DNA from: Klebsormidium nitens
Lineage: Eukaryota > Plantae > Klebsormidiophyceae
Direction: 5' to 3'
Length of the DNA: 64,000 bases
Assembly: GCA_000708835.1 (NCBI GenBank)
Contig: DF237009.1
Span: 186,001 to 250,000 of the forward strand
Both the position numbers and the translations under genes were made by a program. Shown piece by piece: positions 1-64,000 of the stretch; within the stretch, counting starts at the first letter, position 1; every line of letters begins with the position of its first letter. The notes under the pieces were generated by a model. The model was not told the origin of the DNA, did no database searches, and saw only the letters and a list, made by a program, of their open reading frames with translations.

Positions 1-415
1 GTTCAAAAGGTCGGATTGAGGAAGGGAGAGGCTCCGGAAGGAGCTGCAGGTTCTGCGGGGAGCGTCCGATGTCGGCTCGGGTGCATTTTCTCCGCGGCCC
101 AGAAGAGATTGTTGGACCGAATCCAACATGATCATTGGCTCAAGTAGTTTAGGATCGCAGTTCCGAGAAGCGAAGAGAAAGGAAGAAGACTTGGCGCAGA
201 GGGGTTAGGACCGCGGATTGTTGAAGGGGAGTAAGAAAAAACAACAGACCAAGTCGGCTCAGGTTGTTTAAGGACAACAGTCCGGAGAAGAAACAAAAGA
301 AAGATTCGGCGCAGGTGGGCAGCGCCAGGGGGTACTTTCGTCGTCGATTTGTCACCGTATTCCGTTATTCTGTCATCCCGTTATTCCGTTATTCCGTATC
401 CGCTCTCGACATTAA

Positions 416-960
416 TCATTCGCAGTCACGAGCAACTCCGTAACCCGTCTCATTCGTCGTTTCCTCATCCGCAGTCACGAGTCGCTCTCGCCTGGGCGAA
501 ACTCGCCAGAAGCAGTCAAGTGTTCTTCTTCTCTCGACCTCTTTCCGTTGTCCTTCTTCCGGTTTTGCTTCTTAAACCCAGTCATTCCTCAAATGCAAAG
601 GAGCCGCTAACGCTCTGTGGAGACGCGCCAAAGTCATTCCGTCATTTTACAACACTTCCTCACTCTTCAATCTGTTTCGTTTGACCTCTTTTTCTTATAT
701 ATGCCTGCAAATCCATATCCTTCTGACCTCTTCTCTTATTCCTCCTAACCCGTATCCCTTTTTAACCCTGTCATTCGCAGTCACGAGCCGTTCCCGCCTC
801 GCCAAGACTGGCCAGAAACACTTCTTCTTTTTACCATTCCCTCATCGTTCTTTCGACCCCTTTTCCTTCCAACGATATCACTCCCGTGTCAACATACTGG
901 GTTTCATTTATAGTCACGAGCCGCTCCCGCCTCGCCGAGACTCGCCAGAAGCAGTCGTCC
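416..960 (+). repeat. Intronic echoes of the acceptor plus 5' edge of the exon at 914
   Basis: (c/t)ag|tcacgag... recurs at about 421, 471 and 776, versus the live copy at 911. The 471 copy still reads TSRSRLGETRQKQS versus TSRSRLAETRQKQS. Confidence 0.85.
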
Positions 961-2335
961 GTGAGCGAGGCCCTCAGCCGGAGCCTCGCGGAAGAGCAGG
1001 CGAAAGCAGCGGTGCAGCTCCGGAAGCGGTGCGAAGCCGCGGAAGAGAAGCAACTAGAGGCGGAGCAAAAGCTCGCGGCCGCGCTGCGCGCGATCGAGGA
1101 ACTGCGGGCGCGACCGGAGGAAGCGCGAGGGGGCGGAGGCGGAACCGGAAGCGGGAGCGGAACCGGAACTGGGGCTAGAAACGGGAGCGGAAGCGGAAGC
1201 CCACATGGAGGCGGCAGCGGAAACGGAAGCGCAAGCGGAAGCGCAAGCGGAAACGGAAGCGGAGTCCGGCCGGAACTTGGACGGTCGAACGGCGTGGCGG
1301 AAGTGGGGACAACTAGTGCGGGGGGAAAAGAGAACGCGGGAGGCGGAGCTGAGTCCAATTTTCAGATTGGGGTGGGGAAAAAGAATGCGGTGGGCGCGAG
1401 CAGGCTGCGGCCCGCGAGTGCGCACCCCCGTCTGCAGGTGACGCTTCCGCCGGAAGTGGAGGCGAACGGAACGGAACGGGAGCGGCAGGCGGATAATCCA
1501 AGGGAAGCTGAACGTGCGAAAGAGGTAAGAGTACTGGGGCTACGAAGCTGAGACGGCGCCAAGCGACCGGGCCAAAGTGCTTTTTTCCAATCGAGAAGTT
1601 CAGAAGTAGAGCGGGAACAATCGTCTCAACAGCCAGCTTGTTAAACCTTAACACATCGCTGCCTCAGATTGAAGAATCTTGCAGACAGCATTTGGCAGAG
1701 AAGAGCTCAGAATAAGAACGGATCACATTCTCGTTCCGGTGATTGGCTGGCAATCAAAGTCTGATTCAGGATCTGGGATCTTAAGTTGAACCGACTCGCC
1801 TCGAAAATTCAAATCTAAAAGAACAACGCTTCGAGAGTCGCTTCCCTTTGGCCGTTTCGCAGATCGCGGAGATCGTCACATCCGACGTCGTAATCCTTGA
1901 TTTGACATCTTTTTTTAAACGCATGTTTTCCGTTCCGTTCCGCAGCCTTGTCCAACGGAACGAGCGGACCTGGCCATCAAGCTGCTGGAGGCGCAGCAGT
2001 CGGAGGCCAAGTGGCGGCGCCGAGCGAAAATTCTGCAGGAGACGAACGCGCGGCTGGAGGCGACGCTGCTGCAGCAGAAGACGGGGAACGTGAGGCTTTT
2101 TAACCTTTAAACAGCGCTATCGTTCGAATTGAATATAAGGACTCCAGTCTGCAAAGTTTGGCAAGGGGGGTTGGAAAGTTTGACAGGACATATTCTGATA
2201 TCAGGGTTTCGGACAAAGCGTGCCTAATCAAAGGAAAGTTCTGGAGCGTTTTTTTCTCAACTTCAGAATCTCGACGGCAGTGGTCCGATTTGTGGTCGTC
2301 TCCCGGCCATTTTGCCTCCTGCGGGCCGCCTGTAG
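914..2335 (+). CDS. 3' exons of an unidentified coiled-coil protein (5' exons not resolved, probably extending off the window)
   Basis: join(914..1437,1946..2089,2267..2335). AG/GT junctions are phase-consistent. Heptad-like E/A/K/Q-rich helices (SRSRLAETRQKQSS...EQKLAAALRAIEEL; ERADLAIKLLEAQQSEAKWRRRAKILQETNARLE) with a Gly/Ser linker. The last exon is the least certain. Confidence 0.6.
1135..1265 (+). repeat. Coding hexamer repeat (gcggaa/ggaagc) encoding a Gly-Ser/Thr linker
   Basis: Degenerate tandem hexamers translating to GTGSGSGTGTG...GSASGSASGNGSG. Confidence 0.8.
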
Positions 2336-2648
2336 ACGAAAGTATGGACGGGGACGAAAGTAGGCCGTGTTATATGGATTGCAAGCTGGGGGACGTGTAG
2401 CAGTGACTTGGGTTTTACGCCTCCTAGGCTGACGGAAGCGATGGGTTTGAGCCAGATATCTCTGCGCCAGGTCGCGTTCCTTGTGACTTGACACTTGGCC
2501 CAGTAGATTAAATCAACATTGCTATGTTGATCAGATCCTTGGAACGGCTGCTAGCCGTTCTGCTAGCCCGTCTCAGTGAAGTACTGGATTCCTTCACTCA
2601 ATAAAATCTTAGATTGACACTCTCTGAACGCCCTAAACCATAACCCGA

Positions 2649-2812
2649 TCGATATAGTGAACAGCAACAGCCAGTGAACAGTAACGGAGACGGGTAGGGT
2701 TAGTTTGGGGGTTAGGGTGGCTACGGGTGCGGAGCGGGTGAACCTTTGGGTTAGGGTTTTTAGTAACCCCAAAATGCTTACTGTTCACTGGGCTTGCTGT
2801 TCACTAGATCGA
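2649..2812. mobile_element. MITE-like element: G-rich telomere-like core flanked by ~35-bp inverted repeats (copy A)
   Basis: Left arm tcgatatagtgaacagcaacagccagtgaacagtaa (2649-2684) pairs with ttactgttcactgggcttgctgttcactagatcga (2778-2812). Core is gacgggtagggttagtttgggggttagggtggctacgggtgcggagcgggtg...gggttagggtttttag. Confidence 0.7.
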
Positions 2813-3808
2813 GAAACACCTAAACCATCGGACCTTGCAGGATCGGACGGACGGACCGGTCGCTTCGCTGGACGGGTTCAACAAGGAAGCGCGGGAGCGT
2901 CCGAAGACGGCCAAGCCGTTCAAGTCGAAACCGTTCTTTTGACCGCGATCGAGCTTGCCTGTTCCTTGAGTTGCCATGGGCGCAGGACGTACAGAAGAAT
3001 TGGGGTGTGACGATCTAATCGGACTCAGCCTGCAGGAGCTGCTGCGTCAGCTTTTGGGGGGGAGAGGAGGGAAAGGCTTCCCTTGTGATCGTGGTCGGGT
3101 GCACGTTTCATCAAGCCCCGCTGTTCTGAAGAAAGCATTGGCTTTCAACATGCAGTCATATAGTCTGGACACGTTCGCTGTCGCATTGCGGATGCACTCG
3201 GCAGATCATCCGTCAATTGCCGTTAATGCCTCCGGCCGTTCATCCAGATATATGGATATCAGATCAAGGCCAGCCGTAGTAATTTCATGCAAGGAATAAT
3301 TACAGTAGATCTACATGCATGTTCTGCACGAAACACGACTTACGCGTGCATCGATCACACGGCATGAGTTCGATGCACCTTTTATAGGAAGCTTGCAGCT
3401 AGTGAGAAATCAAAACCCACAATCGAATCTAGATGTGCGGTACGCGTTTTGCGGGTTAGTACGGCCGCCAGAACGCCTAGCGCTCGCCAATCATTTCAGC
3501 AGCTAGTAAGCTGAATAATTTCTATTTGCACACTGTACGTGACGGCCGCCAGCGCCAGCACCAAACCGCGCCAATATAAGAACTCTACCATAAGTGCAGC
3601 TATGTGGGGTCGATCCAAGCACGGCGCAAATAGTCTGAGTAGGTAGACTGGCAAAATTAATCAGCTGGTCAGTCTGCACACACATGCACGCGTGTACACT
3701 GTACAGCGGGATCATATCAGTCTTGAGAAAGACGGCCTAGCTTCAGCGCAGCGCCGCTCACGACCATGCATTGAATCAGCGGTTACTGTTGCCCATTAAA
3801 GCGCGCGC

Positions 3809-6800
3809 TCAGATATCCAGATCGTCGTCCGGGTCCTCGTCCGAGTCCGGCGGCTCTTCATCCGAGTCTCTCATGTACAGAATGTGCCCTTGACCAGACT
3901 CGATAACCTCCCCGTTCTTCAGCTTATCGTTGTGCGCTGCAACCGTGCTTTCGTCGCCACTCTCATAGCCTATGCGCCCGTCCCTCTTTCCTCTCGCTTG
4001 GACGCCGGACAACGCAGGTCGGCCGTCGTATATCTTGACTTCGTGACCGTCACCTGGAGGTGTAACGCGGTTGGTTGAGATTGTGCCGCAAAGGAGGTAA
4101 GTCAAGGATCATTAGGAGGTCACGTTTCTCTTATGTTCTCCAGTTTAGTGGTAGAACAGTCTAATTATACTTTTGAGGCAGATCCGAGGACAATTCAAGC
4201 GCAGGGCCGGGAAACCACCAGGAACCAACGCAGCAGTCTCTACGGGCAATCAAAGAACAGTCGCTTGTTGAAGTTGCATATGTTTTCTAAAGCAACCCGC
4301 CGCCTGAAAGGTTAATTTCTTCAAGGCGAAAATGAACAGCGAGCGGCAACCACAAGCTTGGCTCTTTTGTGGCGGAAACGAGTTTTGAACGCGACGGTTC
4401 CACAATTGCCCGCTCGGAGCAGCTTCACCAAGTCGCGAGCAATGCGTCTTTGAAAAAGGGGTCAAACGTGGATTTTGCGCGATAGACACGAGCTTTCAAG
4501 GTTACTGCAACTTCGCTCAATCCTGGCCGCCTGAGCCAAGTTGGATCCGAATCGATTGCAGGATTTGGCTGATGCTCAGAACTTCGGCCGTTCGATGAAT
4601 AGCCTTTGGGTCATCGCACAGCCCAGGTTCTGGCATCGGGCAAAGTTTTGCGATCGGTTCGGATATAGGACTTGGGTCAGGCGGCCAGGTTTGACCGCAC
4701 CTGCAACATTGGTGAAATGTGTCGACTAAAAAAGTGATGCCTAAATTGCTCAAAGCTCACCTTGGTGCTCGTATGGAAGCACGACGCGGGCTCTGCTCTG
4801 CTTCTCCGCTTCCGACAGCTCAAGATTGAAAGGCACCTGGGGCATGAATAGAAGGAGATTTGTCCCAGAAGCCAGGAAAAGTGGATCATGAGAAGGAGTG
4901 TGGAATGGCGGTACCAAAATAGGCTCAGCCTTAGTTTCGTAAGTCGTTAGGCTTTGTGGACGAGATTATACAGCTCGTTCATCAAGCCCTTCCTTATAGT
5001 TTATGTTTAGCTCGTTGAGGCAGTCTGCGAGAAACACGTGGTCTTGAGAAACGCAACACGCGAGAGATACGAGGGCTAGAGCACCAGCTTGCAGCCTGGC
5101 TGGGCTAGGAGGAAAGTTACGGCCCGTACCACTCCGTCAAGCCGTTCATTGCGACATACCGCAAATCCGTACTGTTGTTCAGCAGGCGACACTGAGAGTT
5201 CAACGGTTTCGAATCTGACACAAAGTCACCGATTTACAAGAAAGCAGAGACAAGCAGGGCATCGTTGACGGCATCCGTTCCTTCTCCAAAGCTTCGGACC
5301 AATCCTGAAGACTGCACGAGCGACACTTATGATCGGACGGATTTGATCTGACGCAAAACCCACTTGAGTAGAGAAACAAGAATTCCTCGCCTCCGGAGAG
5401 GTCGCCGTTTTTGGGGGTGGCGCTCTGTCCGACTGCATACTCGTCGAATTTCCGGCGACCAGTTCGATGTGACGTATCGAACCGTTCAATAGCCAGCAAC
5501 AGCATTAACGCTACGATCCAATCACGCACAAAAGCAGGTTCTTACCTCCGGAGTTGTCGCCGTCTTTGCCGAGGGTGGCGCTCTGCCCGACTGCATGCTC
5601 GTCGACTTTTCGGCGACCAGCTCGGCGACGGACGCCGTCCGCTCGATGGGGCCGAAGCGGACGCCCGAAGTCTCCAGCCAAAACTGCTCCCGCTGCAAAA
5701 GCAATGGCCGGACGAGGATTAGGCCGTCCGTGAATCCCCGCTCTTGAAGGGAAAGCTCAGGTCGGGTAAAAGAGCAAAACGGGCAACTCATAGCGAATTC
5801 CTCCAAGAAAAGAGTTTCGGAAACGGAATGAACTGTATATGCCCACCTCGTGACGGACTTTGCCCTTATTCGTCTTGTGCCGTACGTGGATCCTGCCGTC
5901 CGTGGAACCCAACTCGTGAAAAGAATCCCATGCTCAAACAAAAACTCAGAACGGGCAACTTCTACCAAGAATAATCAGAACATTTTCCGCAAACAAGTAC
6001 TCTGCAAATCCCCACCTCGTGTCGAACTTTGCCCTTTTTCGTCTTGTGCCGTACGTGGATCCTGCCGTCCGCGGACCCCCGCTCGTCCAGCAGCGGGGGC
6101 GCCTGCACGTCGACGACCGTGCTTGCGAGGCGCTCGAACGCCGCGTTTGTGCGCGCGTCGTGGAGGTCGGCGTGCAACAGTGTCAGAACCGTCGATATGC
6201 GACCTGCATATATAGCCTGATAATCATGAATTTTCCCATGTACCATTCTTTATTTTCGAACGTATTTGATGCTTCACGTAAAACCTCGGTGCTGGTGAAG
6301 TTAGAAATAAGAAGCAGACGGCACGTCCATCAAAGTGCTCGCGGGGCGCTCAAAGGCCGCGGTTGTGCGCGCGCCGCGGAGGATTGCATGGAGGAGCGCC
6401 AGAACTGTCGACATGCTGCCTGCACTTGAGAAGACGTCTTCGTTATCAGGCTCCTTGATGCTTAGCGCGTGAGAGTCCCGGAGCTCAGCGAAGTTGAAAT
6501 AAAACGTGTCGGTCCTTTGACGACTGTGCTCGCAAGGGGCTCAAGGGCGGCGGTCTTGCGCTGTCTGTGAAATATCGCGGGCAAACGCGTCAGATTGGTT
6601 GATATGCGGCCTGCATGACTGGACTAGGGCTCTGAGTCTTCAAGCTGCCGTTCGACGGGGTGTTGACTTCGTCAATGTATTGGCATCGTGTGAGGTTATT
6701 TTTCGGGGAGGGGCTGAAAGGGCCGACCGTGCACCATTGTAGATTTCAGCCCGCGGGAGCGTAACAGGAATATTGTGGTACATATCAAGGTTCGACGAAA

Positions 6801-9333
6801 GATACAAGCATCAATGGCCTTCGCATCGCTTCTAATACGAAAGACACAGTGTTGAAGGTCTTCAAGGACTTTGAGTCGAGCAATTTAAGTCGCAAGGATG
6901 TTGAGTATCCAGGATGTGGCATTTGGAGAGCCTGAAAAGAAGCTCCGACATATGCTGAGAACCATTCAGGAACCCCTACTCACACGGGCCGGCCATGTGT
7001 TGAGGTAACGCGTTCAGGATACAAATTTCTCGTGCCAGAGCGATATTGCAAGGTCATATCCTGGTTTCACAACAATAGACTCGCATCTGAACGTCTTTCA
7101 GAACGAACGGCAACACTCACCGCTCCATCGCAGCCACTCCAGAAAAGCCAGGACCTTCGAAGTAGCGCAGTATTGGAGCAGAGTTGACATCTGCAGCAAG
7201 AGAATTTTCTCGTCAATGATAGGTTTCATGGACCTCTGAGCCACACGGGCAAAACTTGCTGAGTGGTTCGTCGCTCTCGACATACGCAACTTTGCAGTCG
7301 AGCATCTGGTAAGGATAAGTGGATGGCGGTGGCGAAACAGGACGTGCTACAATAGGACGTTGTGCAGACTTCCAAGTACCTCGGAATCTGCTTAACCAAG
7401 AACGAGGGCCCCACGTTAGGAGCCGACGAGAACTCCAAACGCTCGGTCCAAATCGAGGGCGAACGCCTTCTTTATGAATCTCGTCAGGACTTGAGCTGAA
7501 GAAAGTGAACACATGCGCATAGAAAGCCTTATCGAACAGACTCCCAAGTCGGCAGACCCAAGTGGCAAATGACGTGAGCGTTGAAGAGGCGAGACACGGT
7601 GATCTCAAGTTATCGTGACTTCCATAGACTCACCGAGTCAATGACAAGAGCGAGCCGGCCCCCTTCGACTGCATCCTTCAACAAGGCTGCCAAGAAACAG
7701 GGACAAACAAATCAGAAAGGACCTGTTATCCTCGTTGGATGATCTTTCAAAATGACAACGCGTGCTTCAATTATGCTTCTAACATGCCATACTTTGATTG
7801 CTGGGAAGCTGGAAAGCAGGTAGCAGTCTAACAGACATATATCAGGTATCTGACTAAGAAGAAAGGCTGTATCCTCATCATTCCTTCTGTACAACGAGTG
7901 TTAGCTTTGTCGGCGAGGCGTGATTCGCCTGGACCTCATTTTTGGACAGCTTTCAGAAAACCCCAGTCCTTTGTTTTTCTTGCCAAACCACTTCTGTGAC
8001 TTGTTCAAGCACGAAGCGCTCTGAGCGGGCTCACCTTCGCCAGCGTTTTGGATACCCACTTTAAGTCCTTCTAAGGATTCGTCATTCTCAAAGTGCACCT
8101 TCGAGTACCCTCCTCGCTGGAGCTTCCCGAGAGCCGAACTCATCCGTCGTGACGCGTCTTCCTGACCGCTCGACCCCACTTCTGCTGCACGTTGGCTCTG
8201 GTTCCGGGCTCGCACGGAACTGACATCGTTTGTTTCATCTTTTGGAGTTCTGCCTAGGCTGGAGTCTGGCTCGGGGGAAGTTTGCCACCCTAAGGGATCT
8301 GAGAAGCAGTCTAGGACTTGCAGCGGCTCCAAGCCCTCTGTTTCAGAACCGCTGCTCTGATTGAGATGGTGTGAATACTCCTCAGGGGCTCGCTCCAGGG
8401 CCAGAAGTACAGTGCCTCTGCGGAAAGACACAATTGCATGCTCAGCTGTACTTGCCAGAATGTTGTCAAAGTTTGAGAGCGGTGATTTCAGAGCCTGGCA
8501 AGAATACGTAGGTCAAGGGGTTTTTGAGCGCATTCCTAAACAAAACCATGCATTGAGTTACACTCCTTAGTCACCTCTGATGCCTGAAGCAGACCCCATT
8601 GGTTTCGGGACAATAAAGCCTCCAGATAGTAAGCTTCCCAGAGCCAAAAGTTTATCTGCTCTGCACCCTGCCCCACCCTAGACCCCCAGTCTATCCCCAC
8701 CCGTCCCAGGGTGGTTTAGCTGATCGTCCTTGCAGCTTGATGGTTATGAAGTTGACCTTTGTCAACTTCAAAGAAGCACGACTTTCTTTCGCACGCTCTT
8801 ACCATGAACTAAGAGTCAATGCTAGCCACACCAGCTTTTTCACGATCATATATGACATGTTGTATCTGATCTTTTTCGGTGGCAAGGCCCTCAAGAGGTA
8901 AATCCGAAATCTTACGCAATTGAACAGATGGCTGATCTCAAATCACCTCGCAATTTGGCAGACATGTCAGTGCCATACTGTATGGTCGCACGTCCTAAGC
9001 ACTGCCATTGTTGCGGATTGAACCAGTCTATGGGACTCATCCTGCATCATGAAAGGTGCCCCTCAACCATCATAAATATGTGCCATTACAAAGTACAAAA
9101 TTTAGTCCTGCTCAAGCAGTCAAGTAATCAGGTGATCCACTCTGTAGTGTGAATGGGGAAGTCTCTCACCTGGCCTGTGCCCTTTCTTTCTTCACCACAC
9201 TGAGCAACTCTTGTGAAATATGCTGGCAGACTTGAGGGCCCCCTAGAACTTCTGCAGAGTCCCTCACAATAACCACATTGAAGTAGTCGTTCTCGAGCGC
9301 CTTGTCCTTGAATGAGCGCACCACATTCTCCAT
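3809..9333 (-). CDS. ELP5: Elongator complex subunit 5 (~441 aa, 8 exons)
   Basis: complement(join(9333..9170,8417..8035,7686..7634,7190..7121,6203..6016,5692..5546,4836..4761,4053..3809)); all GT-AG and in phase. Plant ELP5 motifs present: VLDCFSDPLGW, LALVIDS, LLHADLHD, VPFNLELSEAEK...VVLPYEHQG, IYDGR and the terminal RDSDEEPPDSDEDPDDDLDI. Confidence 0.93.
5385..5915 (-). repeat. Donor-side echoes of ELP5 exon 6 (5385-5470) and exon 5 (5843-5915)
   Basis: Copies read ELVAGNSTSMQSDRAPPPKTATSPE|gc (donor changed to GC) and ELGSTDGRIHVRHKTNKGKVRHE|gt, matching the 3' ends of the neighbouring exons. Confidence 0.9.
6313..6616 (-). repeat. Two acceptor-side echoes of ELP5 exon 5
   Basis: cag|GSMSTVLALLHAILRGARTTAAFERPASTLMDV (6313-6425) and the more decayed cag|GRISTNLTRL...ALEPLASTVV (6515-6616), versus live cag|GRISTVLTLLHADLHDARTNAAFERLASTVVDV. 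Confidence 0.85.
8665..8712 (-). repeat. Degenerate copy of the G-rich telomere-like core in ELP5 intron 1
   Basis: Reverse complement reads ctgggacgggtggggatagactgggggtctaggtggggcagggtgcagagc, homologous to the cores at 2686, 26585, 26777 and 48498. No clear inverted arms. Confidence 0.6.
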
Positions 9334-10225
9334 TCTATTCACCGCCAGCTACTGATCGAAAGGCCACCAGAAAGATACTCACCAAGTGCTGCTCTGACCC
9401 TGGAATTATTTCAAGATGAAGCGAGCGAGCGAGAACAACTGGCTTCCCTTCAGTAACATGGAATACCTACACGATACCTGTAGGTCTTCAGCTCCGTGTG
9501 ACGCTGGCAATCGCAGCAGGAACAACAATTTCAACATTAAAAGGTTGCACCATGGGTGAATGGAAGTATGAATGAATGAATGAAGTGCCTTCTGAAGTCA
9601 GGAAGCGGGAGCAAATGGTGGTGGTGCAGTACTGGGTGCTGCCAGCCTGGTGGTGGCAAACGGGCCATGGCATTGCAGCAGAGATAATTAGCTTCATCAA
9701 CGTCATGCATGGGCGGACTGTCACTGTGCCCAGAAATATGGACGGCTGGAAACAGCCCTGTTGTCTTGTGATGTCATCCAAAGCCCTTATCGAACGGCTG
9801 AGACTGCGTTCCTGTTGTCTGAAAGTTTCAGAGCTAAATGCCACTAATAATGGAGGTGAAGTCGGTGGCCCTGGGCATGAGGTGAGCCAGCTTGCTTGGT
9901 GGAGGGAGAGCAGGTGGCTGGGGTCTGGGACGCAGCAACGCATGCTCCTGAGGTTCTTCGGTGGTGCTTGATGCTGGAGAGTAGGTGAAGTGTGCGCTTA
10001 GCTGGATGTCTCTGGTGGGTCTGATTTCTATCAGCAAGCAGCCTTCCGGACGAGGCTGGCACGAGCGCGGGAGATACGGAACCGAAGCTTTCAAGGCGTC
10101 CTTATTTTGTCGCACGGAAGAAGCTTGCTGCTTCTCGTTGGGCTTACTCATTTACGCTTCGCGCCTTTTCAGGGCTCGCTGTGCTGCCATCTAACAGAGA
10201 AGCGGGGTTGTGTTCCAAAAGCGCC

Positions 10226-10232
10226 TATAAAA
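10226..10232 (+). promoter_or_regulatory. Candidate TATA box of the DCD-nucleotidyltransferase gene, in the divergent intergenic region shared with ELP5
   Basis: cctataaaaat about 60 nt upstream of the ATG at 10290. Confidence 0.4.
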
Positions 10233-10289
10233 ATCTTCAAGCGGGGCCTGGTTCATTCGATCGTAAGGCCGTAGTTGGAAAGCAAGGCC

Positions 10290-13200
10290 ATGGCGCATAT
10301 GCGCCGGGCTGAGAACTCGGATACTCGCTCACAAGGCTTTGATAGGGGGAGGGGCCACCTGAATCACCATTCGGACCGACCGCGCTATTCCCCACCTTTT
10401 GAAGGGGAGCTTGGAGGGCACCTTTTTCTGACAAACCACCAGCAAATAGAAGAAAATTTTGCACGACAGATCTTTGGTGAGTCAACTGAATCATTTGCCA
10501 GAGTTTTTTTGTGGTTGTTTGTGCTCTGTGGTGACCTTATCAGTTTCGCTCAAAGTTGGCAGTATGTTCCAGGTATTGCATCTTGCAGCCAGTGGTGATT
10601 GTATCCAGTATTGCAAGTGTCCCTTGTCTTTCTTCTGGTAACGAAGTGCTGCTTTTAAGTCTATTAGAGTGCTGTGGAGCAGTTGGTAAAGGTTGGATTT
10701 GTTATTGTGCTTCTTATTGTATAGCTGATACCACACATCCCATTATGTCCGCACTCCGAGCTCATTGCATATAAGCTGTCTATTCTGGAGCAACCTCAGT
10801 CCATAGAGGAGCAATTTTGTTTGATTATGTTGGCTGCTCTGTGGAGGCTTTTGGGGAAGGTTGCTCCAGTGTTCTGCCTCTTCTTTGCAGTGACCATGGA
10901 GAATATGCTGTGTAATTGTTGAGAGGGGTGCCTCGTGCAGCTTCCTCTGATTCCGTGCAGCCTTGCTTAGTAGTCCATTTTGGAATTTTCCATTTGTTGG
11001 CGCAATGCCTGCCCCCCAAATCAGAATGCAATCGGTTGGATTTATCTGGTCAGTTGGCTTGCCTCGATATCCGTTTCCTGGATTTTGGATGTCTTCGTGC
11101 TGTCTGTTTCCTCTGTTTTTGGTCACCTCGCAATTGCAATGTGTTATGGCTGGAAACTCTGCCTCATGTTGGCGCATCATATATATGGAATTCGAAGCAC
11201 GTTTGTTTCGATCGTATCTTTCAGACTTGACAGTTGCCTTGGTAAAATTTTGACAACTTCCCCTCTACGCGGCCTGTGGAATGCACAGTAAACAGTCAGA
11301 GACCTATGTTTGTGTTCTGAGTCCATCTGATTGCACATTTTTATACAGAAAGTTGTCTTTTGTGCCCTGCAATATCAACTGCGCTTGTTGGTGGTATTCT
11401 ACTACTGCTTCCGAAGTTGACAGTCTAGTCTTTCGGTCCGTCGGTTCTAATTGTTGTCTGGTCATGTAGTTTTAACCAAGTATCTGGCTGTCCTTTCAAA
11501 GCCTGCGGAGGCTCACAACTATATCAGGTCGGGAGTACTGTACAAGATGGGTGGTTTGGAACTGCTTCCATGATGATTGCTGAAGTCAAAGTTTTGAAGT
11601 GTGACGCTCCTTGTAGTGAGTGCTGTAACAGGACGACAGTTAACAAGTGGACGTTCTGCCTGAAAGAACCGTATCAAACATTTCATCAATCAACGGGTCA
11701 ACTGACGTCATTCTGCAATGTCCTGCAGCCACCAGCTTTTCCAGAGAACTCCCCTCAGAGGCTAATTCATTGTGCAGGTCTCCCAAAGCAACACGCGCCA
11801 ACCGTGCTCCGCATCAAGGAAGGCCTCCCTCTCTTCCTCTACAATACCTCCACACGTGCTCTGCATGGTGTCTTTGAGGCGAGTGTCATTTCATTGTTTT
11901 GGTTGACCTTTAAAAAAGGGTTGGTCATCCTCCAGATAGCTCAGATGTTCACAGATGGCTGTCTTACACAAGGTGTTGGAGCAGAAGGGAGCTTTCAACT
12001 GAGATGCTGGCAGCGGATGCAGAGAGAACACATCTTCAATCTAGCGAGCACTTAATCATCCGACGTTGCAACCTCAACGCATGTTTCTTTCTGGCAATCT
12101 CCGGTTTTGGAAAACATGTGCTTTGCTGTTTGGTAGAGGCGTGTTGTTGGCCAAGCCATATGTATCCTTTTTGAGCCTGACATTGCTGATGCTTAGGCAA
12201 AGGCACAGCTCGCCTTTGTGCCCCTATTGTTGAACTGAGGCTGGGGTTCGAATTGACCCAAAATCTGTAGTTTTAGAGACCCAGGAAAGTACTTGAGGCC
12301 CTTAGCGGCCGTGCGCAAACATGTGGCAAGCTTTTTGGTCGCTGAATCGGTCTGGAAACAGTTCTTTTTTCTCAATGGTTACTGGATTGTGCGTATGATA
12401 TCCTTATTCCTTGGTTTTGCAGGCAGCAAGCGACGGTGGACTGAATTTAGAGCCAGACGCCTGGCAAGATCACGCTCTCTCTGCCCAGCTCAAGCAGCCC
12501 TTCTCAAAGTTCCCAGCACAGGTGAGAGCAGCTTGAGACAAGCGATTGTTTCCATGTGCATGTTCCTAAGTAGTGATTAGTGCCTCTTGTATGTTGTCTT
12601 AGCTGGGAGTGGTTGAGGCATTGTGAGGCATCAATGTGAATGGAGTTCGGGGGAATCTGAATGAAATTTGGTCAGAGGAAGTTGAAGTCAGGGTAGACAT
12701 GGGGTATTTATTGTGTTTCTTTTCTTCAGGTGCGCTTTCGCGTACGCGCTGACAGGGGAAGGCTCGCTGAGCCAAAGTTTCGGGACATCCTTGACTACCA
12801 TACCAGCGACTACAACACACATTTCCGTCTCCCACTCTCCATAGAACAGGCAAGCATCCTCTGGTCAAGGTCGCAGGCATGGTGATATTGGCTGCTAATG
12901 TAATAGGGGTTCTCTTCTACAAGCAGCCTGCTCAAGTGCTCCAAAATGTTTATCGCAAGTGCTATATACAATCAGCTCGAACGACATATCCAGTTGTAGA
13001 TGCCGACTCAATGTTACTGCGGAGTCGCCACGGTTCAGCACGCTAATTGTTCTGCTGGGACCGCTCCAGGTGCTGGTCGAACCTTGCTTAGGATCTGTCA
13101 CATCTGCAATGATGCAGATTGTCACCTTAGAAAGAAGCGGATAAGCAGCAGAGCAGCAAACATGGAAGATTTACGTTCGTCAAATCTCACCTGTTCCACG

Positions 13201-16200
13201 TAATTTCCATGCAGGCAAACCACCTTTTGGAGCTCTTCAACATGGCCCCCTCAGGACCCCGCCCGGCTCCGCCAACCGCAGAGCAGCCATCCGCCGCTGG
13301 TGATGTCATAGACGAAGGGGATTGGGAGCAGGTCAAGACGAAACCGCGCACCAAGCCACTGAAAGTCCAACCGGGCAACTCATATGGCCGGCAAGTAGGG
13401 TCTCCGACAGGGCCTTCTACTCCGAGGCGGAGAGCAGAGGGGCCGAGGCCCGGACACCAGGGCCCTGTTGGGAACGGAGACGTTGGTGGTGGTAGAGGGG
13501 GCCCTGACAGGTGGCGGCCGGATGGCGGCGACTGGGCAGCGCGAGCGGGGGGAAGGCAGCATACAGGTTCTGTCTGGGGAGCGAGAGAGGGTGCCGCAAA
13601 GGAAGGCGGTGCAAAGGAGGGGGCTTTGAAAGAGGATGCCGGTGTGGGGAGAGCTGAAGAGAGGGGCAGCAAGGCGGAGGTTCGTGAGAACGGCATCCTG
13701 GAAACAGGGCCTGCGAAGCTCAGTCCGAGGAAGCCTGGAGCGCAGGCGGCGAAGGAGGCCCCGTTTTCGAGCCCGCGAGAGGCGGGGATTTTGGGCAGCG
13801 GCAGTGCAGCAGTAGAGCAGGCAGAGGGGAAGGGACAGGTTGCGGAGAGCGTGACCACGGTTGCTGATCCCCCTGCGAAACCGGGAAAAGCGGCAGTTAA
13901 GAGCAGCACGTTTTCTTATAGTGCAGCTCTCAAGGTGGGACTCCCAGCCAAAATGGAGGACATTAGCGCGAGCGAGAAAGGCAGGGGAGGGGCATCGGAC
14001 ACAGCGGGAAAAGCAGGGGGGGCGGAGAACGAGAGTGGCGAGGTGTTCCCGGTGCTTAGCAAGAGTAACTCAAAGAACGAGAGGGTTGCGAAGGCGCCAA
14101 AGAAGGAGCACGTTGCCGTCGTCGTGAAGAACGAGGATGGGGAGACAAAGGATGCTGACAGGAAGGACACCGAGAAGAAGGACGATGAGAAAGAGGATGC
14201 CGTGAAAAAGGATGGCGTTGAGAAAAGCGGTAAGAAAGGAGATGGGGAGAAGAAAGCGGAGGCGTCGAAAGTGGGGGATGATATGAGCGAAAAGAAGGAC
14301 GGGAAGAAAGTCGAGGCAAAGAAAGACGCGGAGAAAGCTGCGGGGGACAGGAAAGAGGCGCCGAAGAGCAAGGGCGATCCGTTGCAAGCGCCAAAGAGCC
14401 CAAAGAGCAAAAGCGAAGCGGGCGAGGCGTTGGTTGGGGCGCAGAAAGCGGAGCCATCGCCGCCGGCTAAGCCCGAGCCCGTCAAAGCTCCTGAAAAGCC
14501 GAAGCCGAACCCCTGGGGTAAGCTGCCGACGCCGATCGAGCCGGTGTCTCTCGCGGAAGTGCAGCAAAAGGAACAGGAGCAGCAAGCGGAGCTGTCACAC
14601 GCCGCCCGAAGGGAGCCTCAGGCGAAGCCCGCGATAGGAGACAGAGAGGGTGCTGTAGACAGGACGAAAGAAGCTGTTGCTTTGCACGAGGGGGGTGAGC
14701 GGAGAGAGGCGGCCAAGCCAGTGGGGCGGGGGTGGGAAGCTAAGAAGCCCGAACTCCAGCAACCGGTGGTGCAGGTGCAAGCGCCCCAAAAGGGAGGGGG
14801 TGCGTTCGCTCCGCCGCTGCGGCAGAAGACACCCCCCCGGATGCAGCATCCGCAGCCCCTTGCCGCAAGACGGGGGGAGCCGGCGCCTGTAACGGACCTG
14901 TCGGCGCTGCCCCCCTCTGCGCCGGAACGGATCCAGCAGCGCAGTATGGGAAACTTGGTGGGGGGCATCCCCGCCAGGAATCGGACCCCCCCCCTCAGTC
15001 ACCATAGCCACCGGCCGCAGCCAGTGCAGGTCCCGGCCCCCCAGAGCCTCGGCACGGGGGTGCGAATAAGCCCCACCGCAACCCCGTACACCCCCAACTC
15101 AGCCGGGTTTACCCCATCCGCGACCCCGTTCACACCGTCGGGCCGGCTCTCCCCGGGCCTCCGAGGATACGGCCCCCCGATGGGGGTGCTCCAAACGCCC
15201 CCCCCGATGTTTGCGGCCGACCCTAGCCTGGCGTACGACCAGAGCTGGCGCATGCCTCGGGGGCGCAACGCGCCCCCCCCCTCGTGCAAACGGGGGGGTC
15301 GCGCCGCCCATGGTCTACAGCCCCACGACTCCCCCTGACTACGGGTATGCGCTCGCGGCGCTGTCTCCGTCCTCGCAGCCAGGGACGCCGCTGGGGCCCC
15401 CGGCGATGGCGACGCTCGTGGGCGGGGGGTTGCTGCCGCCCCCCCCGCCGGAACTGCTGGCGAACGCAGACGCGCTGCACTGGGAGGTGCTGCGGTACGC
15501 GGAAAAGGCGCGACGGACGCCCGAGGCGCGCGCGCGTGCGGAGAGCGCGGTGCTGTGCGTGCGGCGGGCGATCCAGGCGCTGTGGCCGGCGGCAGATGTC
15601 GAGGTAGGGGCAGAGTTTTGTTGCAAGGCGCGTCCAGGATGATAGGTTCCTGGGTTCGGAACATAGGGGTTCAAGAACTAACACACTCTGGATTTGGGTC
15701 TTAGGGGTTCAATGTTTGGCCCGGAGTTACGGTTCGAGGCGACTCCGCCCGTGGCTTGAGTTGATCAGCTTCAAAGTTGTTTGTTTTTCATCCTGAGGCC
15801 GTATCCTCGCAATGGCACAGCTTCTATCCGCAAATGTTTGGCTCCTCGTCCACTGGCCTCTGCCTCCCTCACAGCAATTTGACTGCTTGGCCGTGTTGTT
15901 GCCTTTCACCAACTAGTCTGCCGGCTGAAGCTCAGGCTGCTTTTCATCAGCTTCGAGATAGTCGTTTAGTTCCTGATGGTTGTTCTACCGCACCGTCAAG
16001 ATTTCCTCTTCGCGAAGGTTTCGGTTCCTTGTCACCACATTTTTGTGGTACATCTCCTCCTCACATGTCGGCCCCTTCTCTCCACAGATTTTCGGCTCCT
16101 TCTCCACCGGCCTCTGCCTTCCCCACAGCGACGTCGACCTGGCAGTCGTCGGCGCCCCTCCCCCTCCCATAGAGCTCGCCAACGTTCCCGGGGGCCGCCC

Positions 16201-19200
16201 GCTGGTGCCGCTCATTAGAGAGCTGGCCGCGGTGCTTCGAACCAGCCCCTGGCTCGACACCCTCACGACCATCGAAACCGCGTCCATGCCCGTGATCAAG
16301 CTCCGATGCAAGCCCGGGTGGGAAAACGATTCCGCTCCGGGGGGTTCGGAAGAGAGCGGATCGACGGGGGGTACCGAGACGGACGCATCGAAGGGGGGTG
16401 CGGAGGAGAGCCAATCTCAGGGGGATGCGGAGAAGAGCCAATCGACAGGGAGTCCGGAGGAAGGCGAATCGGTCTCGGGGGCTGCGAAGGAGAACGAGGA
16501 AGCGCCGGGGAAAGAGAGCGACGCTGAAGAGCGTCAGAGCGAAGCTTCGGGGGGGGAAAGGAGCCCCAGCCAGGCGCCCCCCGTTGCGATTGATATCACG
16601 ATCATGGGCAGGAGGGGTCAGCCGATGGGGACGGACGGGAAGGAGGGGCCGCCGCCAAAGAGCCAGCACAACGGCGCGTCGGCGCGCCAGTTTGTGATTG
16701 AGCGGTTGCAGAGGCTGCCGGCGCTTGCCCCACTCGTGAGTATTCGAGAGCGCTAGTTCCAGCTCTGGCTTGTGTGGTTTAGATTGTTTTACCGTCACAT
16801 TCTCTCTGAGATGCAACCTTAGCAGAGCGCCACATATTCCTCGGTCATCTTTGCGGTCAGTTTCAGATCTTCTGCTGTTGGTCGCGGAAGAGATCCACAG
16901 AGCAGCCTCAGAAGCAGCGGAAATCATCGGAGGCAGCAATCTGCCCACGTTCTCTCGATAAAGTCCTCAACAGAGCTCAAGGAATGCCTTGCAGAACGAG
17001 ACTGGTGCTCTGTCTTACAGACGGGTTAGCTCGGAGGTTTCGATTCGTGGCAGTTCTCTTTCGTGATATTTCCTCCTCTTTGACTTCACTGTCGCCCCAG
17101 GTTTCACATGCTCTTTGCTTCGGGCGAGTGGATACTGGTTTTGGACCTTTTATCCAATCAATGAGAGAGAATGCGCGTGCCCTTTGCTGGTAGCTTGTGT
17201 TGTGGCTCGCGCGATGAATTGGCTGACCCGGGGACTTTTCAGACCACAATTTTCTCTTTTAGTCTGCTCTTCTCTCTTTGGGTCAGCCATGCCGCATAGC
17301 AGCATAAGTCAGCGTTCAGTCGTGCATTCATGTCGCAAAGATGGCGAAGATATACGGCCTCTCTTCTGCAGGTGTTGCTGCTCAAGTCCTACCTCCACCA
17401 CCGAGGCCTCAACGACGTTTACACGGGCGGTCTCGGCTCCTTCTCCCTCACATTAATGCTAGTGTTCTACTTAGAGGTGGGCTCCTAACTTGCACCAGCA
17501 ATGCTGCGCTTTTGGGGCTTTCAAAAACTCCCATCTTTCTTGGCGATGTACACCCAATTGGGGGCAAAATGTGTCCTCCTGACCTTTCAAGTTGCGCAGA
17601 ACGTGCAAGATTTCTCCGCTCTGTGTTCGTTGCTAAACAACTTTTTACAGGGTGGCTTCTTCGCTCTGAAGCTTGGTCAGTGTGGCAACTTGATAGCAAT
17701 GCTTAGATGGTTTGACATTCGGAAGCAAAAAATGGTGATTGAATGTTCCAAAAAATGGCCTCAACAAGATGACCTTCCGACATGGTACTTTTGCAGCCCT
17801 TCCGATCCTCGTCACAGCACGTGCTCATTGGAGACAGGACAATGTTTGCTGTTGTGAAGTGAGAATGGCTTGGGTAATTATCGCCGTCTTTTGTTGGTGC
17901 ATAGGTTCTGCAACTCAAGAAACTCTAAATTTTCTCCCCGAAGTCATGTTTTGTTCAGAGTATTTCCGTTCAAAAAAGCAGTGCAACGCTCTGGTCCCCC
18001 CTTTCAGCTCCTAAGAATAATCAGTCTGCGATTACGCCGTGTTCGTCTGACGTTCCTGTTTTTCCATCTGCAGCGAGTAGCCTTCATACCCATGGAGGCT
18101 CCCCCGGTTCCGGTTGCGTCCACGAGCGGTAACGATGCTTCGGCCGGCGTTAATGCTTCTGCCCCAGCAGCAACTAGAGCGGCCGCCGAAATCCCGGGCA
18201 AAGAATCCAGTGATCCAACGACTGCGCCCGAAACGAGTTCAATCAGCGAGGAGACAGACCAAAAGAGCGTAGGTACTGCAGACGAAGACCCCAGCAATGC
18301 GGCGAAAACAACTAGCGTGAGCGGAAACGACGAGGAGCCAGAGAGTATACGGGGGACAACGAGAGCGGGGGGAAAAGTCGTGGGGATGACGGAGCCCGCG
18401 GACTGGCTCACGTCGGGGCCGATGCCGAACCTGGGGGCGCTGCTGATCGGGTTTTTGCACCTGTTTGGGAACGAATTAGATCTAGCGACCGTGCGTTTAG
18501 TGCTGAAGGTAAGTGCTGCTTTGTCTGTGCCGTCAGAACGCTGATTAGAAGGGGCTCATCTGGAAACATTTTGAAAGGGCGTTGGAGATCCGGCGGCAAT
18601 CTGGAAGCTGACGAACCACGTTTGCAGTTTACGCTCGCAGTTTTGTCGTAGGGACCACCCGTGAATCATGACCCAGCCTCTATGCAAACCTGGAACGTAA
18701 CCCCGAATCTGAGATGCTGTTGCTTCTGATAGTTGTTCACAAATGCATGATTTCGGCTGTTGCGTCAGTGAGCTTCTCTGAATTACCTCTGCGGGGACGA
18801 GCTTGATGCGGAGATTGAGCTCACAAGTGGGTTCTGAGGACGGCTCAGAAATGTGGTTTTGACGAGAGAAACAGGATCCAGAATACCTTGATTGCATATG
18901 CTGATAGCTAGTAGTCGGCTTTCCGACGAAGTAAGGTTGCGCGTTGACTGAAAACCTACTTGGCCTCCAGTGTTGCCTTTCAGTACCGGCAGGTAGGAGG
19001 TACGGTACCTTTCAGGCCATAGTACCCTTCTGGTATGTACCTTGGTTTACCACGTGGATCGAACAAGCCATCCGATTGGCTGCAAAATCTGGAAAGCTTT
19101 TTGCAGCTTTTCGGTCGACGGCACCCTAAATTCTTCAACAACCAAAAGGCAGACTGCTGAGCGTTTCGGCTGCGTGTTGCAGAGTAACGGCCAGAACGGG

Positions 19201-19963
19201 GGCATCTTCTACCACGACAAGCTGACGCGGCCGGTGGCGCTGTGGATCGACGACCCGCTGCGGCCGGGGGCCAATATCGGGGCGGGCTCGTTCGCTATGT
19301 ACAACGTGCAAGTGAGTCTACGGTTTGCTGTTTGACTTTTTCGTATCGCGTTCTGCCGTCACTTTTCTCGTGTCTTCGTTGGGTACCTGGTGTCCCGTAT
19401 CTATCTCGTGGGATCCGCAGAGGGTTTGGCGGTTTCCTGTCACCTCATGTCCCCTCACTTGCATCGCTTTCTGTCGTTACGTCTCTTTCGTGTTTATTTG
19501 ATAATTAGTCTCCCGTAGCCATGTTGTGGGATCCGCAGAGGGTTTGGCGGTCTTAGGGTGCTCTTGTTTGGGCACTTGTTCTCGTTTGCATTTTCCTCAG
19601 GCAGATTTTAACAGTGATTTCGCTCTAGGTTGCAGTCGCTTTGCTCTCGGCACCTAAGATCGTTGGCCCTTTTTTCGAAGCATCCGTCTTTTTTCGGACT
19701 CCAGCACGTCATTGAAAGCGTCCGCTGCCTCAGAAAGCCTCTCTATCATCTGTGCTTTGCAAATTCTCTGCACTTTTTGGGCGACGCAGCAAACAGCAGC
19801 GCTGACACGTGCCGCCCCTCTGTTGGCCCAGGCCGCCCTTCGAGAGATGCTGAAATTCCTGTCGACTCCCCGGGTGGCGCCTCCGCGGTTTACGGACGAG
19901 TCGTCTCTGATAGAGCAGCTATTCAGCCAGGTATACCCGGAGCGAGTTTTGAGCCGGACGTAG
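10290..19963 (+). CDS. DCD (development and cell death) domain + long disordered region + TRF4/TENT4-like non-canonical poly(A) polymerase (~1447 aa; one frameshift in the assembled sequence)
   Basis: join(10290..10476,11778..11878,12423..12521,12730..12849,13215..15603,16088..16735,17372..17476,18074..18508,19183..19311,19832..19963). DCD motifs: GGHLFLTNHQQIEENFARQIFG-LP...GLPLFLYN...LHGVFEA, SKFPAQVRF. NTase motifs: LHWEVLRY, IFGSFSTGLCLPHSDVD, VAIDIT, LKSYLHHRGLNDVYTGGLGSFSL, NLGALLIGFLHLFG, LWIDDPLRPGANIGAGSF. Two donors are GC. Exon 5 is one base too long. Confidence 0.85.
15829..15872 (+). repeat. Acceptor-side echo of the catalytic exon starting at 16088
   Basis: cgcaa|atgtttggctcctcgtccactggcctctgcctccctcacagc (MFGSSSTGLCLPHS, acceptor destroyed) versus cacag|attttcggctccttctccaccggcctctgccttccccacagc. 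Confidence 0.85.
19392..19556 (+). repeat. Purely intronic tandem duplication
   Basis: gtgggatccgcagagggtttggcggt occurs twice, about 120 nt apart, with similar upstream flanks. Confidence 0.8.
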
Positions 19964-22900
19964 TTTGCGGAGGCATTCGAATCGTACATCTCTTAATGTA
20001 CAGTAGAGGGAAAACTTTGCAAGCCCCCCTATTGTCGATGCTTGTGCAGCGAGTGGAAACGCACTGAAATGCAGAGTCCAGGTCGAAGCCTCTTTTGTCT
20101 TCCTTGATCCTCTCCAAAGCAGATTTGAGCCTCTGCTAGGAAAGAGCCGCAGATTGCCCTACTGATCAGACGGGTTCAGTAGTAGTGAGGTCGTTTACGA
20201 CGGGACCATGGGGACCATGCCATGGCTACTAAAGACAGGTTGCTGAATTGCATGGCTCTATTGGCAGCCTGACCCGAACCACCTGCGTTGCGGGAAGCTA
20301 CATTGACACGAACTGATCTTAGGAGTGATAAATATGACGCCATGTGGAGCACTTATCGGAACGGATCGTAGATAGGGGTGGGTATTTAGAGATAGTTGGG
20401 CCCTGTGTTAGCTGTCCTATCACGCACTCCTAGGAGGTCAAGGAATTTTGGAACACTGCCTCTGCTTCGCCCTCGGAAAGCCATGAAGAAGGTGCTTAAG
20501 ATTCAAGCATTTGAGTCCTGTGTATAGTGTACTTCTGGCTATGAGCTGGTTGGGTTAGCGCAGAGTTGGGATCTGGCTTTTTGTTGCATATGATGTTAGT
20601 CCATTGAACCGATCGTCGACGTTCATGTTACAAGTACGTCTGGTCGTATATATTGCAGTCATTTAGAAATCGGAATAATACATGCACGTGAGCTGATATC
20701 GCTGCAAGACTGCGCATGACACGCCAATGTACATGCACATGTGTCACGCAAAATTATAAGCTCTGTCACTACATTTTGTTTCGCGAGCTTCCTAGTGGCT
20801 AGCGTGCATTTTGATAAAGATTGAATATCTAGCTATACGCGCTGGAGTTGGACCACGATATAATTTGATTGGATTGATCTCAGCTTCACTGGACGTAAGC
20901 TAGCTTTGCGCTAGTGGCGTTTATGTAGCCAAGCTCAACTTCGCACAGAGCTGCAAGCAGGGCGGCTAGCTGGCAGTCGTGCGGCTCATGCCTACAAGTG
21001 TAAGATGATTTCTCCAACTTCTTTCTTGAGTTGAGCATCTAGAGCTTTGGGATGGATATTTCACCAAACTCGGTTTGAAGGTTGGATCTGATAAAGCTGC
21101 CAATGAAGGATGAACAAATGAATTAGTTGCTTGTACCATGCAGCTGCCTTCATGAAAGCAACACGCTTCCTCATATGAACGCGACCTCTGGACCTTTGGC
21201 ACTGCTTGCACAATGACGCTTAGTTTCAGAGTAGAAGGTCCAAGTAGACTTCCCGTTCTATGATTCCAAGTCTTGACATCATTTCACGTGGTGGAATGGT
21301 GCTTGCTGAGACTTGATAAAGTGAGCGAGCGCTATGTCGAGATGAGGCATGCGCGAATGGCGCCCGAGCTCCGTGTGAGTCGCCTCAAAATGCAACGTAA
21401 AGCCTCCATTCCAACTTCAAGCAATCCATTACCTTAAGGACTCTGACTTACTCTGAGAAGACAAGAAAGCCTGAATGCTGAATGACATGGGAGAATCGTG
21501 GAGCTGTATTTGCAGAAGGCGTTCGACGCGGAGTGATCCCCGGAGGACCCTGAAGAAATTGGATTCCTGTGTGAGAGCATCCGTCGATGCAGAGAAATCG
21601 ACGCTGCTGAGGATTCGCCTGTCAGCGCAGAGTGGCACACAGATGCCGTTGGATACGACGCGCTCCATAGTCTTTGGATCGGACGGTCAAAGATGGATTT
21701 GGCGATCAACCGTCGTCTGATTGGCTGCCGCTCGCCGGAACAAAACTGGGTACGGCCGGGCCAAGCATGTTGTTGAGAGTACCGTCACGTGCGTACAGTT
21801 GTACCTTACCTATACCGTAGTGCAGGCATGCAGAAAATCGGAGCTCAGTCTCCAGATTGATGACTCACTAAGTAGTTGGAGCTGAGCTGCTCCACAGAGC
21901 CACCTGAGGCAGCGCGGCAGCTCCAGCAAACAAACGTTAATTAAGCTGGCTAGTCACACCAGTTTACTAAACGAGCTCAATGAAGACGGGTGGGGTTAAG
22001 GGCCGTGAGCACGGATGCGGGAGCAGGCAAAGATATTTGGGTTTAAGTGTTGCTTTAGTCTTCTTTTGAGTTGGTTCAATCATAATAATCACGAAATCAG
22101 CCAAAATCTCGACACGCCTCATTGCCGCAGCCTGAGTGCTTCAGTGCAGTCATTGAGCCAACTAATTGAAGCCTGCAGCTCATAGCTGGCCACTGGTTTT
22201 AGATAACACTTGATCCAGTTGAAGCTGACCTTCCTAAACGTGGCTGTTTGCGGGCCTGGGCCGCTGTCACGGATGAGGAAACGTAGGACTGATGACGTCA
22301 TTGGGATGTCAGGGCTTTCTCCTGGCACCCCTCAGCTAGCACTCCCGTCTTCTCTTCTGCATGAGCAGCCGTTAGCTTCGGAACTTTATATTACAACATC
22401 GGCAGTGTCTGAGGGCAAGACTCAATCCGGCCGCTGTTCAATCTGTGTTGACACCGAAACTGGTGACCAAAGGAAGAAACAGCTGGTCTGCTAATGGCGC
22501 CCGATTTGATGGAGGGGGCAGCCCGCCAAAGAGCCAAGGGCGAGCTTTCTGCAATTTGCGGATCCAAATGAGCTTACCCGTGAACATAAGGTTATGCTGA
22601 GTTGCGAACAAAACGCTATGCTGAGCTACATCATTAGGAAGGTTCCAAAATGACCCCAGGTGAGCTCCGCTAGCTGACGAGATTGCCATACGGAGCTCGT
22701 CTGCTACACTCGCTCGAGCGTGTCACACCTTTCTGCTTTCATGAGTCAGATTCTTCCATGCATTTGACACTAGGTGCGAACTGCGAGTTGCAAGTTGAGG
22801 TGCCACCTTCAAGTGCATAAATTTACAGAACGGGCAGTCCCTTGGGAAGATTCAAAGGCTGACGTCGCGATCGTGCTGCTCCATGTGCGAACCCCCCTGT

Positions 22901-23318
22901 TCTGCACATGCAGATGAACAACCCCTGCTAAGCTTGCACCCCCAGAGGGTTTCAGGTGGAACGGCCACCAAAGCAGCGGACCTGCGCACGGCAGCTTGCC
23001 CGCACACCATCAGCCCAAGTCTACTTAGGGGCTTTTGACAGGTTGACAATAGATAAGTAGCACCGACCCATCCCGCGTCCGGCAGCTCGTGGGCCAAAAC
23101 AATCTCTGCTGCCCTTAAGGACTCTGGTTAGGGGCTTAGCAACAGACTGACCGTACTTAGACGACGCGCAAATCAGATACGGAAGCTGCTTCCCCCAAAG
23201 GCTAATCTTCTAGCACAAGATGTGTGAGAAGGCAGCTGGCAAAGCTCATCGGGGCGGGGACGGATCCAGGTCGCGGCACCCCCCCAAGTCGGAACCAGAT
23301 GTCCCTTCCCTCACCAAA

Positions 23319-26300
23319 ATGTCCCCAGCGCTTTGGCGGGCCCTCAGCCGAGGTTTCGGCGACCGCACCGGGACAGTCCCCCTAGTCTTGGCGCTTTTGG
23401 TCGCCCTCAGCCTTTTCTCGTCGTGCTTCTCGGAAGTCCAAATCGAGGGGGCCTACTCGGATTACATGCAACGGGTGCTCTCGTCGATAGTCACCCCTCC
23501 AAAAGTGTATCCGGGGTTGATTAAACGGCACGGGGTGAAGTTTCCGCGGGTGTCGCATGCGCACGGGGACGGGGATTTGGCTGAGGATGACAAGGGAGGG
23601 TTCAGTAGAGAAGCAACGGTTTTCGGGGAAGAACGTGGGGTCTCCGGATCAGCAGTTCGGGAGCTTTCGGAGGCAGTACGCGAGAAGATAGGGATCGTCC
23701 AAACAGTGTTCAATCCTGCGCAGGGGGCCTTCCTTGTGACGGCAAATAACTCAAGTCTGGTAGAGGAAGTCGGCAGTTCCGGCCAGCTGGTCAGCGTTGG
23801 TAACCTAGTGCTTAACCTCACTAACCCGAGCCTGATCAACCTCACTAATCCGATCATACTCGATCCCCTCGTCCTGCCTAACCCAGTGAACTCGAGCCTG
23901 GCTAAACACGAGGGTTTGAGCTTAGTTACGCTGAACCTAAGCTCAGGTCTCAACGTCAGTCGAGTCACGCCGCCCCCGGTCGTTCTCACGTCGACCGGGG
24001 GCAAGTCGAGCTCAAAGGGTATGATGCCGACGCCCAAGTTTTGGCCGGCCGCGTTTTACAAGCCCGGGAGCGCCGCTTATGATAAGCGCTGCGACCTCGG
24101 GGACGGGGAGTGGGTTCTCGGGCCGAAACGGATGAACATCTCCAACTGTCCGTTTGCGTCGCAAACGAAGGAACGGTGCGCGTGGCGCTTTGCGCGGGAG
24201 CCCAACTACCGGGACTTCCGGTGGCAGCCGCGCGGCTGCGCGCTGCCGGAGTTTGACGCCAGGTGAGAGCGGCTGACTGAGGGGCGGTTGCGAATTCCAG
24301 ATGGTGTCAAGTATGTGGAGCTCTCCCAAGAAGAAAGGGGCCGAGCTTCGATGCCTTAATATAACAGAGACATTTTGGGTGAAGCAGTCACTCTAGGAAT
24401 ATTGTGTGAAGGTGCGCATATTTGACACGTAGTAATTGTATGCAAATTGTGGATAAGAGCCAATGGAAGGCGACTGAACGACTTCTGTAGCAACAGGAAA
24501 AAGAGAAATGTGGTCACCCAGGCACCAAGCGAAGCACGCTTATGGAGGAGCCCTTTCAGACCTCCCGAAATTTCAAGCCTTCATCTTTCAACAACCAGCG
24601 CTTGAACAATCAAGCTTTCAGGTTTCGGGAAGATCTGAGAATCACTGTTCATCGTCCTGGAGCTTCTTCAAACCAATCGGACATCTCCGTAAGGTCTCCG
24701 CACAGGACCTTCTTACTACTCTGGCCCAACAGGACGATTCTCGCAAAGCCAACTCCATCAAAGACTTGCATTGATACGTGTCAATTCTTTCAATGCTGCA
24801 CCAACAGGACAACATTTGCAGCGCTCCTTGTAATCTCAAGCTCCCTCTAAACATCCAGTCTTTCCGCGCAGCTCCTTCTTACACCGGTGGGCCAACAAGA
24901 CGATCCTCGTCGCGGGGGACTCGCTCGGCCGCAACTTCTACGGCTCCTTCATGTGCCACCTGTCGCACGGGGGATCCCTCAACTTGGACGCGAACGCGAG
25001 CGCGGCCGCGGGGTTCCAGATCTTCCGGAACGAGGAGCACAACATCACGATCGGGCGGGCGATGTCCGAGTTTCTGGTGATGAAAGAAACCAGTCAAGAG
25101 GCGTTCTCGCGCCTTAATCAGGTATGGCGTTAACCATTGTTGGTTAGCCCTGTAAGGCCTCTTCGTAACCTCTACTAATAGGGTTTGGGCAGCCTGATAG
25201 TCGCGAATCAGGCGTTGAGCTCAGGCGTTGAGCGCATTAGCTAGCAGTTCACTTTCCTGGTGAACAAGAGATTTGTTTTCCAACTTGACTAAGCGCGTCA
25301 ATTATCGTCGTGTAAACCAACCAGGGTTACTGAGCATGCCGTCAACCATGTTTGTAGGCCGTCGGGTGAAGCAATGTTTCCGGAATCCGCTCGCCAAACC
25401 TGCTCTCATTGTGACCGAAATATCTCCCGGCACTTCTCTTGGGGCCGCAGTTGCGGATCTGTCGAGGCTTATCACTCTTTCCGTGCAGACCGCCAAACGG
25501 TAACCGGCCTTTTCTAACGTCGGTCGTTCAAAGCTCTTGAACATCAGGAAAAGCTCAGAGTTCTGCGGCAGCCTTCGGAAAGCCGAATAGAGTCCTTTCT
25601 CAAGGTCTCAGGACACGTCGCGCCCTTTTCAAACCATCGGGCCAAGCCCTTCCTCTCTCATCTTCGTTCTCATGCCCGCTTCGTTCCGAGCGTCGAGATA
25701 CGCGCATTAGCAGATTGCCACAAAAAAATCTTTTGCATTCTCACCATCAATTCGGCGTCCGATGTCATTCTGACTGTCGCTCTCGCGCGCTCGCAGACGA
25801 TTGAAAAGTATCGGTTCGTTCCCAGCTCGAAGAACCGTTTCCGCATTCTCAAAGCTTCGCTTCGATCTGAACCCCGCTCTCCCCGCGCTCGCAGACCGCC
25901 GGGAAGAACGGGTTCATCCTCCAGATCGACCGGGCCGACCCGCTGTGGGCCATACTAATCCAANNNNNNNNNNNNNNNNNNNNNNNNNNNNNNNNNNNNN
26001 NNNNNNNNNNNNNNNNNNNNNNNNNNNNNNNNNNNNNNNNNNNNNNNNNNNNNNNNNNNNNNNNNNNNNNNNNNNNNNNNNNNNNNNNNNNNNNNNNNNN
26101 NNNNNNNNNNNNNNNNNNNNNNNNNNNNNNNNNNNNNNNNNNNNNNNNNNNNNNNNNNNNNNNNNNNNNNNNNNNNNNNNNNNNNNNNNNNNNNNNNNNN
26201 NNNNNNNNNNNNNNNNTTCTCCAGATCGACCGGGCCGACCCGCTGTGGGCCCGACTGCTGCCCCGCGCGGACCTACTGATTCTCAACTCGGGCCACTGGT

Positions 26301-28371
26301 GGATGGGCGGCGGCAAGGAGAAGCTCTTCGTGCTGGACGGGGAATACCGCCCCGATCTCAGCTGGAGCCGCGCCTTCCGCATGTAAGATGCTTCCCCAGA
26401 ATAGTTATACAGCTTCTCCCGATCAACCTGCCAGTTTTAGTGTCATCTAATTAAGACTAATTTCACTCAACATCAGATCGACTAAGTTAGTCTAAAATAT
26501 TCACTAAAACTGGCAGGTTGCTCGGAAGAAGTGTAACAAGCTCAATTCAAAGTGAGAACGAAGCTAACACTACCCCTACAGTCACCCGCTCCGCACCCGT
26601 GCCCACCCTAACCCCCAGACTAACCCCACCCGTCCCAGTACTATAAGTTGAGCTTACTATACCCTTTTTTGGAATATGACGATACAAGCCTCATGTGCTC
26701 GGTTAAGGAATGGGGTAGGCAAGTCGTATCGATTTCAGGTTAACATGCAGCCAGTTCGAGATAGATCAGTTGCCGGGGGACGGGTAGGGTTACTTTTGGG
26801 GTTAGGGCGGAGCAGATGAGATTGCATCTAGGGTTTTGATTCAGTGCGGCCTCCCGCTTTTGCTTGTGTATCTCGACCTGGCTCAGCGCAACCTGAACGA
26901 TCGAGACTTACGAGTAGGAACCTGTATCTGAGACTATACCCATGCTTTGTGCTTAGTGGAACGGTGAACTGGATCAAAGCTGCGTTCAGGTTGAGGTCGA
27001 GCCACATTTAGCAAGGTAGACGGTTTGTGAACCCTCCTTCGACTTCTCCACTTACTTTTCACTGCATGAAAATGATCCGACGGACTCCGGATCCTTCTGT
27101 TTCATTCTTCTCTTTCTGCTCTTTCCGCAACACCGAAAACCCGTCGAGAATGAGCCATATCTAGCAAGAAAGCATTATCTGAACCCCTCCTTTGATCTTC
27201 TACACTTTTTCTACAATGGAACTCAAGGGAATCGGTTCCTTCCGTTTGAAACTTCTCTTTCCGTTTGTCCGTAGCGGAATGAAGCATGTCCGGAAAGCTG
27301 TGGAGAGGTCCGGCTTCAACGGCACCGCCATCTTCCGGACGTTTTCTCCTTCGCACTACCAAAAGGGCGGCTGGAACTCCGGCGGAACGTGCGACGCAAC
27401 GGAACCGAACCCGCAGCTCCAACTCGATCCGTACGTCCGAAAGTGAGGCCCCGCTTTCGGACGGCTCCTGAGACCCGCGCTTGCGGACGCTCTCTTCGAG
27501 TCAACCCGCTGTTCTGCCCTGCCGCGCTGAGGTTTAGATCGGACAGTCCTTGATCAAGCTTCCCTCTTGGCTTTCTCAAAAGGTCGGAAGCGAGAACCTC
27601 CGACAACTAATCGCGGTTTCCAGGCTGCTTTCTAGTAAGTATTCTGGCCCAAAAGTTCGTCTACTCAAGATAAGCGACTTCCGATGCCAGACACCTCGCG
27701 AAAGTTGCGTGCGCAGCTTCATAACGGACGTTGTTACAACCCCGCTTTGCAGCCGCGCAGTAGCTCCAACTCGTGTGGGCATTGGAGATACTGCGCGAGC
27801 AGTGTCGGTCTTCGCGACATGTGTCGCACAAAGCATCTCGTTTGAGCAATCTTTACAGGCTTGGGCCTCTCCTACAAAGATTCCTTCACGCGGTATCCTG
27901 ACAGTATCTTGAGCTTTTGCGCTTTTGGCCTTCGCTTGAGATTGGCAGGAGAAGGTTGCCCCTTGAAACCATCGCCCATTCTGGAAGTGACCTGCGGACA
28001 TCTTACTCCGGACCCCAATCATTAGGAACGAAACAGGACGCCTCAATCGGGCTTCTATCCCTCGGAAATTCACAGTGTGTCACGTGCAGCTTCTGACCAT
28101 ATGATTCTCACTCCAGGCAATCAGAAAACTGAAAGACACACCTCCTTTTGCCCCCAGTTTCCTCGACTTGACGCGCATGGTCTTTGCCAACTCGACGTTC
28201 CAAGTGATGGAGATCAGCCGGCTCAGCGCCTACCGCAGAGACGGCCACGTGGGCCCCATCGCGGGCGCGAGCGCGACACGTGGCGTCCAGGCGGACTGCA
28301 CCCACTGGTGCGCGGAGGGTGTGACGGACGCATGGGTGGACATTCTGCAAGCCATGCTGCGGACGGAATGA
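23319..28371 (+). CDS. TBL: Trichome birefringence-like / PMR5 family cell-wall polysaccharide O-acetyltransferase
   Basis: join(23319..24262,24872..25121,[exon 3 spanning the gap]..26382,27275..27442,28158..28371). N-terminal TM anchor, CDLGDGEWV, YRDFRWQPRGC, AGDSLGRN (GDS), LILNSGHWW, FRTFSPSHYQKGGWNSGGTC, AYRRDGH and DCTHWC (DxxH) are all present. An alternative ATG lies at 23220. Confidence 0.92.
25964..26216. other. Assembly gap (N run) inside the TBL gene
   Basis: 253 N; both flanks carry ctccagatcgaccgggccgacccgctgtgggcc. Confidence 0.99.
26404..26537. mobile_element. Foldback/MITE-like hairpin in TBL intron 3
   Basis: Perfect 19-bp inverted repeat caacctgccagttttagtg (26424-26442) / cactaaaactggcaggttg (26502-26520), extending imperfectly on both sides. 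Confidence 0.7.
26538..26660 (-). mobile_element. G-rich telomere-like core element, copy C (reverse), with short inverted arms
   Basis: Reverse complement reads ctgggacgggtggggttagtctgggggttaggtgggcacgggtgcggagcgggtg; arms aagctcaa / ttgagctt. Confidence 0.6.
26731..26902. mobile_element. G-rich telomere-like core element, copy D, with ~33-bp inverted arms
   Basis: gatttcaggttaacatgcagccagttcgagata (26731-26763) pairs with tatctcgacctggctcagcgcaacctgaacgatc (26869-26902); core gggacgggtagggttacttttggggttagggcggagc. Confidence 0.65.
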
Positions 28372-28600
28372 TTGTGGACGGAAAGGCTGTGGTGCGGAAC
28401 AGATGTGGACGGAATGGCGGCGGATGAGGTGATTGTGCACCGAGTGGCTTGAAGAGAAATGATTGAGGGCGGAACGTTGCGGACGGATTGGTGGCAGACG
28501 GGATGAATGCGGACGGTGGCTGTGAAGGGGATATTTAAGGGCCCAAAGGATTGCGGACGGAACGACTGCGAACGGAATGACGGACGGAGATCATTGCGGG
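28359..28600 (+). repeat. Degenerate tandem copies of the TBL terminal codons (gcggacggaatga) running into the 3' UTR
   Basis: gcggacgga/gtggacgga-type units recur at least 7 times immediately after the stop codon. Confidence 0.7.
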
Positions 28601-30602
28601 TGGATCATCTACTGCCCATAGCATAAATGGAGGGATGACGCTGAGCGTTGGCGGGCTCTGTATAAGTGGACCGGACGGAAGGAGGCAAGCGGACGGAAAA
28701 TTTGCGTCCGGAAATATCGATCGAGGAACGGACGAAGAACGACTTCGGACGCCGGCCGGAAGTGTCCGGATAGGGGCGGACCGAAATCGAAGATTGGTAG
28801 TAAAGTATGCAGGAATTCTGTAAACTCAGAGCAGGTAAAGTTTCATACCGTAACAAATACTAGTGCTAGGCTTCACTAGAGTGAATGTTGGCAGAACATT
28901 CAAGATAGGTGAAGAGTTGCTAGGGGATAGACGCAAACGTGCGCGCAGCTGGCGCTTTAGCTTTGACTCTCCAAAGAGCGCTTTGGTTTCTGACATTCCG
29001 CCTTAAAAGCTGGCCTGTTTGGGCGGTCGTTACTCTAAGTTCAACGGCCGGTTTGCATTCACGCAGTCAATCTAATCTAAGAAAGTAACCAGGTTTTGCG
29101 AAACCCATGTACGTACGTAGAGAGACGAGTGGCCCGCGCATTCGTCTCCGAAACGTTCAGATGACATAAGAAGCTCGCGAACACTGAGTGGCGAACAAAT
29201 TTTTCAAGTATGAAAAGCGCTCAAAGGGATTACATGACGCGCATAGTGCCTGGGAATCATCCGAATTCATCATGAGGCGCACCTCAGCGCAAAATGGAAG
29301 CAGGACACATGCGCGCACATTAGGAAGCCTTGGAATGGTTGATTTGTTTTCATCTGCAAATGAGTCGGCAGGGTTGACTGGATATGTATGGAGGCTTATT
29401 CGCCAAATGATGCTCGTTACGTGCGGTTTCGCCTCGCAGGATCTTTCATATTCACCACCGTACTCGAGATGGCACAGTACATTGTAGGTCACTCACTGCG
29501 AGTCGTAACGATCGCGTGGGACTTTACTGAGATCGAGGGCCACATATCCTATGAAAACACACTTAACGAGTCCGACAAAGATTGTATACCCGCTCTGCGT
29601 ATACTTGGACCGGTACCCTCGTCACCTCAGATCAGTCAACAGAAAGCCAAACGTTCCCGGCAGAGGCCCTCTGACTTAGCAATCGATGATCATTCTTGGA
29701 AGCGTTTCGATATCTGCGAGATGTCCTTTTCCCCGGCCATGCGCCGTCGGCACGTACTAGCTCTTAGCTCTTCTAGCATCGTCTTACACACTTGACGAAG
29801 TTGTGCGTGCTTGCGTGTGAAACAAGCTGTGCCCGCAGTCGCGACTTCAGCTCGTCTCGTCAATCATCGTAATTCTCGCCTTTAGCACTTACTTACACCT
29901 CATGGTATCTGATTATGCAGATTAGAACGTACCCGTGTCTACTTGCAAGCCGTTCAAGCTTAATGCAGCTGCACTTTTCGCCAAATCACGGCCACACGGA
30001 ATGTCACACTGAGAATTATCCGCAGAAATACTGGTCGATACAGCCATGTAGATGAGCTCATTCTACAACAGTTGGTTCCATTTTAGCGAGCAGAGCAATG
30101 TTTGTCCACATCACCTAATGATGTCTACCTGGCACGGCCCGCTAGCTGTCAATCAGAAGTTATCCTACCTCAGGTCAGAAACTCTCCCGCGTGAATTATG
30201 GTACACTCTCCCGCGAACTTGCTCGTCTACTTACACAAGCGAGCCGCCTTATTATTGCTCTATGCGTCCCAACGGTTTTGGAGGCCTGAGTTGCGCGTAC
30301 TTGATCTCTGGATAATATCCCTATCCCCATCCCTATTATGGTCACACTTGACGATTATCTTACAAGGCGGTGGCCCTTTTATGTTCCGACTCTTGGTTTG
30401 TACCTACCGGTCAACTTTGGCGCCTCTAAGTTTAACCTTCCTATGATTTGCGAGAAACAAGCAAGCCTCCAAACCATTATGTGTCACTATCACCTTCAAG
30501 CAAAGGGCCTCGGGGCTCGCGTGCCCGACCGCCCGGTCTCTGCCTACCAAGCTACCTTTTCTCATATTTGATAGTGCCCGGTTCTGAATCACCGGGCGCT
30601 TC

Positions 30603-33600
30603 TCAGACCATGGACAGCGGCCGCATGACCCGAGCGTAACTCGCCATCTCAAAACTCTTCTGCCCGGTAGACACGCCCGGTGGAAAACTCCGGGCATAGT
30701 TCACATCCATGGCCGAGCCAGCGCCATAAAGTTTGCCGTTCGCCGGCGGGTAGCTCTCCCCGTAAAACGGGAAATAAGGCCCCGGCGGGCTTTCTGGATA
30801 GGACACGTTAGCAAAAGCAACGTCACCGAAAGTGACGTCAGCCGCGGTAACTCTACCAAAAGTGACGTTAGCAAACGGGCCTCGGGAGGTTGCAGGGGGG
30901 CTCCCGCTGAAAGGGAACGGGCCCATTATGCGACTTTCGTTTTTGACCAAAGAGAGCCCGTTGTAAACGGCCCGGTTTGCTGGGGGCGGGATGGGACTGG
31001 GGCTGGTGGCCGGAGGAGTTCCCCCTGCGGCGGTTGGGGTCGTTGGAGCCGAGGAAGTTACGGCGTCGAACAGGTCAAGAAGGTTGAGGGTCTGCGAAAA
31101 AGAGGAAACCTCTTAAGGTCAGCTCATACGTCGGAGATTGCAGCGTGTGAGAAAGTTCTTGTGCAACGGTCCAAAGACACGGCTGGACAGATCGCCTGAT
31201 CCAGACTGTCACGAAACAGACTAACGAAGACCTCCCAAAAACCTGACCAAACCTCTGTGTACAAGGGCCGAAAACCCGGTGTGTCTCATGCGTTTGACGG
31301 AGGCTTGCGTTATATGGAAAAAGATGGGGGACAGAAACACCATTGAAACGTGAGAAGCTGACCCATTCAAGGGTCAGTATATGGGACAAGGATAAGGGGA
31401 ATCCCGAGTAAGGAAGGTCCTACTAACAATCCTACTAACAACTGCTGATTTCTGCGCAACTCAATCTGGTACGGGACAGGATCCTGATCCGAGCGGAATC
31501 TGATGCTTACCTCCTGAACGGACAGCTGCAACCGGAACTTTGGCCCGTCGTAGTGGTGCAGAATGGGCCGGAAGTGATCCTCGTCCAAGGGACTGCACTG
31601 CTTGCGGACCTTGATGCGGACCTGCAGTGCGAAGTGTCCGATCTTAGAATCTGCAAAAGCGCCACGTGGCGTTCGCCTTTGTATCGTTTCGCTGAGGGAC
31701 TAAATATACCCTCAAGCAAAACACGATGGGAATCTTCAAAGATAGAAAAGTCAGCACTGAAAAGAATGACGAGTACACATCAGTAAAGCCTCGCACAAGA
31801 CTCTGACATGACTCCATTCAGAATTCACTGGCTAATGGTAGACTGAAGCGGACCATCGTAACGACAAACTTGTCTGGTTACTGCTAAATTCCTATCCGAA
31901 AAAAGGTCAAGAAGGAATATGACTCTTTAGGCTCCTTCAGCCCCAGATCGTTCGCTTTTCTACGGCCTAGAATGGCCCGAGTCAGAAGCAGATGGATGCA
32001 AAAAGAACGCCGTTGGTATGTCGACGGTGTGACAAAGTTGGCACTTCCATTCTGTCCCTGCTACTTAGCCAGAGCGCTGACAGAATGAAGATCGTCCAAT
32101 AGGTTGGAAAGTCGAACAGAAAAGTAGAGAGTGCCAGGGAAGAACCACGACCGAATTTCATTGTGTTCTGAATGTCTGCTTTTAGCTGCAGTCCTGCGGC
32201 ACAGCAACCTTTAAGCAGCCGAGTTTCGCTTCCAAGAACTGGTTCGAGTCTTCCAAAACGTCCTTGTCCCCTACCAAAAGCAAACGCAAAGAATTTTTCA
32301 CCTGAGCTGGAAATCTGGACTCTCCCTTGGTCTTCTTATCCTCCCACGCATTTGGATCGAGGTTGGAACCTCCAAAACTAGTAGCCTGCAGACGCATAAA
32401 CAAAGTGAGATAAAGCAAACAGACTGCCAAGTTGGCAATTCGGATTTTCGGAAACGAGCTGGCCAACTAGCTTCGCTGACCCCCTGCCTGGTAAATCAGT
32501 GCGTAGATGAAAGAGCAGATCCAACCAGGCCAATATCTAATGAGGTGAAATCAAAGAAAGGCACTTCAAGGGGATCTACTGATAGCATGTGCAGGCCAAA
32601 CCTGTCCTGAAGTTGACGCCTATTCTGTAAGATCATCTATAGTATCGCAGGATCGACTAAGGTTGCGTCTTACTGCAGATACAGCAAGTAAGCTTCTGAC
32701 ACCACACAACGAGCTGCAAAGATCCGGCTTACGACTTCTGACACAAATTTTAAGCTGCACGGATCAGGTCTCACCTCATATACGCCGTGCAACTGATGTG
32801 TTGTGTAATTGTACAAGAAGAGGGGCAGTCCTGGCTGGATTGCCCGCACAGAGTCACGGTACCGCTGAGGGAGACCTGTGAGAGGGTAGTGACGTCAACA
32901 AGGCTGCCCTTGCAAGCTTCTTTTCAAAGAAAAGGTCTTCCAAGCACTCTTCTTTTCAAGCATGAAGGCAGGATTTTCTACCTCCTACCTCAAGGTGTGA
33001 AATATCAGGTGAGCTTCGAATGTGTTCAATCTCCGTGAAACTAGATGTGAAGGTTCTGGCTAAAATCTGCCATGCAAGTTACAGGTAGTTAATGCTAGCT
33101 TGTGAGGGATTCAATGAAGAAGTCACTGTGAGGGCCAGTGATTGATTGCACAACAAACTCAAAGGCCAGTTCTTGACCTGCAGTGGTCATGACACTTGGA
33201 TGAGCTCCAATTTAAGGGCAGCACAGTATGAGCTCAACTTCTGAAGTTGTCTAAGGGCCATGGCCAAACATAGAGGTGTGAGCAAAGAAGTAGACTGTAA
33301 TACGAAGCAACGAGCTTGTCAAGACGAATATCGTATCTCCAGAAGGAGCGTCGCATTTCATGAAGGACCAAAAGACAAGGAATGACAAAGCATGGAAGTC
33401 GTGATGCGTGCAGGGTGTGTGCCTTTGGTGCGATCCTCGTGATGACCTTTTCAAGTGGTTGCAAAGAGATTGAGACCGTTCTACAAAGTGAAGAAATTTT
33501 CATGACATGTTGCCAAAAAAACTACTCTATTTTCTCAGGAAACTTCACCTTGAACAAAACTCATGAATCAAGCTTGCAAAGAGCCTCACCAATCGACGCA

Positions 33601-33996
33601 AAGAAACAACTTTCATTCACCAACCAATGCGCTGCCTGTGATTACTTAATATCCAGGTTCAGCAGAAGTAAGGGAACCTATTTTGTTGGCAGACCACACA
33701 GCGCCTGACTAGGAGAAGTCTCTGTTCAGGAGTTAGCTGCAACTTCTCTGATAACCTTGCACAGATAAAGTTGAAGCTGAGAAATGAGACAATGGACCCA
33801 AATGAAACTCACCAAAAAGTCTTCGCCTCAGGTCATCCTCCATGGTGTCATTGTTGCAGACAAAGATGTAACCCCCCAAAGGCTCATTCCTAGGGAGGGA
33901 TTCAGCAGGGGGAAGGCTCTTGAACCTTCTATCCTGGTTATTGGGCCCCATGCTTTGGAGCTGATGAAGGGGAATGCCATTGAAAACCCCTGTCAT
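30603..33996 (-). CDS. DCD-domain protein of the NRP/B2 type (~322 aa)
   Basis: complement(join(33996..33813,32875..32775,32385..32302,31621..31511,31091..30603)). RFKSLPPAESLPRNEPLGGYIFVCNNDTMEDDLRRRLFGLPQRYRDSVRAIQPGLPLFLYNYTTHQLHGVYEATSFGGSNLDPNAWEDKKTKGESRFPAQVRIK...DEDHFRPILHHYDGPKFRLQLS. The start codon is uncertain. Confidence 0.93.
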
Positions 33997-34614
33997 CTTG
34001 TAACTTGCGTGCTTATACCTTGTGAAGTTCTTTGCTATGTGGTCTTGTATCCTGAGCCCTTGCCTACCTATTTTAATTGGTGGTTACACCACTAGTCCCA
34101 AGCGTACATCTTTTGATGCTTACATCAAAGCCAAAAACTGATTGCCTGCTCTCTGCACCAATTGAGACTTCCTTACTGACCCGAAGAGTCCAAAATCAAA
34201 ACCATGTTGACCACCCTCTTTCAGGACAAAGTTCAAAAGGAAGTAGAAAAAGTTAGAAAGAACCACACGGCAGCAAGTACGGCCCTCCCAACCCAAGCTC
34301 ACTAGCGGCCCAACATAACTATTGTCCGGGGCATTTTGGGAGGATGAAATCTCAGGTCCTTCGGCCCTTCCCCCTCTTTCCCCGGAATCCGGATGCCCTA
34401 GCAATAGGAAATAGGAAACGCAAAGCGTGCGAGCGTGGCGAGAGACCAGCTCGTGGCAACCGACCCTGACAGCCTGCCTGCAAGGCGTCAGAGCTGGTGA
34501 CTTCCAACAGACAGGTGTTCCTAGCTCAAGGGCAGCACCATGGTCGAAGTTTCGCATCTGACAAGTACCGGTATTTGTTGCATGTGAGCCTTCTCAAGGT
34601 AGGTAGGTAGGTAG

Positions 34615-35023
34615 TCAGTACGTGTGCACTGCAAGTACCTGCTAGTACCAGGTAACCAGGACTGTTCAGATCAGCAAGCTGGATCGAAATGGATAACCGT
34701 ACCTAACCGTTTTGGTACACAGCTGGAAAGCGATCTGCAAAGCGTACACTTTTTGGTTCGCGAATCTCAGGATATCAACCCACATGGATCGAGTGGAATC
34801 CCGAGTCTGATTTCCGAGCGATTCGATACGGGCGAGCGGCAACGCTGACGCCTAGTGCCTATCAGAAGGCTCGGATCGAATGCTGGGCGACAAATCGCAT
34901 ACACTCGCCACCCATATCCATGTGATCCGGATTTACGAAGTCGAGACGTACTATCTGTACTTCTCGGTTTAACAGTGACCAGCTTGCGACACGTGGCAAC
35001 TGTTAGTTCAGTACACACGCTGA
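34615..35023. mobile_element. Old ~410-bp foldback element
   Basis: Four nested inverted pairs: 34615-34631/35009-35023, 34672-34682/34979-34988, 34781-34789/34916-34924 and 34814-34827/34869-34881. Confidence 0.55.
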
Positions 35024-35125
35024 TTTGTCAGCCCCACATGGCCCAAGCCTAAAGTTGGGGTACACAATGCACAATATGGCTACACGATCATTGTACAATA
35101 TCTGACATCAGCTAGGCACCTACTC

Positions 35126-35733
35126 CAGGGGTTCTAGCAGGATTTTGCCCGGAGGTGCTGTGGCGCCCCTGGGCTTCGCCCCGGGGCGCCGACCAGCTTC
35201 CCTGGGGCGCCCAAGCCCGGGCGCCAGCGCCCGGTACAGTAGGTATTCTGGCGGAAGCTGTGTTTAACCGAGCCGAATTCGTGCATACCGGTCCTTGGGC
35301 TGCATCCTGTGCCTCAAGACGTCTGTCTACAGACTACCTATATACGGTACAAGCGGTCGGCAAAAAGTCAAAAAGAATCCGTGCCCTCGTATCCAAAGCA
35401 GATTTATTGTTATCATCATGATTTTTGGCCAAGTGTAGAGGGCTCGACTTATGGGATTTGTAGCATTTTCAATTAACTACAAGTGCTTATCTCCAGCTCC
35501 TGGAACCATATGGGCTTCCTTTGTGTCCTGATATGTGCAGGCAATTGCTCTGATAATCTGTAATTAGAATCCAAATTAGAGTTCCCGGTTGTGGCGGCCT
35601 GGATATAGTACTTTCCAAGAGTAGGCGGGGCCTGCGGCCCAGGGCGCTCTGGCGCCCCGGGCTGTTGCCCGGGGGCGCCAGGATTTGCCCCGGGGCGCTC
35701 TGCGCCCCGTTTGGCGCCCCGCCAGAACCCCTG
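35126..35733. mobile_element. Non-autonomous hAT-type element (608 bp)
   Basis: TIRs caggggttctagcagg / cccgccagaacccctg; perfect 8-bp TSD acctactc at 35118-35125 and 35734-35741; subterminal gcgcccc/ggggcgc motif clusters at both ends. Confidence 0.88.
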
Positions 35734-36082
35734 ACCTACTCCCTATCTGCCATGCACCGCGCATTTACCGGCGTAAGTAATCTACTTACCCGTACCTACG
35801 GTAATAACTTCTGAGCGGCCCAAGCGCCACCCCGGGGTCTCCAGGGGGCCGGCTAATAGCGACCGCCGACGCCCGGGCTAACTGCAGCTGCCGTTCAAGT
35901 TTCCAGCGGCAGATACGGTAGGTCGGGATCTGGGACCCGGTAGCAATCTTGAATCGGAACCGGGACATATTTTCAGCGCGGCCTTCAGCCTTGCAAGATG
36001 ATGAGTCTTGAGGGCATGGATGATTATGTACCCTGGAGACTTGTGAACTCTTGAAGTCGTAAGATCAGAACGGCCAGTCAAT

Positions 36083-36439
36083 GAGGCGTTTTACATGAGA
36101 GGTGGGTTGCCGAGGGTAAGTGCCGACTTACCGCGCACTGTCGCGACTAAACTTGTACCGCCCAGACTTACCGTGGGCTCGTCGCGATCGGCGTTTTACA
36201 TGGTCCGAGGGTAGGTAAGTCGATGGAAAGTCCCGATCGAGGGCAAATCCGCACTCATTTCGGACTTACCACGACTTACCACGACTTACCTCATCGATTT
36301 CGATGAGTTAAAGTAGGGCCTACTTTACCGTCGGGAAACTCGACTTACCACGGTAAGTCGCTACCATGTAAAAGGCAAGTCGTGGTAAGTCCGAAAATCG
36401 GTTTACCGTCGGGACTTTAACCTCCATGTAAAACGCCTC
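36083..36439. mobile_element. Non-autonomous element with 15-bp TIRs and a 3-bp TSD (PIF/Harbinger-like)
   Basis: Perfect TIR gaggcgttttacatg / catgtaaaacgcctc, flanked by aat on both sides; many internal gacttacc/ggtaagtc motifs in both orientations. Confidence 0.82.
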
Positions 36440-38145
36440 AATGACGACTTTTGGCCAATCAGAGGTCTGCTTTAGGATTCGCTGAGTACTCAGGATCTTG
36501 AATGTGTCAGACAGCCTCAATTGTCTCCGGTTCCGACGGAAGACTGGCATGCACGAAGATAATCAATATGTAGGATAGGTATATGTGGAAAGAAGAGCCA
36601 TACATTTCTTCAAGGCCCCTGCCCTGGAACGGGTGGGGTTAGATCGGGGGTTGAGGTTGGGCGCGGGGGTTGGGCACTGCTGCTGGGAGCAGGGAGATCC
36701 AGTTGGTTAGGGTCTACAAATGTTACAGGGGAACAAGGTTGGGTTAGGTACCGTGACAAATGCGCCTATGATCTATCCATAAATCCAGATGCCTCGCCGC
36801 TCAACAAATGGTGAGATAAAGAGCTCCGGGATCACACGCGCGGCCCTCGACGCCGACGGTGGCCGGCCGGCCCCCGCTATAGCGGCCGCGCGGGCGGCCG
36901 CGCCGGTAGTCGCTGGCCGCCCGAGCTAGCGCCGCGGCTCAAGATTGAGCTTCATGCAGCTACATAGTACGTAGCGCCAGCGCTTACCCTTGGCCCCGCG
37001 CGGCCCAGGTGGCTGCACAATGTGTACGTAGCATATTACTAAGGTAGAAAAGAACATCATTTCAAGGCTCGGCGATCTCAGATGGCAAATGCGAGCCGCA
37101 ACTTGAAGGTGGGGGCCCGTGGATCAATGAGAGCGTACATAAGGTGCTTGGCATGCCGGGCACTCCGAATTAGAGACGTAGCACAAGAGTTCCAAGGAAA
37201 AGGAACTCAACTAATTGCAAACACAAATTAACGCGCGCCCATCTTCTAATCATATATTTGTCTGCTCATCCTATTTATCAATGTAAGCTAGCTCCAATAA
37301 CGTTCCTAGTGCAAACGCGACGAGTGCGCTTGATTGCCTGACTTGCAGTTAACGCATGTTGCACATGTGAGAACCATGACATCCGACGTGGTTCATGCAG
37401 TACTTATCAGGCTTTTGGTGCTCTGCATATTGTGCTACGTGCAACAAGTACTCAGTGCATGGCTAGGCAATGTGACGTCCAACCAATACTAAGAGTCCAC
37501 AATCGATCAATCATGATACTATATATATCAAGGGGTCACTTGTCAATCAAAATAGTGTTTAAGCAGCCAGCTAGAATGTCAAGGCCACCCGTACGTATCT
37601 TGCTTCTCCTAATAATCGTTCTAGCTGCTATGACATCGATCATAAGCGATCAAGTTTCTCCAATCGGGCCAAACTTTATTATTTATAGCAAGTTCGCCTC
37701 GAGAAGAAACTTATTTGGCAAACCAAATCAACTTTCCGGTACTATGGCATTTTGCCATCACTTCACTTGGAGCGGCGGCTATTACGTGTTACTGTAAATC
37801 TTCAATTTGACAAACGCAACAGCCTAGTACCCCTTAAGAAAATCCATCTTTTACCCTACGACCAAAGCTCAAAGAATCAAGCCACTATACTTGGTTTGAA
37901 TCCGCCTTACGTATGTTCCACGGCCTTGGACCAGTTTATGCAGACACTGCTCCTGGATTGAACGCTTGAGGGCCTCGAACAACAGGCGTTCTCCCTATCA
38001 TCGATCCTCCAGAAGATGCCCCATTGTTTGCCCAGTCCCAATCACAACCACAACCTCGACTCCGTATTTGACCGACACCCCCAATGTCAGTTGCGCGCTA
38101 TCGCATTTTTCGCTTCCGAGAACGACTCCCACCGAGTTGTTCATG

Positions 38146-41100
38146 TCAAGGCGAAGTGCGAACACTCGATCCGGACACGGACGCGAGTGCGACGCCGTTG
38201 ACCGGAGACGGACGTCCGGCGTCCGCCTCCGCCTCGGCGAGGAAGCGCGCGTACTTGTAGTGCGCGCCGAGCGCGGCGCCGACGATGCCAGCCTCGTTGC
38301 GCATGGCGGCCATCACGACCGGGGTGCCCATCGGAAGCTCCAGGTAGTGCGAGAACTAGAGGAGCGGACATTTTTTCGGGTTTGAGGGAGAAGTCAGATT
38401 TCCCTTTGAGGACTAGGAGCAACGTGTCATGTTATGTTAGTGATGGGAAGGGGTATGGAAAGAAGCAATGGAAAAGAAGATTTGGATTGGAAGAGAAGTA
38501 CGGTGCATTATTGATTCTCAAACTTGGAGCAGGACAGGTGGCAAGCGGAGCCAAGACACGTTTGAAGTGGAGGCAAGAACGTGAGCGAAATCCTATGTAG
38601 ATTCTCAGCGCCGTGGACCATCAATTTCGGAACAGGGCTAGCGCACGGTCCTCACCTTCTCATCCTTCTTGCTGACACCGCCTCCCATGATCTGCAAAAG
38701 ATTTGCGCAAGGAAATCAGCAACTCAAAGCGCTCCTCTACTTGACGGAGAAGCAGCCAGCTTAGCCCGCCTCTTGCCTTACACCGGCCTTCGTCGCTCGA
38801 CCGGTTGGCGCTTTGTCCGAACAAGGGACAAAGTTGTCAGCACCGGTCAGTGATGAGCAGAAATTGGGCTCGGGGAATGTCACTGCCAGTTGTGCTTGTC
38901 GGCGACACAAGCGCAGAGGGGCACAACTATACAGTCGCCGTGTTATGTTAGGGGAACCGGTCCCTCGACGCCCTCTTTCCGTATCTTGAGACTCCCGTGG
39001 CGGCGTGCCTCTCGATCGAACGCGCATAAGACAAGTACGCAAGAACAGGATCAAAAGCTCCCCATAAATGTCGCTCAAAGGAAGAGCTTACAGCTAAAAG
39101 AAGCCTAGTGGCAGTTCTTGAAGCGCCTATATGCTTTTGAAAATACTCAGGCTCAAGATAGGGTGCCGAAATGCTATGCAAGGGCTCAAGATAAGGCCTG
39201 GCGAGAGGACGCGCGGCAGCTTGCCTGCCTTACGCATTTCGTGGAGTCTGGATATAAGAAGACGAAATCCGGACAAATCTGATAAGCTATGGTAGGCGGC
39301 GCTAGAGCTTGCCCAGGTACTGGCTGGCGCGAACTGTGGCGTTAAAGAAACTGCAACGAATGCATAAGCAATTGACTGGCTCCCGATAAGGTCTGGCACG
39401 AGGAGGCGCTACAGCTTGCCCGAAGTACTGAAGTTGACGCAGAATGGGCCCTCCAGATTGGGCCCTCCGAATTACACAGACAAGAGTTTCAAATAAGCCG
39501 GACGAGGACAATAAGCTACGGAACTAGAGTTAAGGTCTGGCGACAGACGGGGCTCCAGCTTGGCAAAACATTGGCTGACGCGTATCTTTGGCGCATATTT
39601 GACCATGGATGGCGTGTAAGCAGGACGTAACGAATACCCTACGAAAACGCTCACGATAAGGTCTGGCGAGAGCAGGCGCTCCAGCTTGCCAAGGTATTGG
39701 CTGACGTCTTTTCTGACTCGCCAATTTGTGTATATCAACAAACAAATACAAAACAAATCACAGACAAAACAAAACACAGAATTCAGCCAGAAATCGTAAG
39801 CTTTGGAACTACTCACGATAAGGTCTGGCGACAGCAGGCGCTCCAGCTTGCTGAGGTACTGGCTGACGCATATTGGCCCCCGAAAATGAGGAAGTAAAAG
39901 TTATAGATAAGCTGGGAGCAAACGATAAGCAACGGAACAACTCACGATAAGGTCTGGCGAGAGCAGGCGCTCCAGCTTGCCGAGGTACTGGCTGACGCGC
40001 CCGGCCCACTTCTTCCAGCTCATGTCCTCGCGCTCGCGCGCCGCCGATGACGCCAGCTTCTCCGCGACCTCGCCGTCCATCTCGATGTGACCCAGTTCTA
40101 GATTGGGGACCTTCACAGAGAGCAGTAAAGGAACTTGAAGAGAATCGGTAGGCCAGACTTGACAAGTAACAGCGTAAGTAGATTCCCGCCGTCCATCTCG
40201 ATGTGACCCAATTCTAGATCAAGGACCTGCACCATGATTCGTGGAAGAACCTCAATGACCAGTAGGCCTATTAGCTAAGAAAAGTGAGGTCAAAAGGGGT
40301 TCGGAACCTCTAAGCCCCAAATGCCTCACCAACTTTCCTTCGATATACAAAGCGGTTCCGAACGAGTTACCAGGATCTGATCAAAGATTTCCGACGGGAT
40401 TGTAATCCTGTGACGATAATCAGCCCTAATATGTGGGACTAGATTGAAGTTAAAGACCCCAACACCCTGAAAATGTTACCAACTTTCCCTTGATGTACAG
40501 AGCAATTCGATTTCCATTCCGACTGTGGTCCTAAACTACGTCTTCGACCAGATACCAACATGTATCAGAACAATCAGAATTTTGAACGAGATTGGAGACG
40601 GACAGGAGTGAAAATGCACCCAAAGAAATCAAGACCTAACATTTCAAGAGCCTTACCAACTTCCGGATCCCGTTTCCAATCCCGGTTCCAAACGTCGTTA
40701 CCAGCACCACCTTACCCCTGGAGTTCGCACAAAGTTTCCATGGTCCGAAACCCTGAAATCGGTAGCCCTAAATCCTAAAGCTTCTAGAACCCTAGGAACG
40801 CTTACCAGCTTGCCCTCCACATAGAGCGCGGTTCCAATCTTGGTGGTTCCAGAGGTGGTTAACAGCACATTTATGGAACCTAGATTACATGGCGGTACGT
40901 TCTTAAACTCGAAACAAAACCCAAAACCAAACCAAAACCCAAAACGAGACCAGAATTGAAGTGTTAAAACCCAAATAACGAAATGCCAAACCCCAATTCT
41001 TACCAGCTTCCCTTCGACGTACAGAGCGGTTCCGATCCCGGTTCCGAACGTGGTTACGAGCACCACCTCCTCTTCGTGCCCCCGCCCCTCGCCGAAGTTC

Positions 41101-43998
41101 ATCTCCGCGAGACCCGCCGCATCGGCATCGTTCAAAACGACCACAGGGCAACCCGTCGCCTCCTCGAACAGCTTCTGGGCGTTGATGTTAACCCATGTCT
41201 TGTCAACTGCAACGCGGCGTTGTTTGATTGTCGTTAACGGACTGCGAAGCCGCTTATCAGCACACTAAGCATGTCTCAGCAGGTGAAAAACGTTGTACGG
41301 CAATTTGTTGTTTCCTCGATTTGAGGTGAGCATACGTAAAGCGGGGTCATAATCTCTATTGGTTCGTTTTGGCTGGGGATTCGAACGGCCTCCCAGGTAA
41401 CATGAGTTGCTGTCGTTTCGCCAACTGCGACATAGCAAAACTTTAATTGTGCGGATTGTTCCGAATATCAGATTCCAAGTTCAGCTGTGGAGGAAACGAA
41501 AAATCGGCCACGCTCCGTTTCACTCCTCCACCAAAACGTCAAACTTTTGCAGGCTGCCAAAATCGTGCTTCGACAACTTTATACTGCGGATTCCGCCCTT
41601 GGAGGGAACCACACAGTTGACCGAGGGTCGTTTCACTCACTGTTGGCTGCAGTGTAAACGACCCCCCGCCGCACGACTGACGGCACACCAACCCCAATAA
41701 CGCCCTTGAACTGCAGATAAGTCCAAAAGCCTGGTCAAGAGGGACGGCATCCCGGAGGGGCGGTCTGAACATGGGCTTCAGAAAAGCAATCGGACGGCAT
41801 TTCGAACAGCAGCTTTGGAAGGCAGTTGGACGGAGACGGTGCAGAAGTGGGTATATTTGAGTGGTAAACGAACTGGTAGGCTCAAACGTACAAAGCAGGC
41901 GGGGGTTTTTGATAAAACATTCAGGACGACGGGTTTGGACGGCGGGTTTGGACGGCGGGTTTAGGCAGTGACTCCGAAGAGCAGGCTATTGGCGGAAGTG
42001 GGACGGCTCTACTGGAGATTAGATATGGATCGAAGAGCGGAAATTGGTTCGAAGACAGAGAAACGGACTTGAGGTTTCAGGCGGCTGTACTAGGAACAAC
42101 AGGGGCTTTTGATGGCGGCATTGACTGGGCGGTCGTAGAGGAGGTTTGGCAAAAGATGCTGCTTAACCGGCTCAGAAGGGGGCTTGAAACCGCCTACCTG
42201 ATCTGCGGCCTCAGATGTGCGCTCCGGACCGTTCCTTTTCTTTTCTTTTTTCATTTTCTTTTTTCGAACGGACAAAATAGGTACAGCTTCCCAACAGACA
42301 ATACGAAATAAGATTCGGGGACAGAGAGGTCTGATACAGGTCGGATAGGCAGGACGGATACCTTTTACTCACGAAGTACAAAGAGAAAACGTGTTCATTA
42401 TTGTGCATCATGCTGGCAGGTCAATTTACGAATGACACGTGCCGGGGTTGCGAGCGGAGATGGAGGGTCGGAAAGGACAGAACGTACCTCGAAGTGCTCG
42501 GCCAACTGCTTAATCACGCCTGCGATCGCTTCTGGTGTCGCCGGCTGCGGCGTTGGGATGCGGTGTCGCTCCGCCTGCAGCTCGCCAGTAGTGATGTCCA
42601 CTGGAGCCGCTTTGACACCGGTCCCGCCAAAGTCGACCCTGCAAGATGGAGAGCGGTTGTTTCAAGCTTTTCTCGTTTTTACCTAAACTGCTAATCTTAC
42701 TCCTAGGTTATGTAGATGAAGTCTGTCCAAGATGATCTTTCAATGACTTGAAATCGGATTGCTTCACGTGTCGCCTTTCAAGTAAGTACGTTCTTCAAGG
42801 CCTTTACACCAATCATGCAAAGTCAAGCTGCCAACTGAAAGGTAGGGCTGGGTTTCGGCTGGTTTGAAGGTAGGTTTAGGGCCACTTTGAAACTCATTCA
42901 GAAGGATTGAAAGGTTGATAAGCTATCCGTAAGTCAAGTTCAAGGGTTCTTTTTACACAAAGTGTTGTCAACGTCAATGTTGCACGTTTGAGTTGGATTC
43001 AGAGTCGGGTCTAGGGCTGGGTTTGGGGCTCGCTTAGGGCTCGATTACGTCACTCAGAGGTCCAGAACGGCATCTGCTGGCCCCGCGAGAGCTGGAGATG
43101 TAGTGAAAGGTTTGAGGATGCAGTCTGATGAACCCAGAGACAGGAAGAGTCACCCATACGAGCTCAGCAATTGGTGCTTGGATCACAAGTTCCAAAGTCG
43201 ATCATTTCCGCCGTGGTCTCAGAAGTAGAGTCTCCCTGCGCTTGCAATGCGTTTGAACGGAATGTTCCTGGGCATCGCTTCGCTCTACAAGGTTGGCAAT
43301 TTTGGCGGACACAATGCCAACAAATGCCTCAAAATTCAATTTCTAACCCCTATATGGAGGAACAGCACCGAAGGAGGACGCAAGAACTGCTGAAGAGAGC
43401 GAGGAGAAGGAGATATTTGAGCACTCAGACTTTTGTCGCCAACCCCGAGAATCTGGGAAAACGGCGGGGTGCCTGATAGTTGTGCATTGGCAGAAAGGCC
43501 CCTCCCTGAAAATTGAGATTATGTTTAGATGTGCCTTAATTTTCAAAACCGCGTTCAACATTGTCTTTTCTTGTAACTCTCACTACCCAATCAGATCCTC
43601 CATTTGCAGCTTATGAAAATGCTAGAAAAATGCTAGAAATGCAGAAAAGCTCACCCAAGAAACACATCCCCTTGCAGCGGCACAACATTCTTCAGGTCAA
43701 TTGACGTCCTGTCCCCCCACTTCGACGTGCCTGCAATCCCGCACATCTCTTGCGCACGAACCACCATCGAAGGCCTTGACGGTTCCTGTCGTCGCTGAGG
43801 TAAGCATTCTGCAATGCTGTGCTTGGAGGCTGCAAAGGTGCTGCGGTTGCTACTCAGGCTCCGGGTGCGAACTAGAGACGGAGAGAAGGCGTGCGCAGCG
43901 CAATGGGGGAGGTTTGGTGAGGATTCTACGTGGCAATTTTGCAGCCGGGGAGTTGTTAGGGAGCCCGCCGGCAGGGGGCACCGGCTAACAACACTCAT
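38146..43998 (-). CDS. ppgK: ROK-family polyphosphate glucokinase / polyphosphate-ATP glucomannokinase with a putative plastid transit peptide (~392 aa, 7 exons)
   Basis: complement(join(43998..43655,42638..42488,41710..41641,41206..41004,40110..39946,38691..38656,38355..38146)). Motifs: [102 protein letters not shown]. The ~105-aa N-extension is Ser/Arg/Ala-rich and contains MVVRA. Confidence 0.92.
39190..39945 (-). repeat. Six donor-side echoes of ppgK exon 5 (3' ~55 nt plus intron start)
   Basis: Units resembling gtcagccagtacctcggcaagctggagcgcctgctctcgccagaccttatc|gtgag end at about 39817, 39655, 39530, 39385, 39281 and 39190; divergence increases with distance from the exon. Confidence 0.92.
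40185..40868 (-). repeat. ppgK intron 4: one acceptor echo of exon 5 (40185-40230) and four donor echoes of exon 4 (ending 40806, 40657, 40480, 40330)
   Basis: Copies translate as cag|[13 protein letters not shown]; [11 protein letters not shown]|gtaagc; [14 protein letters not shown]|gtaagg; IALYIKGKL|gtaaca; [10 protein letters not shown]|gtgagg. Confidence 0.9.
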
Positions 43999-44300
43999 TG
44001 CTGTTTTGCTGCTTCAAGAATTGAATTGGCGAGGAAGTAGCTTCTCAAGCAATCCTTTGACCCCGGCAGCTTGATTTGGGCTGCAAGCAATCTCCCTGCC
44101 TTGAAATAGACAATTGGTCCCGATTCACACTCCCCGCTTCGCACACAATCTTACTGTAGCAAGCGAGTGGCTCCGAGAAGTTGCTGCTCAAAAGCAATTG
44201 CATTAGACTGGAGTGCCGACTTGTATAATTGTAACAGCATTTTAGAACCAAGGTCCAACAGGTCCAAGGACCAAGGAGCAAGCTGACTGGACACTGCAGT

Positions 44301-44441
44301 CTGCAGTGCACCCACCTGCGTCGAACTCAGAGTCGGCCTGCATGAGAGCTGCGCGTGGTAACGATTTTCGCGCGCAAACTGTTGGTATGAGTACCGTATG
44401 CAGGCTTTCGACCAAGCACCGTTACCATCATGGCACTGCAG
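44301..44441. repeat. Small imperfect hairpin upstream of ppgK
   Basis: Nested inverted pairs ctgcagtgc/gcactgcag, gtcga/tcgac and gcctgcat/atgcaggc. Confidence 0.45.
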
Positions 44442-45178
44442 CCCGAGGTTCAAGGGGATCCCCTGAAACAGAACGCACAGGCAGATTGCATGCGCTATCA
44501 TCAATTTAGCTTGCATCTGAGTTTGGCTAGGGCCCGATATCATGCGCAGTCGAATTCGCTTATTTTTGATTTGTGGGCGTACGTGACTTGACGATCTGTA
44601 AACGTCGATTACGCCGCATCGATGCTTTTCCATGCTCAGCGCGTTCTCGATCGGAGTCCTTAGCGCGCATGTACTACCTGATTGGTGGGAGCAACAATTG
44701 ACTCTGTATGCATGCAGCATGCATGTCATGCCAGAAGCCTGATCGATATCCAGCATGCCCTTGATTGCTTGGGCACACATGACGGCATGTGCGGTTCTCC
44801 AGCGCGGTCATATGCTGAGTGCAAGTACAACATACACGTGATATTTGACGGCTGTATGTTTCACGCTAAGAGCAGCACAAGTGAGCGCGCCGTTTTCGTG
44901 TACTTTGTGAAGAAGTAGGCGCTGCTCGTGCTCCTTACTCGCCTTGGCAAGATTATGCCCACACATATTCAATGACATGTTGGCCGTTTCGCATGTGGGA
45001 AGATGCCGCATGCATTCCTGCCCTTCTGCAAATACCATTATGTGCGCAAAACCCCACATTGCTAGCGATGGCCTGGGCAAATCCCGTTGAACAGTCATGA
45101 AGCCACAGATTGTGGGCTTCTGCCATGCTCTCATCCCAGCATCAAAGCGTCAAACCCTTTACAAATTTCTCGGATCGG

Positions 45179-48100
45179 TCAAAGCTTGAGAGTTGCCAAA
45201 TCTACCAGATGCCGCATGGTTGGCCTTCCGTGGGGGCAATTCCAAGGGGCGTCCAAACCTTCCAAGTGGCGCAGTATCTGCGAGGACAAAGGGATAGAGC
45301 GAATCGGTCAGAACCATTTGGAGACCATTCTTAAGCTCTACTGTCGTTATTGCTCGAGTACTGACGATCGACGCTGAATGTGCGGAAGAAGCAGAATGAG
45401 AAATGCTTTCGTCATTGGACGAAAACGAACAGACCTTATGCTTCTTGAGAGCTGCGAGGTTCCGATTGGACGAGAAGCCAAAGGAAGCGGAAACAAACCG
45501 AAAGAACGAAGAGAGGAGAAGGTTGTGGAAAGAAGAACGACAGAAAGATTGGAATATCGAAGGAACGTAAGTGAAAAAGCAGGAGACTAGGTAAGGAAGG
45601 AGCGCAACACAGGGAAGGTCTGTCGTCACATCTTCGACATACAAATTCTGGTGGCTGCCTTGACCCTTTCTCAAACTCTCCCTCTGACCATTGAGTCTCC
45701 CTCTCTTCCCCAGGGCTACAGCCGTCGGTTTTACAACCCCGCCAATCACGATTGCTTGGCTACCGTCCTCACCGTCTATCTGACAAAGACAGCACAACTC
45801 GTCCGTACCTTAACCATCTGCTGCTTGTTGAGCGGATCGCCGATCATGATGGACGAGCGGCACGCGCGTGACGCCAGCATGGTGCGGACGCGCGACGGCC
45901 GGACGGCGTTCGCGGGGCTGCTCCCCCCAGGGCTGTCCGCGGCCTCGATCGGGGCGTCCGCCAGAAGGGACACCAGCTCGTGAACGTCTGCAGGGAAGCG
46001 ACCGGGGGACACTTTATTCGTATCCAGGCAGGGGGGTAAGGCTCCAAAAGGGTCACGAGCGCTTGAGCAGCTGTAGAGAAGAGACTCGCGGAAAGATGAA
46101 AACCTCTTGGGTTCAGGCTGAGGAGGAAGGTGGATAAGAGCAGAGACGCAAGCTCGCGCATGTGCCGGAACAGTGACAGGGGGGTTAAAGAGGACGTCGG
46201 TCTATACATACCGTCCCGGCTCGATTTTTTCCAGACCAGCTCGGAAGCACATCGACTCCTAGCACAGTTGGCAAGGGCGCTCGACTTTCACCGTGAAAAC
46301 GAGCGATCGAAACTCGGTCGGAGCAACTTTACTCCTTTTTCTCACCCCGTGCAGGTCGAACTCACACCGGTTTTCAAATTTCACGTCACGCGGGCAGACT
46401 TTCCGTGCGATAGAATTTCACCGTATGCGGCTGACGTCAGGCGTTACGGGTCACGGGACGCCCTCTTAAAGAGGACGCAAAGGGGGCGAAGGCCAAAAGC
46501 AGGGACACAAACGTGCGAAAATCTGTGGAGAAGCGACTTCCACTTAGAAGTAAAAAGCGTCGACTCTTCCAAGGAGCAGGAAGACTTGAGCGGGGACACC
46601 AGCTCATGAACATCTGCAAAACTTGCGACCGGGGGAGGATGAGTGAGGCGACGGGGGGGAGAGAGAAGCTACTAAATCATCCAGAGGGGGGGGAAGCTAA
46701 AGCAGGGACGCGGGGTAGGGCAGGAATCGTAATTTCACACCGGTGGGGGGAGAAACTATCCTAAACCTGATTTCAAACCTAATTTTAACCGTAGACCCAG
46801 ATCAAACCCGTAGAGCTATTCCTTAAAAGCTACACTTACACCTACACCTACACTTACACCTAAACCTGAACCTGAACCTAGTTCACCCTAAGCCTAAGGC
46901 TGAAATGCCTTCCACACGTTCTCTCACCGTCGGGCCCGAACGTGATGTTCTTGCTGAAGGGTACTGCCGCGAGCTTGAAGCGCCGCCCGGCGGGCGCGTC
47001 CCGAGCCTCGACCAGCTCGAACCCGTTCCGCCGGAACGCCTGCAGGTGCGGAATCGTGTGTGTGAGAGATGTCTCTCGTTTAAAACAGATTGTCGATGGA
47101 TTGGCGAGGAGCAAAAGCTTCCGAAAGATTTAGTGAAGCAAGCAACTCACAAAAATAGGGCTGTGGATGCAGGCCAAGGGCCGAAGAGCCTGCTTGCATT
47201 GCTTGAATCCCACATCGAAATAGCAGAGCCTGCAAAGAACGTTTACACGGACGTCCAACACCGTGCAGCCCTCAATTCTACTTTTCTTTTTAACATTCTT
47301 CACACCAGAAGTTTCGAGGATGTCAGGAGCACAATCTGATGCATTCGTACCTGCAAGTGCTCCTGGCACGTAACCTCCTCCGCGGCGGTTAGGTCTAACC
47401 CGAGCGGGTTAAGCAGCGGTTGTTTGTTGAGCACGGTGGTCCGCACCAGGCGCTCAAAGTTGAACTTCTCGTCGGAGGCGTGCTGATCGACGATAAACAG
47501 GTCGTTGTCGAGGCGCGCAATGATGAAGCCAAGGTTAAATTGGCCGCACACATCCATTTTGCTGCAAGAAGAAGGTATGCGCATCAAAAGAGTTGTTTAG
47601 ATCTGCGTTACGGACGGGATCCTCGTAGGATGCAAGCTGGTTACGATAAACAGGTCGTTGTCGAGGCGTGCAATGATGAAGCCAAGGTTGGACTGTCCGC
47701 ACATCGCCATCCGGCCGCAAAAGAGACATATGAAACGTGGGTAAGCGGAGGGGTTAAGTTTCGGGTTTGGGAGCGGCTGTCCTAGGCCCGTTCGCCGCCG
47801 GTTATCTTCTGTACACAGAGAAGGGTGCGCAATGGTCTTGGGGAAGAAAACACCTCAAGGTATGTTTGAAGGGAGACGATAGTAAAAACTGGAAAGGATT
47901 CTCATGGCAAGATCAGCAGTAAGCATCCAATTTTCGGATACCAAGATGTTTTGGCCACATCTGAGGGAAAGGGTCTGTAGATACCCAGGAAGTGATGCCT
48001 TGTTCGTCAAAGGAACAGGTGCGACATTTCACCTGCGTTTCAATCAAAAAATGTATCGCAACACATTGCAGCATAGTCTGATTACAGGATTCAAAGAGGC

Positions 48101-51100
48101 CGCTCAAATTCAGTACAGTTATTCGGAAGCCCGCAAAGCTCAACCAATTCAACTAAAGCAATGCGTTGCTCTAATCTATAGAAATAAGCACATTCGCAAT
48201 TAGAATCTTTGGTTTTAGTAAGCTGCTTATAGAATCAACAAGAATGAATGGATTAAGAGATTCACCCCTTTTCCTTCTCCTAACCTCTTTAGGGCTTGAC
48301 CAATCAAAAAAGTAAAATATTTGTTGTATACGGTAGACTGTACTGCCGAAGGGCACCTGAAAGCCACTCACGGGATAGGCATCTTTCTTCGAGCACATCA
48401 TTGATCCCAACTCATGGGAAGCCCCCGGCCCCAAACACCAAAACATCAAAGTCAAGAAAAATAATAGGAAGCCGAGATAATAGTAAGGTAACCGCACTGG
48501 GACGGGTAGAGTTAGTTTGGTGATAAGGGTGGGTATGGGTGCGGAGCGGGTGTATTCTTGGGTTAGGGTTTTTAGTGTTTGTCGGAGCTTACTATTATCT
48601 TGGCTTACTATTATCTTCCTTGAGTTTTATCACCAAATCCAGGATCTTCGGAAAGCCGCAAGGTTCCATATAGAACCCACCAAGCTCCACACCCCACCAA
48701 CTGACAAGAACAAAGTACGACAAGAGCGACGACAAAGCTCACCCAAAGTCCTTCTTGTTGAACACCCGCTCCAGCTCATTAGTTGCCGCGTCTAGATCGC
48801 CCGCCTCGGCCCGCCCGAGCGACGCCGCCGCAAACTGCCGCCCCCGCTTCCTTTCTCTCCCCGTTTCTAGTTGCTCCGCCCTCCAGTTCGCCCACCGCTG
48901 CCGCAGTCGGCCCACGTCAAACGCCACCCGCATGTCGTCGCTCGGCGCTTCCCTAGGGCTGTCGGTCCGGACGTCCGGAGAAGGGGTACTGGCGTCCGTA
49001 GGGAGGGGCGAAGCGTCCGGAAGGGATGCACCGACGTCCGGAATGGTTGTACGGCCGCCGGAGAGGTTAGGCCGGACGTCCGCAGAAGGTGGACGAAGAT
49101 TTCGGGGGGCCTTTCGGACGTCCGAACCTGGTGTTTGCGCAGCGGTTTCTCCGAGCGAATCCCTTCGGCTCGCGCCAACATCGTGTTCCACTTCGTCTTC
49201 TAGCACCTCCAAACCTCCTCGCTCGGGTGCGGCTGTTGCCGTCGGAATCCTTTCCCCCGCAGGGGGCTCCGCACTACCCGCCTCCGCCCCCCCCGACCGT
49301 CCTCGTTTGTTTCGCACCAACGCCGTTCCAGTCCGCTCGCTCTTTGCGGATTCGTCCGGTGATCCGTCCGCAGACCCCACACCGTCTGAATCCTCGCTGT
49401 CCCTCAAATCCGGACATGTGTCCGCCGCTCTGCGGACGTCCGGAGGGCCCGCGCTCGGCTTCCCTCGCACAAGGAATCCGCTCAGCGACGCCTGCCGGGG
49501 CTTCTTTCCGGGGGCAGTTTCGGCCGCGAGGGATCCCCCATTCCCCGACTGAGGGATCCCCCAGGGCGCGTGCGCGGCTTTTTCTGGGGCGGCTTTGCCA
49601 GCGGCCGGTACGTTTAAGAAGGCGTCCAGCGGCACCGGCGTCCGAGCGGCGCTCCGGACGCGTCCGAAGTGCGCGGACCTCGTTCCGGCCCCTCGTTCCG
49701 GTTCCGTTCTCTCCTGGGGAGTGTCTTCTTGCTCATCTTCTGACTCGTTTCTTGGGGGCTCTGATTGTGGAGAAGCTCGAGCCCCTTTTCGAGTTTCCTC
49801 TCCTGAAGGAACCTCAGCGCCACTCCCCTCTTCGTCATCTTCAGCATCTCTCCGGTCCTTGTTCCGTCGGCTCCTCGTTCCGTTCCGGCCCCCGATCTCC
49901 TCAGCGGACTCTGATCCCGCCTCCTCGTCTTCCCCTTCTTCCTCTTCCAACGCGTCTGCAAGACTCCGCATCTTTCTCGTTACCCCCCCGTTCGTCTCGT
50001 CCCCCGTTTGCTCTTCAACTCCCGGACTCAGAGCCCGCCGCTTTCTTGCCCCCTGACTCGGTTCCCCCCCGTTCGCTTCCCCTCCCGCCGAAAACGCTTC
50101 CAGACTGCGCTTTGTTCCGTTCTTCCCTTTACCGCGGGTTCCTTCCTCTTCCATTTCTCCACTCCCCCGCCCGTCTCTAGAACTGCGCTTCTCCGCATCC
50201 CTAATGTCCCCATCTTCTTCGCTCCCATCCTCTTCTAAACCCACACTCAGACTGCGCTTCCTTTTCTTTGCATCCCCTGTTTCTCGCCGGGCCCCCCTCC
50301 CCTTCTCCCCCATATTCTCCTCGCTCTCGTTCTCACTCTCCTCGTCCCCCCCCTCTTCTTCGCTGTCGCTACTTTCCGCCGACTCGTCCTCGTCTCCCCC
50401 CACGCTCAGAGTGCGCTTTTTCCCTGCCTTTGCCCCCCCCTTTTCTTTCGCCGGCTGGCTCTCTTGCACGCGGAACACGTACTTGTCCGGAGCGTACAGC
50501 TGCTCCAAGGATGTCCGGAGCGCGGATAAGAGATCCGCCTCCGTGTGCAGAAAGATCTTGCGCTTGTCGGGCGTCACGTTGACGTCATACGAGTCCTGGA
50601 AGAAAGGCACAGGTGGCAAATGAGTAGCGGCCTTCAAGCAATTGTTTCTTAAACGTCTAAGTGCACCAAGGACGTTTGGAGAGTGGAGAGGAGGCCTGCC
50701 TCCGTGTGCAGAAAGATCTTGCGCTTGTGGGGCGTCACGTTGACGTCATACGACTCCCGGAGAAAAGAGAGGCACAGGCGGCCTATCAGTGATGATCTTC
50801 GAGAGGTTTTTCCAGAAGCGTAAAAGTGCTCCAAAGACGTCTGGGGCGCAGATAAGAGGTCCGCCTCCGTCTGCAAGAATTTCATGCGCTTGTCGGGCGT
50901 CAAGTTGACATCATACAAGTCCTTGCCAAGGAGGCAACGAACGGATTCAGGTGCTGGTCTACAAACGGCTGGCTCATGATGAGATCAACCAGTAGATCGT
51001 TTCGGAAGACGGCGAGCCTCAAACAATCATAGGCAAAGCGTGGCAACATTGTCAACGACTTCCCTTCGGAGAAACCAGAAGGGATTGTTCGCGGAAGGGC

Positions 51101-54100
51101 GGCCCTGCTTCCGGAAGAAACGACTTCCAACAATGCGCACGACATTTCGATCCTTCCACGATGGACCACCGAAGAGATGGACACCTAGAGGAGGGTCCTG
51201 ATTCGCAGCATGGGCGAAACGATTCGTGGTAGTAGAACAACTACCGGCAATAGACTCAACACTCCCTGATCGCAAAACCAGTTGCAACCTTTGGCTCACC
51301 GTGGGCAGCACAAAATTGAGAACCGCCATCGGGTACTGCAGGCTGTTGAACGCGCGGTATGTCTCGTTGAGCAGCTTCCCGACTTTGGGCATCTCCACGG
51401 GGCGCCCGTTCACGAACAGAAACTGCCGGTCGCCTGACGCGCGGCCGCAGCCCGCGCCGGCCTTGGACACGAACCTGAACGAAGAAATCGACAGGCTCAA
51501 TTTCGGGCGACCATGCGCTCACAATTAGGCAATGCGGGACTGGGGTTGCTGTGTCGAATTATGCGTCGATTGTATGAAATTGACCATTTATGTACGAATA
51601 CTGGCGGTCGCCCGACGCGCGGCCGCAGCTCGCGCCAGCCTTCGACACGAACCTGCACGTGGACGAGAAAGTGTCAGTCGTATCTGATGAGATAGCTTTG
51701 CGAACTTCGCTCCATCCGACTGCAAAATGAGTCTCTAACATCTACTCTCGCGGCTTAGCCCGCACATTACTTCTCTATGGAAAAAGAAACTCCACACTTA
51801 CCCACAACTTTCGTGGAGGTCCCCGTTCGCACCTCAATGGCTCCAGGTGGCCGCGGGAATCGGCCCAAAGCACAAAAACAGAAGCAATACTTGCAAGGTC
51901 GTGAACAAGAAGAGCACTAGAAAGGAGCAAGTTCAAATTCGTGATAACTTACTCGAAACCTTTGTGCAAGTCCCAAATCGCAACCTCTACGTGGCCCAAA
52001 CTTGCGGCAAATTTAGTTTCGAAGCACACAGAGGAAAGTTGACATTTCAAGCTCTTGGGGGCTGAGAAGCACCAAAATGAGCAAAGCAAAGAAGTCTGCT
52101 TCATCTCACCCGGTGACTTTGTACAAGCCCCGAGCGCCGCGTTTATGGGCTCCAAACTGACGCAAACTTGGTCCCAATCCTTACGACGGAACCGAAGCTT
52201 CCAAGCTCAAACACTAAAACAGCATCAGATTGAGCAATGCCTGAAGTTTTATTTCTTCCACCCAATAGTGTATGCGAGTCCCCGATCGCCACCTCTATGG
52301 GCTCCAGGCTGGCCGCGAACTCAATCTTAGATCCGAAAGATGGAAACTTCCGCTAGGATAAAAGGAAAGGCTTTGTTTTCCTTACCCAGTAACTTTGTGC
52401 GAGTCCCCAATCGCCACCTCAATCGGCTCCAAACTGGAGGCAAACTTGGTCCCGAACACGGTGACAATGTTGTCCCGGACGCTGCGGCCGCCCTGCGTCT
52501 GAATGACGGTGCTGCGTCCGGCGGACCCAGCTTGGTTTGTGCAGATGAGCCGGACGTCCGTAGAGATCAGAGCGTACGCCTGGAAGCATAAAGAAGGATA
52601 ACATGACTTCGGACGCCCGGCTAATAGTAATCGTGGGAGCAGAAGAAGGAAGATGGTACTGCCTCCGGCGGACCCAGCCTGGTTCGTGCAGATGAGCCGG
52701 ACGTCCATGATGATCAGAGCGTACGCCTGGGAGCAGAATGAAATAACTTCCGGACGTCCGTAGAATGCAAAGCGTAAGCCTGGGAGCATACAAAGAGAGT
52801 GGTGGGGCCAGCGGATCCGGCTTGGTTCGTGCAGATGAGCCGGACGTCAATGGATCTCAAATTGTACGCCTGGGAGATATCAAGCGCTTGCCAAGATTAC
52901 AGAACAAAAGAAACTGATCATAGCTTGGGATGGGAGCAAGACTTTCAAAATGCAAAAGCTACACGGTTTTCAAATCGTGTCTGAAATTCTTGCATGATTT
53001 CTGACGCAACCTCGTCAAGCAGCAATATTTTGGAGCAGAAGGTTGGCATGAGACCCGGAACATCCGGATCGATTGAGCGTCCGCCTGAAGGCATAAAAAG
53101 GACGATATGAGATCCGGACGTCCGAGGAACCTAAAGGCGTACACCTTCGAGCGGAGCATAAGAAGGATGATCAGATTCGGAAGCCCGTAGAGAATCAGCG
53201 TACACCAGTGAGCATAACAGATGATTTGAGATACAGACGTCCGAAGAGATTGAGGACGACTGAGCTCCTCGCGGAAAAGCACTTGCTCTCGCTCCATACG
53301 TTGGGGTTAGAGCCCAATCGGAATACGTGAGCGCACCTGGAGCAGCGTCAGCAGTTTCCCATACTCGCGCTTGACGTTGCGCGTGAACTCGCGGTGGCGC
53401 ACCGGCAGCGGCGAGAAGAGCTTGCCCACCGCCACTGTCGTGCCCACAGCGCGCGCCACCTTGCGCGAGCTCGCCACGCGGCCGTTGCGGTCGAACACGA
53501 GCTCCGTCGCAACGGGCTCCGCAGCAGTCCTGAAAGAATACGGTCTTCGAAATCATCATCCGCGAACCTCGGTGATAAGCAGTAACGCAAAAGCAGGCTT
53601 CTGGGCGAGGTACACACTTGCGGGTAAGGAGTGATGGGGCCCAGTCTGCCAAGGGATTGATGACAAGGAGATTGCAACCGAGTCCTTAGCAATACTGGAA
53701 GCGAGAGTGTCAAGTGAGGCGATGTTGGAAGCTGACTAAGGTTTGTTGTCCTCCATGTACTGCCACTTCCAACACCAAACTGTCAGGAAATGTGTCAAGA
53801 AAGTCCGCCCAAGCAGCCTTGATCTGTGCCACTCAGAAGAACGAGGCCTTCAGGCCTTTCAATATCCCCAAAGTTGCGCAGTGCAGCTCAAGGCATGCGA
53901 TCAGACCCCTGGTCGGACGCCCGTTTTTGAAGACATGCCACAAGCCCCAGACCCAATCATATGCCAAAACGCTTGTATTTGGAGTTCTCATGATCAGAAC
54001 TTTGAGTATCCTGAAGAGCTCAAACCGCAAGATAGCTTGCCTCGTTGTGATGGTGACATCAGCAAGCGCACACAGCGAGCTCAGCGCCTCCCCACGGAAG

Positions 54101-55186
54101 CCAAATGTGGCAAGCGACGTCAGGTCTGAGAATGTAGAAATCTTGGACGTGTGGTACTTGAGGGCCAAGCCCGCATGGTTTTCGGGCGCCACGCCGCAGC
54201 CATTGTCCGCGACTTCAATCAGCTCGGAGCCGTACTCTTTCAATCGGATGTCGATGTTTCGTGCTCCGGCGTCGAGGCTGCAACAGGGGACCAAAGCGCT
54301 ATTACCAATGAAGCTGATACTGGGTTAAAGTTCGATGAAAAAACTCGATACCGTACTTTGTCAAGCGGATGTCGATGTTTCGCGCCCCAACATTGAGTCT
54401 GCAGACGAGAGCCAAATGAGGTGATGGACGAAGTAGAGGCTGTGTTTGGATCCTGACAGAATCATGGCCTTTGCGGGGCGCTTGAACAACCAGTGACCGC
54501 AGTAAGCTATTCTCTCTGCAAATTTCCACCTTGGAGCCATGCTCGTGCAGGCAAACTGTAAACTTCACGACCTGGTGTCAGGGCTGCCCTGAGGAGAGGG
54601 ACAGGGATGTTAGCGGGAGGGATTTGCTTGATGAGGTATTAGCCAAAAGGCATTGCAATAATGCATTTGCTTCATCAATTGACATCAGAGAGCACAAAAT
54701 CGATGAAACTCTATCCTCGAATCTCTGAGAGTGCTTTCCTTGTGGGGGGATGCACAACTGTGCAGCCGGCCATCAAGCAGGAGGATAAGAGTCCTCAAGA
54801 AACAGAAGGGCAGCTTACACTGTCTGTCTGTTGGGCATCATCCTCGCTCTATGTGGCAAAACCCAGACCCACAATTCAGCTATTGTCAGACTTTTTCAGT
54901 CATAAATGACCAACATTTATGAGCTTCCAAGTAGCTCATAACAGCCACTCTCACCAAACATCTCTCTTTGAGAAGACCTCAACGATTGCAGTGATCCGGG
55001 ACCTGCGCCGAAGAAGCTGTTGATGAAATCAAAAACAATAAAGCAGCAGCGTGCTTCTCACCTGTTTTCCACAAGCTCTTTGACGGCCGTGGCTAGGTCG
55101 AGCACCACCTGCCCCGAACAGATTCGATGCACCGCTGCCTTGTCAATCGGCTTGATAGCACCACCCTGATGGCTGCCTCCTGCCAT
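45179..55186 (-). CDS. PMS2: MutL-family mismatch repair endonuclease PMS2 (plant/yeast PMS1), ~1125 aa, 10 exons
   Basis: complement(join(55186..55062,54277..54041,53529..53337,52579..52386,51474..51300,50595..48743,47561..47351,47039..46928,45987..45809,45277..45179)). GHKL motifs [40 protein letters not shown]; DVNVTPDKR; endonuclease motifs [31 protein letters not shown]. Intron 2 has a GC donor. Confidence 0.96.
46780..46900. repeat. Degenerate telomere-like hexamer tract (cctaca/cctaaa/cctgaa) in PMS2 intron 8
   Basis: ctacacttacacctacacctacacttacacctaaacctgaacctgaacctagttcaccctaagcctaagg. Confidence 0.6.
48458..48617. mobile_element. G-rich telomere-like core element, copy B, with 30-bp inverted arms (PMS2 intron 6)
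   Basis: aaaataataggaagccgagataatagtaag (48458-48487) pairs at 27/30 with cttactattatcttggcttactattatctt (48588-48617); core ctgggacgggtagagttagtttggtgataagggtgggtatgggtgcggagcgggtg...gggttagggtttttag. Confidence 0.72.
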
Positions 55187-55458
55187 GGACCTGACTTCTT
55201 TTTGAAGAATGACTACAATTCGCTACAAGTCTGCAGCATTGCAGCGACCTGGCCAACCTACTCAGCGACGTGCACTGCTTTGCCCCAACTCTCAAAATTC
55301 TTCCCTACTCAAAACTCTAAAGGCTGATGTCTCACGCCAAACTACAATGAACTTTGCACTTTCCTCTACCCAAGGAGAGCTCTGCCCTTGCTTCCCCATT
55401 CAGACTTCAGTTCAGCCTTCAAGTTCCTCCATGGAATCAATGCAGGAAGAAATCAAAG

Positions 55459-55470
55459 TTGGCGCGCCAT
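55459..55470. promoter_or_regulatory. E2F-like site upstream of PMS2
   Basis: ttggcgcgccat resembles the TTTSSCGS/GGCGCGCC E2F element, about 275 nt upstream of the PMS2 ATG; motif match only. Confidence 0.3.
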
Positions 55471-56472
55471 TTCTACTGACTGCGCGTTCAAGCGCGCGCT
55501 CATATAACAGGCGGCCGCGTGAGTGGCCCGTAGCGCGCGGACGGAGGCTAAATGCGCCGCCGCGCCGCGCGGCACTGACTCGAATTTTGTCGCGGCCGGC
55601 CGGCCGCGTCCGTTGACCTCGAAGACGTTGCACTGGCAAAGTTCGAACGTCTTGCATGTCGAAAGTCTGCGGAGCGGTCTCCGCAGGTCTTCTCTTCCAC
55701 GTGCGAGCCATGGCTGCTCTGCAAAGTCACCCTTGTCAAAATTTCAGACACCTCCCGCAAGATCGCCTCGTGCGCTTGTTGTGGCTGCCCTTTCGTCGCT
55801 CAGGATTCTGGTCACAGGGAAGTGTGTGGTCCGCTTTCAACCACGACAGTCCAATGTAAGTATCTGCTCGTCAATCATCAAGTAATCTTACTTGCTGAGT
55901 GACGTTTTAGAGCCTTATCCGCTTCGTATTCTCTCTTCCGAAGAATATTCTCTGCCTTATTAGAGAGTTCTTCAATCATACTGGAGACCAAGCTGTGCTC
56001 ATTTCAAGTTCCCTCGAGCTCAGAAGTCGGCTTTCGGTATCTTTCGGCAAGCAGAAGACCTTCCCTTCTGCAGGGACGCTGAGCAGGTCTCGAAGAAGAC
56101 GGCCTGGCGAAGTGGCAACTGAAATGCACACTGGCTGCGCCAAGCTGCTCTCTTGTGCGTGCTGAGGCACTATGGCAGTGCAGCAAATCCGGGAGAAAGT
56201 CCTTCTAGAGCGGCTCTGCGGTGACGCTGGCTGAAGAAGCTTCGTTTTGGTAACTCTTGGAGAACAAGCTCCAAAAAGGTTCCGAGCGAAATTTGCAGAA
56301 AGCCTATCAGATTCCTGTGTTGCTTAACAGGAAAAGACTTCTTTGTTCACAGCAGGACAGACCATTTTTGGAAGAAGGTGCTTGTGCTGGCAAGGTCTTG
56401 ATTGAGGTTTGGGAAAGAACAAGTAAGGGGCCTGCAAGGCTCTACTCAAACAGTTGGGAGCTTCTTCCGTGC

Positions 56473-59400
56473 ATGGCTGATAGGACGTTTGTGTATGAAG
56501 CCACTCCAATAAAGAGACTCAATCTCGAAGAGCAAAGCCCCAGTGGGAAGCATGGAGCCGTACAAAGGCAAAGGTCGAGAAGCGAGGGAGACACCGAAGT
56601 CTTGGGGCCAAGGTTTGCTGCTAACCAAACGGTTAGGCTTCCGAGACCCTCCCTTGGGGAGCGCAGCGGAAGGAGGGAGCTTCCTGAGGTAACCCGTTTC
56701 CTAACCCGGTCCTGGGAGGCCATTCTGGAGTCTGACAGGGAGAACAAGGAGGGTTTGAAAAGGATCTCTGGGGTTGTTAAGCCACGAACTCTGAGGCGAC
56801 GATCTCGAAGCTTGGGTGACGCAGATGGAGCCAGTCTTGCCAACAGATGGGGTTCGCTGCTTGGGGGGGCTCCCAGCAGTGCCAAGAGGACCCCCCGGGG
56901 AAGGTCTCTTAGCGAGGCAGACTCGCCTGTGCTGAAAAGGAACCAGACGTTTCCGTCGTTTTTTGGGCGGGGGGACGAGTCCAGTAGCAGGGGAAGGCGG
57001 CACTCGACCGGGGAATGGAAACCGGGGTCGGAAGGGGAGGGTTTGGTTCAGGGGGGTGCGGATCTGGGAGGAAAACCAGGGAGTGCTCGGTTGACTTCTT
57101 TGAAGCTCGCGGCGTTTGATGACGTCCTTCCCCAAAGTGAGAGCAGTGAGGAGAATGAGCCCGGAAAGGCGCGGCGAGCCTTGGCAAAGGCTGGAGCCTA
57201 CTTGAGTAAGTTGTGATGTTCTACTCTGCCATGAGCTACGTAACTTTCTTCCGAAAGAGTGTGTCTTTCTGGAGCTGCATCTCTGCAGCAACGTCGTCGT
57301 CGTCTCGTTCCTAGGACGATCAAGACAGACGCACTTCAATTCTTCGGAGTTCGGCGTGCTTCGAGAAAGCTTTCTTTGCCGTGCTGCTTCTGCATTTTAG
57401 AGCTTGCCTTTCTTAGATCAGTTCCGGAAGATTGGGACCAACTCTAGTTGGTGAAGCTCGTAGTCGTCCAACCAAATTTCCGCAAGGCGACGCGATATTG
57501 CTGCACCCATTGCTTAGACGATTCGCTGTCTAGACGCGTTTCGTAAAGCTAGAAGCTGATTAGATGTTAACTCTCGGCTCCAGTTAAACACAAGGTGTCT
57601 TCGCCTCAAGATCTCAACCTGCATAATCACTTCGTTCGGTTGCCTTGGAATTTACCACTTATAACATAGGCTTCTGACAAAGGACTCTTATACATTGCCT
57701 GGCTCTTTTAGTCTCTGCAGATTGTCTAAGACGACCAAACGCTGCACACTTCGCCGTTTTCTGCTACCTCCTTGACACTAGTTTCTTTTCGCAGAGGACG
57801 CGGCTACTGTGACGGTCTCCGCCGGTGTCTGGTCATGCGGCGACCAGTTGCTCCAGCACCTAGTGTTCCACGGAACCGGGCGCTCGGTCAGGCAGCAAAT
57901 GCAGTTACTAATGGCGGGAAAGGTTGGGGGAAGGGTTAGCGTCCAAACCCGGGTGCCCCTCGCGATCGGCCGGGACATGCTCGCCAACGCCTTCTCAATT
58001 GCCACGTAAGCAGTGGAAAGGCGACTCAGTAATTGCCTCTTTCAAATTTGTTTTTCTTTAATTGTCGTATTTTGTTTCCAGTTATTTTCTTTTCCTTCTG
58101 TCTTTTCGAGAAGGGGCATCGTGTCCTGCAAACAGGGGAGAAGGACGCGAGATCGTTTCGCGAGGAGAATGTGGTTGATGGGCGATGGAGTGTTGGCAAG
58201 TCCACTTGTGTCTGCCATTCCGCGGGTTGCGAAAACGAGAAGTGAAAGTTTCGCAGAAGGAAAGGTTGAAGTAGCCCTTTGACGTCGACCACCAGGCGAC
58301 AGCAAAACGCCTGGACAACTCACTTCTCAGGAGTTCTACACAATCAGCCGTAAGCAAAGAAAACCGCAGTACTTTCTGCTCGTGTACCATATCCATCCCC
58401 ATCCGTTCTCGTGTTTTGTCAAACTGAATCTCAGACTAACGTTTGTTGATTTGTGCAGGTTCGACTTTCTGTCCTCGCGCGGTGCCCCCCAGATGGTGGC
58501 CAGCACGGCGGGCACTTTCTCCGCGAGCGCAGTCACGGTCCCCGCCTGGCACCTCTCCTACCTCCTCCAGGTACGTACCGGGACGTTCGCAGGTTCGAAG
58601 TCCGCAAACATCTATTAGACGCGTATCTTTTGATACCGAAGGTACAAAAAAGCGGGATGAGGTGGGGGAATAAGAGGGCGATTGCGAATTTGGCATGCAT
58701 GTTCAGTCCTGCGATAAGGGCAACTCTATCGAAGAGAGCGAAGCTGGGAAAGCGCATGACTCGTACGCGACTCTGCTTGAGCCGTTGCTCGGAACGTCAG
58801 TCGCTCGGAGTTGACGGATTCGAGCGTCAATCGATCCGTCTAGCTCGTGCCATTCCTGCGCATGAGCTTTCTTGATTGATAAGCTTGTCGATACGAATTG
58901 AAGAGGGATCATCCTACGGACCAGAACCAGACACCTTTCGCCTTTAGTTATTCCTCCCACGTAGTCCCTCACAGCTGTGGAATATTTTCGCTTGTCCGCC
59001 CGCTAACCTTGTTCATCTTTCTGGACCAGAGCGGCTGTCCCGCTTGCCTCCCCACTAACTCTTTCTTAATCTGGTTATCTTGCAGACCGGCGCGGCTTCG
59101 ACTCCGCGGCAGGCCTGGGACCTGTTCATCGAGTCACAGGGCATCGAGGGACTCTTCTCGGGCCTGGTTCCAACCGTCGTCAGAAGCATCCCGACGAGCT
59201 TCGTGATGGTAGGTTTCATTCCAACGCTTCAGTGCAGAACTTTCGCCGTTGAAAACGATGCAAACTTTGTTTTCCCTGAGAATTGAGGGAATGGGTCGAA
59301 ACATCTACGCTACTTTTCAGCTTCTTGTGTACGCTCTGTCTCGAGGAAACAAAGGCTTTTACGTACCAGTCCGACGGTACGTAACGGTTCAGCACCTGGA

Positions 59401-60121
59401 GCATGTCACACGATCCGCGTTCATTCCGCTTATTACATGAATGTAGAGTTGATTTGGACCTTTTACGTCCCTATATGAGATCAATTAACGCAGTAACACA
59501 GTCGTTGGAACTGGTTTGCTCAGTTATGGCTCGACCTTTTTCTTTCAGAGCGGCACGCACGCTGCCCTCAAGCGGCTCCTCGCGAAAGCCAAGAAGAGCG
59601 ACCAGACGAACCTGCTCGACGTCTTCCTGCTCGGCGCCGCGGCCGGCTTCGCGTCCTCCGTGACGTCACTCTCGATCGACGCCGTCAGCAAGTCGGTGCC
59701 GACGCTCATCCTCAAGCGCGCGCCCGCGAGCGTGGTCGCGCTTGCGCTCGAGCGCGCGGCTCGCCACGTGGCGGCCCAAACCCTGTCCAAGGGGATTCTG
59801 GTGGGAATCGGCACCACCGGGCTGTCGTACGTCGTGGATGACGTCACGGGGAAGCTGCTGCAGAAACTAGAGGAGCGGGTAGTCAGCCCGCCACGTGGGC
59901 GCATCTCCACCGACCTCAAGTCGTTGGCGGTACAGAGGGCGCTGGACCACTCTGCGGGCGCCACGTGGCAGCATCACGACGGCCAGGACGGTGGCCATGG
60001 CCACGCGGACGCACGAAGTCCGTTCCAGATGCCGGACGTTGACGTCATGGGCGGTCATCATATGCATAGGGACTTCGCGGAGGCCCATAGTTTGGCGAGG
60101 CCCATAGCCGTAGCGGCTTAA
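56473..60121 (+). CDS. Divergent mitochondrial carrier (SLC25)-like membrane protein with a long basic disordered N-terminus (~583 aa)
   Basis: join(56473..57205,57795..58005,58459..58570,59086..59208,59549..60121); phases are consistent. Carrier-like segment QAWDLFIESQGIEGLFSGLVPTVVRSIPTSFVMSGTHAALKRLL...FLLGAAAGFASSVTSLSID. The start codon is uncertain (56257 possible). Confidence 0.65.
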
Positions 60122-61301
60122 AGGTCAAGTCCACGGAGCATGATGGCCGTGAAAGCTGGTCACTAGTCTAGAAGATTGTAAGAGAGTGGGGAAACGGTTC
60201 AAGTCGAGCGAAGTTGTAGGATATTTTCTCATCAAAGAGAGGAAAGCTGTAAGATTGTATTAGCACGGTGGTGCACCAGGATTGTCTAAGAAGCAACGGA
60301 ACATTGAGGTTCGGTATATCAGAGTCGGTTATCGTTCCATTTCAGAAGAAGGATAAAGGAGAAAACCCCGCAACCGCATTGGTTGCATCAATTTTGGACT
60401 CGTAGTGCAACAACTTCGCTCAGGTTGAGAGAGAGATCATTAGGATTAAAGACTTGGAACGTCATAGCGAGGTCTTCAGAAGACCGCTTGCGGTGACATG
60501 CCATTGAGTTGGCTTTCTTCCTCGCGTCATATGTGTGGAATGTTTCCATTTCTGCACTGGCAGTACGCACAAATAGGCACATGACTGGTTTAGGGCCAAG
60601 CTTGGAAGCCTTCTGGCTTGCAAGCTATACGTGACTTCAAAGGAGTCCGATCAGCAGGGAGCCATCGACTTGCTGAGATCTTCACCTGCAAGTACCCTCT
60701 GTGCGTACTTTTACTTACAAAACGGAGCCCAGAGTTGAGTGCTTACAATTTTCTCATATTGCAGGTCAAAGCCGTTCCCGTGCTACATCAAATGTTCGAT
60801 TGCAGTCGGACAATTAATTTGTATCCGCGCACTTTCGTCAGCCTACATGCATGGGCTAGCCTTCAGGAAAGACGATTTCTTCTCGTCAGCGGGCCTCATC
60901 TTCTTGACGTGCTTTGCCGTAAGCTTACTGGCCAAATCTGCAAGATCAGCCTAGCCTAGTTGGATCGATTGTCGAGGGGCCGCTCGATCCAATTGTCAGT
61001 CCGCTTCCGTCTTGGAAGATCTTTCGTAGCTTCGGATTACATGTTATTGTTGCTGCCTTAGCGGTGTCGTATTCTTCCTGAGCAAGAAGACTTTTGGAAA
61101 CCTTTTTGCAACCTGCTGATGCTTCTCTTGACAAGCTACTGTTAGTCGTCTTGATAATGTGGAAACAATAGCATGTGTTGAGTTTCGCACGTACCATGCA
61201 GCCGCCGAATTCAGTTTCGCATCCGTTTTGATTGAACACCAATTGTAAGAAGCCCCAGGGCGCTCTTTACATCTTACATCTATCTCAGCCTTAGCAGTTG
61301 C

Positions 61302-61407
61302 TCGTAGCAACTATGGCGCACAGCACGCAAAGATGCAGGGAAGCTACAGGCGGTTCGTAGCAACTATGGCGCACAGCACGCAAAGATGCAGGGAAGCTAC
61401 AGGCGGT
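61302..61407 (+). repeat. Perfect 53-bp tandem duplication over the BTB start codon
   Basis: tcgtagcaactatggcgcacagcacgcaaagatgcagggaagctacaggcggt occurs twice; the first copy forms the uORF MAHSTQRCREATGGS* (61313-61360). Confidence 0.95.
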
Positions 61408-62927
61408 AAGGCACCTCGAAAACAACTCGCAACCAAGGCGGCATACCGTCCAAAGTCTTCTCCGATGGAGCGCGACATTGCCAAGCTGTTCCTTCAGGAG
61501 CACCTGAACGACGTGGCCTTCATCGTGGGCCCGGAACGGTCGCGTCTTCCAGGCCACAAGGCAATCCTGGCCGCACGATGTCCCAAGTTTGAGGCTCTCT
61601 TCTCGGGAGGGTTTGGAGACTCCTCCGCAACAGAGGACGAGCTACCAGATGTGAATACCACCGCCTTCACCGCAATGCTGGATTACATCTACAGTGGCGA
61701 TGTAAGCGGCTAAAGGATGGGGTTTAGAAATTAGCTTGACTGCCTTCTATCACTGATGGTCAGAACTTGTTGAAGATACTCAAATAGTAGCATTGCAAAT
61801 ACTGAGCAGCTGAGCTTGGTAGAAGCATGGGAGCTAGAATATTTCATTGGAGGTGAAAAATCAAGGTGCTGGTAACACTAGTACTCTTTTAAAAGACTCC
61901 TGAGATCACAAGTAAGGTCTTTCTTAAATTTCTTGTGGTGCCAAATGACCCACTTTCTTCTCGCAATCTCTTCTTCTTATGACTCACAAACCCATCATAA
62001 CGCATCAAACATACTAATTGTAGATTCAACGAACCGGGCCCCCTTAACTCGCCTCGGGACGTATGCCTTGTGCACTCTTACTTGTCGGCCGTCTCAGGTT
62101 GAATGGAGATAGATCGAACTGCCGGTCACACGTGGTCTTCGAGCTAAAGTGGAAAATGTGGTGGATGCAGATGAGCTGCTTCAATGAGCTTGCGCCGGAC
62201 ACGCTTGCGGCGACCTTCGCCCTGGCGGACGAGTACATTCTGCCGCTACTCAGAGTGGGCTGTAAATTCGCGTTCACAGAAAGGGTAAGGTTCCAGTGCA
62301 GTGACTTCACGAACCCTGCCCGATTTGCCTGGCCCCTCCACCCCGGTGTCTTCGAGATTCGTCGAAGCCAAATGGATACTCGACAATGGCCAGTTTCTAC
62401 AAAGGTTTACTTTCTTGTCCAGCTGGGTCCTGCTGACAGCAACTCCACAGTTTTCTCTAGTAACCTAGCATTATATCCCAGCAACTCTATAGTTTTCTCT
62501 AGTAACACAGCAGTATATGCCAGCAACTCCACCGTTTTAAGCAACGCTATGCTTAACTTTTATTGGCGAGACTTCTTTGTCTGTCCTGATAACAGTTCAA
62601 CCTGCATCTTTGTAGTTTGCAGAAACCCGTACTAGAATTTTGCATCCTGAAATCTACCTAGGGGCTTAGGAGGAACCGTAGCTGAATGGGAGACCTATCA
62701 CCGTGCTGCACAAAATGTCTATTCTAAACCCGCAGATGCAGCCTACGAATGCGTGCGAGACCCTTCCCATCGTGTCAGGGCGTCCCGAGTGCGCGGAGCT
62801 GGCGCAAATCTGCGAGCAGTACATTGCCGACTACTTTCACGACTTTTCAAAAGAGAGTCTGAAAGTGCTGACGGAGGATCTTGACCTTTTGTTAGCCGTC
62901 CTCAAGAACGGCATCGCTCCCAAGTAG
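61366..62927 (+). CDS. BTB/POZ(-BACK-like) protein with an N-terminal histone H3 tail-like peptide (~213 aa)
   Basis: join(61366..61701,62171..62284,62736..62927). BTB motifs NDVAFIVG..RLPGHKAILAARCPKFEALFSGGFGDS...ELPDVNTTAFTAMLDYIYSG and LAATFALADEYILPLLRVGC. N-terminus is [26 protein letters not shown]. Confidence 0.88.
62437..62538 (+). repeat. 42-bp tandem repeat (~2.4 copies) in BTB intron 2
   Basis: cagcaactccacagttttctctagtaacctagcattatatcc-type units start at 62437, 62479 and 62521. Confidence 0.85.
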
Positions 62928-64000
62928 ATGCGACTTCTCAAGTCTCCCTTCGGGTCAAGGAGCTCAGCCTTCAAAACGAACGATCCACCTGGAACAAGGA
63001 CCTAGATTTCTTGTGTTTCTCGTACGCGGGGTTTAGGATCAAAGTCATTGTGGCCAGCCCATGATTAACTCGATGTTTCACAATCATGGTTACGTCAGAC
63101 TAATAAGGTTTTGTGACTTTGGTGCGATGTGAGGCAGCCATGTGACTAAGTTTGAATTGAAATAGTCGAGCTCGCATCCGACTGGACGGTTGACCATGAG
63201 GCGAGATTCAATATAACGTCGCTCAGTGACATGTGTATGATGGTAGCCTGTCTCATCATGTCCGGACTCCGCCTGCATGGTCGCCGATTATATCAGTGGC
63301 AGTCGAACAGCGTGAGCAGTCATTCTTGCACGTCGATTAGTATGATGTAAGAAAGCAGGCCGGCGAGCTACGTACACACGCCCCTTGAGAGGCGACGGCG
63401 ATGAATGGACAGCATTTTCTACTGCAATGAACACTCGAGCCCATGGCGGCCGCCTTATGCATGATTCAATGCAGGCTCGTTGCCAGAGATTCAAGAAAAA
63501 TTTATAGTCGCGCTATGACATGTGCTTGGCGGCCCGCAATACTAGCTTTCATAAGAAGTTCATGCGGGCGGCCACTGAGCGACGTCGTCAGAATTGAGAG
63601 ATTGACCAGGATGCATGAGATTAATCTGCCAGGCTGGTGCAACCTGGCTCACGGGTACTTGATTCAGCGCGCCCCGAAACGCCACAGATGGAGTGCCTTC
63701 CATGCGCACGAGGAATTCAGCCGGTCAATGGATCCGTCTGCACGATTGTTTTGCCGCCCGCTCACTGAACACGTGCCAAGTACAAGCCGTCCAAGCTACT
63801 AGCATGCTGCTTGATATTTTCAAATTGAAGATAAGCTAACGCAACCGTCTGCTTGCGGATAAGACAATCTAGCTTGCTGCAACTTCTAAAGATTGACAGG
63901 CGCTTAGAACGCTGCAGAATTTAAGAATCTTCTTCGGAATTCAGTAAGTACGCACCTTTGACGCAGATTGTCTAATCCGCAAGTAGCAAGCGAGTCGGTG

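Follow-up and report, generated by a model that had tools for sequence, protein, structure and literature searches.

Introduction

Land plants possess hexokinases in the plastid stroma. Together with the group A (non-ROK) glucokinases of chlorophytes and red algae, which are another bacterial-type algal glucose kinase (PMC12696579), they are possible functional analogues of the enzyme considered here, since glucose is phosphorylated within or beside the plastid; however, they are ATP-dependent enzymes of other families. The polyphosphate glucokinases (PPGKs) have been described as exclusively bacterial in a 2025 review (PMC12696579) and ascribed to “non-eukaryotic organisms” (PMC4252912). The motifs listed for them are phosphate-1, connect-1, phosphate-2, glucose, adenosine, and connect-2 (PMC4252912). 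All1371 of Anabaena sp. PCC 7120, a strictly polyphosphate-dependent member of the same enzyme family with the same seven motifs, shows only 46–47% similarity to the actinobacterial PPGKs (PMC4252912). A precedent of another kind is the transfer of the bacterial polyphosphate genes PPK1 and PPK2 to simple eukaryotes (Whitehead et al. 2013, PMC3680246). As in the present case, bacterial polyphosphate enzymes were fixed in green-lineage nuclear genomes, and the eukaryotic copies carry N-terminal extensions; unlike in the present case, another enzyme family is involved, glucokinase is not mentioned, and no common targeting signals were found (PMC3680246).

The gene described here lies in the window, that is, the whole 64,000-nucleotide stretch of Klebsormidium nitens contig DF237009.1 that was analyzed. 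It does not encode a new kind of enzyme. A deposited 308-residue model is already named “polyphosphate glucokinase ppgK [Klebsormidium nitens]” by NCBI, so what is new is the evolutionary history of the gene, the correction of its start codon, and its leader. No literature linking PPGK or ROK proteins with Klebsormidium or streptophytes was found. The reading favored here, to which we assign a probability of about 70% as a whole, is that of a working nuclear PPGK gene that goes back to one ancient bacterial acquisition, has since been passed on vertically, and has an organelle-imported product.

Gene structure and expression

The gene runs from 43998 (the A of the start ATG) to 38146 (the final base of the stop codon) on the minus strand, with seven exons, six introns, and 392 codons. 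Its parts are as follows.

43999–44050, minus strand: 5′ untranslated region, minimum extent, from RNA contigs, which continue for another 83 to 203 nt
43655–43998, minus strand: exon 1, 344 nt, ending in phase 2; start ATG, leader, and about 30 conserved pre-core residues; based on the open reading frame, sequence, and translation, with the joint 42638/43655 present in four runs
43759–43998, minus strand: transit-peptide-like presequence, codons 1–80, with VRA↓Q at its end
42488–42638, minus strand: exon 2, phosphate-1 motif DFGGTGVK and TPQPATPE segment; 62.4 bits, NF045942 positions 5–54; RNA joints
41641–41710, minus strand: exon 3, 70 nt; matched in Closterium by a 70-nt exon of identical phases; RNA joints
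41004–41206, minus strand: exon 4, NDADAA (catalytic Asp) and GTGIG (phosphate-2); 73.6 bits, NF045942; RNA joints
39946–40110, minus strand: exon 5, glucose motif PNLELGH and SWKKW segment; 61.1 bits, NF045942; RNA joints
38656–38691, minus strand: exon 6, 36 nt, adenosine motif GGGVS; Closterium has the same 36-nt exon; RNA joints
38146–38355, minus strand: exon 7, NEAGIVGAA (connect-2), a C-terminal tail (about 40 residues, poorly conserved), and a TGA stop; RNA joints

The exons sum to 1179 nt, giving 392 residues, with GT..AG at each border and a continuous frame. The six introns of the initial annotation were confirmed to the base, all with GT..AG ends, by intron-skipping contigs from four RNA-like runs of four studies. 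Contig depth was 100–260 over the exons versus about 5–15 over the introns, and the adjacent gene is a multi-exon DNA mismatch-repair gene. The PPGK gene is a working, expressed nuclear gene with introns. The 100 nt preceding the start ATG (43998) contain no ATG; the upstream ATGs at 44203 and 44240 both fall inside the 5′ untranslated region if it reaches that far.

Enzyme family and comparison with the solved relative

Family scores were obtained with the deposited 308-residue NCBI/UniRef model (P0172, residues 85–392). On single exons, Pfam gave only a sub-threshold ROK match (19.4 versus 22.9 bits), and the family was settled with NCBIfam, exon by exon and then with the deposited protein. 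The exon matches tile positions 5–241 of NF045942 (polyphosphate-glucose phosphotransferase, EC 2.7.1.63) in order. The deposited protein scored 319.7 bits against this model (cut-off 250, E 1.3e-95, model positions 3–241 of 242) and 97.7 bits against the ROK glucokinase model TIGR00744, which is below the cut-off of 260. All of the algal homologues tested also pass NF045942, at 270–335 bits; they differ from the family as described in being eukaryotic.

The motifs DxGGxxxK, NDADAA, GTGIG, PNxExGH, GGGxS, and NEAGIVGAA are intact in K. nitens and occupy invariant columns of a 16-sequence alignment (A1). A full-length PPGK with intact ROK motifs, as first proposed, is thus what the profile score and the alignment indicate, and the three peptide segments quoted at that time are all present. 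In the M. tuberculosis enzyme, W193 and W198 are proposed to be essential Trp residues (PMC4252912). The SWKKW segment provides two Trp residues in the equivalent place, near-invariant in A1, with a spacing that differs from the M. tuberculosis numbering. The ESM Atlas model has a pTM of 0.81 and a TM score of 0.98 to a bacterial PPGK cluster. By profile, motifs, and predicted fold, the K. nitens product is a bacterial-type PPGK of the ROK family.

The best solved relative is the Arthrobacter polyphosphate/ATP glucomannokinase 1WOQ (235 bits, E 9e-69). The two cores align from end to end (residues 29–269 of P0172 with 14–258 of 1WOQ), all substrate and catalytic motifs are common to both, and both lack the Cys-rich zinc motif of the classical ROK glucokinases, which follows ExGH. 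The differences are also clear. The algal enzyme comes from a spliced nuclear gene and is longer by about 111 residues at its N-terminus and about 40 at its C-terminus. It is missing the short 1WOQ insertion with the heptapeptide PEAPAAG, which has been proposed to permit mannose phosphorylation (PMC4252912), and, together with all eukaryotic copies, it has a two-residue insertion, P-x-G-T-P, that 1WOQ does not have.

Measured against a close relative (L081), the kinase core has a dN/dS of 0.05 at a dS of about 1, and the C-terminal tail has a dN/dS of 0.47. The kinase core is under strong purifying selection.

The N-terminal leader and the start codon

About 111 residues precede the kinase core. 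The initial annotation had described a transit-peptide-like extension of about 105 residues; the leader itself held up, but the transit-peptide character is limited to the first 80 or so residues. The next 30 or so residues, which are conserved in the close relative, probably belong to the mature protein. Residues 1–80 contain 24% Ser plus Thr and 11% Pro, with nine basic versus three acidic residues, in contrast to the kinase core, with 9% Ser plus Thr and a net charge of −9. At the end of this stretch, the motif VRA↓Q is conserved in L081. The sequence V-R-A↓Q is close to the stromal processing consensus.

By comparison with its relatives, the leader is real coding sequence, and translation most likely begins at the ATG at 43998. 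The deposited model starts at Met85 without the leader, and the N-terminus of the Mesotaenium model P0170 is also short, so a start at Met85, with a cytosolic enzyme and the upstream frame as an untranslated leader, has to be considered. This alternative is quite improbable. Met85 is replaced by Leu in L081, where an upstream ATG of its own opens an uninterrupted frame of 123 codons in spite of a dS of about 1 and several indels; the ATG at 43998 is included in mRNA contigs; and long extensions are found in the complete transcript reading frames P0171 and P0377, in Closterium P0167, and in the P0169 transcript, as well as in P0394. A comparable extension is present in each lineage for which a full-length sequence was sampled; in the four other than K. 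nitens, its length is 98 to about 135 residues. The open frame in L081, the Leu at position 85, the conserved VRA↓Q, and the extensions in the four other lineages together support a transit-peptide-like leader.

With a start at 43998, the product would be targeted to an organelle, with the plastid as the likeliest compartment, and would be cleaved near VRA↓Q. Basic and acid-poor composition is common to plastid and mitochondrial presequences, and the two classes are hard to separate in green algae. The basic, acid-poor leader therefore also fits mitochondrial or dual targeting, which we regard as unlikely. The richness in Ser, Thr, and Pro disfavors an amphipathic helix, and the terminal V-R-A↓Q kept in L081 points to the stroma, although both features are indicative only.

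Relatives, shared introns, and bacterial origin

In the protein searches, 8000 candidates sharing most words were scored and 120 were listed. The best matches among those listed, from 5.8 billion proteins, were Closterium, Mesotaenium, and algal transcripts at 62–66% identity, and all bacterial matches listed had lower scores than the algal ones. The best of these bacterial matches are 55–62% identical to the K. nitens protein. In three protein searches, the eukaryotic matches listed came solely from streptophyte algae or algal transcripts. No land-plant PPGK was found among the matches listed, and since 8000 candidates were scored and 120 listed, we infer the absence from land plants rather than observe it. 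Red-algal, glaucophyte, and chlorophyte homologues were also missing among the matches listed.

The algal genes share more than sequence similarity. Introns 2, 3, 5, and 6 have the same position and phase in Closterium, including those around the 70- and 36-nt exons, and introns 2–5 are common to an environmental algal contig (L083).

The PPGK trees were unrooted and contained no cyanobacterial sequences. In the careful tree, all ten eukaryotic sequences group together (97/84) on a long stem. Within it are two paralogue groups, namely clade A, which includes K. nitens (100/98), and clade B (100/100). The eukaryotic clade lies within a 24-row cluster (96/87), beside Myxococcota, Entotheonella-, and Latescibacterota-like sequences. 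Together with the lack of a wider eukaryotic distribution among the matches listed, this nesting of a single eukaryotic clade among bacterial sequences argues for a horizontal bacterial origin. The “actinobacterial type” first suggested fared less well. A quick 120-row tree placed the eukaryotic clade among Actinomycetota (89), but the careful trees favor the Myxococcota/Entotheonella/Latescibacterota-like neighborhood, and union with the main actinobacterial cluster, with AU test p values of 0.152 and 0.084, is disfavored without being rejected.

The old date that had been proposed for the transfer is supported because orthologues with shared introns exist in Closterium and an environmental alga and because the eukaryotic copies form a single clade nested among bacteria. 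As far as these comparisons reach, the PPGK gene is vertically inherited within streptophyte algae and is not peculiar to K. nitens. The bacterial affinity of the protein is all that would speak for bacterial contamination of the assembly or for a very recent transfer into Klebsormidium only. Six spliced introns and a eukaryotic neighbor gene, intron positions shared with Closterium and other algae, and the long-stemmed eukaryotic clade refute this explanation, whose probability is negligible.

A bacterial origin might also mean endosymbiotic gene transfer from the cyanobacterial plastid ancestor rather than from another bacterium. PPGKs do exist in cyanobacteria, but mainly in heterocyst-forming lineages and with the low similarity to actinobacterial enzymes noted above (PMC4252912). 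Cyanobacteria were absent from the best 80 genome loci listed and from the named matches listed in three protein searches; a plasmid collection gave seven PPGK matches, none of them cyanobacterial. The lack of red-algal, glaucophyte, and chlorophyte homologues among the matches listed also counts against this route, which is very unlikely.

The favored history, with one ancient acquisition followed by vertical descent, would have the following course. An early streptophyte alga would have acquired the PPGK gene once from a bacterium. Spliceosomal introns and an N-terminal targeting leader would then have been added, and duplication of the gene would have produced the two paralogue groups. Since then, descent would have been vertical in Klebsormidiophyceae and Zygnematophyceae. 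The present protein would start at 43998, enter an organelle, most probably the plastid, and lose its leader near VRA↓Q.

Possible function and significance

What is said here on import, compartment, in vivo phosphoryl donor, and physiological role is inferred from the gene and its relatives. It is possible, though on balance rather unlikely, that the same kinase acts in vivo as an ordinary ATP glucokinase in a compartment without polyphosphate, in which case the family name would be overstated. All but a few of the characterized PPGKs are bifunctional and also use ATP (PMC4252912), and the motifs assigned to ATP binding (adenosine, connect-1, and connect-2) are intact in the algal protein. 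Furthermore, the polyphosphate of algae has been described chiefly in acidocalcisomes rather than in plastids (PMC7332688). Against this, the protein scores above the cut-off of the PPGK equivalog model and below that of the ATP glucokinase model, and the matches listed include no copy from land plants, which have been reported to be without large polyphosphate stores (10.1101/630129).

A broader and more speculative idea, which we consider doubtful, is that streptophyte algae run an organellar, probably plastidial, polyphosphate economy built from bacterial parts, including the two PPGK paralogues. Glucose released from starch could then be phosphorylated from stored polyphosphate instead of ATP, for example in darkness or upon rehydration, and the module would have been discarded toward land plants.

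An expressed, intron-bearing, and constrained PPGK clade with targeting-like leaders and two old paralogue groups in the algal relatives of land plants offers a testable handle on whether polyphosphate can be used directly by eukaryotes to phosphorylate sugars, and in which compartment. It likewise offers a handle on the phosphorus and energy metabolism that was lost when plants moved onto land.

Copies of exon ends within introns 4 and 5

Two introns of the gene contain copies of the ends of their neighboring exons.

40187–40868, minus strand: the 3′ end of exon 4 plus its donor site, in decayed copies, within intron 4
40219–40187, minus strand: a single copy of the 5′ start of exon 5, 97%, within intron 4
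39185–39869, minus strand: the 3′ end of exon 5 plus its donor site, in six decaying copies, within intron 5

The copies in intron 5 range from 96% down to 85% identity and are spaced at about 90–165 nt. These arrays were detected by blastn and tblastn and were not reported by Tandem Repeats Finder. The RNA contigs indicate that the donor-site copies in intron 5 are unused by the main transcripts. One joint, 38691/39655 (run X1), was considered as an alternative isoform and rejected. Its short side consists of 30 letters only, and the copy at 39706–39650, which matches the true end of exon 5 at 96.5% over 57 nt, has the same 30 nt ahead of the donor as the true exon end.

Gene Structure and Transcripts

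The polyphosphate glucokinase (PPGK) gene of Klebsormidium nitens is composed of seven frame-consistent exons with GT..AG borders, as read from the minus-strand sequence at 38000–44100 and the ORF list. Their lengths sum to 1179 nt, or 392 codons.

Exons of the PPGK gene (window positions, strand, length)
43998–43655, minus, exon 1, 344 nt
42638–42488, minus, exon 2, 151 nt
41710–41641, minus, exon 3, 70 nt
41206–41004, minus, exon 4, 203 nt
40110–39946, minus, exon 5, 165 nt
38691–38656, minus, exon 6, 36 nt
38355–38146, minus, exon 7, 210 nt

The ends proposed in the initial annotation match the start ATG and the stop codon exactly, the peptide segments cited there were recovered in the exon translations, and the observation of the gene as a whole was confirmed. 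Part of the window is covered by 20 public runs from seven studies, whose label as RNA is a guess only. Splicing was checked in the contigs of four runs, each from a different study, over 38100–44050. Each of the six introns was recovered as a joint exactly where predicted, its plus-strand borders reading CT..AC (38355/38656, 38691/39946, 40110/41004, 41206/41641, 41710/42488, and 42638/43655). The contig depth was 100–260 for the spliced form versus approximately 5–15 where introns were covered. Because the contigs skip the introns, PPGK transcripts are present. The contigs also extend 83–203 nt past 44050; therefore, the ATG at 43998 lies within the mRNA. In one run, the joint 38691/39655 appeared in place of 38691/39946, with a short side of only 30 letters. 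An isoform using this joint was rejected as a placement ambiguity, because the 30 letters match both the true exon end and an intronic copy of it (96.5% identical over 57 nt). On the minus strand, ATGs at 44203 and 44240 precede the main one and open uORFs of 52 and 29 codons. Provided that the transcript stays colinear over this distance, they may fall in the 5′ UTR; the longer of the two uORFs stops about 47 nt ahead of the main ATG.

The same-strand neighbour is a DNA mismatch-repair gene with several exons, and the genomic context is therefore eukaryotic. Its DNA_mis_repair domain (48739–51500, minus) is spread over at least two ORF-sized exons, with matches at 51027–51500 (E 7e-9) and, weakly, at 48739–50637. 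Elsewhere, at 32182–32466 (minus), an ORF gives a weak, sub-threshold Dev_Cell_Death (DCD) match (E 6.6e-4; 19.9 bits vs a cut-off of 27.8).

Enzyme Family

The PPGK identity of this gene was annotated before the present analysis: the deposited 308-aa protein, P0172, bears the name “polyphosphate glucokinase ppgK [Klebsormidium nitens]” in NCBI and UniRef and is 100% identical to residues 85–392 of the model described here. The exons match NF045942, the NCBIfam equivalog for polyphosphate-glucose phosphotransferase, in order over positions 5–241. The whole of P0172 scores 319.7 bits against this family (cut-off 250) and 97.7 bits against TIGR00744, the ATP-type ROK glucokinase (cut-off 260). 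The ESM Atlas model is confident (pTM 0.81) and matches a bacterial PPGK cluster with a TM of 0.98. The PPGK motifs described in PMC4252912 are all intact and occupy invariant columns of the alignment. Among solved structures, the best-matching relative is the Arthrobacter polyP/ATP glucomannokinase 1WOQ (235 bits over the entire core), which differs by an insertion with a heptapeptide that is absent from the algal protein; this heptapeptide has been proposed to permit mannose use (PMC4252912). Most characterised PPGKs accept both polyP and ATP as the phosphoryl donor (PMC4252912). The algal protein is a PPGK by family, with polyP as its putative phosphoryl donor in vivo, a property that is not readable from the sequence.

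Eukaryotic Homologues and Phylogeny

The enzyme, as PPGMK, has been described as restricted to certain bacterial groups, with land plants having hexokinase only (PMC12696579, a 2025 review). It was ascribed to “non-eukaryotic organisms” in the Anabaena work (PMC4252912) and handled as bacterial and cyanobacterial in a review of algal polyphosphate (PMC7332688). No publication connecting PPGK or ROK with Klebsormidium or streptophytes was found. A precedent exists in the bacterial PPK1 and PPK2 genes of simple eukaryotes (PMC3680246), and large polyphosphate stores occur in Chlamydomonas, whereas higher plants seem to be without them (10.1101/630129).

Homologues were sought with exon 4 against 1.84 billion representatives and by three word-index searches, whose lists were limited to the top 120 among 8000 candidates scored. 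Among the matches listed, the eukaryotic ones came only from streptophyte algae or from transcriptomes and metagenomes: several Closterium strains, two Mesotaenium endlicherianum genes, EukProt Trinity transcripts, Logan transcript contigs, and environmental contigs. With the K. nitens query, the listed algal matches scored 339–384 bits versus at most 326 for bacterial ones. In none of the lists (best 120 of 8000) was there a protein from land plants, chlorophytes, red algae, or any other eukaryotes, and we infer that the enzyme is absent from these groups. The algal PPGKs are a new eukaryotic group within a known enzyme family.

The named bacterial sequences were drawn from genomes scanned at one per species, and the best loci listed belonged to Chloroflexota, Deinococcota, Verrucomicrobiota, and many Actinomycetota (46–60% identity). 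All trees were unrooted and built without cyanobacteria. In the initial annotation, segments of the protein were said to resemble the actinobacterial type more than the Anabaena type. A quick 120-row tree placed five algal sequences (one clade, SH-aLRT 99) within a mostly actinobacterial group, with weak support. The careful trees do not uphold this assignment. With 83 rows, the same algal clade (100/97) adjoined Myxococcota, Entotheonella, and Latescibacterota-like rows (94/92). With 79 rows, including four further eukaryotic sequences, all ten eukaryotic rows formed one clade (97/84) inside a cluster of 24 rows (96/87), where their neighbours were again the non-actinobacterial ones. Constraining the eukaryotic rows to group with the main actinobacterial cluster lowered the log-likelihood by 25–28 units; this union is disfavoured, not rejected, by AU tests (p = 0.152 and 0.084).

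Within the eukaryotic clade, two paralogue groups were distinguished, namely clade A, which includes K. nitens (100/98), and clade B (P0027, P0375, P0377, P0394, and P0405; 100/100), whose members come from Mesotaenium, Closterium NIES-68, and algal transcripts. Clade B proteins have long leaders of their own, and a two-residue P-x-G/K-T-P insertion is common to both clades. The duplication is old, because each clade includes Closterium and Mesotaenium.

Shared Introns and Age of the Gene

Exact spliced mapping of the Closterium sp. NIES-53 product on its locus gave exons of 498, 70, 371, 36, and 159 nt, the K. nitens counterparts of which measure 344+151, 70, 203+165, 36, and 210 nt. Since these lengths correspond, introns 2, 3, 5, and 6 have the same position and phase in Closterium; introns 1 and 4 are absent there. 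In an environmental algal contig (L083), introns 2, 3, 4, and 5 occupy the sites that they have in K. nitens, and all six are present in L081, the locus of a close Klebsormidium relative recovered from a JGI metagenome. The intron-bearing gene is thus older than the split between Klebsormidiophyceae and Zygnematophyceae. These common introns, together with the single eukaryotic clade, support the old, domesticated transfer that had been proposed. Zygnematophyceae are the sister of land plants (PMC9915684), and the apparent lack of PPGK in land plants therefore implies loss. Relative to L081, dN/dS is 0.05 in the kinase core (dS ~1), 0.29 in the alignable part of the leader, and 0.47 in the C-terminal tail.

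N-Terminal Leader

The deposited P0172 model begins at the internal Met85 and leaves out 84 N-terminal codons (43747–43998), which appear to be coding. The kinase core starts near residue 113. Upstream, L081 keeps an open frame of 123 codons that begins with an ATG of its own, and Leu stands where P0172 has its start Met85. The first ~70 residues have diverged with several indels, yet the frame is kept, and a segment starting VRAQE(M/L) is conserved. Residues 1–80 contain 24% Ser+Thr, 11% Pro, nine basic residues, and three acidic ones, versus 9% Ser+Thr and a net charge of −9 in the core. Comparable extensions are found in other algal homologues: 98 aa in P0171 (a complete transcript ORF), ~115 aa in Closterium P0167, and ~135 aa in the P0169 transcript from an upstream Met, its bacterial-style gene call having begun at a non-ATG codon. 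Clade B members P0377 and P0394 also carry them. The V-R-A|Q sequence resembles the stromal processing site. The open frame in L081, the extensions in other algae, and the composition all support a targeting-like leader, as suggested initially. It resembles an organellar presequence, with import putative and the choice between plastid and mitochondrion a judgement. At the other end of the protein, the C-terminal tail (38149–38238) is of low complexity and poorly conserved; tails of 40–100 residues occur in all clade A proteins, and bacterial PPGKs are without them.

Exon-Edge Copies in Introns

Intron 5 (39185–39869) contains six decaying copies of the last 26–65 nt of exon 5 (96, 95, 92, 89, 88, and 85% identical), most of which include the GT donor. 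Intron 4 (40187–40868) contains copies of the exon 4 end and one 97% copy of the exon 5 start. The main transcripts bypass these copies. In the Closterium sp. NIES-53 locus (L082, 4165–4257 and 4299–4463), the same exon end (…LQPDLIV) is copied in the homologous intron. The deposited Closterium models P0006, P0166, and P0168 repeat the last-exon start (FLHLLSVPGGTPIVAAEM…) two to three times, apparently because intronic copies were taken for exons. Exon-edge copying is therefore not limited to Klebsormidium. In L081 (3973–4050 and 4159–4209), the exon 2 end is copied within intron 2, and K. nitens is without these copies, so the arrays turn over between close species.
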